A DNA stretch of 64,000 bases from Fistulifera solaris. Taxonomy: Eukaryota. Both the position numbers and the translations under genes were made by a program. Shown here one piece after another: positions 1 to 64,000 of the stretch. The notes beneath the pieces are model-generated. The model was not told where the DNA came from. It ran no database searches and worked only from the letters and a program-made list of their open reading frames with translations. The stretch is taken from assembly GCA_030295235.1 (NCBI GenBank), contig AP026124.1, positions 558,001-622,000 of the forward strand, given 5' to 3'. Positions within the stretch are counted from its first letter, which is position 1; the number at the start of each line of letters is the position of its first letter.

Positions 1-396
1 GATGTAGAGGTTTCATCTCTTACGACGAATGCTCCGCTGTCCGTGGATAGAGTCTTGCCATCCGATGGATTGTCTTTGTTCATTTGATATAGCCTCAATA
101 CGCTATAATAGCAAGAACAAGAATGTTTGAAATTGCAAAGGCTTTCATTAACGTCGGAAGTCGATGCAAGGAGAAGCGACGAATAGTTTGAATGTGAGGA
201 GTGAGGAAGACCGTTCTCTCAAAAACGTCCGGTTGTTTTCGTTGCTCGTCGTTCGTCGTCATTGAGTATAGAGTACAAAAATATCAAAGAACAGAAGGTA
301 GAACACAAAGAACACAGACCAGCCCTTCTACAAAATAGGTCATACCAATTCAAAGTTTGGCAGTCACTTTTTCAGAAGGTGTCGAGGTGCGGTGTG

Positions 397-404
397 TGAC
401 GTCA
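397..404. promoter_or_regulatory. Palindromic CRE/bZIP-type site TGACGTCA
   Basis: Perfect TGACGTCA palindrome in intergenic DNA; function not testable from sequence. Confidence 0.25.
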
Positions 405-720
405 TAAAACGTGTCTAATCTGAACATTAATATCGACAGTACATGGTTCTTTGTTTCTTCTTTCTTCGGTTCTGGTCTTCTGTCATCGTTCTTCATTCTT
501 CATTTTTCAACTGTTGACTCTATACTGTATACTGTCCGATGTCCACTATGTCCGTTGTTCCGATAATCGATGATCGACTTTTCCGCGGTTTAGTTCAGAA
601 ATTGCCGAGCGACTAGCGACGGAAGAAAATAGTGGTCAGGTGACTTTTGGGATCGTTGCACTTCATTTTTCACCGTCCCCGTCCCGTTTTCTCCCAACGT
701 CCCTATCATTTTTTAAAAAG

Positions 721-892
721 TAGTGGCACTGCTTGACCCTAAAGGCGCGTTCACGAGCCCGGGTATTGCTAGCCTACGAAGCCAACTATCAAGGCTTCGT
801 TGAGATTACCTAACCTTGGGTTGGCGGAGTGGCGCTCGATTACGGTGAACGATGAAGGTTTTCCCTTGAGTAATCCGCTAAGTTGATTCAAC
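721..892 (+). ncRNA. Putative structured non-coding RNA/element of unknown family
   Basis: Nested complementary segments found by eye: 721-726/875-880, 730-736/866-872, 748-754/845-851, 755-758/834-837, 768-775/818-825, 776-783/793-800; G-U pairs favour the + strand. Confidence 0.35.
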
Positions 893-1023
893 CTTAAAAA
901 TTGACTCCCATGTCCTTTCGCTTCCCGTCTTTGTTCCACAAAAAGACAATGACCACGGTATGAAAGCAAGCCTTGAGAAATTCGCAAGGTTTCTTTTTAT
1001 CTTTATAGAGCTGAAGATCTTAC

Positions 1024-3651
1024 TTATTTCGATACTTTGTACGCAGACACCAGCGTACTCACAAGCGACTTATCTTCAGGAGCTGCGGTGCGTTCACAAG
1101 CTAAAAGCATTGCACGGAATAGCTCTTGGTTTGACTCCGTGAAGTAAGTCGATCTTACCGCGTCGATGCACTTGGGAGTTTTCAGAAATAATCCGAAGCA
1201 GCGAACAAATTCCGAAGAAACAGGTGGTCTAGCACACTCGAGTACTCCACTGACAAAGTAACGAATGAGAGATGCATCCAAATCAGACGATCCGTGCTGC
1301 TCCATCTTTTGGGATAATTTTCCAAGTACATCCGGTATCTCGCCTTCCAGGAGTAGCATGATGAGGAGCCGGATACTTTGTTCCTTGATTGTAGTTACCT
1401 TTTGGTAAGAAATGTCTTGATTTGAATGTCCCAGAAAATTGACAGCAACTTCTATGACCCGCTTTCGTGTGAATGGATGCTTCATACTGATAGTGCGCAG
1501 TAGTGAGAGAATGCTTACAGAAATCGTCGGGAACGCGGGAGAGCTTGCAAAATCTGTACCGTGGGTAAATGCCTCGGCCCAAATGACAACGCCCTGGGCA
1601 ATCGCAGCGCAGTTTAAGGCTAGCGAGCACAGCTTTTCGCCAGGTGATGTTCCAGTCTTTGTCTCGTCCAAAAGCATCAGAAAGGAAACCATAGTTTCTA
1701 GCTGTTCACAAAGCTGACTCGCCTGTACTATCATCCTTGTGAGAGCTACTTCGTCCGAATAATAGTCAGCCATATTTCCATCTTCTCCTGTGGTCTTTTC
1801 GGCAGCTAGGACAGCAAATGCTAATAACCTTGCGCACTTGTTGCGGAGAACTGGAGCGACGACTCGCGTTGAGCCTGGCTTGAATAAGTGTTCCAACAAG
1901 GCTTTGATTGCGACAGGGTGTTCGACGAAAAGCCTTCCAGTATCCGCGAAGGATGTGATATCGATGCCGCTGGGAAGAAGAGAATCCAGGACTGCATCAT
2001 CTAATTGCATTCCAACAGAGTGTCGGCGGAGAAACGATAACAAAGCGGTCTCGAGTTGTTTTCTCGTCCCGTTGCCGTTCACTACATTTTTCTCATTGGA
2101 TGTCGGATCATTCTTCAGACGTCTCCTTTCGCTCTGGTGCAGTTCGCTCATGGTCAACGCAACATCCAGTCTTCGCTTTCGAAACAAATGCGAAGTCCCA
2201 CTGGCATTCGATGGCGTCGAGGGGTCGATCATTGAGTTTTCAAGGCTTTGCGAAAGGGCACGCCATTTCCGAATAGCTCTGTTAAGTCGGGAGCCTTTGT
2301 TATTTTCGGCAACCTCCAGCGCCCGAGTTTCCAGATGACGTAACATTTCCATCGAATACAAATAGGTGTACGAAGTAGAACAACACGCTCTCACCAAATC
2401 GTCAACCAGATCGTCTAGCTCCACGGCCGACGAAATGTCGCTTTCGGCTGACACTGATACATTCCCAATAAGTATGAGCTCAGACTGTAGCATAGCATTG
2501 AAAACTGCAAAATGATCGGATTGGTTCACCCGCTTTACAATTTCCCGATGGTGGCCGCGCTTTGATATAGCCTGTAAGCAATAAATGAGAACAGCACTGT
2601 CCTTATGAACGGCGGAGAGATCAATGAGCAGCTTCCGCCATCGAGATGAGTCCATCATTTCTTCCAAAAAAGCAGCTTCTGCTTTTGAAAGGTTCAAGAT
2701 TCGATCACCTGTTTCTTTCGAGAAACATTCCTTTACAAATCGGCTAATTACACCTTGAGTAATTTCTCGTACTGCATCCGTTGACTCTTGTGATGGACCA
2801 TCCTTAGGTGTACCAGCAGATGATGTAGCAGCCGTACGAAAATCAGCAAGCCAACGTCCCAGAAGCCCACAAATAGCCGTCTGACCGTGATAATTATCAA
2901 TGAGCGACGCGATCGCCTTCTGAGGCTGCCCACCTTCACTTCGTACAACTTCCGCCACGTTTTTGATACAACAAGGCTCTAGAATGGAATCGGTTTGATT
3001 CAAGGCTGCTTCCGCTTCCTGAACACGCAGTACTTCCGGGTCTACCCATTCTTCGGGGCTTTCTTGTTTCCTCGTCTCGAAAGTCTCTTCTCTGGGCGAT
3101 CTATGACGCTCTCCATCGCCTTCCATTTCGACTTGCATAGATTCCCCATCGGCGTCGTTGAGGTCACGACTAAGGTCTACATTGTTCGCCGATACATCGA
3201 CAGCTTCCGTTCCAGCTGTCTCCTCATCAACTTCCAGATCTTCGGCGGACACGACATGTTCGTCCGGTTTTTCCCATTGAGTTTCCCCTGTTGATGAGTT
3301 GTAATAGTATTCGCGTCCTTCTTCGTCTTTGTATGCAATCCATTGTGAGACGACCTCTTCGGTGGGTTTTTCTGCTGCATTGTCACCGGCTTCTTGCTGA
3401 TTACGGGTTGCTTCAGCTTGCTGGGCATCCGGATTCGCTTGGTCGGTATTGACATCATCCGCCGTAGCAACCTCAGTTTCCTCCCCCTCGACTATTTCCG
3501 GTGGATTGAACTTCTCATCTTCCGGTGGATCCCATGAGCTTTCTTCGGTGACGCTGTTGTAATAATAAAGTCGGCCTTCTTCGTCAAAGTAGGCTGACCA
3601 ATCATGCTTAGCGCTTTCTATTTGTGCTGTTTGTTCTGTTTGTTCGGACAT
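1024..3651 (-). CDS. NELFCD: Negative elongation factor C/D (TH1)-like protein with two N-terminal WW domains
   Basis: Two WW motifs (WSAYFDEEGRLYYYNSVTEESSWDPP; WIAYKDEEGREYYYNSSTGETQWEKP), then DSILEP...GGQPQKAIASLIDNYHGQTAICGLLGRWL resembling the TH1 N-terminus; single long ORF, first ATG at 3651. Confidence 0.8.
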   Translation of the reverse strand: MSEQTEQTAQIESAKHDWSAYFDEEGRLYYYNSVTEESSWDPPEDEKFNPPEIVEGEETEVATADDVNTDQANPDAQQAEATRNQQEAGDNAAEKPTEEVVSQWIAYKDEEGREYYYNSSTGETQWEKPDEHVVSAEDLEVDEETAGTEAVDVSANNVDLSRDLNDADGESMQVEMEGDGERHRSPREETFETRKQESPEEWVDPEVLRVQEAEAALNQTDSILEPCCIKNVAEVVRSEGGQPQKAIASLIDNYHGQTAICGLLGRWLADFRTAATSSAGTPKDGPSQESTDAVREITQGVISRFVKECFSKETGDRILNLSKAEAAFLEEMMDSSRWRKLLIDLSAVHKDSAVLIYCLQAISKRGHHREIVKRVNQSDHFAVFNAMLQSELILIGNVSVSAESDISSAVELDDLVDDLVRACCSTSYTYLYSMEMLRHLETRALEVAENNKGSRLNRAIRKWRALSQSLENSMIDPSTPSNASGTSHLFRKRRLDVALTMSELHQSERRRLKNDPTSNEKNVVNGNGTRKQLETALLSFLRRHSVGMQLDDAVLDSLLPSGIDITSFADTGRLFVEHPVAIKALLEHLFKPGSTRVVAPVLRNKCARLLAFAVLAAEKTTGEDGNMADYYSDEVALTRMIVQASQLCEQLETMVSFLMLLDETKTGTSPGEKLCSLALNCAAIAQGVVIWAEAFTHGTDFASSPAFPTISVSILSLLRTISMKHPFTRKRVIEVAVNFLGHSNQDISYQKVTTIKEQSIRLLIMLLLEGEIPDVLGKLSQKMEQHGSSDLDASLIRYFVSGVLECARPPVSSEFVRCFGLFLKTPKCIDAVRSTYFTESNQELFRAMLLACERTAAPEDKSLVSTLVSAYKVSK

Positions 3652-4178
3652 TGCATTCGGTGTATCCAAAGGAATGCAACTCAGCGATTGCTAATTTATT
3701 ACTAAGATATTTTCAGGTTTAGGATGGTGATGATTACAAGGGATGAATACTATTGCTCTAGGTCCTAGAGGTCAACGTTTACCAAATGCATTGCGATTTG
3801 CTATGGCGATGTGATGCCTTTCGGAGAACTTTTTATTTCTTTCTCATGTCGTACTGCTACCACGAACATAAAGCAAACTTACTCTGTGACAGAGATGTTG
3901 TTTCACTCTGACCTTCTTTCGTCGCCGCATTTCTCCCACCACTCCGCTGAGGATCGCATCATCTCTAGAAAAAATAACACGGCAAGCATCGTCGGCCTTT
4001 CTCGACACGAAAGTCAAGTTGAATTCTTGTTAAAGCGATCCAGCATAAATTGAGTCCGTTTTCACACTTTCACTACAAAGACACTTTCTACTCTCCTTTC
4101 ATCAGAACGGACACGGGTGACGGTCGGCAACTATTGAAGAGAGGCAGCACAAGGCATTCGACATTCAGGGTCGCTCCC

Positions 4179-7100
4179 ATGACTTCGTATGGCAGTATCC
4201 AAGGAAATATGTCGCCGTCGAACACCGACCCTCACGAAACAACTCCTCTCGTGAATGGTAGAAGCGACAGCAACATTGAACACGTGTCGACAAAGGGTGG
4301 TTACTGGTCAAAACTTACCTTTCACTGGTTTACGCCAGTTTTGTATCGAGGAAACGAAAAACTCAAACTCGATCAAGACGATCTTGCCCTCGTGCCTTTG
4401 TTAAATGACTGCGAGACCGACTATGTTACTACTACCTTCGATAAGTATTGGGAGGAAGAGCTACAGAAAGAGTGTCCTTCCTTGGTAAACGCTTTAGTCC
4501 GGTCGTTTGGTGCGGAATATCTAGAGGGTGCGGCCTTGAAACTCGTGCATGATCTATGCTTGTTTGTGGGGCCACAAGTTCTCCACAGCATGATTGTATT
4601 TCTTAGAGATCCCGATGCACCACTCTTATGGGGTTTGTGGCTCATTTTTGCTGTGACGATCAGTCAGTTGGCCATGAGCATTTGTCTCCGGCATTACTTT
4701 TATAAGGTAAGTGATTTACGATAGCCCCTATCTCTTTAAGCAGTTACAATGTGGAACATCTCACTGCTCTCCTCAAGTGCTACACAACTGGACTGCGAAC
4801 TCGAACGGCAATTGTCATGGCAGTGTATCGAAAAGCTCTACTTTTAAGTCCGGAAGAAAGACAAAGTCGTAGCATGGGTGAGATTACAAATCTTGCCTCG
4901 ATCGATGCACAGCGCTTACAAGGTACGAAACGAACTTCTTTGTTATATTGTTGATCCGATTGTTTCTTACCGCCATTAATACTACGAATAGACTTGACAA
5001 CGTATTTGAATGCTGTTTGGTCGAGTCCTCTCCAAATTGGCCTCGCTCTTTTCTTTCTGTGGAGGCAACTGGGTCCGAGCTCGTTGGGAGGCGTATCCGT
5101 CATTATTATTATGATCCCAGTAACAAAGTATATAGCGACTTGGATGGGCACTATGCAAGCAAACCTGATGAAAGCAAAAGACGAAAGAGTCGAGCTGAAT
5201 GCAGAAGTGTTGGGCGGAATGAAAGTCATCAAGTTTCAAGCCTGGGAAGAGTCGTTTCAAAAGAGAATACAAACGCTTCGTGAAGCGGAGCTAGCGCAAC
5301 TGCTGCGATATTTTTTGGGGACCTCATTTTCTCGCATGTTATGGGTATTCACACCGCTTTTGGTTGCCCTTGCGACCTTTTCTGCCTACGTTTGGAGCGG
5401 TCATAAACTCGACGTAGCTTCAGCGCTGACAGCTTTATCTCTTTTCGATCTTCTTCGATTTCCACTATTTATGCTGCCGCAAAGTAAGTTACTCCGAACT
5501 TAGTTCTCGCGTCTTCGATGTGCTTGTGTTCTCATATTCGTAATGACAGCCATCAATTCAATCATTGAAGCAGCGGTTTCAATTGATCGCCTTCGGGGCT
5601 TTTTCATTAGCGAAGAGCATCACGCAGTAGGACCGGGAAATTTGACAGAAAACGGAATCAACATTAATGGTGTTTCGGCTGTGTATGGCTCGAAAAACAC
5701 AGAAGGAGGGACTACCAGTCGAGCAGGGCGAAAGGACACATTGGAGAAGGATAAAGAAGTTGCTATTCTAAGGGCATTACTTTCAGACGCTGAGCAAGAA
5801 ATCCAGAAATTGCAAGGTGAACAACCCTTTTCGCGCCAAGAGCCAGTAATTGACCAGGCAGGCTCGTCGCTTTGTTTGCGAAGGGTGAATTTCAAAATCA
5901 ACCAAGGAGAAGTTATCGCCATTGTGGGCTCAGTTGGTAGTGGAAAAAGTTCGCTGATTAATAGCATTCTCGGCGAATTACGACTACTGACAGGCAAAAC
6001 TGAAGTAAAGGGAACCTTGGCGTATTTTTCTCAGACCCCTTTCATTATGAACGCATCCGTCCGCGATAACATATTGTTCGGTCACGTGAACGAGCCTCCC
6101 GACGAAGATCTCTATCAGCGCGCGCTCGATTGCTGTGCTTTGCGGCATGATCTGTCGTTATTACCCGATGGTGATCAGACTGAGATAGGTGAAAGAGGTA
6201 TTACGTTGTCGGGCGGGCAAAAAGCGAGGGTTGCTCTGGCGCGAGCTGTGTATCATAGAGCTGATATCACACTCGTTGACGATGCTCTTTCGGCTGTTGA
6301 TGCCCACGTGGCGAAGCACTTGTTTGATCGAGCTATTCTTGACGAGCTGATGCAGCCTACTATCCCAGGTAGTATGCGCAGTGTTGTCCTGGTTACCAAT
6401 GCTCTTCAATACTTGAATCATCCTAGAATCAACAAAATATACGTCATTGAAGAAGGTCGAATTGTGGAGGAAGGTTCTTATAGTTCATTGTCAAACAATC
6501 CAGATTCGGTTTTCGCCCGAATTTTATCGGTAATAAAAGATAACAAAGTGTCGAAAGACTTGTCAGAAACTGAAACCGATTCGAGTACGGAACCAAAGAA
6601 GACTCTAACTTCGACTCCAAGCGATAACGGGCATAATCTTACATCAAAGAAGACAAAGCCGTCTAAGCTGGTTTCCGAAGAGCTAAGAAAGACAGGGAAA
6701 ATTTCTACTGAGGCATATTTATCTTGGATACATGCATCGGGTGGCTTCATGATTGCCTTTTTCATTTTGGTTCTGTTCGCCGCGGGTGAGGGGGTGGGCT
6801 TTCTCTCAAATTGGTGGTTGACTTACTGGTCTCGACACGCAGATGAGGCGAGTCAGTTTAGTTTTCTTAGTACATATGCTATCATCAATCTATCTGCAGC
6901 TTTGGCAGGGGTTTTCCGCATGCTTTTTGTTGCTTTGGTCAGCCTGAAGGCCTCTCGTCATGTAAGATATATTTCGCTTTCATCTGTACTGATTGTCATT
7001 GCCGTTCGATTCTTATGTGGTTTCGTTGCAGTTGTTTGATGGTCTACTGAACGCGGTCCTCTTTGCGCCTATGTCATTTTTCGACACGACGCCTGTCGGA

Positions 7101-8764
7101 CGGTTGGTGAACCGATTTAGTAAAGGTACGTTGGAACCTGACTGACTAAGAGATTTATAAACTTTCAGAGAAGCCAGCACCTCATGATTCTTTCCAGATG
7201 TCTACACCATTGACGAGCAATTGGTCCAAACACTAAGAATGTACTTGCAGACTGTTTTTTCGATATTGAGTACATTTGTAGTCATATCAGGTGTTACTCC
7301 GACATTTCTTGTCGGTCTCGTCCCACTTTGTTTGTTTTACATATCTGAGCAGCGCTTTTTTTACGGTAAGTTTCAAAATACCTGTCCTTATAAATTTGGC
7401 GTTGTCATTTGTCTTACGCATATATATTCTTGTAGCTTACCTACCGCGAGATAAAACGGCTTGACTCTGTTCTTCGATCCCCGATATATGCTCTTCTGGG
7501 CGAAACAATAGATGGAGTTGCATGTATCCGAGCATTCTCAGCACAAAAATCACTGACAGATAGGCTCAAAGTTATGCTTGATGAACAGCAACATGCATAC
7601 TTTTTAACATGCACAGCGCAATCATGGCTGGCCGTCAGGTTGGAGCTAATCGGGACTTTGGTCATCACTTTCGCTACAACGAGTGCAGTTGTGGAACATG
7701 CTCTGTTTGGCGCAGATGAGACTTTTGCTGGATTGGCAGGACTGGCAATCTCGTACGCATTATCGGTCACGCAATCACTGAACTGGAGTGTTCGTATGGC
7801 CAGTGATCTCGAAGCTAATATGGTGGCCGTCGAGAGGGTGCAGGAATATTCCCAGATTCGTCACGAGGAGCTTCGCAATGCCGAACTGGACGAGAAACTC
7901 CCCCAAATTGGCCTGCGCACGGTGAAATTGTCTTCAAAGGAGCAAAGTTGCGTTACCGTCCCAACCTACCTTTAGTTCTCAAAGGCCTCGATTTACACAT
8001 ACCTTCGGGATCCAAGATTGGTGTTGTTGGGCGCACCGGTACGTTTTGATTTTCTCTTGAAAAATGCGTTTCCCCTCAAATCGACTTGAATTCTCATCGA
8101 CGTATATTCGGCTTCATTAGGGGCTGGAAAGTCGACGCTTATGGTGGCGCTAATGAGAATAGTTGAATTGGATGAAGGAAGTATTTCGATCGATGGTGTT
8201 GACATTCGACAGATTGGTCTAGGTAAATTGAGACGAAATGTTGCCGTTATACCCCAAGATCCTGTTCTATTTAGCGGAACAATCCGGAGCAACCTTGATC
8301 CATTCGACGAATTTAGCGATGAGCAGCTGCACACAGTTCTTGAAAGTGTTGGTCTCTACAAGAGAACCATGGAGGGATCTATGCACAGTTACTCATCGCT
8401 ACCGTTGGCTCGGGTTGATTCGATCGATGACACAGTAGTTGAAGGGGGTAATAACTATTCCGTTGGACAGCGGCAACTTGTAGTAATAGCCAGAGCGCTT
8501 CTCCAGGGAGCGAAGATAGTCATTATCGATGAAGCTACGGCAGCTGTTGATGCAGAGACGGACGCTGCAATTCAAAGAGTGCTGAGAGTGGAGTTTGCTA
8601 ACGCTACTTGTCTAACTGTCGCTCACAGATTGAACACGATCATGGACAGCGATTTTATTCTAGTCATGGACGATGGTAAACTTGCCGAGTTTGACAAGCC
8701 CGATGCTCTGGTGCGAAAGGGTGGCTTGTTTAGGGATCTTGTTAAAGCTGCTTCTCATGATTAA
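4179..8764 (+). CDS. ABC transporter subfamily C (MRP-like), multi-exon
   Basis: Two TMDs and two NBDs: [79 protein letters not shown]. Several short GT-AG introns and one apparent 1-nt frameshift near 7901-7907. Confidence 0.93.
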
Positions 8765-8996
8765 AAATAACATCTTGGCAATTTTCGTTTTCACGGCTAT
8801 ACTAGTAAATAATATCCGCCACTTCGTCACTACCAAACATCGGCATTGAGAAGACGAGATGATCCCTCGAGACGTTCCCTTGCAAACACTAAAGGTAGTA
8901 TCAGACGCGTTCCCCAAATCTCCAGAGCTTTCGCAGTCACATGAGGAGCTACGAAACAATTATATTTAGATCCGTTGTTCTATCATTAATTTGTCA

Positions 8997-10850
8997 TTAG
9001 GCGCTTTCAGCTTCGGAGTTCTTCATCTCGGTCAACTGTTTCTTATACTTTTGACTTCGCCGGAATAAAATCAGTGCAAAGATCACAAGAATCACGCAAA
9101 GCAGACCTAGCCCAATGCTCAAACCAGGTGTGAGCGAGTTTTGGCCTTTTGATTTTGCGTTAGGCAACTCTGGTTGAACAGGACAATTAATTAACATAGC
9201 CTTTTCGATATCATAGTCCCAGCGAGGTGTCAGCTCCACGTCGCAATATGGGGCATCCAATGGGAAAACATTGTCTACGGGGCGCTCAAGACCGCCCATC
9301 TCTGTTTCCAGAATTCGAACTTTATTGATCGCATGAATGATAGTCTTCCGCGTGGTTATATCATTGAGAGGAGTTTTTCCAGAGTTCAAAAGGAGCAGTA
9401 CATTTTGAACATCATTTGAGAAGAAGACCGACAAATTATTGGTCTCTTCGTTACTTTCGATCTCAATCAGATCTTGCGCATTCAAAACACCAGATCCCCA
9501 AACCACGTCCAATAATCCATCTAACAACGCTTTCTTTACCTGTTCTGCTGTGTCGTATCTCACAACAAGTAGCTCTTCCACTTGAGAGGCACCTCCCCAG
9601 TAATTATCATGTCGAACAAATAGAACTTCATCATCAACAACATCCCCATCGGCATTTGTGGAAGACGTTCGACTACGAAACATGAAGGGTCCCGTACCCG
9701 AAATATTCTTTATCCCTGCACAGATGATGGATGAATCATTCTCAAGAGAAGTAAAATCTACCCATCCAGCATGACACGAGTTACCTGTCACAGGATCTTT
9801 ATCAACAAATGCTGCAGGCGATAACATTCGAAGGGGCCGAATAAAAGAGAGCTCCTGAAGGAAAGGGTAGTACACTGACTTGGTAATTACTACAAATGTG
9901 GCGGAATCTTCGCAGCTCCATTCCAATATTTGTTGCGGTAGTCCATACCAACCATGGTAATCGGCAGATAGCAGCGGTTCAACTAAAACGTGATCGAAAT
10001 TGAGCTTGGCTGCTTCACAATTCCAGGGTATACCGCCATGAAATGTGACCCCTTTTCGCAATGAAAACGTGTATTTCTGCCCCCCATTCGTGTGTGGCTC
10101 GACGTTATACGATTGTGCCAAGGCGGGAAGAATCTGACCGTACTCTCCGTAACTCACAAGACCTTCGTAGATCCAGTTATTTGCAAAAAATTCGTTGGGG
10201 CGGTAGGTGTGAGGATCAAGACGACCGACCGACTGAAAAATTCCCGTTTGGGCTCCAGGTGAGATGCGAACAGTGGTCGATCCGGAGAGAACTTGCAATC
10301 GATGCAGAGGGTAGTCAAATTGCTGTAACCCGGCTTGGTAGCCCGTCAACCTGTTGTTCATAACAGTCGGCACGCGTTTGCCCCACAACGGCAGCATGAC
10401 AGCCTGTTGATGAAGAACATTGTGTATATCTTTCCACTTCGTTTCACGCTCCCGGTGGTCCGACTCCTGAAGTACGTCCTGAATCATGTCGAAGATCGCT
10501 TCTCTAGATGCTGGTGGCTCCAAGTTGGCCATTGCATGATAATGTCCTTCATCGCCGGTCATCCATCCCGACGCGAACGAATGGGGATCGTAGGGGGCGC
10601 CCCACGTTTCACTAAACGACAGATGGAAGTCACCGGTCTCGTGAGCTTTGTTAAAATCTTCCTTGGACAGAAATCGTGGAGTAACTGTTATGCCCAGTCG
10701 TTTCAAATCCATTCGAATGCCGTCCTCAATTGAGACCAGAGAAACGTCCCCTTCTACCATAATGAAGTCGATAGCATGTTTCTTGCAATCGGCGGGGCCC
10801 GTTTGTGCCAGCAACATGGTAGGCACGAGAACCAGAAGCAAAGCCAACAT
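8997..10850 (-). CDS. NikA/CntA-like family-5 solute-binding protein, circularly permuted, with signal peptide and C-terminal TM anchor (ZCRP-B-like)
   Basis: Motifs TWGAPYDPHSF, VGRLDPHTY, YEGLV, YYPFLQELSFIRPLRMLSP, GTGPF, NYWG resemble E. coli NikA; hydrophobic N-terminus; TM helix GLSIGLGLLCVILVIFALILF followed by a basic tail; intronless. Confidence 0.88.
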   Translation of the reverse strand: MLALLLVLVPTMLLAQTGPADCKKHAIDFIMVEGDVSLVSIEDGIRMDLKRLGITVTPRFLSKEDFNKAHETGDFHLSFSETWGAPYDPHSFASGWMTGDEGHYHAMANLEPPASREAIFDMIQDVLQESDHRERETKWKDIHNVLHQQAVMLPLWGKRVPTVMNNRLTGYQAGLQQFDYPLHRLQVLSGSTTVRISPGAQTGIFQSVGRLDPHTYRPNEFFANNWIYEGLVSYGEYGQILPALAQSYNVEPHTNGGQKYTFSLRKGVTFHGGIPWNCEAAKLNFDHVLVEPLLSADYHGWYGLPQQILEWSCEDSATFVVITKSVYYPFLQELSFIRPLRMLSPAAFVDKDPVTGNSCHAGWVDFTSLENDSSIICAGIKNISGTGPFMFRSRTSSTNADGDVVDDEVLFVRHDNYWGGASQVEELLVVRYDTAEQVKKALLDGLLDVVWGSGVLNAQDLIEIESNEETNNLSVFFSNDVQNVLLLLNSGKTPLNDITTRKTIIHAINKVRILETEMGGLERPVDNVFPLDAPYCDVELTPRWDYDIEKAMLINCPVQPELPNAKSKGQNSLTPGLSIGLGLLCVILVIFALILFRRSQKYKKQLTEMKNSEAESA

Positions 10851-11473
10851 CTTACACGGAAGATGAGATCGAATATACGAATCTCCTCCAATTTGAGAGA
10901 GGCATACATCTACCGTTTTCTAGAAAAATTTGTGAGACCAAGGCCAAATATCATCAAAACATCAAGGCCTACAGGCATTTTGATTAAGCCTCAAATGAAG
11001 CTCGGTCGACAAACTCGGTGCTTGCTGTCTAGAGTTTTGGCTCCGTCTTGTTGTGTTTCCTATTTTTTGTTGTTGACATTGAAAGGCCTTGGCATTAAGA
11101 AGCCTCTTTGTTTGATCGTTGATGCTTAACGGCTTCAGCTAAAATTGAATCGTTTCAACTCAATTGTGAAAATCATTCACTTGTGTCGAGGTAAAAGAAA
11201 GATGAGGCTTTGGGCCTTGTCGAAGGCAATTTAAAGCCTATGACGGGTGACCAGTGACCAGCGCTTATAGTCCCGAATCTGTTAGGCCCTTGAAATAGCC
11301 TTGTTTTTCGTCACTTTTTCGCACACGACGCGACAACACAAGTCGTCGTCGCTTTTGGTTGAAGGAAGGCTACCAGTACCATTGTTAAGTGGCTGTCGGC
11401 AGGAATATTCTATCTGGAAAAGTAATACTCCGTACCAGGCAATATTCTTTCCACCTAAAATTATGACTCGACC
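10851..11473. promoter_or_regulatory. Putative bidirectional promoter shared by the NikA-like and ferric reductase genes
   Basis: 623 bp between divergent ATGs (10850 and 11474), with about ten AAGGCC/AAGCCT/GGCCTT-like copies. Confidence 0.55.
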
Positions 11474-13947
11474 ATGACACAAGTCGCTGGGATTATCGTG
11501 GCCTTGCTTGGCAGTCTTCTATTTCAACTGGAGAAAAGTTCAAGTAATATACTGTATTTTCATGGAAATAGCTGGAGCTGCACCACATGGCAAGAATGGA
11601 CATGGATCGCGGTCACAGGGCTAATTATGCTTATGTTTCAAATGAAACCAAACAGTCAGATCTACCCGCCGTCAGAACAAGCGAAGAGCAAGCTCTTTCT
11701 ATGCTTCTTGACGATAAACTTAGTATGGTTTTCTGCTGCCGTCTCGGAATTAGATTACACGTTCTCGGTAGTGAAGGCGGTGGAGTTTCTGGGGCGAAGG
11801 CTGCCTGGCCAGGCATGTGGAATTTAGCATTTTTCATTTTCCCCATCAAACGCTCGTCTGAAATATTCGCGATCTCACATAAAGATACTTTATTTCTTCA
11901 TATTTGGGCTGGAAAAGCCATCTTCTTGTGGCTAGCCGTCCACACGGTGCTCTTATCCATCGCATACGCCGTAAATTTTGACTATTCAGTCCGAAACTGG
12001 GCAAAGGTAATGATCCCATCAGGTGATCTGTATACAGAAGGTGTAGTGAATTTCATGGGGTGGCTTGGACTGGCCATGCTCCTACTTCTGTGGCTAACTT
12101 CTCGACCGTGGTTCCGCAAACACTGTTACGAGATGTTTTCCGTCCTGCACCTGATGACAGCCGCGTCCTTCATTCTGTTCTCAAATCTCCACGACTACAA
12201 CACAATCCATTTTGTACAACCGGCATTTGCTGCGTGGATCGCTGAGCGACTACTTCGGCGTATTTCAACCTTAAGGGTCATGATCGAAGAAACACAACCA
12301 CCTACTTCTACTGAAAATGGAATCCTTTCCAATGGCGGTATCCTCGCTGTATCGATTTGTAAAAGAAGTGGGAGAAAAGATTTTCCTCTTTTGGTGCGTC
12401 TGACCATGACTTTACCACGATCCTGGAATGTTTGTCCTGGTACGGCAGCATTCCTCTATCTGAAATGTCCGAGTATTTCCAACTGGCAGCTACATCCGTT
12501 CTCGATTAGCACGATTGATGTCGAAAGCATGACCTTTTCTGTACATATCAAAGCTCTCGGTGATTGGACTAATCAATTTGTTCGGCAAATAAATCAGCTC
12601 GTCATCAAAGCGGACTTGGAGCTCGACGCTCAGCAAACTGGTCGGCAGGAGACGAGTGAAACATCGCAGGATACCACGAACCATTTTGGTCTTTGCATTG
12701 AAGGTCCCTATTGCTCAGATCTTGGTGCACAATTGGATTCCAATCAAAAGTGCTTATTCATAGCTGGAGGAGTGGGTCTCACCGGCTTGTCTGAAGCCTT
12801 ATACCGCCGACACGGACGTGGACAAGCTACGCTACTGGTTTGGATCCTCCGCACTGTCGAGGAAATGGACTTTCTGGCCAAAGATTTACTTGATCGCCTA
12901 CAACCACCCCGGGACACAACACGAATCAAGGTGTTTATCACGCGCCAGAACGAGCATTGCGAACGTCGTCGCCGGCAGACCGCGAAATCGGATCACGCAC
13001 CGTTGCTGATGCCCGGCTACGTCAAGTCAATCGACGGGACTGCAGCGGCGAAGAATTCAATTTTGACGTTTTCTACAATTGTGGAAGAGACGTCCACAAA
13101 TCCAGATCAAAAAATGATGTCGATTGTCAGCCTTCTAGGAGTCTCCCTCAGTTTCTTGCTTGCTCGGATGACCTGCTGCAATAGGACCGTGCGTGACATT
13201 GAGACCGAAAGAATTCTCCACACCTGTTCCGCAGTGCCTAGGGCCTCGACCAGCATGACCTGTTCCAATTCATGCCAAGATGAGAACAATGGCATTCCTT
13301 GTTGTACCACGCCTATATGTTTCTACTGCTTCCGAGGGTTGCCCATTCTTTTCATGTTCTTCCTGGCTCCTTTGTTACCTCTTCTGTTTGCGTGGGTATA
13401 TCCGTACTGTATTCATGTCACGAAATGGGTGGGCAAAGCCCTCCGACCTCATCAACTTGCACCAGAGTTTCGATCTTGTACGTCAGTACCGCTTCAAATG
13501 GCGGGTCAGTCGGCATCTGCAGTGGAGGATACCACCGAAAATTCCGCAGCATACGGCGATGCCATGAACGGTTCGTTGCGAGTGATAGACAATTTGTGTC
13601 ATCGAAACGCGTCTGTCGTCATGACCAATCTCAATCACACCACTGTTGAGTATCGAAAACCAAATTTGTCGAAAATTGTTCAAGAGTTCGGTGCCTCCGT
13701 TTACAGAAACGATGACGAAGACTTTGCTATCAGCGAAAATAGCAACGTCCGGCGAGACGCGGAAATGAAAGAGGCCGCGGTATTTGTTTGCGGATCCAAA
13801 GCTCTCGCTGAAAATGTGTTGAAGGAGGTGGAAATTCACAATACTGATAACATACGCAATGACGAAAGAAGCACGTCATCTCATGAAGCTTTCCGGTCTA
13901 ACCGACGTGTTTATTTGTCAGTATGGACGGCCACCGGGGCCTATTGA
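11474..13947 (+). CDS. Ferric reductase (FRE/FRO, NOX-family flavocytochrome)
   Basis: Heme His pairs (LHIWAG...AVH; LHLMT...NLH), FAD motif HPFSI, IKALGDWT, EGPY, AGGVGLT, FVCGSKAL; N-terminal TM ORF 11474-11827 joins the main frame if one G is added at 11791-11794. Confidence 0.88.
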
Positions 13948-14576
13948 AGATTAATTCGCCCTTTTGAATTTGAACTGCTATTTGAAGCGTTCCTGAAACG
14001 GGTCCCGCGCCCGTAGAATAATGTTGAATGTTGTTGGATCATCGCAAGCAATGAAGTATGAAGTGTTATTTGCCCACAATCGTCTCGGAAAAAAATAAGG
14101 AATGCGAAATGACTCTATTTGTCTAGTCCTACTGGTATTGATTGATATCTAGTAAAGTGTAGTCTTGAAAGCTTGGTGACGACCCTCCTCGACGACTCAA
14201 CTCGGATTGCAGTCCCGGCACTGCTTGACCACATTATTGAAATTGCTCCGTTTCCGTTCGTTGTGACTCTACTCTAGATTATAAAAAGTGACTTATTACA
14301 ACGAATGAAACACGAACCGGCGGTTTTTGAATGATTTTGTTGAACATCGTTTGCATTCGATGCCCAAGCGACAGACGAAGGGAAACTTTAAATTTAAAAA
14401 ACGATGAGACGAACATTGAGCGATGGGCACTGTTTAGAGGGATAATCGGCAGTTGAAAGAAAGAAAAGATTACCCACTTGAACGCCTGCTGAATGCTGTC
14501 TGCATTTTCGAGCGGCGTTCGTAATCGTACGTCTTGCCACCTAACTTGAATACCCATCTGATCTCTAGAATAGTAT

Positions 14577-17500
14577 CTACTCAGCCTTATGGCTGATAGC
14601 GTGATTTATAGCTTGTTCGAGTTCGTCTTTGCCAGCGCTTGAAGGCGTCAACATTGGCAACCGCTCTTGTTTGTCGACCCCTTTCCCAAAAAGGCAGACG
14701 AGACGACTTAAATTCTCTTGTGATACCTGCTTCAGTTCGAGTGGGGATGGAGTAGCAAGACCGGAATGGCCGGACAAGAAAATGGTTCCAAGAGGTTGAC
14801 ATCCCTCGTCGAAGTCGTTTACAGAGGACCACCACGTGAATCGATGTCCCTGAATTATAGCAAAGCAAGTTTTCCATCGATCTCCTGAACTCGATAGAAT
14901 TTGAATAGATGAATACCACCGAGCTCGGAAAAGCATCTTCAATCTCTTTCCTCTTTTTTCCTCGGAATATTGTTCAGCTTCGCGGACTCCCCGCCGAAGA
15001 CTTTCCCAAAAATATGTTCTCCTTAAATCCTCAAAGGTCGGAATTCCACGAAAAGCGTTTAGTATCCAAATTCCGATCGGACTTGGACTCTTCTTGTTCA
15101 CTTTCTCAGTTTTCTTTGAAAAGAGAAAACCAAAGCGGCTGAAGAACGTGGCTCCGTATTGTCCCTTTATTGTGTTGGTTAGATTATTGTCCTTTTAAAT
15201 AGACGAAGGTCGACGACAGTACCTACCAGAACCAATGCATAAAGAATAATTTTCATGGAAACAAGTGAAAAGAATATCCAAAGTCCGACGGCGATACCAA
15301 TCAATATTGTCGATTTCCAAGGATCCTTCGTAGATTTCACATGTCAGATATCAATGTGGAAAGTTTACCATTGTCGAACAAAGACTTACCGTAAACGTGA
15401 CCGCGTTACAAATGGCTTCTACGGTGTCCAGGACTTGGCCAAGAGAATTTTGTAACATGGCGAGATGGCCCGTCAAACCACGAACTGAACTTATTGCCCC
15501 TAATGAGCTTCCAATCACACCGCGCCGCGCTTCGGCTTGGATGATCGCGGAACGCATAATCTCTTCTTGTATGAATACAGACTCTTCTCTGTTCGTATCA
15601 CTTTCTCCTTCGTTATCTCCGTTATTTTCGCTTATTGGAGGCATCCACCATAGCTTCAGAAACACTTGAGGAGTTCCATCATTATCGGGGACTGGGTTGC
15701 AATGCGAGCTCATAGTGTCAGGATGCTTTAGTTTAAACCAGCCTTTCATTTCCTTCTGTTTGTACACCTCGGTAAACGGAATAGAAATCACACCCGCAAT
15801 CGCCTCAGAATCGGGAAAGATACTGATAATGTCAGTGAAGTCTACTTCGATATCAATCGTAGACATACTGCTTTCCCACGGTTCAAGAACAGGGAGGCCT
15901 TCATCATAAGTATTCGATGGCTGAAGAACTGGAAAAATGAATTGCGGTGTATCAGTCGATCCATTTCGCTCTGCAGATTCCCGATTAAAGTGCTTGATAG
16001 AGCGAAGGCGCTTGGTCAGAGAACTCTCCTTCGCTTCCCTTCCACACAGGATTAGTTGAGTAGACACGTTCTGTCGATCCAATTTCGTGCACAACAGGTC
16101 GAGCATCCCCTTTCTCCCTCTTATCGTTTGACTTTAAGCCTTCGGTGTTCCAAAATGCACGGCACATCACACTTCCAGCAATACCAAACTCCAGAGAGCT
16201 GATATTACGACCAGCCGATATTGATATCCCAATTTCTCCAACGGGACGGTGCACGCTATGCTCGAGCACTATATTTTCTTCCTTACGGCGTTTTTCAACT
16301 TCTCTTCTGACAAAATACTCTTTTTGACTATGAAAGCAAACGTGGCGCAAAGCACTGGTCATCATAAACACGACGACACAGAAGCATGGTAAACTTCCAA
16401 GGAAGGCAGGGTTAAAAGTGGCACACACTTGCAATGACATGAAAAAAGAGAACAAAGTGACAATCGGATTTTTCCAACTGATAACGTAAATGTACCCGTT
16501 AATGGCCTCTTTCATGGTCTCGATGAGGTTTGACAATCGAGTCAAGTGTAGCTGAAAAAGACGCATGTTCAGTTCATCAGGTGGGCGAGGAGGACATTCA
16601 TACGGACTGTCGCCGTATAAACTGGTGTAATCCTCCTTCATCGAGACAAGAATATCGGCATAACCGACAATATCTCCTGTGCCGGACATTAGATACAAAA
16701 TCCACTTCATGAAGTACAAGGACTCTTTAGCTTACCTCGATGGACTTTCGATGAATGAGGGGAAGGGGTCGGAGGGGAAAAATACTCGAGCGTTGTTGCG
16801 TCTTTCATATCGTGCCTCAGATCGATTCTAAGAGGTATTTTCGGCGGGGTCTCCTGCTTGACACCGAAAAAGTTAAAGAATTGAAACAAAACTCCCCCAC
16901 TTTCACTGTCACGTTGAAGTTGCAAGATTGATTGAGTTGTCAGGAACGAACTTCCAACGGGTTTGTCGGTCAGCGCATCGACCAAATCAATCCGGTAAGC
17001 GCATCCGTAGTGTGGACTATTGATGACTGAGAAAAATGAAGTGAAATAATGAAAGACAGAAAGGCAGTAATGATCAACTTACACGTTCAATACCAACTCT
17101 TGAGAATCGAAGACAGGCTTGCTTGAATTTTGTATAGTCTGTGTCCTTGCCGAATCTCTACTCCCGACCCTGCTACTTCCGACCCTGGTCACTCGCATGT
17201 AATAATCTCCGTTTTTGAAAGAGGTTTTTCATCGGCAAGAATATCACCTGCGTCTGATTCTGGGGACCACGGCTCGTCCAGCACAAATGCACGAAGAAAT
17301 GCCATCTCCATGATCCCTATGCCCTTGAATGCACCAGCACTTTGATTGGACGGATGTTCAGCCCCGTGTGCTATTTTTACATTATCGCCAACTGGTGCAA
17401 CAGTGTTTAAAATAGTGTTCAAACTCAATTTGTTTTGAATCGAGTGTTTTGCCACATCTTGGGCCTCCAATGAGCCGCAAGGCATTTTGATGTCGACTTG

Positions 17501-19930
17501 GAGCATACAATCTTCGCAACAGTCGACTTTACAATTTTCACAACGATATGCCGGTTTGGCTCGGATAACAGACATAATGCTCTTCTTACAAACGCAGCAT
17601 GTCGCAGGCAACCGAAACTTTCTCAGTCGGAGTAGATGCTGATTTGTCTGACTGTGCGTACTTCGTTGTGACTTGGCAGAAAAAGGAGGAGTTCTGTTCG
17701 ACACAGGGCTTGCCGTCTCGTTATCGTCAGCTCGAGCACCTCCTTTCGAATTGCGACGCTCCGGTGTAAACGGAAATTCGTGTTCGCTATCGTTTCTTAC
17801 ACTGTGAAATGTAAGAGCGTCCTCAGGGATCTCGATGGTCTCAGGAGGCAAGACGTCGCCATCCGCGCTGATCTCCGATTCCACAATTGTAGGTTCGAAC
17901 ATAGCTTCAACTTGCAGCATAGGCGAAGCCAAACGAGTTAATCCGGAAATTTTCTTTGTTTCAGGAAATGTAAGCCAATATCGGCAGGCGCGGTAAGGAT
18001 TCATCAAAAGCTCTTCGCAACTAAGTGAGATTGTGCCCATGCTAAAACCAAGTAATCCCATGCCTAGGGGATTGACAGTGAGGTCAATCTCAATGGTTGG
18101 TGTAGGGCTTTCGTCACTCGAATAAGCATGTACCATCGAAACACGATTATCCTCACTATCTTCCCACACTGCACATACACCGTGACCTCCCTTTGACGAA
18201 GAGAAGGTTTTCGTACTTTTCGTTCGTACTTTTCCCTTCCAAGGTTTCAGGGAAATACTTCCTTGGACAAAGGATCCAGTAGAGCATGAGAGTTTACGTG
18301 CCCGCATTAGACGCAGATTGACCATGCCATGACAGTTTTTGCTCTTGTCAAATGGAACATCGAAATTGAAGTTGCTCCATATCGATATAGTACTGTCAAC
18401 ATCAAAATTGGTCTTCGCCACGCTAACTGACTTGTGCGAGGAGTCTTTGACTTTCTCTGAAAGTGTGAGTGACCCGTTACGAGCAGGTGCATTCAATACA
18501 GACGGTGGATCTATCAGAACGTCACGAGTTTCGAAATCGTCAAATTCTTTTCGATCGAAAGATAGCGGAGCATCTTTTATGATTTCATGGTTTGTATAGT
18601 TAATAGCGGAGGATTCGAAACTCATAGATATGTGATCTTTCGTCGACTGACCGGCTTGTTTCTCTGGATCTGACGTCGATTGTTTAGGTTCGGCGTCGGT
18701 ATTAACTGACAGACACTCTTTTTGGAATTGTGGAGAATTCGAATAAAGGGTTGATTGGTTCGCTTTTTTCGTCAAAAGGGGAGACTCTGTACTAGGTAGA
18801 AGAGACCCCTTTACCGCGTTTTTGTGAGGCTTTTCAATATCTTTCGCAGGTAAAGTAGATAGCTTGTGCGATCCGTCATGAACAGTCGCTACATCGGGAG
18901 GTACAAAATCGTTATCGTGGGATGGTTGCAGCCGCTTTTCATCGACGCTATCCGAAAACAACGCAACAACAATCCCACCGTCTTCACCGCGATTTTTACT
19001 TTGCGTCGAAACCCCTCGCTGCTTATCCTCTTTCATGGAAACTATTTTCTCGGTAATGATCATTTCATTCGTTGTATCCAAGGTGAAGCGAGCATCCGCT
19101 TGTTGTCGGTCGGATCTCAGCTCCGATGCCGGTATCGGTGATGCTTTGTGACTATCGACGTGGTCCATATTGTCACGATTGTCCTCATTGCGGTTCGCTT
19201 GCAAAAGTCCCCACATTTTTGTCTTGGCCATCAAACCTACTGATTTCACTACATCAGTAACGGTAGATGGGTCGGGGCTTTGATTGGTTTGTACTAGCAT
19301 TTTCGCCGCTTCCTTTTCCGAATCTTGCTGCAATTCTATTTGTACTTTAAGTTTGTCGTCGCAATCCGTCTGATCATCGTCTATCGCGGTTACAACCTGT
19401 AATACTTCCGCATCGGTGTGATTACTTTCCTCGAGAATTTCGTTTGCCGACGCATTTAATTGCCGATCTTCTACTTTGTCCATCTTCAAAGGACTTAATG
19501 AAATAGTTGGATGTGCATCTCCCTCCGAGTCTGACGATGATTCCTGTAAATCATTACGCTTCGGAATCACTCTCCGTTTTATATTACCGGGAAATTGTTC
19601 TTGTTTTTCCGTTGTTTCATGGCTCGTTCTTCGTTTTAACGTTCCTGGCATGACAGAGGGTTGATTACTTGGCCTTGACAGTTTAGTTCCTTCCGAGCGT
19701 CGCCGCCTCACTCTGCCAGGAACAGATGTACCTACCACTTCGAGCGAGCGCGAAGGAAGTATTGCTAGAGAGTCATGACTATTGTCGCTGTCGTCGTCGC
19801 CCAATTTTTCCAGAATATGTTCGGTCAAAGCCGATTGGGATTCGCGGACGGCGGAGGACGAACCATGACGAGAATTTTGCGGCGTCAAGACTTTATCTAG
19901 CGCATCGTCTAACCGATTGAGCCAATTCAT
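14577..19930 (-). CDS. Large multi-exon membrane-associated protein: disordered N-terminus, C2-like, C1 zinc finger, further C2-like, TM and C-terminal PH-like regions
   Basis: C1 pattern H..CCVC..CENC..CEDC..C; C2-like strands (VNLRLMRARKL; IGISISAGRNI); SWKNPIVTL-TM segment; PH-like WKTCFAIIQGHRFTWW; ORF pieces joined by introns (~15390, ~17080) and apparent frameshifts. Confidence 0.7.
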
Positions 19931-20250
19931 TTTTAACAGTGCATAGCCGTTCTTTTATTTGTTACGGACAGAGAATATATGGCTTTCAACGCCATGTGAG
20001 TGTGAGAGTGTGAGTGTTAAGGTTGCTAGTTTCGAGTTGCAAGGCGCGCAGCGGGACGAAAACGGCTAGCGGTACCCGATAATTATTTGACGACTAGCGC
20101 TTCGACACGTTTTGGTTTCATAAAAGGACAAGACTATCGCTGATACTGTTGAACCTGAACACTGGTGCGCTAGAACACACAAGAGAGTAAATATATTTCT
20201 TTTGCGAGCGATGAAAATGCCTCTCACTTTCAAACAACAATAGGTCCAAA

Positions 20251-20916
20251 ATGGAAGAGATGGAAGAATTGATACGATGTTGCGACTCTATTACTCGGAA
20301 CTCACTTATGTATCGCACACTCTCCGCTCCGGTGTCGCAGTTCAACCGCACAAGCGAGAAAATACGCTTGGAGAAAGATTTAGCCGACTGGCTCGACCAA
20401 CGAATTTTGGATTATCGCGTTCAGCTCAAGACCCATGCCATAAATTCTCAAACAGACCGAGAGGACATAGCGACGAGGCAGGAATATACAATACTTTTCC
20501 ATGAGACTATACGACAGCAACAAGAGTTGTTAATACTAAAGAAGGTGGCCAACTCGAAACAAGTCAAACAGGCATTCTCTAATGAAGGAGATCCTCTCAT
20601 TCGCAACGCCTTGCGTATTCACTCTCAGCTAGGAAGCCAAGTAGAGCAGTCTTCTCAGCAATATAATGAACGTCGTACCGTTGTTCAAGAGAAGTTAGAC
20701 GCTCTGCACCAAATGGAGCAAGAAAACCAGCGATTATGGGAACGTTTACAACGGCAGAAAGAAGAGCAGTTACCGAAAGCTGCGGAGTCAACATTGAAAA
20801 GAGAGAATAAAGTTTTGAAATTCATGATTGAAGATCTGCTATCTGGAAGCAAAATAAGCTGGTGTGAGGATCCGCGTTTGCTTCAAATCGTTTCCAAGTT
20901 ACAGTCGGATCGATAG
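20251..20916 (+). CDS. Coiled-coil protein, CENP-H-like (centromere CCAN subunit)
   Basis: 221 aa coiled coil ending LLSGSKISWCEDPRLLQIV, resembling the CENP-H C-terminal signature (LILGSKVNWAEDPxLxxIV). Confidence 0.65.
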   Translation: MEEMEELIRCCDSITRNSLMYRTLSAPVSQFNRTSEKIRLEKDLADWLDQRILDYRVQLKTHAINSQTDREDIATRQEYTILFHETIRQQQELLILKKVANSKQVKQAFSNEGDPLIRNALRIHSQLGSQVEQSSQQYNERRTVVQEKLDALHQMEQENQRLWERLQRQKEEQLPKAAESTLKRENKVLKFMIEDLLSGSKISWCEDPRLLQIVSKLQSDR

Positions 20917-21014
20917 CACCATTGATTTGTTTTAAGGGCAGCATTCAAGAAACCACAGAGTATACGTAAAGAGAGGGCGACCACGATTACCAAGGGAGCG
21001 AAAACAAATATTTT

Positions 21015-24000
21015 TTATCCTAGGACGTTGTACTTATGAGAAGCAGCACTACTGGAAGACTTGGCTCCGACTCGCAGTGTTTCCTCGTTCAAAATTCGTT
21101 GAATCTCTAAAGCGCATTTTTTCACGCTTTGCTCGTTAGCAGCTTCCAGATGTAGATACAATCTCCGTTCGCCTTCTTTTGGCTCCTTTCCGGGTGGATA
21201 ATACGATCCTTTAAGCGTAACTGCTGTGCGGAACTCATCCTGTAGTCTCGATGTCGTATCTTTCTGGGTTACTTTCCAGCGCGCTTCTCGTGGATAATCA
21301 TTGATTTCAAATTCTTGCAACCAATGATCATCTCCTAGTCGCACGGGGGCGCCTACATAACCATTTTGTCGCTACTATCAGCATCTTCAGCTGGCAAAAT
21401 GCCGGCCTTTCGAAGAAGCGCTTCTTTCATACCCGGTAAAGCAAGCAGTTCAGGGGTAAGATTATCAGGGATTTCGATGTCCTTCTTTTCAGATAACTTA
21501 ATATCTCCTATCTTCCCTTTTCCTTGTTCGATTTCCGTCCGATTAGATATCGCATCAGACATTTCGGACATTAGCGGGTCTTCATCCTCGGGATCCAGAA
21601 GACCAGCCTCGATCAGTGCTTGCCGTTTCTCCAAGTGGGCCATCTTCTGGGCTTCGGTCATCTCACTGGCATCATAGGTGTAACCTCGTCCTTTGAAACC
21701 ACTACCTGCATATCTTGCCTCTCCTCGCTCGACCTTTGCCTTGTACTCGTCCGACAAATTTTTGAGATCGGGGCTAATTCTTTCTGATTGCCCTGCTTCA
21801 CTCAAAGCGCGAACAATGGTTGGTGCGTATTTAGCCTCATCTGTTGAATTCACAAATGTGTAGCATACACCCTTATTATTGGCTCGGCCTGTTCTTCCAG
21901 CTTGGTGCACATAAGCTTCTAAATGACTAGGAGCCGAATAATTCACGACACATGAACACGCTGGCACGTCAAGCCCTCTTCCTGCAACTCCAGTCGCTAC
22001 CAATACGTTTGCACCATCCCGTTGCTTGAAGTCAGAGATGGTCGAGTCGCGATCTTCTTGTTCTTTCCCTCCATGCAAAGAAAGTGCCAAATAACCGTTG
22101 CGTAAAAGCTGCTCAAATAAACTGTCAGCCCGGACTTGAGTATCAACAAAGACTATCGCCTTCTTTGTGCCTTCCACCTGCTCCCCTAATATTTGCAGTA
22201 GTCTCAGAAATTTTTCGTTTTCTTCTACCAGTTCCGCGTATTGAGTAACACTATCCGACGCAATAGATCGACCCCCAACAACGACCTCGACAGGATACTT
22301 CAATGACTTTCGCGCTAAATTCTCAATCGCTTTCGGGAAAGTAGCGGAGAATAAGACTGTCTGCTTGTCGGGACGTATTGCGCCTAGAATAGCACTAATT
22401 TGCGGGGCGAATCCCATATCATACATTCGATCAGCTTCATCCATGACACAAAAAGTGACTCTTTGAAGCGATAGGATTTTGCCCGACTGCATGGTGAGAA
22501 TATCAATCAACCGACCTGGAGTAGCGACAACAATATGGGCTCCACGCTTCAAGTCCCCGATCTGCTCTGCAACACCAGCTCCACCATAAACTGCTGTTGA
22601 TCTGATAGTCGAAAGAGGAACAAAAGAACGGCAATGTTAGAATCAAATATATCAACAACATAAAATCATTTCCAGCATTTTACCCTTGGTTGATTGCTGG
22701 AAATAGGTGATTATTTAACATCGCGCCCAGTTAGCGACTTCACCAAAGGAAATAATCAATGAGAAGAAGTACTTACTTGAGTCCAAGCGGTTTGGTAAAT
22801 TTCTTGCTCACCACGTAGATTTGATAGGCCAGCTCTCGGGCTGGTGCCAAAATCAGCCCAACAGGACCCGATTCCTGAGGTCCCAATGGTGGTTGGACAA
22901 GGATATGGCGTAGCATAGGAAGGAGATAAGCAAGGGTCTTACCACTGCCCGTTTTGGCGATTCCTATCACATCACGACCAGCCATTATACAAGGAATACA
23001 TTGCGCCTGTACAGGATAGGGCTCCAATATATTTTGCGCAGCGAGGATTTCAATAATTTTTTCTGAGAGACCACACTCCACAAAAGAACGAACCGGTGCC
23101 GGAGCACCGCTCCCTCGAACGCGGACTTTTAACTTCGCTCGCAAGTTGAGCAAATCATCATTTGTAAGATTTGTCAGCGATCTCGGGACGCGGTACAAAT
23201 TCTTTGAAACGGCAAATAGTCCACCTTTGAGTGATCGATAGACTTGAGTTCCTTTTTCTTATTCAATTCCGCCAAAACAGTCAGAGCGTCTGGTGCAGCC
23301 ATAGCAGCTTGCAAATTTCGCTCAGCTTCTTCCATTATACCATCCTCAGTTTCACCGACGTACAAACGTCCAACTTCGGGATTTTCTGCAGTAACAGCCG
23401 ATTTCCTCGCCTGATTCGCTTCGTTCTCCAATTGACGCAATCGTTCTTCACGACGCGTCTTTTCGCTTCTGACTTCTTCGGCTGTTTGTGCTGGACGCGA
23501 TACTTCAGCGTAATTTTCTTCGCCAATGGGAACTGGGGCCGCTTTTAGGGCGTCGATCAATGCCCTTCGTGCTACTTCTTCATTCTCGTCGTCTGTGTCC
23601 GACGGAGCATCACTCAACCAATCTTTCGGCTGGTAGAGGGGTTTCGATTGGTCATCCGAAACATCGCTTGCTGCTCGAATTTTCCGTTGTTGCATTTTCA
23701 CAATATCGTCTGCAGTGATAGCCGTCCCTGATGTTTGAGCGACTGGTCCTTTGTTCCTTCTGCGCATCATAGAACCCGACGCATCAATGGATATAGTTGC
23801 CTCATCTCCTTTTGCGGAAATATTCATGGACTCACTCGATGAAAGTTTGTCCATAAACTGATCTAATAAGTCTTTCGACGACTTATCCCATCTTCCATCG
23901 GTAGTCTTGGTGCGTTTGGCCTCCGGAGGCGCATTGAAGTCCACTAACAAGTTGACGGGACGTTTCGGACGCGTGTCTGCTGCGTGTTCGTCTTCAGAAT

Positions 24001-24184
24001 CACTTTCGTTGAAGAAAGGATTAATTGGCTTTCTGACTGGAAGTAATTCCGCTTTCTTGGCTGGAACTTTCACAACGTTCAAAGATAAAGACACTTTCGT
24101 TACCGGAGCCTGCGATTGCTTGCGACGCCATTGCTCCAAGCGCTTTCTTTTGCGTTCTTCAGCCGATAAGTCTTCAGATTGCAT
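21015..24184 (-). CDS. PRP5: Pre-mRNA splicing DEAD-box RNA helicase Prp5/DDX46
   Basis: AKTGSGKT, APARELA, TPGRLID, DEAD, SAT, HQAGRTGRA; Prp5-type GSGFKGRGY and C-terminal EINDYPREARWKVT; intron ~22603-22776; frameshifts near 23203 and 21364. Confidence 0.92.
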
Positions 24185-25132
24185 ACCTTTTCAGAAGCTT
24201 AAGCACAAGGAAGCTGTATTGTTAGTTTATTTGTGAAAGTATGCTCCAGGAAACAATAAAACAGTATCTCGTTTCGTCTTCTTTCATTCGTTGGCGGCCG
24301 ACGACGTTGTTATTTTGCGCTGTACCTGGTAGCCGCATTATTCGTTACCACAACCTCCGGGACTGACATCGAATTGAGTCGGCGATAAGCAGTACTGGTA
24401 AAAAACTCGGTACGACGTTGCCATCGTCTCAGATGACCCACGACTAGATTTCAGTCACGACCCTCATATCTAGGGCCACAAATGGTAGCGCAACGTGTTG
24501 AATTAGATAAAACGGCGTTGATGGTATCGATACTATCTACCAATTATATTCGAACGCATCATCTCGATTATTTGCGTCGACGAGCTTCTGGATCGTTCAC
24601 TGCCGCGTTGTGTCGTATCAACTTATCCACGACTGGATTTCAGTTATGACCTAACCACTGAAAACGTCGTATTTAGTAATCTACTCCACAAGTCTTCCTT
24701 TACACCAATACTTGCATTGCCACGACATACCATTAATTGAGTGATTGAGTGGGAGAGAAGTCTACCTTTTACCTTATAAGTAGTACATCCGATCCTTGAA
24801 ATTCGATCCGAGGTGATTGCAAGTGATGCTGCAAATACTCCGAAGTAATATCTTATTGATAAAGACAAATCAGACTTGCCAAGCTAGCACAACATAGGTA
24901 AAGCCTAGCTAGGGCATTTTATAATTCATGACTAAAAGTCAGTCGTGGTAAATATGTTTTGACACCCTACACCTTTCAAAGCAATAAAGTATATTGGAAA
25001 GAATACGATTTGGCAAGAATTTTCGACGTCAACTCTCTTAGCGTGATTTACAATAGCGTTGAACATAGAACGAATACAGGTCATCGACGAACATTTAGCC
25101 AAAGCATGGGGACTTCTACGGTATCATTTGTA

Positions 25133-27868
25133 TTACTTGGGCTTCTTCCCAAGTGTGTAAGATGTTTCCAAAAGACCAATCGTCGTGCCGGCTTTATTAT
25201 TTTCTACCTTTGAATCCATAGGAACAGCTACATATTTCTTGTCCTGCAAGAGAATGCCACATGAGACGACACTGAATCGATTACAAAGTATTAGCAACTA
25301 GAGAATACTTACCCAGTTCATGTAGCCTCGACAATCCTTTGCACCGCAGTAGCATGGAATTCTTTTCTTCTCGTCAAATTCCAGTGGAAACTTGTAATCG
25401 TAGCACAGCTCTTCTCCAGCCCTGATATTACGCTTAGCATAGATCACGATCCTCTTACTCCCATCAAGAGTAATGATTTTCGTGTAGCAGTTCGGTTCGC
25501 AGCTTGCGTTTATGAAACGAGCAACGCATCCCAGCTTCGTTGCGTCGCAAACTGTAGTGGCGTCGATACGGAACATGTAATCGCTGCCAATATTTGCCGC
25601 TTCGTATTCTACTTCCCGCTTCTCTGCAACTGAGTTGCCAATAATTTCGCCTCTGTATTCGAGAATCATTTCTCCTGCAGCAATATCCTCGTCCGCAAAT
25701 ACACCCCATGCATGTATACCACTCCGATCAAAACGAAGCTGAGGCTCTCGACACGCTAAAGTGTCAATATTCAGCGCAGTGGATGAACCGATAGAAGCCA
25801 CACTCTTTATCACCCTTCGTTGATTGGCACGCGCAGCACGCCCACTCGTGGTCTTCTCCTCCTTTTCCAAGTCACCACCACCTTTCTCGTCCTCCTTTTC
25901 TCGCAGACTGCGCGGTTTATCTTTTCTTGTTTCATTATGAACAAAACCTTCCCTCTTTTTTATTCTGCTTCTATCATATGGTGTGAAGCGGGCACAAGAC
26001 GGCTGGAAAACTGAAAAGTCTTCTAGTGTCTTTGTCGAATCGGCTTCGTTGGAGCCAATGCCATTTACAATACCACTCAAGCGCCTTTTCTTGTTCTTAG
26101 ATTCGTTGCCTGCGTGCGTTGCAATGTTCTTTGGGGGTCTTCCAGGAGCTGTGCGCTTAAGTTTGGATGGCCCCTTCGGCCTGATTTTCATCGATACGCT
26201 GCCCCTCGCAACCGGAATGGTAGAAGGAGAAATATTCGGTAGGTGGAAATCAAATGCACCAAGTTCGACGATGGTGTCATAGATATGCGAGAATATACTG
26301 TTTTTACGCGATGCACCATTCAGATTCTCTATGCGTGAGCTCATCTCAGCTTCCCAGCCCCTCGATCGATCACCAACACACCATCGGCACTCGCACTTCT
26401 CGATATGAGAAAGAGCACAATTCCCAACAATAGCCAGCTCGCTGTTACAGGTTTGACATAGCCACAACTCATTTCCTCCTATTTGCCGCGATTGATCACC
26501 ACATTGATCGAGCGAAATGATCCGACGACAACGATGACATGTTGGACTTGACTTTAACAATGATTCTCCCGCACTAAGTGATGATGGAAAGTAGACGTTA
26601 CTAGCTTGTGAGTAGGAGTGGGATACGAACAACGCGGACAAAATGTCATTTGAATCCGACTGTCCTCCCTCTGACGCATCGCGTGTCGTGTGAATATTTT
26701 TGCTGATGATAACTAAATGTTCCACAGGCACTTTCAATAAATATTTGCGGTTCCAATCGTGATAGGCTGACGATGCATGGTCATGCGAGAGTCTTCCCGA
26801 GCACGTTTGCTCGGGAAGAAATATTCGTTGAAGAGTTACCATAGCAAGAGTTGAGGTGGCACTGCCATCCGTTGGTGCATTCGACCGTGTAGGCTCCACC
26901 TTGACGACTTCAGCACAAACCCCAGCAGACAGCAATTCAGCATCAAAAGGGTCCTTTTCTTGTTCCGTTCTCGCTGAAAACAACGTTTCATGATACCGAC
27001 TAGCTACCCATTGAAAGTTGATTGTTTGTTGATCAGCTGAATCATTACCGTCGCCCAGATACCGAGCAGCCGTAGATATCGTCTCTTTGCTCTTGCGCCG
27101 TTCTTTCGCCATATTTTCGGTCTGAACAGACTCGGTGTCACTCTTTGAATTTGTTGCTGCTGGTCGATGAAATAGTTTTGTCGGAACAAGCTTTTGTATA
27201 TCCCATCTGGCAAATTTCGTCGAATCCAATTCCTGATTTGGTTGATACTCCATCCACCAAGGTTTTATGAGATTGACAATGACACTGACGGTATCTTTTC
27301 CTCTGATGATCTCTTCCAGTTGCTGTTTCTTTGTTTTCTCCCCAGTTTCCCGCCCTTCGAATCCATTTGCCAGGAACGAAAATCGCCCAGCGTCCTTTTT
27401 GTCAATGAGAAGCTCAACAGTAAAGCTCCGTTTCGTCCCCCGCAATTGTTTTTCCCCGTAGTCTACGAGCCGTATTATTTCGCCCTCTAATAATTTGTCC
27501 CTGCTTTTGGGATTATCTGGTGCTTTTGGAAAGACACATCGTATCCGCTTTCCGATTAAGGTCAAGCCTTCATCCCGCCCGATGCAAGGTTTCGTCCAAG
27601 TCCATGTGAATGCATCATCCCAAGCAATGGATTGTAATAACGAAGCTTCTTCTCCGTTTTCAGCAGACGGTCGTCGTACTACCGATATTCGACAATGTTG
27701 CAATTGCGGTCGAAGTCGGAGGGCAACTACACACCCCGCTTGAATACGAAAAGGTCCAGTCCGCTTCCGCTTCTTTCCGGGCACCACTACTTCAGCCGTA
27801 GTTGCGTTAACAGGTTGTTCTGTACTATCTGTTTTACGGGGTATTTTCCAAGAGCCGTTCGATGTCAT
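25133..27868 (-). CDS. SET1/Trithorax-type histone-lysine N-methyltransferase (H3K4-type SET + post-SET)
   Basis: SGIHAWGVFA, EYRGEII, YMFRID, ARFINASCEPNC, GEELCYDYKF, CYCGAKDCRGYMN; probable last intron 25312-25244 with a short final exon ending at 25133 (unspliced stop at 25298). Confidence 0.88.
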
Positions 27869-28374
27869 GATTGCACGGTAGATGACGCTTTTCCTGAACC
27901 CTTGGTGTAATTTCTCGACACTTTACAATGACGAGTGGCTCATGACGGCTTTTGTCTTAGAAATGAACCGTAAAAACAAGCGGGGGAATCTGTATTGAAC
28001 AGTATTCTGTTTCCGGACTCTCAATTTACGTAGAAAAGTGCTTCCTGTTGAAAGAACGAATGAAAGGATGTGCCTCATTTGCAAATAAGACAACAAGAAA
28101 GGTGCACCGCCGTTCTTTTCCTCCCCACAATACTTTGTACATTGTAAACGGGTGCGCAAGGCGCAGGCGGGATTGTGCTATCCCGACGGTTGGATGACAG
28201 ACATCATTACTTAACCTATTTAAAACAAATCTAATTTTTATCCGCTTAAAGTAATCACTGCTTCCATTGCCTGATCAATGCAGAGTGCTTACTCTTACGC
28301 AGTATTCTGTCTGCATCAGCTCTGCAATTTAAATGCTGCTTAAATAAATATGCACTCAAACTAAGACTCCGATG

Positions 28375-29457
28375 TCATGAATTGTTCGATTCTTGCGCAC
28401 GCTTTTCCAGAGCTTTCAATCGGGCTTGTCTGGCTTCCGCAGCCGAAGTTATTCCACGTCTCGTAGCTCCACCCAATGTTCTTCCTGGACCCACAGGAAG
28501 AGTAGTCGTTGACGATGAAGAAATGGAGTTTTCGTGTTCATCTTCAACTGACCTGGACTGCCCAAACAATGGTAACCTCTACAGGAAGGAAAATTAGAAG
28601 TGCATGATAAGAAACGAAAAGACATCAATAATGGATTGGCCAAGACCTACCATTCCGACAGCATCCGTTTCGCTCCAGGCGCCTGATCCGGCGGCTACAT
28701 GACCTGAAATCCAGCCTGGACGATTCGTCCAGTCATTCAAATACTTGTCTTCCCACGCTTTTGCAGTAACACTATCGACTAACAGATAACGATCTAGCTT
28801 TTGACCGATAGCAGAATTGTCCTCACCATTGCTCGCAAAACCAAGTGCGTACCCCAAACCCATGGATATACCTTGCCCCATCAACACTCCCTGCCCCATC
28901 AGCACAAACAGCAAATATAGCGAAAGTGGATAGTAAAGTACAGGAACGTCTATGACAAAGAGTTTGCGTGTCGATCCTCGTGGTGCGCGGACACATTCCA
29001 TCGACAGAGTACCGAAGAGAATGATCCAAATTCCCGAAGAATCTTGATATAAAAATGAAATTTTACCAAAGAGAACGTACAAAGTGAATGATACCGCAAT
29101 GAAAAGTAAATTGGTCAGAGTGCCTATCATCAAACACAGCCAAACAAACGAAGTTGATCCTAAGCTTTGCTCCAACCGCTTTCCATGATCTTGAAGCGAC
29201 CAAAAGGCGAGAATCAGCGCAAAGAAACTTGAGTTCACCAGAGGACTCAACAAGATTCGATAGATCTCGAACCGCAGTATGGAAAAATGGGGTATATTTC
29301 CTAGTGCGTAATGTGGATCAAAGAACCAGGAGACCATGTAGGAGACAGCCTGAACGATGAGAATGGTCCGCGTCACAAAGGGCGTGGATTGTGAAAACTG
29401 TTCATACGCTTGCACAGCAGGATTGCTAGGCGGAGGTTCGACGTGGCTATTTTGCAT
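28375..29457 (-). CDS. Rhomboid/Derlin-like pseudoprotease with C-terminal p97-binding motifs
   Basis: TPFVTR, FEIYRILLSPL, GKRLEQSLGS, VPVLYYP and multiple TM helices; intron ~28647-28583; tail GPGRTLGG...RRGITSAAEAR. Confidence 0.75.
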
Positions 29458-29605
29458 TCTTTCTGAAAACTCTCTTCGCCAATGATGTTAATAACAACAG
29501 CGGGCAGTAGATTATATAATCCAGTGCAGTTTTGTTCGTTTTTTACGGAGTATTGTTTTTGTCGTCCTTCTTGCCAATATCCGGGTTTCCTCTTTCGACA
29601 TCACT

Positions 29606-29887
29606 GAAGCAATGAGAGCACAAACGTTGTCCACAAACAAAAACCTGAAGTGTATAGTCAAATGCCATGGAAAATGGAAATAGCAATATATAAGCTAATT
29701 GTCATCTTCATTCAAACGCAACTATTTGCGTCGAAAAGCATCCGTATTGTCGACTGCCATTTTTACTATGATGGTAAAGTGTTGGTTGTACGCGATCGCG
29801 ACTAAATTTCAGTCACTTGAAACGCCACCGAAGCAATGAGAGCACAAACCTTGTCCACAAACAAAAGCCTGGAGTGTAGAATCAAAT
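29606..29887. repeat. Imperfect ~58-bp direct repeat (29606-29663 and 29830-29887)
   Basis: GAAGCAATGAGAGCACAAAC(G/C)TTGTCCACAAACAAAA(A/G)CCTG(A/G)AGTGTA...TCAAAT occurs twice. Confidence 0.9.
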
Positions 29888-30303
29888 CCCTCAAAGTAAG
29901 GTTTTACGCGTTGAGGTACGTGAAACCTATGTTGTTACTAGTTGGGTCTCTAGACATTAGACATTCGAAGCATTGCCTCCTTCATGCTTTTTACGTATTG
30001 ATTTCACCTATTTGACGTTTTCCTTCGCGTAATTAAGTATCTTAGTCATCTTGATGTAAGTGATGATGGCTTTGGTGCAAAGAAGACCGATGAATTGATG
30101 CCATGTCCGAACGGGGCGTGCGTGAAATCCGAAATCTACGTAGACAATCGAGTCGTCTGTACTTGGTACGCATTGAAAAGAAAAGCCCCCAAATGGTGCG
30201 ACAATACCAGGTAACGATGCCAGCTCTTTCGTTGATTGCATGTCGTGATTCGTAATGCCTTCAGAAACAACCAGGTAGACTACTTGCACTAACTCACGAA
30301 AAG

Positions 30304-30995
30304 ATGGCGCGTCCAGCAGAGAAAGCGAGAGCCATGCTCAACAAATGGGTCGCCATGCGTGAAGCGGGCAACGTCGATCCAGCGTTGCGGCGCAATCGCA
30401 AACGACCGAATCTAGCGTCGGAGTGTGAGCACTTGGCGGATGCCGAGCGATTTCGAAGTCAGATTGTAAGAGAAATATCCGATAAAATTGCCAAGATTCA
30501 AAATCCTGCACTTGGAGAACATGAGATCCGCGAATTGAACGACGAAATCAATCACAAGCTTCGTGAAAAATGGCACTGGAACAAACGTATACACGAACTC
30601 GGCGGTCTGGATTTCAATGCGATTGAAAGAAAGCGCCAAATTGAAGAAGGAGACACTCAATTGAGTGGATACCGATATTTTGGAGCTGCGAAGGATCTGC
30701 CCGGAGTAAAAGAATTGCTCGAAAAACAAAAAAGCTAAGGAGCAAAAGCGTAATATTGGAGACGTTTACAAGCGTATTCCACCAGATTATTACGGATGGA
30801 GGGATGAGGAGGATGGGGTTCTTCTGAAACTAGAAGAAATTGCGTCGCGGAAATTGGGAGCGAAAAAAGTCACGTGGGGATCTTGATGCTACAGTTGGCG
30901 ATGCAGACTACATCGATGTACCAACTCCAGACGAAATTGCGGGAGCTCTGTTGGAATACAAGAAAAAATCTTTGCTCGAGAAGTATTCGTTGTAA
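30304..30995 (+). CDS. ISY1: Pre-mRNA splicing factor ISY1
   Basis: MARPAEKARAMLNKW, IRELNDEINHKLREKWHW, GYRYFGAAKDLPGVKEL; continues in other frames as DYYGWRDEEDG and KKKSLLEKY; two apparent indels (~30728-30733, ~30863-30879). Confidence 0.9.
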
Positions 30996-31737
30996 ACTGG
31001 GTAAATCAACGGCGCCGGACTCCCGCTGAAACGAAAATTAGAGTAAAAAAGCTAGGTTAAATAGTCTAGATAACGTCAACGTTTACAGTGCTAAAGAAAG
31101 AGATTCAAATAGAATACCGAGTATTCGTTCTGGAGCGAAGTTCAGTGCCACACTATGTCGAAATTACGGGAGCGATTAAAAACCAATTTAAAAGTAACGA
31201 GGAACCGTCGCAACCACCAATACTAGACTAGCTAAAGACAATATGGCTTGGAGACTAGCGTCAACGAGGAAATATTCAATAGTCAATACAGAGTAGATCC
31301 GAACGGTTTGCGATTGTGAGTTTTTATGAAAGGACCGCCAGCAAATACATCATACATAGAGGGTCGACGCCAGGAAAAAAGACACGCTCATCATTATAGT
31401 GATTGCGATCTCTCATTATGAACTAACCCTGCTGAATGCATCTGATATAGATTGAAAGCAGTAGTTGTAATCCCATCCTCGATTTACTCTTATCAAGATT
31501 TCCATCCATTGTAAAGTGCTTACGGATAATCCAGTGTTTATGTTTGATTTTGCCCCGACTGGAATTTAGTCACGAGACACGTTTTTGCGGCATCGCGTCT
31601 TCTTGTACCCTGGTTCTTCGCGAAGCATCTCGCCATGACCTTTCATCATGAGAACTTATTTGCCTAAAAATTGAAACGACACCAGACACGATATCTTCCA
31701 ATACAAGCAGATATCCGGATTTTAAAAGTGGACGCTT

Positions 31738-33329
31738 GTGCAGCAGGTTTACCTTATAGCGCATAATTTCCTTGCCTCTTCCTACGCAGAAACGCCTGGA
31801 CATGTCAATCTTCGTTGGTTACCCTCGAGCGACGCAAGCTTCTCACAAGGTCGAGAAGCCTTACTTTCGCGATCCTCTTTTGCCGTTCTCTGGATCGTAC
31901 ATCTGGTCATTGTTGTTAGCTGCGCCCTATTTCTACGCCCTTCTACGGTGGACGCCGAAAAGAAGGATGACGATGACGGGTACATCGAAACTGCCTTGCT
32001 TTCACTGGCGGTATTGATCGTGCCTTTGGGAGCCGCCTTGATTGCCGTTTGTATGGTCTTTTTATTCATGTCGGCTTATTCGCAACAAGTGATTCGAATG
32101 GCATTCTTCAGTCCTACGATTGCTTCGATTGCAACATGTATGATTGCCACGTACAACATGGGAAGGAGTGCGTTGCCTCTATGGTATGCAACGACAGGGG
32201 TAGCTGCATTTTCTGCTTGTATGTATTTCTGGGTGCGTCGGTATGTCCCGTTTGCTGCTTCCACCTTGAAAGTATCTTTACAAGCGCTGCGCGACAATAA
32301 AGGATTGATTGGTATGGCAATGTTGACATCGACACTGGTCTTTGTATGGTTCACCGTATGGGCCGTGGCGTCGTTGGGAATCTATCAATACCGGCAACGC
32401 CACCCTCGTCCTCCACAAGTTCGTTGGATGCCTTGCGAACACAATCCTAAAAAGCAATGTTCTGAAACGGTTACCAACTACGAGCCATTCTACATCACGG
32501 CGTTCTTGCTGCTTTCATTGTACTGGACGTCACAGGTTTTGTCGAACATTCTTCACACGGCTACAGTGGGCACCGTGGCTTCTTGGTGGACGTCAAAGAC
32601 CAAAAACCAGCGGGTGTTGCGTGAAGCATTGTATCGAGCCTGTACAACATCCTTGGGGAGTATTTGTTTGGGGAGTCTGGTGGTTGCCATCGTTTCAACT
32701 TTAGAAACGATCGTCTCTACGGCAAGCAATACACAAAAGAAAATGGAAGAAAAAGCAGAAGAAGTTCAGAGACGCGAACGTGGACAGCGTCCACGTCGTC
32801 AGCACAGCGGGGCAGCGAATGCAATTGTGAAGCAACTTTGCAGTGGCTTCGTAAAATATCCGAGTACATCAACTCTTGGGCTTTCGTGTACGTCGGATTG
32901 TACGGAGATACTTACTGGACAGCCGGCAAGAAAGTTTCTTCGTCCCTTTTCTCGAAGACAGGACGACTGACGTTCGTGTCCGACCGCCTCGTGTATCGTG
33001 TTCTCGGTCTGATGAAAGTTGCGATTGCTTTACTGAGCGGAGCTCTGTTGGTGGTGACTCAAGTCGCATTTGACTGGACGACCAGCAGTGATATGAATTC
33101 CTCTACTTGGCGTGGTATCATTTTTTCCTCCGGTGTTGTTTTTGGATATTGGATGTCGAGTGTTTCACTCTCTGTCCTCGAAAGCATTTCCCGCACCGTC
33201 ATTGTATGTTTTCTAGAGAATTCCGATGCATTGCAGTCCAGCCATCCTGCTTTGCATAAAGAGCTCCAGCACGGTTGGTCGACAGCTTATCCTAACGCCT
33301 GGAAATCGTTCAAACAGAAAACGCTTTGA
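31738..33329 (+). CDS. Choline transporter-like (CTL/SLC44/PNS1) membrane protein
   Basis: LLSLYWTSQVLSNILHTATVGTVASWW, RACTTSLGSICLGSLVVAIV, YINSWAFVYVGLYG; frameshift at 32809-32812; true start uncertain. Confidence 0.85.
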
Positions 33330-33530
33330 GACTGACACTTGCATATCTAACTAGTAATCGAGCGCACTCGACCTCCTGAAAGCATGACATATTTTGCTGC
33401 ACACGAAACGAGAAACTGCATCTAGACCGACTCGCAGTTCGTTCTCAGATGTCCCTTAAAATTTTAGAAAATCCGATACCAAAGGTTGTTGTGCCGCTAG
33501 TCGATCTTATTGAAATGGTGGTTAGTAAAG

Positions 33531-33587
33531 GGATATTTTAGTTCTTAGTATGAAATGATGCGTACTAAAAGGATATTTTAGTTCTTA
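33531..33587. repeat. 17-bp direct repeat GGATATTTTAGTTCTTA (33531 and 33571)
   Basis: Two exact copies 40 bp apart in intergenic DNA. Confidence 0.8.
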
Positions 33588-33863
33588 TTCGTTTTCATTA
33601 ATTTTCAAATCACGAAAATGCATCTAGATTATACTCCGAGTATACGTCATCGGCATTAGAGACTATGAAAACGACTAAGTCATAGGCCCTAGACACAAAC
33701 GACGACAGACGACAGACGAAAGTGAGGATTGGGCGGAAATTACCACCACGAAAAATAAAATGGGCACAAAACACAAAATGAATTCTGCGATCTTTTGTAG
33801 AATGTCGCACTCGTCGCACAAAATACGAATATCAATGAACAGATAACCGAGAAGAGAGCAATC

Positions 33864-35085
33864 ATGGCTGGATTAAAACGAGATTATGATGTATCTGAGC
33901 CAGACGAAGAGTTGTTTATGGATGATCTAGCTGTAGCCGCAACGTATGCGGTTGCTGCTCCGCCGGTACCCGTGTCGAACGAAGTGCTTGCCACTGACGA
34001 TCAGGACGAGATTGAACTGGAGGATTCCCTTCCTGCAGAGAATACAGAGTCTTTTGGAATAGGTACACCGGAGCTTATCGCAAAGGAGACTGCTGGTACA
34101 GGAGGTCGAGAGAATGGCGAAGACGATGACGAGTCGGATGTTGATTTAGAGGAACAATTACGGCAAATGGTGGACGAGGAAGAAGAAGCTCCAGTATCCA
34201 CAGCGACAGACAGCCGCCCTAGAACGGCACATGAGATCGACCCATACAGTTCGGGCCAGAATGAACTAGAATTTCTTTTGATGTTTCCGAAGAAGAAAGG
34301 CTGAGACTAAAGAATTTAACTTGCAATCATTTGAAAATAGCTGGAAATGTTCGGCATCTTCTGGTGTCTGAGCGGACTGTTGTGGTTCAAAGTAAACCGA
34401 ATGAAGCTGTACTCGAAGAGGGACTATACTTGTTGTTTGCACAACATCACTCGATGAGAATTGCTCCGATTCAAAGATTGTCCCCCTCGGCAGGGTGCTC
34501 GAAGTCTTTGGACCGGTTTCTCAGCCTCTATACAGTGTACGCCTTCCAGAGCCTCTACCAGTTTCAGCAACCGAAACAACGGACGCAAAAGACGCGCGCA
34601 CTGTAAAAAAGAATGATCCGTGGGCCGAAAGCGGCGATTTCACCAACCTTTTGAGACGGGACACTAACGCCTTCCCCATCTACTATGTTCCTGAAGGAGT
34701 TCGAGTAATTGATCCTGCCTTGATCATGAAAGCGAGTGGCCGAGGATCGGATGCTTCTAATTTCTATGATGAAGAAGTGACTAATCCAAATGATCTCGAT
34801 TATTCCGACGACGAGCAAGAACGCGTGGCAAAGCGTAAAGGTCGACAAAACAGACTAGGGATTGACAGCAGCGTTGGTTTTTTTGGAAGCACAAGAGATC
34901 AATATGGCGCGGCAACCGTGGACAATTACTTGGCACCTCAAGGTTTTCATCACATCTCGCAGCGTGAAAACCATATTCATTCGGCGCATAACATGCTCCC
35001 TCGATATCCTGGAGTGGCGTCGAGCAATTCAGGAGCCCAAGCACCGTCCTCTGAGCAAGAAGAATCCGACACGGTTTATTTTTGA
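33864..35085 (+). CDS. NAF1: H/ACA RNP assembly factor NAF1
   Basis: Acidic N-terminus; Gar1-like GRVLEVFGPVSQPLYSVR; GSDASNFYDEE...DYSDDEQE signature; frameshifts near 34276 and 34420. Confidence 0.85.
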
Positions 35086-35101
35086 AGCAAGCAACTCATA
35101 A

Positions 35102-36831
35102 TCATGTCCAAGGGAGCCAATTGGGATGCAAGACGACACCGAGGATATTGTAGAATAAAAAGTATGCGATAATGGCATCTCCAAACCGTCTATCAAGAGC
35201 ACCGGCCAAAAACCAATAGAGCGCAGGACAAGAGCTGCAAATGAGACGCGTGGAAATCTGAACATGAGCTATTGTGAGCGCCAACAGCGTACTAGCTGCC
35301 AAAACCGCATAGAAACCCAAAAGATAAGGGCTCCCTTGCAAGATTTCACCTGGCGTCAAAAGTGGAGCAGTTGGACGCTGTTCGCCACCAAAAGCCTGTA
35401 GTGCATCAACGATCCACGAAATGGTTCGGTTCGACACCGATTTCCGACTATCGCTGAGAAGCGTCCAACTCGTTTTAATCCATGTATTTGAAGCAAGGGC
35501 TGACAGCAATAGAATAGGACCCGCCAGCAAAAAGTTTGGGATCTGCTTGACTTGATAGTATCGTAGAAATCCCACATTCCAATAAGTTTTCTGAACATAA
35601 CCGTACAGATTGAACCACGGCCCTTGTTCGCACCAGGTTGGTCGCACTCCTGTGAATTGCACGCAATGCATCGAGTAGCCGCGAAAATTGTGCCAACCCA
35701 TGCTTCCAAAGGCCACGAGGACAATCAGTAATAGAACGTAACAAGCAGCCAACGACCGACGTAACCAAATCCATCGTCCACGATGTCGTCGAAGAACAAG
35801 ACCCGCCCCGTACAAAAGAAGGAAACCACCATATAAGGTACTGTTGGATCGCGTAAGAGCGGCCAGCCACCAATAGCCGGTAGCTCCTAGCATCGTCCAC
35901 CAAGTAGAAGGGACCATGCCGTTTGGATTAGATACACTATTCGTCAACACCATTTGGAGAGCCCACCGGCATCCACGACAAAGCAGGGCAGCACACAGTG
36001 CCTCGCTGTAAGCTGTTCCGAAAAATACATTTGCCGGGTTGCAAACAAAGAGCAAAGCAACACGTCGCGACCATGTTTCGCAGTCACTTAAAGACAATTT
36101 AGTTTTGTCTTTGTACTTCTCTTGCATTCGATAGTATAATAGAAGAATATCCTTGGTCATAGCATACAAATCCATAGTCACCATAGAAAAGCAGATCGTA
36201 TTCAAGCAAACCGCCGAAAACACCATCAACGACGTACACGTCGAAGGCAAAAGAAAGCGAGGGACCAGATAAGTAAGAATGGCTGCGGTGACTCGAATCA
36301 TGGTAGGAAACAAGGGGAAGAAGGCATGAGCCTGTTCCGACTTTGCGAAATGATGCAAGAGACACACATCGTCTTCGTCGTCCTTGCATTCGTTCTCAAG
36401 CGATGGTTTCCTTGATAGTGGTTCGTATGCAAGATGCAGAAATCGTGCCGCGTCCCACCGAGTCAGTGGCTTTAAGAAGAAAGGATATATTTTATCTTGA
36501 AGTTGAAAAATCGGAAAGGATACTGACGTCTTGGCAATGAGAGACCATTGGCTCTCATTTCGAAAAGGTAAGGAACACGTTTCCCACTCGATCCATCTCG
36601 CGTTCGTGTGCTGGTCATATACAAATTGAGGTCCTTCCAGATGAAACTGCAAAACATCATTGCCTGGATTATGATCCGGAATTATAGCGCACGATAGACT
36701 CATAGCCAGCCAAACGATCAGTCGCCAGGTAATGGCCGTACAGAAAATCTTCTGGCGACTGCATTGATCCGAATAATTCAAAAAGCGCTCCGCGAGACCT
36801 TTCCTTTCGACCGCGGTCTGTGAATACTCAT
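35102..36831 (-). CDS. PIGV: GPI mannosyltransferase 2 (PIG-V/GPI18)
   Basis: RWDAARFL, AFFPLFP, NPANVFFGTAYSEAL, YVQKTYWNVGFLRYY, QIPNFLLA, HVQISTRL, FLPWT-like end (WLPWT); ATG at 36831 is in frame if one base is restored in the run at 36780-36784. Confidence 0.92.
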
Positions 36832-37382
36832 TTTTGTTTGGTAGGTGTTACTGTGAAAGGATTAGCATTACGTTAACGACGATCAATCTGGAAAAATGAA
36901 GATAAACCAGGTACCAGTACAAGTACTTGTACCGTTGCGCTTTTCCCTCGCATTTTTCCTTTTTGCAAAAATGTGGGGAAATTATGGTAAGGCCCCTACG
37001 TGCGGACGGGCGGAAGGACTGAAATCTTGACTCCTAATCCAGTTACCGAATGGACAATCGTAGGAGGGCTCACTCTCCTCTTAGCTTGTAGGTTGTCGAC
37101 CTCCAAGTACTCTCTTGAATATCATTCATCATTCAACATTAAATAATGTTGACAACATTAACAATCCGTGCATCAGTTCTTTGCGTCGAAAGGCGTTCAA
37201 CATTGTTACCTTGAGTGTCGATGTTTTCAGTCGAATCATTATTTTCCCAGCCAGAATCTACCCAACCTTCAATAGATCTGATGGCATGGAAAGCTTCAAA
37301 TGTCTTTCTTATCGAAGACGCAGCTCCAGTAGGATTTGCAATGCGCACTTTGAATCTTTATGAAAGACCATAGACACCGTAG

Positions 37383-37504
37383 CAGAATTTCTGGAATGTA
37401 CACAGAATGTCTGTATGATGAAATACAACGAATCATCCAGAATCACTGGAACGTTCATAGAAGATTTTCAGAATTTCTGGAATACACACAGAATGTCTGT
37501 GTGA
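37383..37504. repeat. 36-bp imperfect direct repeat (37383-37418 and 37469-37504)
   Basis: CAGAATTTCTGGAAT(GT/AC)ACACAGAATGTCTGT(A/G)TGA twice, in the divergent PIG-V/ABC1K spacer. Confidence 0.85.
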
Positions 37505-37784
37505 CCAAATACATCGTCTCATCGTCTCCAAACCTAACCAAGAACCAAGATTAGTGGAAACAAGTTTTGAACAACGGTATTAGTACCACTACTAGCAAGC
37601 TATTTTGTAGTAGTAAATACTCCGTACTTCGTATTGCACTGGTACTCCCCGTGGCCCCTTTCTCATTCTCGGAGAATAATGAATCAGTCCCCCCTTTTTC
37701 ATTTCATTGCAATGCATTTACTGTGTTGTTGATTCCTTTCATAAACACGTAATCATTCATATAACTCAACAATATTTAATCCAA

Positions 37785-39399
37785 ATGAAGACTTATTTTT
37801 TAGCGGTACTGCTACTACCATGGACGAGACCTTCAACTGCGTTCGCTCCTCATCCAGTTTCCACTCGATGGTGTAAAACACGTCTTCCGGTATTCTCATC
37901 GGGCAATGGGGATGGAGCGAGGCGAAAAAAAGAAATCACTGTCAGACCGAACACCGAAAGAAGCTGTCACGTTGGTACAAGATATTTTGAAAGCTGCCCT
38001 TGAAGCGGGTCCGCGGGCTGGACCAGCTCGAACGTTGCAGGCCTATCGCGCATTCGCCACCACAACACAAGAATTCTTGCCGAAATTGCTGTCACAACCC
38101 TCAAGTATCGCATTGCCAGTGGTTTTACGGACATTCTTTGAGCGCATGGGTGCCACTTACATCAAATTAGGACAATTCATTGCGAGTAGCCCCACACTCT
38201 TCCCCAAGGAATATGTCGTCGAATTTCAGAAATGTCTCGATCAGACAGAACCTCTCCCCTGGTCCACTATTAAAGAAGTGATTGAGAAAGAACTGGGGCC
38301 CATTTCGAAGACTTTTTCCAGCATTGATCAGAAACCGCTAGCATCCGCCAGTATCGCCCAAGTTCACGTGGCGACGTTAAAATCGACCGGTGAAGAAGTC
38401 GTCATCAAAGTACAAAAGCCACGGATTGACGAGTGTCTGCAGGCCGATTTGGGTTTCTTGTACGTTTCCGCTCGTGTTCTCGAATTTTTACAACCCGATT
38501 GGGAACGCACTAGTTTGTCGGCTGTCGCAGGGGATATTCGTCAATCCATGCTGGAAGAACTCGACTTTGAGAAAGAAGCGCGCAACACGATCGAGTTTCG
38601 TAGATTTTTACAAGACAACCAGTTACTCAAACAAGCTACCGCTCCTCGTGTGTTCACCGAACTGACGACTCGCAAAGTGATGGTCATGGAGAAATTGAAT
38701 GGTGTCAGTTTGTTGGATCAAGACACGATTTCGCAAGTCGTCCAAGACCCCGAAATGGGTACTAATACAATTTTGACAGCTTTGAATATTTGGTCCATGT
38801 CAGTAACGAGTATGCCGTGGTTTCATGCCGATGTTCACGCCGGGAATCTTCTGCTGTTGGAAGACGGCCGTGTGGGTTTTATTGACTTTGGAATCGTGGG
38901 TCGCATCAGCGAGAAGGTATTCCGATCGGTGACCGAGTTGAGTGCTGCGCTGGTCGCGAATGATTCCAAAGGAATGGCTCAAGCCTTGTGCAACATGGGC
39001 GCCACGGACGAACAAGTGGATATTTTGAAATTCAGTCAAGACATTGATCGTGTACTGAAGCGACTGAATGGTGTTGAGACGCAGGTATCGGTATCCGCCA
39101 TGGCGGATGGTTCTGTCACCGGGCGAATCGATGTAGACGACACAGAAATCACAAATTTGCTTCTCGAGATTGTGGAAGTTACCGAAAACAATGGACTCAA
39201 ATTACCCCGTGAATTTGGATTGCTGGTCAAACAGAGCTTGTATTTTGATCGATATTTGAAGATCTTGGCTCCGAATGTTGACGTAATGAATGATTCACGA
39301 GTAATGATAGGGGGAAAGAGCCGCGACCTAGTCAATGGCGAGGACGGCCCTATCAATGGAGAACCAATCAACGGCAATCGAATTGTAATTGATGTTTAA
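37785..39399 (+). CDS. ABC1/UbiB atypical protein kinase, predicted plastid-targeted
   Basis: GATYIKLGQFIAS, PLASASIAQVH, VVIKVQKP, ELDFEKEA, FHADVHAGN, IDFGIVG; presequence MKTYFLAVLLLPW...STA-FAP in another frame, joined by an indel at ~37908-37931. Confidence 0.92.
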
Positions 39400-39507
39400 A
39401 AGGCTTGAGTGCGCGATAGGTAGAATATACCCACAAGAAGTCTGTTTTTTTAAGTTTCGGTTTTATATAAGATAGTGTTCTGCGCCACCGCAGCATGTTT
39501 AACTGAC

Positions 39508-40005
39508 CTATATACCACCTCCCGAATGTCCTCCTTCAAAGTCCTCATCTGGAGAGATACTGACCGTTAGGCCTTGTCGTTGCAACCCTAGACAAAATTG
39601 TTCCGCCTGTTTCTTCCATGTTTTTGTAATAGTAGCTTTACCGATGCCATGTGTCTGCACGCATATTTCAAAGGCAGCTTTTCTATCCAGAGTACCGATC
39701 ACCTTGGTCAAAGACCGAACGACGTAATTAAATGTGTGCACTTCGTCGTTGTGCAAAACGACTCGCCACATTTCTTCCTTTTTCTTTTGCTCCTCTGCCT
39801 TTGTCTCCGTCTTGTCGATGACTTGTACACTCTTTCCCTTCTTAGTCGAACTGCTCTTTTCGACGGACGACATGTAAATTGACGTGTCGCTTAGTCGCCG
39901 TGGCGACGTTACTGTCGAATAGGAGCGCGGAAGCACAGCAAAGCCGTGCACCGACGTCAACGACGCCGTCCAGCAAAGTAAAAGTTGAATCGTTCTTGTA
40001 AGCAT
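39508..40005 (-). CDS. clpS: Clp protease adaptor ClpS, predicted plastid-targeted
   Basis: WRVVLHNDEVHTFNYVV...THGIGKATI; signal peptide ending VHG-FAV plus a Ser/Thr-rich transit peptide. Confidence 0.88.
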   Translation of the reverse strand: MLTRTIQLLLCWTASLTSVHGFAVLPRSYSTVTSPRRLSDTSIYMSSVEKSSSTKKGKSVQVIDKTETKAEEQKKKEEMWRVVLHNDEVHTFNYVVRSLTKVIGTLDRKAAFEICVQTHGIGKATITKTWKKQAEQFCLGLQRQGLTVSISPDEDFEGGHSGGGI

Positions 40006-40278
40006 TGTTGATGCAATTTCTTCTTCCTATAGCTGATGAATGTATTGACGAAAGAACTAAAGCAAGTACTCTTTCTTTCTCTTACGTTGTTATGCCTTTC
40101 TTAATTATGTCTCGGTGATGATGATAACAATAAAGGTGGAAGTTGAAGACGACGAGGCAGCTTCGTTGTATTCACAAAACATCCGCGTGGAAGGTAAACA
40201 AACGCCAACCACGTCATGAACGTGACTGCATTTATTCGGTCGTGGTGAAAGGTTGCCTACACTCGGGGATATACTCAA

Positions 40279-40301
40279 GATGAACGATGAACGATGAACG
40301 A
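40279..40301. repeat. Short tandem repeat (GATGAAC)x3
   Basis: GATGAACGATGAACGATGAACGA. Confidence 0.7.
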
Positions 40302-40758
40302 TTCGCGAGGATTATCGACGTAAAAAATGAGTGGTTTGCATTGCAAATGCTGCTGTAGACAAATGAAGTGTGATAAAGACAAATAACCGCATATTAATTG
40401 AGCAGAACGATTGGAGGTCAAAGAGCCTTCTGACTCTCGGAGATTTCATGATTCATGACTGAAATGAAGTCGTGTTTGTGTTCGGCTTACACTTTGGTCC
40501 TACTGTACATATGGTAGAATCTAAACCTTCCCCGAAAACATGAAAAAACGATTTCTTTTTCGATTTCGGTCGAAAAGACTATTGCGACCGAAAGGATGTG
40601 AAAGGATGAAATAGTAAAAAAAATCATCGTAGATCGGAAGGTTAGAGAAAAGAAAAGAAAAGCAACGTGATCATTCAATCATTATTGCAAAGCAAGTGCT
40701 CTTCGCTTCACGAAATCACGTTTCTTCCCTTTTCGATTCCCCCGCAATTTCTTGTGTC

Positions 40759-41835
40759 ATGTTCAAGGCAACTTTAAGCTCATTCCTAGTCCTATTATTT
40801 TGTCATCTTTCTTCGACAGCAATTGCGTTCACCATGAAAGCGCATGTGGCTGTGGTTGGTTCTGCCAATCAAGATCTGACCACGTATACAGCGGTTCTTC
40901 CGCAAATGGGGGAAAACCGTCACGGGGACGACCTTTGCCACCAGTTGTGGAGGCAAGGGATCGAACCAAGCGTGCGCCGCGGCTAGTTTGGGATTGACTC
41001 CAGTGACTATGATCTGTCGCATGGGCGATGATGTTTTGCGAAGGATCTATTGGCGAACTTTAAGAAGAAGGGCGTACAAGTCGATGAGGAGACGACCATT
41101 CTTCAAGGGATTTCGACGGGTGTTGCTAGTATTGTCGTAGATACAAAAACGGGAGACAACATGATTATTGTGACGCCCGGTGCGAACCACGAAATGAAAG
41201 CCCGCGATGTTGAAAGGTCGCTAAAACGTCTTGCGGAAAAGCCAGCAGCTGTTGTCGTCCAATTGGAAATTTTGAAAGAAGCCGCCTTGGCTGCTTTGAA
41301 AACTGGCAGTGAGCTGGGCGCGATTACTATATTGAATCCTGCTCCTGCACCAGAAGCTGGGGTACTTGACAGCTTTTACAAGTATACGGATATTATTATT
41401 CCCAACGAAACAGAATTAAGAAAAATTTGTGGAGTTGCAGAAGATGCCAACGACGGTTCTGGTATGGAAGAGAGTCTTGCCAAGCAGCTACTTACTGATA
41501 GTGGAGTCAAAAAAGCCGTTATTGTGACCTTGGGGGCACGAGGTGCGATGGTGGTTGCGAGGGATCAAGAAGGTGCAGACGGAATTTCTGTGTCGTATGT
41601 AAATCAACCAGATGATTTGCCCTGCAAGAACGATCCGATTGCCGATACTATCGGCGCCGGCGATGCTTTTTGTGGGGCGCTTGCTGCTTACCTTTCTTCT
41701 GGAGTCGGACTAGAAAAAGCCGCTGCAAGGGCTTGTGGCTTCGCTAGCATGTCGATTCGGCGAACAGGAGCGTCGTACCCATCTCCTGACGAAATACCCG
41801 ATTGTCTTAAAGATAAGTCAGCGGTCGATGGCTGA
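40759..41835 (+). CDS. rbsK: Ribokinase (PfkB family)
   Basis: VVGSANQD, GGKGSNQA (shifted frame), QLEI, LNPAPA, PNETE, VTLGARG, DTIGAGDAFCG; indels near 40913 and 41034. Confidence 0.9.
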
Positions 41836-41971
41836 GATGTAGGCGACGGACCAATACTCCACGAGTAGCGCACCTGTAATAGAGGTGGCATAATGTGCTT
41901 TTAGAACGCTTTATAACGATAAATCAGTAGAAAGCCGTAGGTTGAATCTGACTTTAACGAACTACCCCAAC

Positions 41972-42084
41972 TATCACCCAAGTTATTGGATTACGAGCTA
42001 CTTCTGACTGTCAATGACTTCATGGGTATCATCCAAGTTATTGGATTACCAGCTTAACACTGACTGTCAATCACTTCATGGGTA
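41972..42084. repeat. Tandem duplication of a ~55-bp unit
   Basis: TATCA(C/T)CCAAGTTATTGGATTAC..CTGACTGTCAAT(G/C)ACTTCATGGG twice, head to tail. Confidence 0.9.
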
Positions 42085-42440
42085 AGTAGCTGTCCACATT
42101 TGACGGATGAAGGGAGACCATCCTAGCTATACCTTACAGATAGTACGTGGAGATTGCAACGCATGCCATAATGCGCAGTGGGAGTTGCACTTCGTCTAAG
42201 TGGCTACCAACGCACCGGGTTACTTGCTGCTGTATTTTGGGAAGCACCATGTGAAAAAAATTAACGTAAAAAGTATAAACCAAGTCGAGCATGTATAATC
42301 GAAATGTGAAATTGATTAAGGCTAAATGTAAGGAGTGCGGATGTTTTTGGAGGTTCAAAATAAGGAAAGTCGGGGCTTGTTATTTCTCATCGCCATTGTA
42401 TAAAAGTTGTGGCATTGTAACGGTGGATTTGAACTTTCTT

Positions 42441-43088
42441 TTAGAGGCTCAATCCAAGGAATGCGTCTTCGGCTTCTTGTAAGAGCACTCCGGTAGACTC
42501 ATCTGGTACGCGCAAAAGAAAGTCTTTGAGTTCATGCGCCGGTGCACTATGAGAGTACACAGGAAATCGCGTTGACTTTACGCGAGTTGATAGCTTATAG
42601 GGGTGAAAATGGCGAGGATTCTGTCGAAATTGCGACCGGGGAGAAGGACATCCAGGCACAAAGCTTGTCTCGCATAGAGACAAATCATGCATTTGGGTGA
42701 AAGGGATTTCTTCATCAGACAAAGTGGAGGGGCACAGCATGTCAACAAAGTGTCCCCAAGGAGAAGGGGAATTCGGTTGAGATCCTGGTTGGTATTCTGT
42801 GCTGAACCTCCTTGGGGCGAGCTCCATTAAATCGCTCTCGTCAAAGGAGGAACTTGAAGCGAGTTCTGAAAGCTTCATACTAGAACTCCGCCGCCTCAAT
42901 CTATTCACAGAAGAATTCTGTCCCTCTGTTGTCGGTGAGTTGGGTTCACTCGACACTTGTCGAATATCCTCATCTGATACCATACGTGCTGCGGCATCAC
43001 GCGTGAGTAAATCAGTGGGGAAGTCTAGCCAACAATGAGACAGGTCTTGTTGGCGCTGGTGGCGGCGCTTCAGGCAGAGTTTGGGCAT
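42441..43088 (-). CDS. Hypothetical Ser-rich, likely disordered protein (SPSPWGHFVD motif)
   Basis: 215-aa ATG-initiated ORF with low-complexity composition; no recognisable domain. Confidence 0.65.
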   Translation of the reverse strand: MPKLCLKRRHQRQQDLSHCWLDFPTDLLTRDAAARMVSDEDIRQVSSEPNSPTTEGQNSSVNRLRRRSSSMKLSELASSSSFDESDLMELAPRRFSTEYQPGSQPNSPSPWGHFVDMLCPSTLSDEEIPFTQMHDLSLCETSFVPGCPSPRSQFRQNPRHFHPYKLSTRVKSTRFPVYSHSAPAHELKDFLLRVPDESTGVLLQEAEDAFLGLSL

Positions 43089-44395
43089 GGCGGTTTTGAT
43101 TATTTATAGTTGTTATTTATCTTTGTGGGGGTGTTGAAAGCTCCCTTCCACGAGAAGATGTCTCCTTTGTATTGCCTTGCTTTTGATGTCAAGGTGTGTG
43201 TTCAACTGGTGTGATCATGGTGTGATGCGACGTGATTGCAGAACACCCACGTCAAACAAATTCACCAATGGAACGAACTGTGTCAGCAAAAGGAACAGTC
43301 GTGTCTTAAGTCATCTGGGACTTTTTGAATTAGAAGTGATCACTTGCCTCATCGTGATTATAGCGGTCTCAACATTCTCCCCGGTTAGGGATGGCCAATT
43401 TCTGAGGACACTAATATGGAGTGTACTGCAATTGCCGGAAACGCGACAAATTTATGAGGCATTGAGTACCGTGATACAGTACGTAAGCAGAAACGTCATT
43501 GACAGCGACTCGATTCTGAATAATCATCATCATCCAGATTCTTTCCCGGATTTGGAATTTGGAAGCCAAGATCCAAGATGTCAACCCATCTACAACTCGA
43601 TACATGCACGACGCACGAGACATCACATGACATCAAGAACCCAGAGTTCCTTTGGTCTCGATTCTTGATGTCGACATGGCATTTGGCTGACGACAAGGCT
43701 GATAGCAGAAGTACGACTTATCCTACAACGGTTCTGATACTAATATTCAAAAATGCATGACGCATCGAAATTGGGGCTAAGTGTAAAAAGTGTAAATAAA
43801 TGTAGAGACGCACGGCTGCTAGCAGACGACGTTTTTCTCCAGGACTGATGGTATCGTGAATCTTGAGTCGGAAGAAGGCAGCCCACAATTATTTACAGAG
43901 CATCTAAGGCAACTCACTCCTACTGCATCGTCAAGATTCATAGTACCAATATAATGCTAGTGAAATGATGATGTGATATACATTCTATTCAAGCGTAGTT
44001 TCCACCGTAATTTTCTATCGACAGGATCCGTGGTTGAGAATGAGTCGGGGAGAAGGGTCTTTTTTCCAAAAACTTTTTAATTACTCGGAGCTTGGAGTAC
44101 TTGTTTTCTTTCGAAAGGTAATTCTCTTTTATTTAGTCGAAAATAGTCACAAGTTACAACTACCGGGTACCCACCGTTTGAAGCGAACGAAGCGAAGCGT
44201 GTTTTTCAAATGAACCCAGCCCAGCTCGTCCGGGTGTCTGTAAGTCTACCGGAACAAGGCCACAGACCACGCAATACGAAAACGCAGCAGTCCTTTTTAT
44301 TCTCACATGTGATAATCGATAATCAGAGATTCACAGAAGAACACCCATTGAATCTAAATTACCCGGAATTGATAATTTGAAATAATTAATTGTAT

Positions 44396-45586
44396 ATGCT
44401 GCAGAAAATGGACGAAGAAAAAGCAATATTACTAAATAAGGACTACGGTAGTACCGCATCCTTGACGCCCGCCTCGACCAAACGATGTTTTGAAGAGTCG
44501 GAACCGGCCGGTTCGGTTACATCCGCGGAAAGCAACGAATCGATCATTGTCGCTGGATTTCACATCCCTTCATTACGGACGATAGCGATCCAGCTTTCGC
44601 TCTATGTGAATATTCTAATCACGCTGGCAAAGCTGATAACATACATTCAAACATTTAGTCTATCGGTGCTCGCGGCCCTGCTCGATTCTGTTCTCGATGT
44701 GGTTTCGCAAATGGTTCTCTTTCATACTGAAAAGCACAGCTCGTTGCAACGCTCTTCTGCTTTTTATCCAGCTGGAGCTAGTAGACTGGAACCAATTGGC
44801 GTTCTGACATGCGCCGCGTTAATGGGTGTAGCATCCTTCGAGGTGCTCAAAGATAGTCTCATGGCTCTCATTTTCAACAAAACCGCCATGGATGCGGATG
44901 ACTTGACGTTATCGAGTTTCTGGAACATGCTTTCTATTGTCTTGATTAAGGTAGCCCTTCTTTATCTGTGTAAGAGGGCCGCTAATCGAAGAATACTCCG
45001 ATCCAGTAGCAGTATGGAAAACGACATGGAATCCAAAACTAAGACGGAAATTGCCGACTCGACGATGGAAGCCTTGGCGAAAGACCACTTGAATGATGCA
45101 CTTTCCAATGTTGTCGCCGCATTGGCTCTATTGTGTGCTCTGAAGCAACCCTCTTTGTGGTGGCTCGATCCGGTCGGTGCTGTTGTCATTTCACTCTACA
45201 TTATTTACTCATGGTACACCACCGGGAAGGAACAGATTGAACATCTGACAGGAAAAGTCGCCCCGGAAGAATTCATCGAAGATATTGTCAACATGGCCAA
45301 CGCCTTTGACGATCGCCTAGAAGTTGACCACGTCCGTGCGTATCACTTCGGACCAAAGTTCTTGGTTGAGTTGGAAGTTGTCATGCCAAAAGAGACATTA
45401 TTGTTTGAGTCACACGACGTTGGAATGGAGCTGCAGTATGAGATCGAAGGCCGGGAAGAAGTTGAGCGTTGTTTTGTCCACATTGATTATCAGACGAGGC
45501 CTTACGACGAGCATGTTGTTAGCAAAGTACCCGAATTGCGCGAAAAGTATCGACCCCGAAAACTTCGATCAACCCAAAGCGTATAG
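44396..45586 (+). CDS. Cation diffusion facilitator, Mn-CDF/MTP8-11 type
   Basis: DSVLD and DHLND (DxxxD) metal-site motifs, YPAGASRLEPIG, RAYHFG, HDVG..LQ, VERCFVHIDY. Confidence 0.92.
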   Translation: MLQKMDEEKAILLNKDYGSTASLTPASTKRCFEESEPAGSVTSAESNESIIVAGFHIPSLRTIAIQLSLYVNILITLAKLITYIQTFSLSVLAALLDSVLDVVSQMVLFHTEKHSSLQRSSAFYPAGASRLEPIGVLTCAALMGVASFEVLKDSLMALIFNKTAMDADDLTLSSFWNMLSIVLIKVALLYLCKRAANRRILRSSSSMENDMESKTKTEIADSTMEALAKDHLNDALSNVVAALALLCALKQPSLWWLDPVGAVVISLYIIYSWYTTGKEQIEHLTGKVAPEEFIEDIVNMANAFDDRLEVDHVRAYHFGPKFLVELEVVMPKETLLFESHDVGMELQYEIEGREEVERCFVHIDYQTRPYDEHVVSKVPELREKYRPRKLRSTQSV

Positions 45587-45816
45587 GGCGATGAGGTTCA
45601 AAGTATGATGACGTTGAATGCCTATGGTTAAGAATTAGAATAGAAGCCGATTAACACGATCATATATTACTGCAGTCGAGATCGTAATCGTACAGCGTTC
45701 AAAAGCGAAGCTATTTCCAGCGAGGCCGCAATGAATTTTAGCAAACTTCGATTGACGCATTGGACGGGGTCTGAAATTGGCTTCGGATACCAATTACCTG
45801 GACAATATGGAGAAGA

Positions 45817-45835
45817 TCTCTCTCTCTCTCTCTCT
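45817..45835. repeat. (TC)n microsatellite
   Basis: TCTCTCTCTCTCTCTCTCT. Confidence 0.9.
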
Positions 45836-45945
45836 TACAAAGTGGAAACACTGACTGTCTTAATTAATGAAGATAAACATAACTAAAATATTATTCGAAG
45901 TGACAAGTTTATTACTTATAGCAGAGAGTTTGATGAAAGATCTAG

Positions 45946-46434
45946 TCAAAATCGTTTGTGCACCATTTCTGGGTGTCGAATGCGTTCCCAAAATCCAACC
46001 TCCATCGCTAGCTCACGAGAACGCTGAATTTCTCTCACTTCCTCGCGAGCCTGCATAAGCAATTGTTTCGAAGCTCCCGCATTTTGGGCGATTTGTTCGC
46101 GCACATATGGACTCATCTTTCGAGGAACCTTTCCGGAAGCTTCGTGCTGATCCAAAGGAAACGTTTCACACCAGTCGGATGACCAAGATAAAGTAAGAGG
46201 AACTCCTTTGCTAACTGCCGGATTATCACCGACAATAAGCGCATGCGAACACACTTTGACAGTCGAAAATTGAACTCGTTTCGTGGTCAATGATCGATCT
46301 GAGATGCTTGTGTTGTTAGTTGATGACTCCGTGAAGCTAGAGGAGCTGTTGTAAGTCATTGACGAAGAAGATTTTACGAAAGATCTGGGTCTTTTGCGTT
46401 GAAGACTTAACAAGTTTGTTTTAGGAATAGCCAT
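45946..46434 (-). CDS. Hypothetical protein with RVxF and GDNP motifs
   Basis: KRVQFSTVKV...IVGDNPAVSKGVPLTLSW...RKMSPYVREQI; ATG at 46434. Confidence 0.7.
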   Translation of the reverse strand: MAIPKTNLLSLQRKRPRSFVKSSSSMTYNSSSSFTESSTNNTSISDRSLTTKRVQFSTVKVCSHALIVGDNPAVSKGVPLTLSWSSDWCETFPLDQHEASGKVPRKMSPYVREQIAQNAGASKQLLMQAREEVREIQRSRELAMEVGFWERIRHPEMVHKRF

Positions 46435-46984
46435 GATGATGCTGAAGCACTCGTATTCTTTCACTGAAAAAATTGTGAACTCTTTTAAATATTATGGAAA
46501 TAGCCTGTCTCGTCAGGGGACGAGAAAATTACGACGAATGAGCCTTTTTCGACGATTTCCAACGAACAAATCGAATGAACAAAAACGAACAATAAGGATT
46601 CTACTCAAGCTTCTATACTAAAACCTCTAATTCGGACATGTTCCTTAGACATCGGCTGGTACTGGTAGAGGTACAAATATTCGCTATTCGCTGTAATACG
46701 TCGTCGTATGTCTTACCGGTTGCTTTCACAGCCTCCACCTTCTTTTTAAAAAATTACGCCTTTTCTAGCTCCACCCGACCTATACTAAAGGATTGATGAC
46801 GATCTTTTGAACAATTATCTCGTAAACGAACAGTATTTAGCATGAACTTTAGTAAAAACTTGAGATTACCGGTTGAAGGTGAATAAATTATGTTCATTGA
46901 CGGTCTTCTTTATGGACAGAAAAGAACGGATAATCATGCATAGCGCTAGCACAGCATAAATTGGACTGAACCAAAGATGATGCT

Positions 46985-48869
46985 TTACAGCTCTAAAGAT
47001 TTGATCTGTGGGTTTGAAATTGTATGAAACTCGACACCAAGCATCCGTGACCATGACACCAAAGAAGCTGAATCACTTTCACTCATTATGCTAAACACCT
47101 TACCGGCAGTACCTGCTCGTCCAGTCCTTCCAGCAATGTGCGTGTACTCATCTGGACCATTCGGTCGTCCAAGAACCAAAACATAATCTAGACCGTCCAG
47201 ATGAAGACCTCGGACAGTGTCTTCACCAGTAACGAGCACGTACCCGCTGATCGTAGCCTTGTCATTCTGATGGCGACTTTGTCCAACCCCGTCAGCTCCC
47301 GATACCTCTCTGTAGAGCTCAATAATATGATCAGTACCATCCGCTTCTAACATGTCTAAAAGATTTTGAGGCACAGGTTGGCACCCGAAGTGCTTCAATG
47401 CACCGATCGAGTTTTGTGTATTCATTCCAAATCCTTTGGATAATACCAAAAGAATCCGCGCATTGCTTTTCACGGCAGTAAGCGATTGAATCACTTGGTA
47501 CGCTGCTGTTAACACCTGACCCGGCGACGAGCCAGCGGTTGGAACAACGTAATTCGTCACAGAGTCAGGGATCGTTACCGCTCTAGTGGTTGCTACATCT
47601 TTTCCAGCGCCTCCTGTAGCATCACTAGCACATACCACCGGTGGACACTCCTGTGGTGGAAGTCCGAGAACACGTGCCAGCTCGCGTCGGAGAGGTCTAC
47701 CAACGGTGGCACTGGCCGCCACAATTTGCACCCGACCAAGGGTCAATCGAGTTACTGCCGAACATACTACCGCGGCTGGCTTTTCGTGTATTTTCTTGTA
47801 TTGCTTTTCGGCTCTACTTTTCTGCACGGCCAACATGCGATCCACTTCATCCATGACAATGCAGCGCACATTTTTGAGGAACTCCATAGCCTCGGGTTTT
47901 TCGTGTGGGAGGAGCCGGCATCTTCCCGTCTCCGTACAGCGAATGCATAATTGTTTTGGCACTCCCAATAAAGAGCCTAGGCTTCGTACCCAGTTCATCA
48001 ACATCAATGGGTACACCTCTTTCTTTCGAACCATCGGCCATAAGATCTGCTGGCCTCGAAATGAAACGGATGGTTCCTGGGGGAGCCAGCACAGCAGCAA
48101 TTCCAGCAATTTGAGATGCCAACTCTCTGGTTGGTGCCATAACCACGGCAAACGAGTCTCGATCCTGTCCTTGTGTCCATAAATACTCAGTCAAGGGGAG
48201 AAGAAAAGCGAGTGTCTTTCCAGACCCTGTCTCGGCATGCAAAATACAAGATTCGCCCCTTGACAATCGAGGAATGGCCGCGGCTTGAATGGGACTGGGC
48301 TTAATAAATTTTGCCCGACCAAGCGCATCACCGGCGACAGGAGATAACTTTAACCCAGCGAAATCGATCAGTCGCTTTACTACTATTGTTGTGTCCAACA
48401 TTTCATTGAGGATGTCGTCATCCGCAATCAGTTGCTTAATCGGGACGTCCTCGTCTTCTTCTCCTTTGACAGATTCTCCGTAAATTTTTCTCAAATCATC
48501 CGCCGCTAATCGCATAGCCAAATCAGGTTTTCTGCCATTTCTGGGGAGCTTTCTTGCTTTGAGTTCGACTTTGAGAGCGTTCGCTGCTTGTAAAAGATAC
48601 TGGCGATAGAGTTTCTCGCGTTCGACGCTGAGAGGATCGTACGGTCCATTTTCTTCTATTTTCGGAACTTGACGCTGTCTTTTTAATTTCTCTAAGTGCG
48701 ACGCTGTTTTCTCAAGTGCATCCTGCGCCAAGGGATCGGACTTGGACGAGCACAAGAAAGTTGATTGACGGCATGACAACGGAAGAGCCGGCGAGAAAGC
48801 CATCAAATCCCGTGCTAACCACAGCGTGAAAAGGACTCTCAATCTGCGCTGCATGTAATATTTCTGCAT
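46985..48869 (-). CDS. DEAD/DExD-box RNA helicase, predicted plastid-targeted, with a SAP-like N-terminal motif
   Basis: PSPIQ, AETGSGKT, APTRELA, DEVD, SAT, RGLH, HIAGRTGRAG; LKVELKARKLPRNGRKPDLAMRL (SAP-like); presequence LMA-FSP; one extra base at 47897-47901. Confidence 0.88.
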
Positions 48870-49441
48870 AATAGAGCGTAACTTTCGTGGATAGAACTCG
48901 CTTCCTTGTAAATTTAATGCTAGGCTCGTTATTAGACTAGTGTAGTAATTGTCATCTCTTTGTGTTCTGTGTTGCGGTGATGGGACGAGAACTTTTCCTT
49001 GGTGGTGGGGGAAGGACGCGAAAGCGTGTGCGGGCTTGCGCGCAAAGTCGGTAAAGGCTTAAGGCTACGTGCTAGTACGAAGGAAATTTAGTATTCACGT
49101 ACAGAGGCTCCGTCTCTCTAACGTCAAGAAAAAAGCCAGCTGTATGTTCAACTACTACGTAATGAGAACCGTCGACGTTTTCATGACATCAAAACAAAAC
49201 ATTCAGACCTTTTGCAATGCGATGAGTAGCAACGCACCATGATCCGGGACTGAAACTATCCTGAGTCATATCGAATCACCTCTACTTTTTACGAGATAGT
49301 GGTATAAATTCTGGCCCTTGTGATGGACAGACCGCTCCGTTGGTGTCGAAATCACGGGGCACTTATTTTCAACACCCTCTCACATTGCCTTTGCAGCCTT
49401 GCTATCGAAGCTTTTCTCTACAAAGACGGCATCAAGATAAA

Positions 49442-50836
49442 ATGGACACGAGCGATCTTCCCGCGCCGCAAGGTGAGAGGCATGTCCTCGCCGCTGAAGA
49501 AGAATTGCGCCTCGAAGTAGGGTTTCAAAAACAAAGTATCTGTCGGATTGTTGTGCTGAAAGGCTCTTGTGAGCTGCAAGGCGTGGAACTGGCAACCAAT
49601 AAGCCGTATCAATTCACAGACGGAGGATTAAAGCTAGCTCTTTTCACCTGGCACGGCTGTGTGGTGGATGTTCAGTGCGACGAAAGCCTCATGGAAATTA
49701 GTTACACTAGCGATGAAACGGCTTGCAACATTGCCTTTGTCAATACGCACGCGCAGTTGGAGGCTTTGCGCGACGAAGCCGCCGCTTCCAGCGGAGACGG
49801 CCCACGTGTATTGATTGTAGGTCCTACAGAGTCGGGAAAGTCGTCGCTCACCAAGACATTGATTGCTTATGCTACCAAACTCGGTCGGGTCCCACTTTGG
49901 ATCGATTTAGATCCGGCAGATAATGCCCTTTCCGTTCCTGGTACCCTGGCGGTATGTCCTATGGATCGAGAGGTAGTTCAAGTGGAAGCGTTTGCGACGA
50001 CTGGAATACCGCACGGAACAGCGGCACCGTTGGTTTTGTGGCACGGAAATACCGAAATCTCGCCGGATCTGTTTCGCGCACAAGTAACTGCTTTGGGGAA
50101 AAAGATAGATGCTCGGCTGGAAACAGATGATTGGGCACGCTCCTCGGGAATTATCGTTAACACAAATGGATGGATCCAGGACGAGGGCTATCAGCTATTA
50201 CTGCACACCGTGACTGCGTTGCGAATAACAGTCATTTTAGTGATGGGGCATGATAGGTTGTACAGCATGATGAAAAGCGCACTGAAGAAGCAAGATGAAT
50301 CCATCAAGGTCATCAAAGTTCCGAGATCCGGGGGTGTCGTATCAAGAGGAAAGGAGTTTATTCGACAACACAGATCAAGGAGCGTGAAACGCTATTTTTA
50401 CGGTGATACCATTGATTCAGCGCCCCAGGGCTCTACTGGACACTCAACTTCAGCGTCCACAAAAGTACCGCAGTTGACTCCCTTCCTGGCTCACATCAAG
50501 TTTGACCAAGTCACGGTCTACAAATTTGCGTCCATGAGCTTGTCGGCTTCTCTTTTGCCGGTGGCAGCGGCACAAACTACGGAATCCGTGCAGCTCGTAG
50601 AAGTGAGCGATCTTGCTTCGCTGCAACACAAAGTTGTTGCTGTGTGTCATCCTCAAGCGGTTACCGTATACCAAGCAAGCAAGAAAGCTAAGGATTTGTA
50701 TGAATCGGGGGTTGCAGGATTTTGTGTAGTCGAAAGAGTCATTCCCGATACCGAAACGTTGCATCTGCTCAGTCCATGTGCCGGCAGCCTGCCTAGCTAC
50801 ACACTGCTGGTTGGAGATCTAACATGGATGGAATAA
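49442..50836 (+). CDS. CLP1: CLP1 RNA 5'-hydroxyl kinase / cleavage factor II subunit
   Basis: EELRLEV, LFTWHGC, GPRVLIVGPTESGKSS, DLDP, SVPGT, GIIVNTNGW, PRSGGVV, YFYG. Confidence 0.93.
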   Translation: MDTSDLPAPQGERHVLAAEEELRLEVGFQKQSICRIVVLKGSCELQGVELATNKPYQFTDGGLKLALFTWHGCVVDVQCDESLMEISYTSDETACNIAFVNTHAQLEALRDEAAASSGDGPRVLIVGPTESGKSSLTKTLIAYATKLGRVPLWIDLDPADNALSVPGTLAVCPMDREVVQVEAFATTGIPHGTAAPLVLWHGNTEISPDLFRAQVTALGKKIDARLETDDWARSSGIIVNTNGWIQDEGYQLLLHTVTALRITVILVMGHDRLYSMMKSALKKQDESIKVIKVPRSGGVVSRGKEFIRQHRSRSVKRYFYGDTIDSAPQGSTGHSTSASTKVPQLTPFLAHIKFDQVTVYKFASMSLSASLLPVAAAQTTESVQLVEVSDLASLQHKVVAVCHPQAVTVYQASKKAKDLYESGVAGFCVVERVIPDTETLHLLSPCAGSLPSYTLLVGDLTWME

Positions 50837-50916
50837 AGTTCGTTACAAACCATAAGATATAAACTATAGGGTCAACTACCTCATACCAATTGAAACATAC
50901 TTTTTGGGCTTTGCAT

Positions 50917-52663
50917 TTATGCATGAGTCACCCGGTGCCCTGACATTTTGCTCGTATTATCAGGCTTTTCAATAACCCAGTGATCCATGCAAATGTCCTC
51001 TTCATCAGGTCCCATGCAAACTGCACATCCCAGTGCCCTATTTGTTGCACTGGATAGCGAAGGCAGCTTGAAAATTTGATAATTCACTTCCCCCATGAGC
51101 TTTTGAATCCGCTGAAATTCTACTGCCTCAGGGTCTAGTTCGCGTTGCATGTCTTCCATTGTTTCAAGCAGTGGAAACGCCAGCGTCCATTGTTCGAGCG
51201 AGATGTGACAAATCACCATTTTCTTCACAATGTCTAATTTTTCTTCTAGACAGTCCTTGGATCCACGCATAGCGCTCCATATGTTCTCGTAGGCGTTAAG
51301 CGCCTTCACTGGTTTTGCCAGCATGAAGTATGCATAGCCCAAGTTGTCCAACGTACTTTGCACGAGTTTGTTGTCTGTTCCCAAAACCGAACGCTGGATT
51401 TTCAGAGATTCCTCGAGAAGAGCAATCGCTTCCGTAAAGCGATCTTGCTCGATTTCTACGTACGCCTTATTGCACATTGTTGATGCCATGGTTAAAATGC
51501 CAGGACTATTTCCGTCGACTCCGCATACAAGATTGATCCAACTTTTAAAAACAGTCTTTTGTAACTCAATAGCATCATCAAATGACCTTCTTGCGTCTCC
51601 AAAGCTTCCTGCTTCAAAGTTTACACAACCAATGTTATTCAAAACTTTTGCAATTTTCAAGTTACTTTCATCGATATCTTCTTGAGCGAAGCTCTCATCC
51701 CTTTCTTCTCGCCGTAGCTTCAAGGCACGCTCGAATACTTTTAGAGCATCCTCATTTTCATCCATGGATAAAAGAATAATTCCCAATTCAACAAGTGAGT
51801 CCTGATCAATTGGTATAAACGCCGACAAAAAGGTTAGGAAACTAAGCCATCGTCGTGATTGTCTTCGCACAATCTACTTACAGCGACTCTAGGATGACTT
51901 CGACCAAGAGCTCGCGATCTAATCTTAATAGCTTCCTCGATGGCATCCATAGCATCATCCAAGGAGCCTGCTCGGAGGTTCGCAATAGCTACATTATGTA
52001 GCGCTGCGCCGATACGCTCATGTCTTTCACCGTATCGACCAAGCAAGTCAGATAAAATTGATTCAAACTCTGTGAGAGCTTTTTTGTACGCTCCACTCTA
52101 CGCAAGAAAGTTGACGGCTAATGTGAGATGAATGTCAACCTACATACTTCGCGAGCATTGATTCAAGTTTGGAACTTACGGACATGGCCTTGCAAGCTTT
52201 CGTGTGTTTTCGCCCTTAGCGTTTTTTTCAAAACGCTGAAAGGTTTCGCTACGTTCATCCAAGCTCTCCCCTTGGTCCCTGACATCACCTTCTGTTGAAG
52301 CTGATATATCGGATACTGCAGACGACACATCGTCCTCAACATCCTCGCTTATTGCTTTTTTCCATTCTTTATTATCTTCCTTCTTCTCTGCACTTTGCTT
52401 TCCGGCTGGAGTCGATTGGTCTCGAGGAATCTCTGCCTCAGTCTTGTTTCTTTCAAAAGGCTGCTGACTTTCATGGTCCCAAGCACAACCGAGCTATCTT
52501 GTTGATTTTCTTTTGGCTTGGTGTTGCGTTGGACTGACTGTGCACCTTCGACTTCCGATGCATTCATTCCCTTGACATCGCCAAGGTCGGTGGAAAAATC
52601 GTGAGTTCGTAATGTTGTCGATCTGGCGAGACTTCGTGGCGCTTTACTTGGGCGTAGAAACAT
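50917..52663 (-). CDS. Tetratricopeptide repeat protein (kinesin light chain-like TPRs), multi-exon
   Basis: HERIGAALHNVAIA, HPRVA|DSLVELG, IAKVLNNIG, VQSTLDNLG; introns ~51803-51881 and ~52098-52180; 5' end uncertain. Confidence 0.75.
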
Positions 52664-52937
52664 GACTGTACATAAGACCAAAAAATTCGCACGGTACTCG
52701 TATTTAGAGGAAAGAACGTGTTTGCTTGACAAGGACAACCAGCGCGCACGTCGACTATCAATTAGCCAGAACTATCGCTGAAAGGCAGAGTACCGTTGTA
52801 CAGTATCACCGCTTATGCCCTCACAAGTTGTTATCGCTCAAATGGTTTTCCTTGACCACAACAGGAGAAGAACAAGACGAAGACCGATATCTTTTCTTTT
52901 CGTTACTACTCCAGTATAAATACAAATATACAAAACA

Positions 52938-53690
52938 ATGAAGTAAGTTATTTTGAATGTTTGTAATTGAAGCCCACTAGGAAGAATGTGTTGCTCATTT
53001 TATCGTTAATTTACGACCTCAGGGCCGGTATTCGCGGGATGCTTCGAAAAGCTCGAGAGGCTCGGAAGAAAACAGTCGACGAGTATCAGAGTAGAAAGAA
53101 CAACAAGACGCTTGCTCCGATTGATGAAGCCAGTTTAGAGGAAAGCCGTGCACCAGAGGAAGGCCGCGAACCTGAGGAGTGCGTTAAACCTGTGGAACAG
53201 AAAACAAAGAGAGTGCCAAGATTTTTCCGCGGAAAGAGTGCTAAAAATGTTGAACACAAACAACAAGATAGCAACGAAGTGAAAGCTGAGAGTCATCCAG
53301 TCAACAACGAAGTCGAGAATGTAAAAAAAGAAGAGCCAGAAAAACCCATTGCCGTCGACGATAAGGAAGAGAGCGATGAGACCCGGAAAATAGCTGAGCA
53401 AGATAAAGAACCTGTTCTCTCCCCCTCAAAGTGTGGTATCGATCAATAGCCCAGTCTCCGACCGTAGCATCCATTCTCCAGCTAGCTCCCGCTCCAGTAT
53501 GGACGACGACCGCGACACACCAATGGTGGACTCAATTCAAAGCGTCGATTCCCACATTTCAATAATCCAATCTCCCCGAGGAGCTGGTATTCGTTCCGCA
53601 CCAAAAACACCTGACTATACAACCCGGATGGAAGTAGCTGAAGACACTCCTGTAGCCCATAGTACCGGTTTCCTGTGTGGCTGCATCTGA
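52938..53690 (+). CDS. Hypothetical charged, low-complexity protein
   Basis: ATG at 52938, GTAAGT...CTCAG intron (~52943-53022), E/K-rich ORF continuing after an apparent indel near 53421-53425 to ...FLCGCI stop. Confidence 0.55.
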
Positions 53691-53872
53691 TTTCCCGAGA
53701 CAATTTAAGAACTGGATGAGTATGGAAAGCTTTGGTGAACAGTGTAATGTGTTTTATATAGTTGCTTTATTATGGATCATCAATACAACTAAAGTCAAAG
53801 TGCCCAAGGATACGTAGCACACCGTCATGCAGACAGGAAGCCACCAATGCTAACCAACAACTACGAGGTCTC

Positions 53873-55295
<1,423 letters not shown>

Positions 55296-55798
55296 TCAAT
55301 TGAAACGCGCCAAAGTTTGAATGGCTTTGACCCGGATTACTGATTGTTGGACTTGCACTCGGATGCCCCTGCCTCTGCAGCTTCTTCGTCGTTCAATCGC
55401 TTATTCTTTTACTTAACAAAAGCGAGCAATGAATCATTGAAGATATAGAGTCGCCTTATAATAGAGATGGGATGGGGTTCGTTGCACCTGCCTTTGGCGT
55501 TTTTTCTGCCCTGAAGTGGCATACGTCCGTCGGTCCGGTATCGATGTGTAGCGCAGAGAAAAAACTTCTCCTTTCTCTATTCATGACTGACGTATGTGCG
55601 TGACCCGCTGAGTCAAGAGAGTCTTGAAAGCAATCTTCAACCCCACTGCCTGGTAACGCTATTATCATTTTGTACGGAGCACCAGCTAATTAACGTTGAC
55701 AATAAGAGCTCTGTTACAAATCATATCAAACGGAACGCTGGCAAGTCACAAAACATATGCAAGATGTAATTAAAGAAATTTAGCATCACACTACAGCC

Positions 55799-56563
55799 TT
55801 ACTGAAGAGGATCAATTAAGGCTCCTGCTACTACAGCAGCTACTGCCAATACACCAAAGCCGATCGCGGCAACTTTCGTAGCCATTTGCTCTTCATTCGT
55901 TTGGATTTCAACCAAGCATTGGCTCAAGTCGTTCTCCGAACCGTTCTTGTCTTTTTCCGTAACACGGTAAACCCAACCACCGGGTTCAACTTGATCGTCT
56001 AGGAAGCGGTAAACCCCGCCACTGGATCCTTTAGACTGCAATGGACCGTAGTTTGCGTACGAGGCAAGAACTTCGAATTTCTCGGTTTTTGCCGGTCGAC
56101 GCTTCACGATGAATCCTTGTGTGTTTGATTCTTCACCGGTTGTCCACTCCAACTCGACGGCACCATCAATGACCTTGTATTTTAACCCTGTACCGGAAAG
56201 CTCTTGGAAAGCAGAGTCGCGCAGCAAACTTCCCTGCACTTGTGTTTCCTGCTCTTTGCGCTTGCGACGGGCCTCGGCTTTGTCACGCATGACCTTACGG
56301 ATTTCCTTTTCGTCTTCTGCCGTGATCTTCATCCAGGGAGCGTACTCAATGCCTCTTTCATTTCGCAAGTTAGACATTCGTTTCGTCTTTTTCAATTCTT
56401 GCTGTACCATCTCTTCAATTTCCTCTTCCAAAGTCTTTTCAAAGCAGACCGTTGTTGATTGCGGTTTCGTCGCAACAGAAGAAGAAACACGAGGAAGTGG
56501 AGCAAAAGCGGCCGACTGCCCAATGAGAAGAGCCAAGCCTGTAGAAACGAGAGTCAACTTCAT
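55799..56563 (-). CDS. Predicted plastid-targeted protein with an Fn3/Ig-like domain and C-terminal TM helix
   Basis: Bipartite presequence QSAA-FAP; VELEWTTGEESNTQGFIVKR...YRFLD...YRVTEKDKNG; TM AAIGFGVLAVAAVVAGALI. Confidence 0.8.
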   Translation of the reverse strand: MKLTLVSTGLALLIGQSAAFAPLPRVSSSVATKPQSTTVCFEKTLEEEIEEMVQQELKKTKRMSNLRNERGIEYAPWMKITAEDEKEIRKVMRDKAEARRKRKEQETQVQGSLLRDSAFQELSGTGLKYKVIDGAVELEWTTGEESNTQGFIVKRRPAKTEKFEVLASYANYGPLQSKGSSGGVYRFLDDQVEPGGWVYRVTEKDKNGSENDLSQCLVEIQTNEEQMATKVAAIGFGVLAVAAVVAGALIDPLQ

Positions 56564-56868
56564 GATGAATTATAGAAGGACTAAAGAATTTCAACTTAGA
56601 TTCGCAGATATGCATTCCAGGTACCGGTACCAGGTAAATGAGGCAGCAGCGAAAAATTGCAGTTTGTAGTGTTCGATGTGCAGGCTTTGCTGGCACTACA
56701 ACGAGTAACGGATGACATCATTCGATCGACGTCAGATCGTGTCCGGGACTCGTGGGCTCGGGAAGGACGTTAAAATTCTGCCTCCCAGTACAAAAATCTA
56801 CGTAGGGTCTACGACGAGGCAGAATTTTAACGCCGTTGCCTGGCTCTTGAAATTAATTTTCCCCCTCC

Positions 56869-59800
56869 ATGCGTCTGTCCTGCCCACCATTGTTTTACTA
56901 TTGCATTGAACGGATGGCGCTCGCACCTCGCACGTCTCGCGTCCGTCGTTCACGGTCACCCTCTTCCAATACTATTTTTGTTGCTCCGGTACCTTCAACA
57001 TCAAAATCGATCCATATCTTTGCTCAATTCGCAGAAAAGGAATATATGCTTAATAAACTGGAAGAATGGCACGAGGCAAGAAGAAAGGAGGCCGCAGGGA
57101 CGACGACAGTGACGACGAAAAAACCGGCGCAGGCTCCGGCGTCCCAGGAGGCTGGCAAACAAATGAGTCGCAAAGAAAAACGACTCCAGAAACAACAACA
57201 AAAGCCGAAACAAGCTGCCGACGACTCGGATAGTGACGTTGATGATAATCTTGCGGCATTGCTCGGTGGGAAACTGAAAACAAATTATGGTAGTGACAGT
57301 GATGACGATGATGTGCCCAGGCCTGCCAAAGCCAAGGCTGGTGGCAAAAAGAAAGGACGGGCGGCAATACAGGCTCAAGCCATGGAGTCTTCGTCGGAAG
57401 ATGAGGAAGAAGAAGAAATGGTTGGAGAAGAAGTTGACGCAACAAGTAACGCAGACGAAGACGACGTTGCTATTCAGCAAGTTTCGATGAAATTGGCTGA
57501 CGATTGGGGAATCGATTCGAAAAAGAAAAAGAAGGATAAGAAAGAGAAAAAAAGAGAAGAAAGAGAAAAAGGAAAAGAAGGATAAGAAAGACAAGAAGTA
57601 TGAAGAGGAGGACAAAAAGCAGGCAAAGCCGAAAGAGAAGTCAAAATTTGAGCTACAAATGGAAGCTGCTCTTCGAAAGAAGAACGAGGAAGCCAAAGAC
57701 GAGGGAAAACCTGCCAAGCCAATCCCCCCACCGCCCAAGGTGCAGGAAGTAGCGTCTGAACCACAACCGATGGATGTCGATGAGAATGACGAAGAGGCTA
57801 AAAATGAAGATACCGAAATTGTTTATGGCGCTCCTGATGATGTTGCTTGGACGGACAAGAGTCACGCACAAAGAGAAGCAGATAACAATGCTGATCACGA
57901 TGACGATCCTTCGAAGCTACTGTACGGTCCAGACGGGAAGAAACTGAGTAATAAGGAGCGAAAGAAGTTGCTGAAAGAACGAGAAGCTGCGAAGCGACAA
58001 GCGGAATACGAGGAATCTGCAGCGAAGGCATCAAAAGAAGGTGCACAATTCGCATGCTCGCAAACCGCCGTCAACGAAAACGACCCCCAATGGATGAATT
58101 CTCTGGATATCAACATTCCCAATTTTACCATCAGTGCAGCGGGAAAGATTCTATTCAAAGACGCGGCGCTGACTATTGCACACGGTCGTCGCTATGGGTA
58201 AGAGATGATAGCTCGTTATTAATTATTGTATCGAATCGCTGATTGTCTAACTGTGCATTTTACTTAAAGGCTTGTCGGTCCGAATGGAAGGGGAAAGAGT
58301 ACTATGTTGAAGATGATCGCTTCCCGAGATTTGAAATTGCCTCCTCGTATTGATTTCTTGTATGTGGAACAGGAGGTTGTGGCTGACGACACTCCTGCCG
58401 TCGAGGCCGTACTACGGGCTGATCAAATACGATGGAAGTTGCTAGAGGAAGAAAAGGAATTGATGAAGGCTATCGATAATGGAGATGAAGCTATTGACAA
58501 GCTAGAAAGACTTCAAGAAGTCGTCGACGAATTGACGAACATGGGCGCCGACGCAGCCGAGGCGAAAGCACGTCGTATTTTGTACGGTCTGGGATTTACT
58601 ATGGATATGCAGACGAAACCTACAAAAATGTTCAGCGGTGGGTGGCGAATGCGCATATCACTGGCTCGGGTAAGTGCTGTCAACAGCGATGGGTCAACAA
58701 AAATTATCGGTGAATGCTGACAAGCTTGTCAAACAGGCGTTGTTTATGGAGCCAACGCTTCTTATGTTAGATGAGCCCACAAATCATTTGGATCTTAACG
58801 CGGTTATCTGGTTGGACGAATACTTACAAAAATGGAAGAAAACTCTCTTGATTGTATCGCATGATCAAGATTTCCTGAACAGTGTCTGCCAAGAAATGCT
58901 TCACATTGAAGACCTAAAACTAATATCCTATAAGGGCGACTACGATAGTTTCAAGAAAGCCGAGAAGACTAGATTCCTTGAACAAGTTAAGGCGTGGGAA
59001 AAACAAGAGAAAAGACTAAGAGAGCTTAAGAAATCTGGACAGTCCAAAGCCAAAGCCCAGGAAACAGTCAAAAACTCGAAGCGCGAAGCTGGGGCCCGAA
59101 GTCAGAAGAAGAAGAATGACGCTATAGCCGCTGGTTCTGCTACTGCTGAGTTGAAGGAGCTGATCGCTCGGCCCCGCGAATACACGGTGAAGTTGGAATT
59201 TGCGGAAGTGGCAGAGCTTGGCCGACCTGTCATCGAGGTCAATAACGTGCACTTCAGGTATTCGCCAAAACATCCTATCATTTTTGAGAAGATAGATTTT
59301 GGAATTGATATGGACAGCCGAGTTTGCGTTGTTGGTGAGTATCATCAGATATTATTCTCGCTAATTCGATCGTCTAGATTATTCTAACACGTTTATTTTG
59401 CTTTTGATAACACCAGGTCCAAATGGATCGGGAAAGAGTACCTTGATTAAACTTCTCACTGGTGAGATTAACCCGACAACAGGCGAAGTGCGCCGCAATC
59501 CTCGGTTACGCATGGGTATCTACAACCAGCACTTTGTTGATCGACTACCAATGAACAAAACACCAGTTGAGCACCTTCGCGATCGATTCCCGGGACAAGA
59601 TTATCAAAGTGTGCGAAACCGTCTAGGAAAGTATGGACTAGAAGGCCACGCGCATGAGGTTACGATGCGAGATTTGAGTGGCGGACAGAAGGCACGTGTC
59701 GTCTTTGTAGAGCTGAGTCTGCAAGAGCCGCATGTCTTATTACTGGATGAGCCTACCAACAACTTGGATATTGAGACAATTGACGCACTTTGCGAAGCCA

Positions 59801-60072
59801 TCAACGAATTCAAAGGAGGTATTGTTGTCGTCACACACGACCAACGCTTGATTGAAGAATGCCAATGCACCTTGTGGGTAGTTGAAAAGCAGGGCGTCAC
59901 AAAATGGGAGGCAGGTTTTGACGACTACAAAGCGAATATTCTCCGACAACTAGAAGAAGAGGTCGAGCGCGAGGCAGCTAGCCGAAGAGCGAAACTAGAG
60001 GCGGCAGCCGCGGCCAAGGCGGAGAAACTGAAACAGCTTTCCAGCAAGTTGAAAAAGAAAGCTAAGAAATGA
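56869..60072 (+). CDS. ABC-F family ATPase (ABCF1/GCN20-like), multi-exon
   Basis: Charged N-terminus; [46 protein letters not shown]; second [29 protein letters not shown]; no TM domains; start uncertain (56869 or 56914). Confidence 0.92.
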
Positions 60073-60197
60073 GCTATGATGAATACAAATTTGCTTGCTG
60101 TCAAGAGCCGAACGCAAAGCATTATAAAATACTACTTCAAGTACGTTTCAACTTTGCAAATAAACGGCCTATCGACAATGGTTTAGTGTTTATTGGT

Positions 60198-61442
60198 TTA
60201 CGACCTCTGTATTTCAGAGTATTTCTGTTCGACTGTAGGTTTCAGCCACGTTGTTGCCCGAGGCATGGCACGATTAGCTGCATAGTCTACAATGAATGTT
60301 GGGAGGAGTTTAGAGACCTTGAGGCTGCAAAGCAGCCACACACGTGTTACATTTGGTCCACGCCCATCGGGGTTGCGCTGCGTGTACCAAATGCCCTTGG
60401 CATCTTGTAAGACGGCACCCTTGTTGGCGCGATCAAGAGTAAACACCATGTAATGCCCGTCTGGGTGGGGCTGGTATTTGTGGATTGCAGCGATCTTGAG
60501 TTGATACTTTGACAAGACGAAAGAGGCACGCGAAATACTGGCAGTTCCGTAGTGCCGCATAGCCTTGGTACTTTCCGGTAAAACCGGATCTTCTGCCAAA
60601 TAGCTCGACGCCAAGTGTGTGTTGGTGAACATTCTCATGCTTCGCACTGTCTTAATGTATTCAGGATAATTCTCAAAATCAAGCAGACATTCCCACACAA
60701 CGTAAGGCGGAGCATTCACATCAACTACAACAAAACCAGATCCTTCACGTCCCATTTTTGACTGTTCTTGTATTCTTTCGCCAGCTGCAAGCTGTTTCCT
60801 CTGCTCATCCGAGAGCGATGGAAGAGAAAAGGGAAGTGGCGAGTTTTCGGCCGTTAACAACGCATCCACATCTACACCCAGTTCGGTAGCTTTTCCGGCT
60901 CTTTCTTCATCGGTCAAAATAGGCGTGAGAACAAACCCTTCTGTTTTATTCCACGTCCCCGAGGACGCGTCGTTGTAAGTGTTTCTGGTAAATACTAAAT
61001 CCGACACTTGATCCAATCCACCAATGGAAGCTGCTTCGGCAACAACCTGACGCGGTTCAGCCTCGCTGTAATTTTTCAATCCGGTTCGTTGTTTCGCTCT
61101 TTCTAGCACATTCTTGACTCTTTTCCGCACTCCAAAGCGACTACTTTTTCGTTCTTCGCCTCCCTTGGACCACGAATCTGTAGTGTTGTTGCGGATGGGC
61201 TTTTCAACGGCAAATCGAGTCACTCGAATTGGCTCTGACAAAAATCCCCATCGAAGACACAATTGCCGCGATGACAAGAAACCGTCTACCGGAAACGAAG
61301 AGAGAAAAGAAGCTGCCAGAACTGTTGAAAGAAGGACAGAGCACAGTCTTGTTGATCGACAGAAAAGACGACCGCTTTGATTCCTTCGCCGCCGACGACG
61401 ACTCATTCCAGTGGAATATGTGATTTCTGCGATGGGTGGCAT
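60198..61442 (-). CDS. SRPBCC/polyketide cyclase (START-like) domain protein with an N-terminal targeting-like sequence
   Basis: VVVDVNAPPYVVWECLLDFENYPEYIKTV...GIWY...LPTFIVDY; hydrophobic segment ending VDG-FLS; start uncertain. Confidence 0.75.
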   Translation of the reverse strand: MPPIAEITYSTGMSRRRRRRNQSGRLFCRSTRLCSVLLSTVLAASFLSSFPVDGFLSSRQLCLRWGFLSEPIRVTRFAVEKPIRNNTTDSWSKGGEERKSSRFGVRKRVKNVLERAKQRTGLKNYSEAEPRQVVAEAASIGGLDQVSDLVFTRNTYNDASSGTWNKTEGFVLTPILTDEERAGKATELGVDVDALLTAENSPLPFSLPSLSDEQRKQLAAGERIQEQSKMGREGSGFVVVDVNAPPYVVWECLLDFENYPEYIKTVRSMRMFTNTHLASSYLAEDPVLPESTKAMRHYGTASISRASFVLSKYQLKIAAIHKYQPHPDGHYMVFTLDRANKGAVLQDAKGIWYTQRNPDGRGPNVTRVWLLCSLKVSKLLPTFIVDYAANRAMPRATTWLKPTVEQKYSEIQRS

Positions 61443-61737
61443 ATTCAATAAAATAACTAGATTGTATCAAATAAGACTTGCTGGCTAATCTTTTGTTGAT
61501 CGTTCTTTATTGATAAAACTCGATAGTTATTTCTTTCTCGCAGGCCGATCGAGTTGACTAGCGCACGATTTCTTGTCGTGACTGCGTTGACTTGGCGAAA
61601 CCTTCGTGTTGTTCTGTGTTCTGCGGGTGACGAGCACAAATCACAACTAGATTCCCGTCGGACCATCACGACCCATCGTCGAAAAGCACTTGTTTCCGTC
61701 TGCGCTGTTTTGTCATGACGGCACAACCGAGCGGAGT

Positions 61738-61855
61738 ACGTCACTGCGGCCGAAGCGGTGGTGGAGAGCTCGGGAGTCACGGTGAAAACTGATTCACGAA
61801 TAAAGCGTAACAACATCTTCCACGTCAACTTCATTGGTGACGTATGTTGTGACGT
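61738..61855. promoter_or_regulatory. Cluster of four TGACGT/ACGTCA (bZIP/aureochrome/CCRE-type) sites
   Basis: ACGTCA at 61738 and 61822; TGACGT at 61838 and 61850; in the divergent spacer between the SRPBCC gene and the ADP/ATP carrier. Confidence 0.45.
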
Positions 61856-62565
61856 ACCTTGTAAATTTTTAACATCCAGGACGATCACTTGAGTTTGTTT
61901 AAGAAAGTGGTCTACTTTAATATTTATACTTATGCTGAATACCGGAAACCGATGGCGCCAGGCGCCAGCGATCGCGTGCCGGTGAAAATGAGGCGGTTCG
62001 ATTTTTCGCTTTTCGCGTCCCTCTCGTCTCTCGTCTACTGCTCGTTCGTTCAGCGATGTTCACAAACGACAGAAAGCCGGCCAAGACTTATCAGCAATAA
62101 AAGCAATCGAAGGTGAGTTAATGACTAACAAAGAGAAATTTATATGAAGATGATTCAAAAAGGATGTCAAGAGAGGCATTTGTTTCCGCAAGTATTTCGT
62201 TTGCGTCGAGATTCGGGAGAAACGAAAAGGGTCGTCATTTTGGCGGCATTTCCGTCCGACGCCCCGCGTTTTCGACACTGTGCACTCTTGCCTTGCGATG
62301 CGTCGACGAGTGATTAGTTTCTTTAAAGTCTACATCTATTTCAATAAGAAATGGTATCCATCATTGCTGCTGCGCCGCGTGCAGCGGTGACGAGAGTCAT
62401 TGTCTGTCGTGGTTTCTACGGATCGATCCTACGGCGCGAAAGTGCGCGTCGTGCTTCCAAAACCACTCAAAGTGAACCTCCAATTGCATTCCGTCATCTG
62501 ACCCCGTCTTTTTCGCTTTCATTATGTTCTTTCTCCGTCGCGTTTCTATTACTCCATAATTACAG

Positions 62566-63477
62566 ATGTCCAGCTCTAGCGAATTTATCATCAATTTCCT
62601 TGCCGGAGGTGTGTCTGGCGCTGTTGCCAAGACTGCTACGGCTCCCATTGAGCGTGTCAAGCTCCTCATCCAAACTCAGGATGCTAACCCCAAGATCATC
62701 AGTGGAGAAGTCGCCCGTTACAATGGCATCGTCGACTGCTTCTCCCGTGTTGCGAGTGAGCAGGGTATCAAGGCTTTCTGGCGTGGAAACTTGACCAACA
62801 TCATCCGATACTTCCCTACCCAGGCCTTCAACTTTGCTTTCAAGGACACCATCAAGGCCCTTTTCCCCAAGGCTGACAAGAACACTGAGTTCGGAAAGTT
62901 CTTCGCCATCAACATGGCATCTGGTGGTCTTGCTGGAGCCGGTTCGTTGTTGATCGTCTACCCCCTCGATTACGCTCGTACCCGTCTTGCCTCTGATGTT
63001 GGTTCCGGAAAGGCCCAGTTCAGTGGCCTCCTTGACTGCCTCAAGCAGACCATCAAGACCGGTGGTCTTGCTGCCCTCTACAACGGTATTGGTGTGTCAA
63101 TTGTTGGTATCATCCCCTACCGTGGTGTCTACTTCGGATTGTTCGATACCATGTCCGGCTACAACCCCTACCAGAAGAGTGATAACAATGTTCTCCGTGC
63201 CGGATCTAAGTTCGTGTGCGCTCAGTCATCTGCCATCGCCGCCGGTTACGCCTCATACCCCTTCGACACCGTCCGTCGTCGTCTGCAGATGCAGTCCGAG
63301 AAGCCCAAGGCTGAATGGGTCTACAGCGGAACCATGGACTGCTTCGGTAAGATCGTCGCCAACGAAGGTGCGGGTGCTCTTTTCAAAGGTGCGGGTGCCA
63401 ACGCCCTCCGTACCGTCGGTGCTGCCATGGTACTTGTGCTTTACTCCGAGATCACTGCTTTCTTCAACGCCAAGTAA
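62566..63477 (+). CDS. AAC: Mitochondrial ADP/ATP carrier
   Basis: AKTATAPIERVKLL, FWRGNLTNIIRYFPTQAFNFAFKD, YPLDYARTRL, YPFDTVRRR; strong C/T-ending codon bias. Confidence 0.97.
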   Translation: MSSSSEFIINFLAGGVSGAVAKTATAPIERVKLLIQTQDANPKIISGEVARYNGIVDCFSRVASEQGIKAFWRGNLTNIIRYFPTQAFNFAFKDTIKALFPKADKNTEFGKFFAINMASGGLAGAGSLLIVYPLDYARTRLASDVGSGKAQFSGLLDCLKQTIKTGGLAALYNGIGVSIVGIIPYRGVYFGLFDTMSGYNPYQKSDNNVLRAGSKFVCAQSSAIAAGYASYPFDTVRRRLQMQSEKPKAEWVYSGTMDCFGKIVANEGAGALFKGAGANALRTVGAAMVLVLYSEITAFFNAK

Positions 63478-64000
63478 GCTTATGTAAAGCGGATAATGTA
63501 ATCGCGATGTTTGGATTGATTATTTTCGTATTTGTGGTTATTCAACGAATTCAATTGCCAAGAGGGACAAGCTAATATCAAATGCAACAATAGGCTTTTT
63601 TATCTTAATGTGTATTAGTTGATCTACATGCGAAGTAATCTAGAACTGGAGTGCCGTTGTAAAAACACTTACACAATTTTTCGGACGTGGATGAATGCGT
63701 GCCTGGCATTAGACGAAAAGGCGCTCCACGGCTTCTGTATCGTGCATTGCTCAGTCTTTCCTCTTTCATTTAGATCTAAAGTTTTCGATTTTCAAATCGT
63801 TCCGGAGCAGATGACTCGACATATTATGTTGTCGATCCACTCCTTCAAATCAAGCGTATTCTTTTGCATGCAATAATTAGGACAATTTCCCTTGTGTCGA
63901 CAAGAGACAACATGCTTGCACGATCTTGTCAGTAGAGAACATTTGTTATGATGAAACCACATACGCCACTTCCTGAGTAACGATGCGCGATTTAATACAA

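Follow-up and report, generated by a model that had tools for sequence, protein, structure and literature searches.

P0001, a protein encoded in a 64,000-nucleotide stretch of Fistulifera solaris DNA (hereafter the window), is a NikA/CntA-like binding protein that has undergone true circular permutation. The permuted form is spread through an algal family, occupies a single place in the family tree, carries co-occurring cysteines at its new ends and is paired in many lineages with a ferric-reductase gene. Our overall reading, to which we give a probability of roughly three in four, is that P0001 is a cell-surface, single-pass NikA/CntA-type circular permutant of single algal origin that captures a complexed divalent metal.

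The gene is one open reading frame without interruption that codes for 617 amino acids (Table 1). Its product scored 127.2 bits against the Pfam profile SBP_bac_5 (PF00496; cut-off 32.4), which makes it a member of the cluster-C binding proteins. No second copy and no extra NikA-like exon was found near this reading frame in the whole 64-kb window, and run X1 over the window had an even, DNA-like depth on genes and spacers alike, with no joints.

Table 1 Features of the P0001 gene and of its divergent neighbour (positions in the window, residues of P0001)
Feature	Position	Strand	Basis
Permuted NikA-like binding protein P0001, whole ORF, 617 aa + stop	8997..10850	-	Pfam SBP_bac_5, NikA match
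N-terminal hydrophobic stretch, probable signal peptide, residues 1-20	10791..10850	-	Hydropathy 1.78; putative cleavage site
Cys22, new N-terminus, first strand 3 residues further on	10785..10787	-	Column conservation
Old C-terminal third, residues 25-187 (NikA ~345-500); lobe II second half and last lobe I strand	10290..10778	-	phmmer, BLASTP
Glu101, aligned to NikA His416 (nickel ligand)	10548..10550	-	phmmer alignment
Joint LSGS, residues 188-191, old C-terminus to old N-terminus	10278..10289	-	BLASTP limits versus P0147
Old N-terminal two thirds, residues 192-555 (NikA 4-319); lobe I and lobe II first half	9186..10277	-	phmmer, BLASTP, structure
Arg338, aligned to NikA Arg137	9837..9839	-	phmmer alignment
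Cys-bounded loop, residues 359-377, insertion relative to NikA	9720..9776	-	NikA gap in alignment
Cys556, new C-terminus of the fold, directly after helix 548-555	9183..9185	-	Invariant in alignment A1
Flexible stalk, residues 557-575	9126..9182	-	pLDDT <50 at residues 562-571
Membrane helix, residues 576-596	9063..9125	-	Hydropathy 3.08; model helix 573-610
Short basic cytosolic tail, residues 597-617	9000..9062	-	Sequence reading
Spacer between divergent genes, 736 bp, presumed shared promoter region	10851..11586	.	Gene coordinates
Ferric-reductase (NOX/FRE) gene, 786-aa ORF, divergent	11587..13947	+	Pfam matches

The two NikA segments are present in swapped order

In a phmmer search of PDB sequences, P0001 matched E. 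coli NikA at an E-value of 6e-55 in two stretches whose order was swapped: residues 207-555 aligned with NikA 13-319 (i-E 1.6e-37), and residues 32-155 aligned with NikA 347-467 (i-E 5.6e-11). Similar results were obtained by BLASTP with P0147, a relative of canonical order, residues 26-383 of which matched P0001 192-542 (1e-67) and residues 417-579 of which matched P0001 27-187 (4e-16). The limits of these two matches leave a joint of four residues, 188-191.

The AlphaFold2 model of P0001 (pLDDT 87.2, pTM 0.80) was confident over the joint (pLDDT 94-96), and the blocks that make up residues 25-187 had values of 77-96. Superposition of NikA chains on the model started at model residues 190-192 (NikA 2-4) and ended at 554-562 (NikA 318-330), with Z scores of 25.7-26.2, an rmsd of 2.1-4.2 Å over 316-323 residues and about 31% identity across 317-323 of them; in one example with a Z score of 26, model residue 191 fell on NikA 3 and residue 557 on NikA 321. 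Z scores of 25.5-26.2 to NikA and CntA over model residues 165-562 place the protein in the bilobed fold. Foldseek and VIA-align are sequential aligners that cover model residues 165-564 only, and residues 25-187 are assigned to NikA by their sequence match (E 5.6e-11) together with their high pLDDT. The canonical chain starts in lobe I, passes through lobe II and ends in lobe I; P0001 does not have this order and is a permuted member of the fold, not a non-member. Its two NikA-homologous segments are swapped and the old termini are joined by four residues, which is the layout of a natural circular permutant.

The original prediction, made from the DNA letters, had proposed swapped NikA halves with a boundary near position 10290. 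Both parts of this proposal were borne out: the halves, aligned separately to NikA, each matched in swapped order, in agreement with the BLASTP match to P0147 and the limits of the structural alignments, and position 10290 falls in the codon for residue 187, with which the old C-terminal part ends. As proposed, a very short linker connects the old termini, and the new ones were opened just after the YDxxKA helix, the cut following the helix at NikA 312-321. Cysteines are present at both new ends (Cys22 and Cys556). Hydropathy also supported the proposed signal peptide and transmembrane helix, with a hydrophobic stretch at residues 1-20, of which 2-14 were modelled as a helix of low pLDDT, and a strong C-terminal membrane helix (window 571-601, core ~576-596). 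The permutation had been thought undescribed, in line with our full-text literature searches, which for ZCRP-B covered the main text of the paper and in which no published description of a NikA-like permutation was found.

In the arrangement that these data suggest, the chain begins midway through lobe II (NikA ~345), reaches the old C-terminus within lobe I and crosses the joint to the old N-terminus. Lobe I is formed next, then the first half of lobe II, and the fold stops after the helix that corresponds to NikA 312-321; about 20 residues that make a surface hairpin in NikA (~322-344) were lost at the cut. A stalk of about 20 residues, the membrane helix and the short tail follow, such that lobe II is tethered, whereas in the canonical-order relatives the tether is on lobe I.

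One junction is common to an algal family

The permuted order was found in all 121 close homologues of P0001 and in 33 of 150 representatives. Across the 154 permuted proteins, which come from independent genomes, metagenomes and transcriptomes, the gap between the two profile segments was 20-26 residues without exception, indicating one common junction, and MMETSP transcripts marked complete (P0010) had the same order. Carriers are diatoms, dinoflagellates, green algae and haptophytes, and inheritance of the order is part of the best explanation for this spread. A survey of domain order among homologues had been suggested as a check; in it the algal family is permuted, and a scan of prokaryotes by two peptide patterns gave no permuted order at 12 loci (10 canonical, 2 with one segment only), which weakly suggests that the permuted form is absent from prokaryotes.

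Longer forms of the family were limited to three matches: the tandem protein P0296, P0297, which probably stems from a chimeric gene model that combines Cu-monooxygenase, RhoGAP and SH3 domains, and a distant archaeal protein. In P0296, a complete SBP_bac_5 domain (residues 375-772, profile 2-364 of 368) spans the junction between the copies. The tandem repeat thus restores the reference order across its junction, as a circular permutant should. At one locus (L029), an ORF with D5_N and DUF5906 domains adjoins the gene; a viral origin was rejected after a scan of viral contigs in which none of 15 pattern matches was a relative.

We built a tree of the colinear segment from 83 rows (42 permuted, 8 canonical eukaryote-like and 33 bacterial-like). 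All 42 permuted rows fell on one side of a single branch, with an SH-aLRT value of 92 that comes from a quick search and lies under the 95 needed for a star, the root being placed by assumption among the bacterial rows. This branch is nested in a clade, supported at 100*, with the 8 eukaryote-like rows of canonical order, and the 33 bacterial-like rows lie opposite. The signal peptide, C-terminal helix, tail motif and sources of these canonical-order relatives suggest that they are eukaryotic. The permutation would have had a single origin, within a eukaryotic (algal) branch in which the proteins already had a membrane anchor. Its likeliest route may have been that the gene was duplicated internally, in frame, and that the outer halves were then lost.

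The cysteines at the new ends are nearly universal in permuted proteins. Cys was present in 124 of 127 aligned residues at the Cys22 column and in 134 of 135 at the Cys556 column, and the two co-occurred in 119 of 119 sequences with residues at both columns. Both were absent from P0127, the earliest-branching permuted lineage. This co-occurrence and joint absence indirectly support the idea of a disulfide, and a Cys22-Cys556 staple over the cut is the most likely role of the pair. No cysteine was seen at either cut point in five canonical relatives read across the region, the Cys556 column was a gap in 9 of 9 canonical relatives aligned by hmmalign, and in the tandem P0296 the two end cysteines are 3 residues apart. 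Cys359 and Cys377 are invariant, and the loop that they bound is also found in P0147.

P0001 resembles the zinc- and cobalt-responsive protein ZCRP-B

The P0001 family invites comparison with ZCRP-B, which according to the main text of Kellogg et al. (2022; PMC9010474) is likewise NikA-like (30.5% identity to E. coli NikA), has one membrane helix and has the same spread, occurring in diatoms, dinoflagellates and prymnesiophytes. The same text places ZCRP-B at the plasma membrane, reports its induction at low Zn/Co, and finds Co uptake unchanged by its overexpression. P0001 shares the layout of a NikA-like ectodomain with one membrane helix, its membrane location being predicted. The P. tricornutum ZCRP-B (ID 49168; 41508 is also given) is reported there to have its only membrane helix near the N-terminus, whereas the helix of P0001 is C-terminal, the two being compared by description only. 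The words 'permut...', 'rearrang...' and 'ferric reductase' do not occur in that main text. In each of two homologue searches, the second of which used a Thalassiosira profunda protein as the query, no T. pseudonana or P. tricornutum name appeared among the 120 matches listed. By analogy, P0001 may be an orthologue of the published ZCRP-B.

A ferric-reductase gene lies head-to-head with the receptor gene

The cleft of P0001 would be built from both segments, with the chelate-binding arginine and aromatic residues kept and the nickel-ligand histidine replaced by glutamate. Equivalents of NikA Arg137, Trp100, His98, Tyr22, Trp398 and Tyr402 are conserved in the family. At the column of Arg338 and NikA Arg137, which we take to be the chelate-binding arginine, Arg was found in 136/136 permuted, 9/9 canonical eukaryote-like and 32/33 bacterial sequences.

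The gene that diverges from the P0001 gene encodes Ferric_reduct (2.5e-12), FAD_binding_8 (4.9e-12) and NAD_binding_6 (7.6e-8) domains by Pfam. A ferric reductase (FRE) was head-to-head with the receptor gene at 20 of 27 loci, corresponding to 10 of 17 lineages if the window is included. It was not found in the other 7 lineages, of which one had ferroportin and one Mg-chelatase, and for the remaining five the flanks were short, there was no scan or there was no family match. A CobW/COG0523 gene (ZCRP-A family) lies downstream at L032, in one lineage only (L032/L034), which would fit, indirectly, induction at low Zn/Co. The ABC gene at 5543-8764 (+), beside the P0001 gene, gave only ATPase-domain matches in the ORFs scanned. 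Peripla_BP_2 (FhuD family, PF01497) is fused to or follows the permuted domain in haptophyte-type proteins and at L080, with P0127, P0091 and L080 as the cases in which it stands beside that domain; P0001 itself had no PF01497 match in Pfam and does not belong to the FhuD-family receptors.

One possible explanation for this pairing is that the proteins are not Zn/Co-specific and serve, together with a reductase, as receptors for ferric or other redox-active metal chelates. Zinc is not redox-active, and a reductase partner is therefore hard to reconcile with zinc. The head-to-head FRE in 10 lineages, the invariance of Arg338, the binding of Fe-EDTA by NikA (according to a PDB title) and the fused or adjacent Peripla_BP_2 domains all favour such a role. 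So does the precedent of P. tricornutum FBP1-FRE2, which has the same type of gene arrangement: according to Coale et al. (2019; PMC6876252), FBP1 and FRE2 are also divergent, ~1.5 kb apart, and the abstract of that paper speaks of a siderophore assimilation process that depends on reduction. FBP1 is, similar to P0001, a receptor derived from a bacterial solute-binding protein that is encoded head-to-head with an NADPH-oxidase-type ferric reductase, and some relatives of P0001 are fused to Peripla_BP_2, the family of FBP1. By contrast, FBP1 is a FhuD-type protein of cluster A rather than cluster C and is not reported to be permuted, and receptors of its type are iron-responsive and bind hydroxamate siderophores, whereas the T. 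pseudonana 'Ni-ABC transporter (NikA)', perhaps another protein, was the most down-regulated under Fe limitation, by 2.87-fold. The Zn/Co response of ZCRP-B in the main text of PMC9010474 and the tie to a COG0523 gene at L032 also speak against a siderophore-like role, which we consider possible but the less probable reading.

More tentatively still, the permuted receptor and the head-to-head FRE might constitute a conserved phytoplankton module for strongly complexed trace metals. Metal chelates would be caught at the cell surface by the receptor, with lobe II as its tether and a disulfide stapling the cut. The reductase, acting either directly or by way of superoxide, would labilise complexes such as those of Co(III) or Fe(III) and thereby free the metal for a transporter. 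On this view, ZCRP-B would serve as a receptor for chelates, not as a ligand of bare Zn2+, and the permutation may have been kept for fixing the orientation of the cleft towards a membrane partner.

We favour the broader reading that P0001 acts at the cell surface and most likely captures a divalent metal bound in an organic complex, for which Zn/Co would be the best guess from the ZCRP-B literature. The captured metal would be passed on to other membrane proteins, with the head-to-head ferric reductase as the best partner candidate.

The membrane anchor probably preceded the permutation

The original prediction held that the permutation repositioned the C-terminus for membrane anchoring. A stalk and a membrane helix do directly follow the new C-terminus, and of the 115 complete permuted proteins whose tail was at least 30 residues long, 109 had a membrane helix, consistent with selection of the permutation for making a C-terminus suited to an anchor. 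However, of the 9 relatives of canonical order that share the 100* clade, 6 (P0147, P0150, P0172, P0219, P0223 and P0243) also have a C-terminal membrane helix. Anchoring thus did not need the permutation, and this part of the prediction is not supported. In addition, the juxtamembrane motif EKxGxPxF is common to several canonical-order relatives and to non-diatom permuted proteins; since it is shared across both orders, the anchor is probably older than the permutation. We therefore regard selection for anchoring as unlikely. What the permutation changes is the lobe that carries the anchor, which is now lobe II instead of lobe I; tethering itself is unchanged.

The six anchored proteins, which come from metagenomes and transcriptomes, are the nearest canonical relatives of P0001 on the tree and share with it the Cys-bounded loop, Glu at the His416 position, the signal peptide and the C-terminal membrane helix. 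They differ in their chain order, which is canonical, in retaining the hairpin where P0001 is cut and in having the anchor on lobe I.

Cleft residues depart from those of the nickel receptor NikA

E. coli NikA (1uiu/1uiv, 3qim) and Brucella NikA (4oer) belong to the same SBP_bac_5 family as P0001 and have the same bilobed fold. Compared with them, P0001 has a permuted chain without the ~322-344 hairpin, Glu in place of His416 and an aromatic residue or Lys in place of Arg97 across the family; it has an added Cys-bounded loop, extra cysteine pairs and a C-terminal membrane helix, is eukaryotic and has no known NikBCDE partner. S. aureus CntA (5yh5/5yhe/5yh8), the receptor for staphylopine-metal, has the same fold as P0001 (Z 25.5-25.8) and binds Co, Ni and Zn in complex with a metallophore, a binding mode that we propose for P0001 as well. 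Unlike P0001, CntA has the canonical order and is the lipoprotein of an ABC importer, with 26-27% identity.

Some homologues are named 'nikA' or 'nickel ABC transporter' by their sources, and Nunn et al. (2013) gave the same reading, by which the protein would bind nickel and feed urease. These database names are automatic, and the cleft residues argue against them. His416 of NikA is a nickel ligand according to the PDB title of 3qim; P0001 has Glu101 instead. Glu occupied this position in 124 of 142 permuted proteins and in 5 of 8 canonical eukaryote-like ones, and His was found in 18 of 35 bacterial rows. The NikA Arg97 equivalent in permuted proteins is Trp, Tyr or Lys. Furthermore, the main text of Kellogg et al. 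states that NikB/C homologues were not detected in P. tricornutum proteomes (PMC9010474). A nickel receptor for urease is thus an improbable explanation.

A single folded chain probably accounts for the swapped order

The joint is merely four residues long, which might suggest that the two segments pair across chains in a domain-swapped dimer. In the canonical NikA-type fold the N-terminal and C-terminal strands are both in lobe I, and the monomer model was confident across the joint with the pLDDT and pTM values given above; we consider a swapped dimer very improbable.

Gene models in eukaryotes are prone to error and in-frame tandem copies exist in the family (P0296), but a mis-assembly, or a gene model in which one tandem NikA-like copy has had its end fused with the beginning of the following copy, is refuted for practical purposes by the uninterrupted ORF, with its signal peptide first, its membrane helix last and no second copy in the window, by the common junction in 154 independently sourced proteins and by the DNA-like run that spans the whole stretch without joints.

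Implications for zinc and cobalt capture in phytoplankton

ZCRP-B-type proteins are the proposed high-affinity system by which marine diatoms and other phytoplankton capture zinc and cobalt at the cell surface, and zinc stress in the field is tracked with them as biomarkers. Should the entire family be permuted, colinear alignments and homology models based on NikA or CntA would be wrong for one third of the protein. The tether would be on the opposite lobe compared with bacterial lipoprotein binding proteins and canonical-order cousins, and tags, truncations and constructs would have to fit the new termini and the probable terminal disulfide. For protein evolution, the family offers permuted and unpermuted membrane-anchored sister lineages that coexist, and its tandem form illustrates how either order can be converted into the other. 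Finally, the conserved head-to-head ferric reductase provides a directly testable hypothesis for the partner of ZCRP-B, and the occasional linkage to COG0523, ferroportin and FhuD-type domains points in the same direction.

Swapped order in sequence and structure

The 617-residue NikA-like protein P0001 is encoded by one uninterrupted open reading frame and scored 127 bits with the Pfam profile SBP_bac_5 (cut-off 32.4). As the original prediction had claimed, its two parts stand in the opposite order to those of E. coli NikA. In a phmmer search against all PDB sequences, P0001 matched NikA at E 6e-55 over two stretches in swapped order, with P0001 207–555 corresponding to NikA 13–319 and P0001 32–155 to NikA 347–467. 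BLASTP against the canonical-order relative P0147, in which the old N terminus comes directly after the signal peptide, likewise paired P0001 192–542 with 26–383 and 27–187 with 417–579. These segment limits indicate that the old C and N termini are joined by only four residues, and the predicted boundary near position 10290 proved to be the codon of residue 187, the final residue of the old C-terminal part. P0001 lacks the hairpin that canonical proteins have after the helix at NikA 312–321 (NikA ~322–344; ~18 residues, ~399–416, in P0147).

An AlphaFold2 model of P0001 built on 50 homologues reached a pLDDT of 87.2 and a pTM of 0.80, with pLDDT values of 94–96 across the joint. Sequential aligners superposed the model on NikA (Z 25.7–26.2; rmsd 2.1–4.2 Å over 316–323 residues), placing model residues 190–192 on NikA 2–4 and 554–562 on NikA 318–330; the Foldseek alignment spanned ~370 columns. 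Residues 1–190 fell outside the sequential structure alignments, as a permutant would predict. A natural control for order was provided by P0296, in which the permuted protein is repeated in tandem: across the copy junction, Pfam recognized one complete SBP_bac_5 domain (profile 2–364 of 368), and the best stretch in P0001 alone ends at profile position 269. P0296 (1320 residues, eukprot g251.t1) carries two near-identical permuted copies in frame, which may be a true duplication or a gene-model fusion.

The gene sits among eukaryotic neighbours (WW/TH1, SET, DEAD helicase and rhomboid genes) in a window of even GC content (0.43–0.48), and a search of the window for a second NikA-like copy or a stray NikA-like exon found none. 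A 93%-identical F. solaris protein shares the 90% cluster of P0001. In the one public sequencing run covering the window, parts of the gene region occur in two slightly differing versions, the second appearing as clusters of substitutions in separate contigs; together with the sibling protein, this is compatible with two alleles or homeologues.

Features of P0001, of the window and of metagenome loci (L-numbers) encoding relatives
Feature	Location	Strand	Detail
NikA-like gene (P0001)	window 8997–10850	−	
Probable signal peptide	P0001 1–20		hydrophobic stretch
Cys22	P0001 22		follows stretch 1–20
Lobe II second half and last lobe I strand	P0001 25–187		
Joint between old termini	P0001 188–191		
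Lobe I and lobe II first half	P0001 192–555		final helix equals NikA 312–321
Cys556	P0001 556		directly after helix equal to NikA 312–321
Low-confidence stalk	after Cys556		pLDDT <50 at P0001 562–571
Membrane helix	P0001 ~576–596		hydropathy 3.08
Basic tail	P0001 597–617		21 residues, follows membrane helix
Cys536 codon	window 9243–9245		motif PYCD
Residue 298 codon	window 9957–9959		equivalent of NikA Arg97
Glu101 codon	window 10548–10550		equivalent of NikA His416
Second version of gene parts	window 9416–9891, 10350–10572, 12441–12519		
Ferric reductase ORF	window 11587–13947	+	786 aa; Ferric_reduct, FAD_binding_8, NAD_binding_6
ABC ATPase-domain ORFs	window 5543–7039, 8141–8764	+	
Ferric reductase-pair loci	L001, L006, L027, L032, L035, L044, L048, L058, L066, L074, L080		
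Ferroportin	L064:1172–2926	−	FPN1, 1.2e-85
CobW/COG0523 gene	L032:8250–9557	+	
CobW/COG0523 gene	L034:5268–6575	+	
Peripla_BP_2 fusion	P0127		1037 aa; Diacronema lutheri cluster
Peripla_BP_2 fusion	P0091		981 aa
Peripla_BP_2 fusion or adjacent domain	L080:3497–4909		
D5_N + DUF5906 ORF	L029:6277–7542	−	

A probable single origin among eukaryote-like proteins

To survey domain order, we split the homologue alignment into old-C-terminal and old-N-terminal profiles and ran both over 271 proteins. The permuted order was found in all 121 members of the close set, that is, the query and the 120 matches listed. Among 150 representatives from an exhaustive search, 33 were permuted, 44 canonical and one a canonical tandem; the remainder were fragments with only the N segment (54) or only the C segment (18). 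The gap between the two segments was 20–26 residues in 154/154 permuted proteins. Named carriers are the diatoms Fistulifera, Thalassiosira, Skeletonema, Nitzschia and Coscinodiscus, together with Symbiodinium, a green alga (Chloropicon) and a haptophyte (Diacronema), and the same order occurs in transcripts marked complete (P0010). Both segments are complete in 117 permuted proteins; a tail of at least 30 residues follows in 115 of them, and 109 of these 115 have a membrane helix. A pattern-limited scan of prokaryotic genomes found the permuted order at none of 12 loci (ten canonical, two with one segment only).

We built a quick-search tree on the colinear segment alone, with nothing re-ordered, from 83 rows. 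These comprised all 41 canonical proteins complete in the segment; of the 130 permuted proteins that are complete, 42 were taken, namely all the representatives, 13 selected named proteins and every sixth protein among the remainder. A single branch separates the 42 permuted rows (SH-aLRT 92). It is nested in a clade with support 100 that also contains eight canonical-order proteins (P0153; P0147 with P0150; P0172, P0246, P0163, P0219 and P0223), and 33 bacterial-like proteins lie on the opposite side of the tree. With the root taken among the bacterial rows, this topology indicates that the permutation arose once within the eukaryote-like branch; these canonical cousins are themselves presumably eukaryotic. 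Overall, the permutation is real and clean, extends across the family and has one placement on the tree. It would have followed the usual route, in which an in-frame duplication is trimmed by losing its outer halves. That this gene can occur in tandem and in frame is shown by P0296, with the caveat of a possible gene-model fusion.

The original prediction that the permutation served to create a membrane anchor point was not borne out, since a C-terminal membrane helix is present in six of the nine canonical cousins (the eight on the tree and P0243). Several of these cousins also share a juxtamembrane motif, EKxGxPxF, with non-diatom permuted proteins, so that the anchor probably predates the permutation. 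What the permutation changed is the tethered lobe, with lobe II replacing lobe I. The permuted proteins and their cousins also have a Cys-bounded inserted loop in common. EKxGxPxF directly follows the membrane helix in permuted P0100, P0123 and P0128 and in canonical P0172, P0219, P0223 and P0243; diatom members, P0001 included, have a basic tail of the [RK][RK]S..LE..L type instead. These cytosolic-tail motifs may be sorting or endocytosis signals.

Cysteines at the new termini

P0001 has cysteines at positions 22, 278, 313, 359, 377, 536, 556 and 585. A disulfide closing the cut had been proposed. In a MAFFT alignment of 154 permuted proteins, cysteine occupies both end columns (22 and 556) in 119/119 sequences with residues at both. 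Support for the bond itself is indirect. Neither terminal cysteine is found in the sequence of P0127, which the tree places as sister to all remaining permuted rows (99). No cysteine was seen at either point in five canonical cousins inspected across the cut region, and hmmalign leaves 9/9 cousins gapped at the Cys556 column, its placement of the Cys22 column being unreliable. In P0296, only three residues lie between the two end cysteines at the copy junction, which indicates that these ends can lie close together.

As for the other cysteines, Cys585 lies inside the membrane helix, Cys278 and Cys313 are jointly present in permuted proteins and jointly absent from P0147 and P0172, Cys359 and Cys377 flank the inserted loop in both orders, and Cys536 occurs in 17 of 35 bacterial rows. 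By elimination and co-occurrence, a putative 22–556 pair is likely to be the fourth pairing state. Cysteine at the Cys536 position is also found in 112 of the 129 permuted proteins with a residue at that column and in 8/9 canonical eukaryote-like proteins; E. coli NikA has alanine there.

An apparently re-tuned binding cleft

We take Tyr22, Arg97, His98, Trp100, Arg137, Trp398 and Tyr402 of NikA to have ligand-site roles. In the phmmer alignment, six of them correspond to Tyr216, His299, Trp301, Arg338, Trp83 and Tyr87 of P0001 (NikA Tyr22, His98, Trp100, Arg137, Trp398 and Tyr402, respectively), all of which vary little or not at all across the family. The Arg97 equivalent, residue 298 in P0001, is Trp, Tyr or Lys in the eukaryote-like clade and Arg in most bacterial rows. 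Glu101 of P0001 takes the place of NikA His416, a residue that the title of PDB entry 3qim calls essential for nickel uptake; this position is Glu in 124/142 permuted proteins and 5/8 canonical cousins, and His in 18/35 bacterial rows. Because six residues are kept and His416 and Arg97 are replaced, the cleft, built from both segments, appears functional but re-tuned, and would be compatible with a ligand that is a metal chelate but not Ni-(His)2. The occurrence of these replacements in both permuted and canonical eukaryote-like proteins suggests a change of ligand older than the permutation.

A neighbouring ferric reductase

The NikA-like gene lies head-to-head with a ferric reductase ORF across a 736-bp spacer. 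We collected 80 metagenome loci encoding relatives (41–61% identity), 27 of which have at least 1500 bases upstream; in 20 of these 27, an opposite-strand ferric reductase ORF is directly upstream (15 called by Pfam, and five by tblastn only that are near-copies of confirmed ones). After clustering at 85% identity, the head-to-head pair was present in 10 of 17 lineages, the window included; the other seven include L047 and L077, whose upstream ORFs fell outside the scan. A divergent ferroportin gene takes the upstream place in L064 and a Mg-chelatase gene in L079; the upstream ORFs scanned in L046 and L055 gave no family match, and L018 has no upstream ORF of at least 110 aa. In one lineage (L032/L034), a CobW/COG0523 gene of the ZCRP-A family lies downstream (4.6e-59), forming a cluster with the other two. 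A Peripla_BP_2 (FhuD-type) domain precedes or follows the permuted domain in three cases.

On the other side of the gene in the window, two ABC ATPase-domain ORFs, probably exons of one transporter gene, run towards the NikA-like gene in convergent orientation, leaving 233 bp between their end and its stop codon. In L029, the pair is adjoined by an ORF that matches D5_N and DUF5906, a primase-helicase type known from large DNA viruses and mobile elements. No relative of the NikA-like protein turned up when viral contigs were scanned.

Relation to known metal-uptake systems

The main text on diatom ZCRP-B (Kellogg et al. 2022, PMC9010474) describes a NikA-like (30.5% identity), CntA-related plasma membrane protein that is induced at low Zn/Co and has homologues among diatoms, dinoflagellates and prymnesiophytes. 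Compared by description, the P0001 family fits except that the one membrane helix of ZCRP-B is placed 'near the N-terminus'. Words starting with 'permut' or 'rearrang' are absent from that main text, as is the term 'ferric reductase'. The titles and abstracts retrieved on circular permutation with solute-binding or periplasmic binding proteins or NikA held nothing relevant, in keeping with the earlier impression that the permutation is undescribed, nor did the retrieved literature report a NikA-like/ferric reductase gene pair in diatoms.

The pairing with a reductase and the Peripla_BP_2 fusions mirror FBP1–FRE2 of P. tricornutum, where the genes for a FhuD-like receptor and for a reductase of the NADPH oxidase type lie divergently ~1.5 kb apart; the abstract of that study reports reduction-dependent siderophore assimilation (PMC6876252). 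The permuted protein might serve iron uptake. Against this, Nunn et al. 2013 list a T. pseudonana 'Ni-ABC transporter (NikA)', a putative match to the P0001 family, as the protein most strongly down-regulated under Fe limitation (2.87-fold). In the best-supported reading, the protein would act as a receptor at the cell surface that binds complexed metal, probably in partnership with the neighbouring reductase. The P0001 family is a new, permuted structural variant of a known family, and this class of proteins matters for ocean trace-metal biology.

Follow-up and report, generated by a model that had tools for sequence, protein, structure and literature searches.

A circularly permuted, membrane-anchored NikA-like protein and a divergently encoded metalloreductase as a candidate chelated-metal uptake module of diatoms

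The 64-kb stretch of the Fistulifera solaris genome analysed here (the window) contains two divergent genes. A single-exon gene on the minus strand (8997..10850) encodes the binder, a 617-residue, circularly permuted and type I membrane-anchored NikA/CntA-type family-5 solute-binding protein. A gene on the plus strand (11474..13947) encodes a FRO/FRE-type NADPH-dependent transmembrane metalloreductase, which has 824 residues when a missing G is restored. In the ORF list, the ATGs at 10850 and 11474 are separated by a 623-bp spacer (10851..11473), which is presumed to serve as a shared bidirectional promoter. The ORF list, Pfam and NCBIfam agree with the initial annotation, which described a tethered NikA-like gene and an FRE gene diverging from this spacer. 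A motif search found no copy of CACGTG, an iron-responsive motif of diatom promoters, within the 623 bp. The palindrome AAGGCCTT (11083..11090) occurs only once in the window and is also present in the binder-upstream spacers of three related loci (L004, L049 and L050); as a spacer element it is a weak lead, which is not significant by estimate once all 8-mers are allowed for. The window contains no NikBCDE-type permease, as initially annotated, and its ABC matches are limited to an ABCC-type exporter (~4.0–8.8 kb) and an ABCF-type protein (58–60 kb).

The binder matches the Pfam family SBP_bac_5 (PF00496, 1.1e-36). Among the NCBIfam models, NikA (TIGR02294) ranks first with 6.3e-85, at a score of 285.6 bits that lies below the equivalog cut-off of 393, and is followed by CntA (2e-54); the next model, itself named nickel-binding, reaches 3e-14 and the best peptide binder 2e-10. 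An AlphaFold2 model of the binder (pLDDT 86.9, pTM 0.79) retrieved NikA (4oer, 3e-21; 1zlq, 3e-20) and then CntA as the best Foldseek matches. NikA and CntA fill the top 21 ranks, and peptide and opine binders appear from rank 23 on. By their titles, the top entries are NikA with FeEDTA or butane-tricarboxylate-nickel, followed by CntA with staphylopine-cobalt.

The phmmer alignments to 1uiu and 1zlq revealed that the first chain segment (residues 32–155; 10386..10757, minus strand) corresponds to the C-terminal portion of NikA from E. coli (residues 347–467), and the second segment (residues 207–555; 9186..10232, minus strand) to NikA residues 13–319. This alignment identifies the binder as a circularly permuted form of bacterial NikA, with the C-terminal part of NikA placed first. 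Hydropathy was read from the protein P0153, which is 90% identical to the binder. Together with the translation, it indicates an N-terminal hydrophobic signal peptide (approximately residues 1–16; 10803..10850, minus strand), which is presumably cleaved and of which residues 2–15 form a low-pLDDT helix in the model. A C-terminal transmembrane anchor (approximately residues 577–595; 9066..9122, minus strand; hydropathy 2.69 in P0153) is followed by a short basic tail. The anchor region is modelled as a helix (573–610), and its hydrophobic stretch is retained throughout alignment A4 of the binder family. The tree places the diatom binders in at least three paralogous subclades.

The arginine and aromatic residues of NikA hold a carboxylate-bearing metal chelate, and their equivalents are retained in the binder family. 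The first segment carries the equivalents of NikA W398 and Y402 (W83, kept in 114 of 119 members, and Y87, in 117 of 119), and the second those of R137 and W100 (R338 and W301, both in 119/119). Because these residues are retained, the ligand is most likely a metal-chelate complex instead of a free ion. The position of NikA His416, which the title of PDB entry 3qim names as essential for nickel uptake, is occupied by Glu in 108 of 119 members.

The reductase is detected by Pfam through its Ferric_reduct, FAD_binding_8 and NAD_binding_6 domains. In the assembly, its reading frame is broken into two (11474–11827 and 11587–13947) at a G homopolymer (11791..11794, plus strand) that is one G short, as judged from the sequence, the relatives and the reads. 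The full-length relatives P0122 and P0124 cross the break site unbroken ('...EFLGAKAAWPG...'), and the public run X1 has an extra G behind position 11790 (depth 13.7/13.7, one contig). With this G added, the frame is uninterrupted over 824 residues and shares 81% identity with P0122 end to end. Since run X1 carries one more G and yields an intact protein, the break stems from an error in the assembly; the corrected reductase is intact and contains every cofactor motif.

The Ferric_reduct transmembrane domain (11857..12198, plus strand; PF01794, 2.5e-12) contains two His pairs with a 14-residue spacing in each. These pairs (H167/H181 and H250/H264 in P0122 numbering) are invariant in alignment A2, and we take them to be the bis-heme ligands expected from the NOX/FRE literature. 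The FAD-binding domain (12391..12714, plus strand; PF08022, 4.9e-12) carries an HPFS motif at 12490–12510. The NAD(P)H-binding domain (12763..13827, plus strand; PF08030, 7.6e-08) is split by a hydrophobic two-helix hairpin around a Cys-rich loop (13114..13428, plus strand), which was located by alignment and whose second helix starts with an R-G-L-P motif; in P0121, ~340 residues with two hydrophobic segments lie between the GGVGLTG and CGS motifs. R589, C621, C634, C635, F644 and R645 of the hairpin region are invariant among the 19 sequences of A2. The predicted topology places the loop on the non-cytosolic side. Additional hydrophobic helices within the NAD(P)H domain are common among the reductase relatives examined, and only the diatom partner clade has the Cys-rich, predicted outward loop.

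Linkage in relatives had been named beforehand as the test of the pairing, and it is conserved. Among 58 related metagenome loci, 24 are informative, with at least 1 kb of sequence upstream of the binder. A reductase lies upstream on the opposite strand in 13 of these, head-to-head in 13/13, and Pfam confirms it wherever the sequence suffices. The tree resolves the 13 loci into eight distinct sequence lineages, with L028 left out as too incomplete. Near-identical groups (L015/17/19/20, L032/33 and L042/43) occur among the linked loci, and the locus counts overstate independence because many of these loci are related by descent. Spacers in the relatives measure, for example, 293 bp (L043) and 329 bp (L017). 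In the F. solaris record, the binder (FisN_1Hh267) and the reductase (FisN_1Hh268) have adjacent locus tags and are likewise head-to-head; further contigs, of 81,680 nt, 16,300 nt and 949,180 nt, also carry a binder gene together with a reductase gene. A 60-row tree divides the partner reductases between two non-sister clades; this division may be due to deep branches left unresolved (support 18) and not to independent recruitment.

A ferroportin (PF06963, down to 7.5e-71) takes the head-to-head position at 3/24 informative loci, all in a centric-diatom clade, so that 16 of 16 loci linked to either partner share this orientation. All recurring partners of the binder are membrane proteins acting on ions of transition metals. 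Neither partner was found at eight of the 24 informative loci, which include the diatom locus L041, where a TPR/zf-MYND gene lies upstream on the same strand, and all four informative members of a high-GC clade (L014, L016, L023 and L038). Six further ORFs of the window match 0/58 loci, and downstream of the binder Pfam detected no further metal-related gene that recurs at the related loci. The ferroportin partner at some diatom loci, the broken reductase frame and the permutation of the binder had been missed in the initial annotation.

At L030, one ORF of 1046 residues joins a permuted NikA-like domain, a Peripla_BP_2 domain (FhuD/FBP1-type) and a membrane anchor, and this fusion faces a reductase over 540 bp. 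The NikA-like and Peripla_BP_2 domains are also joined in P0090, in the opposite order. FBP1 and FRE2 of Phaeodactylum tricornutum are reported as divergent genes whose proteins work together (Coale et al., 2019; PMC6876252). The earlier proposal of an analogous but distinct system is partly supported, by the conserved linkage (13/24 loci and the F. solaris record).

Distantly related marine algae share the pairing, which exceeds chance. The head-to-head linkage at 13/24 loci supports functional coupling, which suggests that the binder and the reductase cooperate in trace-metal uptake. The reading that we favour, and consider probable, is a conserved two-gene surface module that would take up chelated metal in analogy to FBP1/FRE2, with a binder of the type of ZCRP-B, the diatom Zn/Co-responsive protein B, which is described as a NikA homologue and zinc/cobalt marker (Kellogg et al., 2022; PMC9010474). 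Both genes would be expressed from the shared divergent spacer, and the binder, held at the cell surface by its C-terminal anchor, would capture a metal-chelate complex. With cytosolic NAD(P)H as donor, the flavocytochrome would pass electrons via FAD and two hemes to the outer membrane face and reduce the captured complex, and the loosened metal would be imported as a divalent ion by a separate permease. At some loci of the centric-diatom clade, a ferroportin-family transporter replaces the reductase as the divergent partner. Known ferroportins are exporters out of the cytosol, so this partner fits the uptake model poorly.

Zinc is not reducible, and a reductase partner would therefore be unexpected for it. 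In Chaetoceros RS19, ZCRP-B is described as undetected in the proteome and transcriptome, and cobalt as unable to replace zinc. A T. pseudonana NikA-like protein is reported as the protein with the strongest down-regulation in iron limitation (PMC3797725), which argues against an iron substrate; hydroxamate-bound iron is probably not the metal. Plant ferroportins are reported to transport iron and cobalt (PMC8635114). NikA/CntA, ZCRP-B, ferroportin and a reductase have a single metal in common, cobalt, and Co(III) chelates are for this reason our preferred candidate, a tentative choice that is possible rather than probable.

Co-regulation without hand-off, in which a common metal-responsive bidirectional promoter would serve the binder and a reductase that acts generally on Fe(III)/Cu(II) at the surface or generates superoxide, is unlikely in our view. 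It would account for a tie that consists of genomic linkage, and since the partner reductases come from two clades, any reductase might serve; diatom reductases are also described as hard to assign by sequence (PMC6876252). However, the pair is held at binder identities down to 45% while the surrounding gene order is lost, and the FBP1-type fusion beside a reductase ties the binder to the one diatom system known with demonstrated receptor-reductase cooperation (FBP1/FRE2). Chance adjacency, or synteny simply inherited among close relatives, could draw on the near-identical linked loci, yet the eight lineages, the two reductase clades, the ferroportin alternative, the uniform head-to-head orientation and the neighbours that are not kept already disfavour it, and we give it almost no credence.

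Alternatively, the ectodomain of the binder could lie in a secretory or endosomal lumen and take Zn, Co or Fe supplied by an exporter of the ferroportin type or with the help of a reductase, so that this metal would load lumenal or secreted metalloenzymes at metal scarcity. A signal peptide and a single anchor suit any compartment of the secretory path, the binder is paired with ferroportin at three of the 24 informative loci, and that family exports from the cytosol, with plant FPN2 placed in the vacuolar membrane (PMC8635114). We nevertheless consider lumenal delivery or buffering of metal decidedly improbable: tagged P. tricornutum ZCRP-B is reported at the cell membrane (PMC9010474), the reductase has no clear role in lumen loading, and the conserved chelate-type pocket fits the capture of outside complexes. 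A non-metal ligand (peptide, opine or glutathione), with the reductase link due to another cause, is very improbable. Family 5 consists mostly of peptide and opine binders (Foldseek rank 23 on), His416 is not retained and the NikA score is below the cut-off; against this, NikA and CntA far outrank all other families in NCBIfam and hold the top Foldseek ranks, the chelate-holding residues are kept in 114–119 of 119 members, and all recurring partners act on metals.

The candidate uptake module resembles several known systems in part. With the bacterial nickel/cobalt/metallophore importers NikABCDE and CntABCDF, the binder shares the fold, the best sequence and structure matches and the equivalents of NikA R137, W100, W398 and Y402. 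In contrast, its two chain segments are swapped, it is membrane-anchored and without an ABC permease/ATPase partner, His416 is replaced by Glu, and it scores below the NikA equivalog cut-off. In FRO2/IRT1 of plants and Fre1 with Fet3/Ftr1 of yeast, a flavocytochrome b reductase reduces the outside chelate and a separate permease imports the ion. These reductases, too, have additional hydrophobic helices within the NAD(P)H domain; the predicted outward Cys-rich loop is confined to the diatom partner clade, and these systems are not known to encode a dedicated, tethered receptor for the chelate next to the reductase. A full ferroportin (IREG/FPN family) is the head-to-head partner at three centric-diatom-clade loci, whereas the 64-kb window contains none, and members of this family are known to transport out of the cytosol.

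ZCRP-B is likewise homologous to NikA and spans the membrane once, with the bulk of the protein outside, although the spanning segment is placed near the N-terminus (PMC9010474), where the binder has an apparent signal peptide and its anchor lies at the C-terminus. The binder is putatively assigned to ZCRP-B by description, and it may not be the Zn/Co-responsive one because diatoms have at least three paralogous subclades. The same paper describes ZCRP-B as lacking a NikBC partner and as thought to belong to an unknown multi-protein complex; its main text does not mention a reductase, a ferroportin or circular permutation, and neither partner is mentioned in the literature found that names ZCRP-B. 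Unlike FBP1, a FhuD-type Peripla_BP_2 protein, the receptor here is a circularly permuted member of family 5 (SBP_bac_5); its spacer lacks CACGTG and is 623 bp long versus ~1.5 kb reported for FBP1-FRE2 (PMC6876252), and the related T. pseudonana protein drops in iron limitation. Both systems combine a bacterial-type binding-protein receptor and an NADPH-oxidase-type ferric reductase that diverge from a shared spacer, and the L030 and P0090 fusions physically join the two receptor types.

The binder is encoded by a single-exon ORF of 617 residues on the minus strand (8997–10850). Its sole Pfam domain is SBP_bac_5 (PF00496, 1.1e-36). Among the NCBIfam models, NikA (TIGR02294, 6.3e-85) and the staphylopine receptor CntA (2.4e-54) rank far above the other family-5 models, with scores that miss the equivalog cut-offs (285.6 bits versus 393 for TIGR02294 and 184.8 versus 800 for the CntA model). 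A search of PDB sequences matches the binder to E. coli NikA at 6e-55. The AlphaFold2 model calculated from a 46-sequence input is confident (pLDDT 86.9, pTM 0.79), and Foldseek against the PDB returns the NikA proteins of Brucella and E. coli as the best matches (NikA 3e-21), followed by CntA (3e-17). The binder has the SBP_bac_5 fold with NikA and CntA as its nearest relatives, and the family-5, NikA-like assignment of the initial annotation is borne out by both the sequence and the fold searches. No relatives of the binder were found in a viral contig collection.

Alignment to the PDB sequence pairs residues 32–155 of the binder with residues 347–467 of E. coli NikA, and residues 207–555 with NikA residues 13–319, so that the part standing at the C-terminus in the bacterial protein comes first in the binder. 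The canonical order of the NikA and CntA chain segments is absent, and the binder is a circular permutant of NikA. The Foldseek alignment spans only ~375 of the ~498 target columns, as expected when a permutant is given to a sequential aligner. Query coverage is 79–100% in all 120 homologues listed, which indicates that the permuted arrangement is a property of the whole family, whose named members come from diatoms, Symbiodinium and Chloropicon. Compared with bacterial NikA, the whole eukaryotic NikA-like family places the C-terminal 120–150 residues first. The hydropathy profile and the model reveal a hydrophobic N-terminal stretch and a strong hydrophobic C-terminal helix, which suggests a type I anchored protein.

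Equivalents of NikA R137, W100, W398 and Y402, which line the site and hold the chelate, are kept in 119, 119, 114 and 117 of 119 family members, respectively. The position of His416, the metal-ligating residue of NikA, is occupied by Glu in 108 of the 119, and a His is located two residues further on in 75 of the 119. His416 is termed essential in the title of PDB entry 3qim. In the metagenome locus L043, the binder gene bears one in-frame TAG (L043:11087–11089; L042 likewise) at the equivalent of window W363, a Trp kept in 113 of 119 binder relatives. The TAG is present in contigs of two metagenomes, and the reductase beside it in L043 is intact (901 aa); the TAG-bearing binder of L042 and L043 might represent either a variant or a pseudogene. 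In the public sequencing run X1, second contigs with many substitutions match the window at 95–99% over the binder gene (9416–10572), which is consistent with a diverged second copy of the binder locus in the same data set.

The facing reductase gene is listed as two overlapping plus-strand ORFs in different frames (11474–11827 and 11587–13947). Its product contains the Ferric_reduct (PF01794), FAD_binding_8 (PF08022) and NAD_binding_6 (PF08030) domains, and three hydrophobic segments shared with full-length relatives are specified by the first ORF. Two full-length relatives, P0122 (850 aa, 81% identical) and P0124 (822 aa), read '...EFLGAKAAWPG...' unbroken where the window shifts frame. The window has four G at 11791–11794, and the X1 contigs carry one additional G behind 11790 (depth 13.7 of 13.7), with which the reductase is 824 aa long, lacks an internal stop and aligns end to end with P0122. 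The frame break is therefore an assembly homopolymer error and not the mark of a pseudogene. Runs X2–X4, which we guess to be RNA, have partial coverage of both the reductase and the adjoining ABC gene, with none over the binder; this coverage is not evidence either way.

The corrected reductase contains two His pairs, spaced 14 residues from His to His in each pair, that are invariant in 19 sequences, the FAD motif HPFS, and the NAD(P)H motifs GGVGLTG (G-x-G-x-T) and CGS. Judged from its sequence, the features of an FRE/FRO reductase (NOX superfamily) are all present: four predicted heme-ligating His, FAD and NAD(P)H motifs, and an unbroken frame. The database models of the window gene and its F. 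solaris counterpart (P0121 and P0123; 645 and 641 aa) both begin with MIPS and miss ~180 N-terminal residues, including the first His pair and hence half of the four expected heme ligands; either the homopolymer error or too late a start call is the cause. Domain-based surveys would be misled by these shortened models. In the diatom partner reductase clade, a Cys-rich loop is inserted between two extra helices within the NAD(P)H domain, and C621, C634 and C635 of this loop are invariant in 19 sequences. The topology predicts that the loop should face outward, where it might accept the metal or serve as a docking site for the binder. The two-helix hairpin was rejected as a shared derived mark of the partner reductases, since it is widespread in the set of reductase relatives examined.

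A search of metagenome contigs with the binder recovered 58 loci, 24 of which are informative, with 1 kb or more of sequence upstream of the binder; the upstream sequence of the remaining 34 is too short to tell. A reductase is located upstream on the opposite strand in 13 of the 24 (L004, L015, L017, L019, L020, L027, L028, L030, L032, L033, L042, L043 and L053), confirmed by Pfam where enough sequence is available, and all 13 are head-to-head. They represent eight distinct lineages in a 65-row tree, from which L028 was left out as too incomplete. A ferroportin gene is located upstream, likewise head-to-head, in three loci (L034, L049 and L050). Linkage is missing in a third of the informative loci: eight have neither partner (L014, L016, L023, L038, L041, L045, L048 and L051, the last being a shorter version of the locus in L050). 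In the protein database, FisN_1Hh267 and FisN_1Hh268 form the named pair in Fistulifera solaris, and binder and reductase share contigs of 81,680, 16,300 and 949,180 nt. Conserved linkage in relatives, set beforehand as the test of the proposed pair, was thus found, and with it the conserved divergent receptor and reductase that mark an FBP1/FRE2-like arrangement, both in the informative loci and in the F. solaris locus tags. As a control, six other neighbour ORFs of the window match none of the 58 loci, and a Pfam scan of 82 flanking ORFs detected no other recurring metal gene beside the binder. Over deep divergence, the head-to-head arrangement of an intact flavocytochrome reductase with a tethered chelate-type binding protein has been retained, and the only alternative partners of the binder are a metal transporter (ferroportin) and a fused siderophore-type receptor domain.

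The ferroportin partners lie on minus strands (L034:228–1724, L049:1439–2695 and L050:1–852) and match PF06963 with E-values down to 7.5e-71. Their loci belong to the centric-diatom clade, and one of them, L034, adjoins Skeletonema menzelii in the binder tree. In the non-diatom locus L019, a minus-strand ORF downstream of the binder (L019:6277–7542) has a D5_N domain of the virus/plasmid primase-helicase type (1.4e-06).

In the L030 fusion, one plus-strand ORF of 1046 aa (L030:1772–4912) joins a NikA-like domain to Peripla_BP_2. It comprises a hydrophobic N-terminus, PF00496 (residues 247–572), PF01497 Peripla_BP_2 of the FhuD/FBP1 type (residues 613–892) and a C-terminal anchor, and a reductase faces the gene. 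The database protein P0090 (981 aa) combines the permuted NikA-like and Peripla_BP_2 domains in the opposite order, and is encoded on the same 503,337-nt contig as the reductase P0232. These two proteins are the only ones in which Peripla_BP_2 occurs, as the second partner of a fusion. The fusions tie the NikA-type binder to a receptor type whose action together with a reductase is reported for Phaeodactylum (PMC6876252). The permutation and the two independent FhuD-type fusions show how bacterial binding proteins have been remodelled to serve where no ABC transporter takes part.

The window protein groups with F. solaris in the binder tree, inside a 26-row diatom clade that holds the reductase-linked L042, L043 and L004, the ferroportin-linked L034, the unlinked L041, and L049–L051. 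The binder tree as a whole shows at least three diatom subclades. A second well-supported clade of 14 rows, with Chloropicon primus as its sole named member, holds L053, L015, L017, L019, L020, L027, L032 and L033, all of which are reductase-linked. Named proteins of Emiliania, Bigelowiella and Triparma belong to the reductase family to which this second clade is linked. A 60-row FastTree phylogeny places the diatom partner reductases in one clade (19 rows, support 89) and those of the second group in a separate one (17 rows, support 100). These clades are not sisters, and their common ancestry is unsupported by the tree, though the deep branches are weak (support 18). This pattern indicates either that two reductases were recruited or that one old pair has diverged past the resolution of the tree.

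The start codons of the window pair are 623 bp apart, and the ORF coordinates (spacer 10851–11473) confirm the head-to-head arrangement originally described. The spacers of relatives are short as well (293 bp in L043, 329 bp in L017 and 540 bp in L030). The CACGTG motif, which is iron-responsive, is absent from the 623-bp spacer. The palindrome AAGGCCTT at 11083–11090 occurs as a single copy in the 64-kb window, within the spacer, and is also found in the binder-upstream spacers of L004 (3064), L049 (3333) and L050 (1319), i.e., in four spacers, three of them independent. Given ~33,000 possible 8-mers, by our own estimate, this sharing is within chance, and the palindrome was discarded as a meaningful shared motif. 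The density of AGGCCW half-sites in the spacer is ~12 times that of the whole window.

A full ABC transporter of the ABCC type (4023–8764, plus strand) is convergent with the binder. It is split over ORFs that differ in frame (4955–5500, 5504–7036, 7436–7972 and 8090–8761), which may reflect introns or further homopolymer errors, and an ABCC-type gene is not conserved beside the binder across the 58 loci. A cation-diffusion-facilitator gene of the ZnT/MTP type (44390–45583, plus strand; Cation_efflux 1.6e-29 and ZT_dimer) is located ~30 kb from the pair, probably by coincidence.

In the proposed mechanism, the binder would capture a metal chelate at the cell surface, the reductase would hand NAD(P)H electrons to the captured complex, and the freed divalent ion would enter via a separate permease. 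Zinc is not reducible. Cobalt fits every partner and would be a tentative choice of metal. Cobalt in seawater is bound in inert Co(III) chelates (PMC3369199), plant ferroportins are reported to transport cobalt (PMC8635114), and CntA solved with staphylopine-cobalt, according to its PDB entry title, is among the best fold matches. The diatom NikA homologue ZCRP-B is reported to be induced at low zinc or cobalt and to reside at the cell membrane, and the sole diatom in that study without detected ZCRP-B cannot swap cobalt for zinc (PMC9010474). The NikA-like protein of T. pseudonana is reported to drop under iron limitation (PMC3797725).

A possible, though on balance doubtful, reading is that the pair supplies the missing partner of ZCRP-B and represents a modular chelate uptake system in several algal lineages, mainly for the capture of Co(III) chelates and the release of Co(II) by reduction. 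In such a system, a circularly permuted NikA-type surface receptor would be genetically coupled to a reductase of the FRO type or a transporter of the ferroportin type, or would be joined to an FBP1-type receptor by fusion. Against the uptake reading, the normal direction of ferroportin transport is out of the cytosol, the His416 ligand has not been retained, and a third of the informative loci are unlinked; in addition, diatoms have several binder paralogues, and the likeness to ZCRP-B is one of description. If the cobalt reading is true, it would explain how diatoms reach ligand-bound cobalt once zinc runs out, most of the oceanic cobalt being in kinetically inert Co(III) chelates. The pair would then be a possible phytoplankton route to organically bound cobalt, a long-standing question of marine trace-metal chemistry, and the reductase and ferroportin are concrete candidate partners of ZCRP-B that can be tested by knockout.

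ZCRP-B serves as a field marker of oceanic zinc and cobalt stress. Like it, the window binder is a NikA homologue of a diatom and spans the membrane once, a match by description. In contrast to the C-terminal anchor of the window binder, the text of the ZCRP-B paper places the sole transmembrane segment near the N-terminus (PMC9010474). The same text names no working partner, and the word 'circular' is absent from its main text (PMC9010474); reductase or ferroportin is unmentioned in the main text of the papers naming ZCRP-B. The binder family (ZCRP-B) and the receptor-reductase logic (FBP1/FRE2) are already known. In the literature searched, which covered the main text of the ZCRP-B paper while its supplement may bear on topology and alignment, no paper was found to describe the fusions, the permutation or the conserved pairing of the binder with a reductase or ferroportin. 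Compared with NikABCDE-type importers, the binder is without a nearby ABC permease or ATPase; as initially annotated, no NikBCDE-type permease is encoded within the 64-kb window, whose ABC proteins are of the ABCC and ABCF types only. Compared with FBP1/FRE2, the receptor carries PF00496 alone and not the FhuD-type Peripla_BP_2, which upholds the earlier distinction from FBP1, and with the pair, the combination of receptor and reductase known from diatom siderophore uptake would come to include another receptor family and probably another metal.
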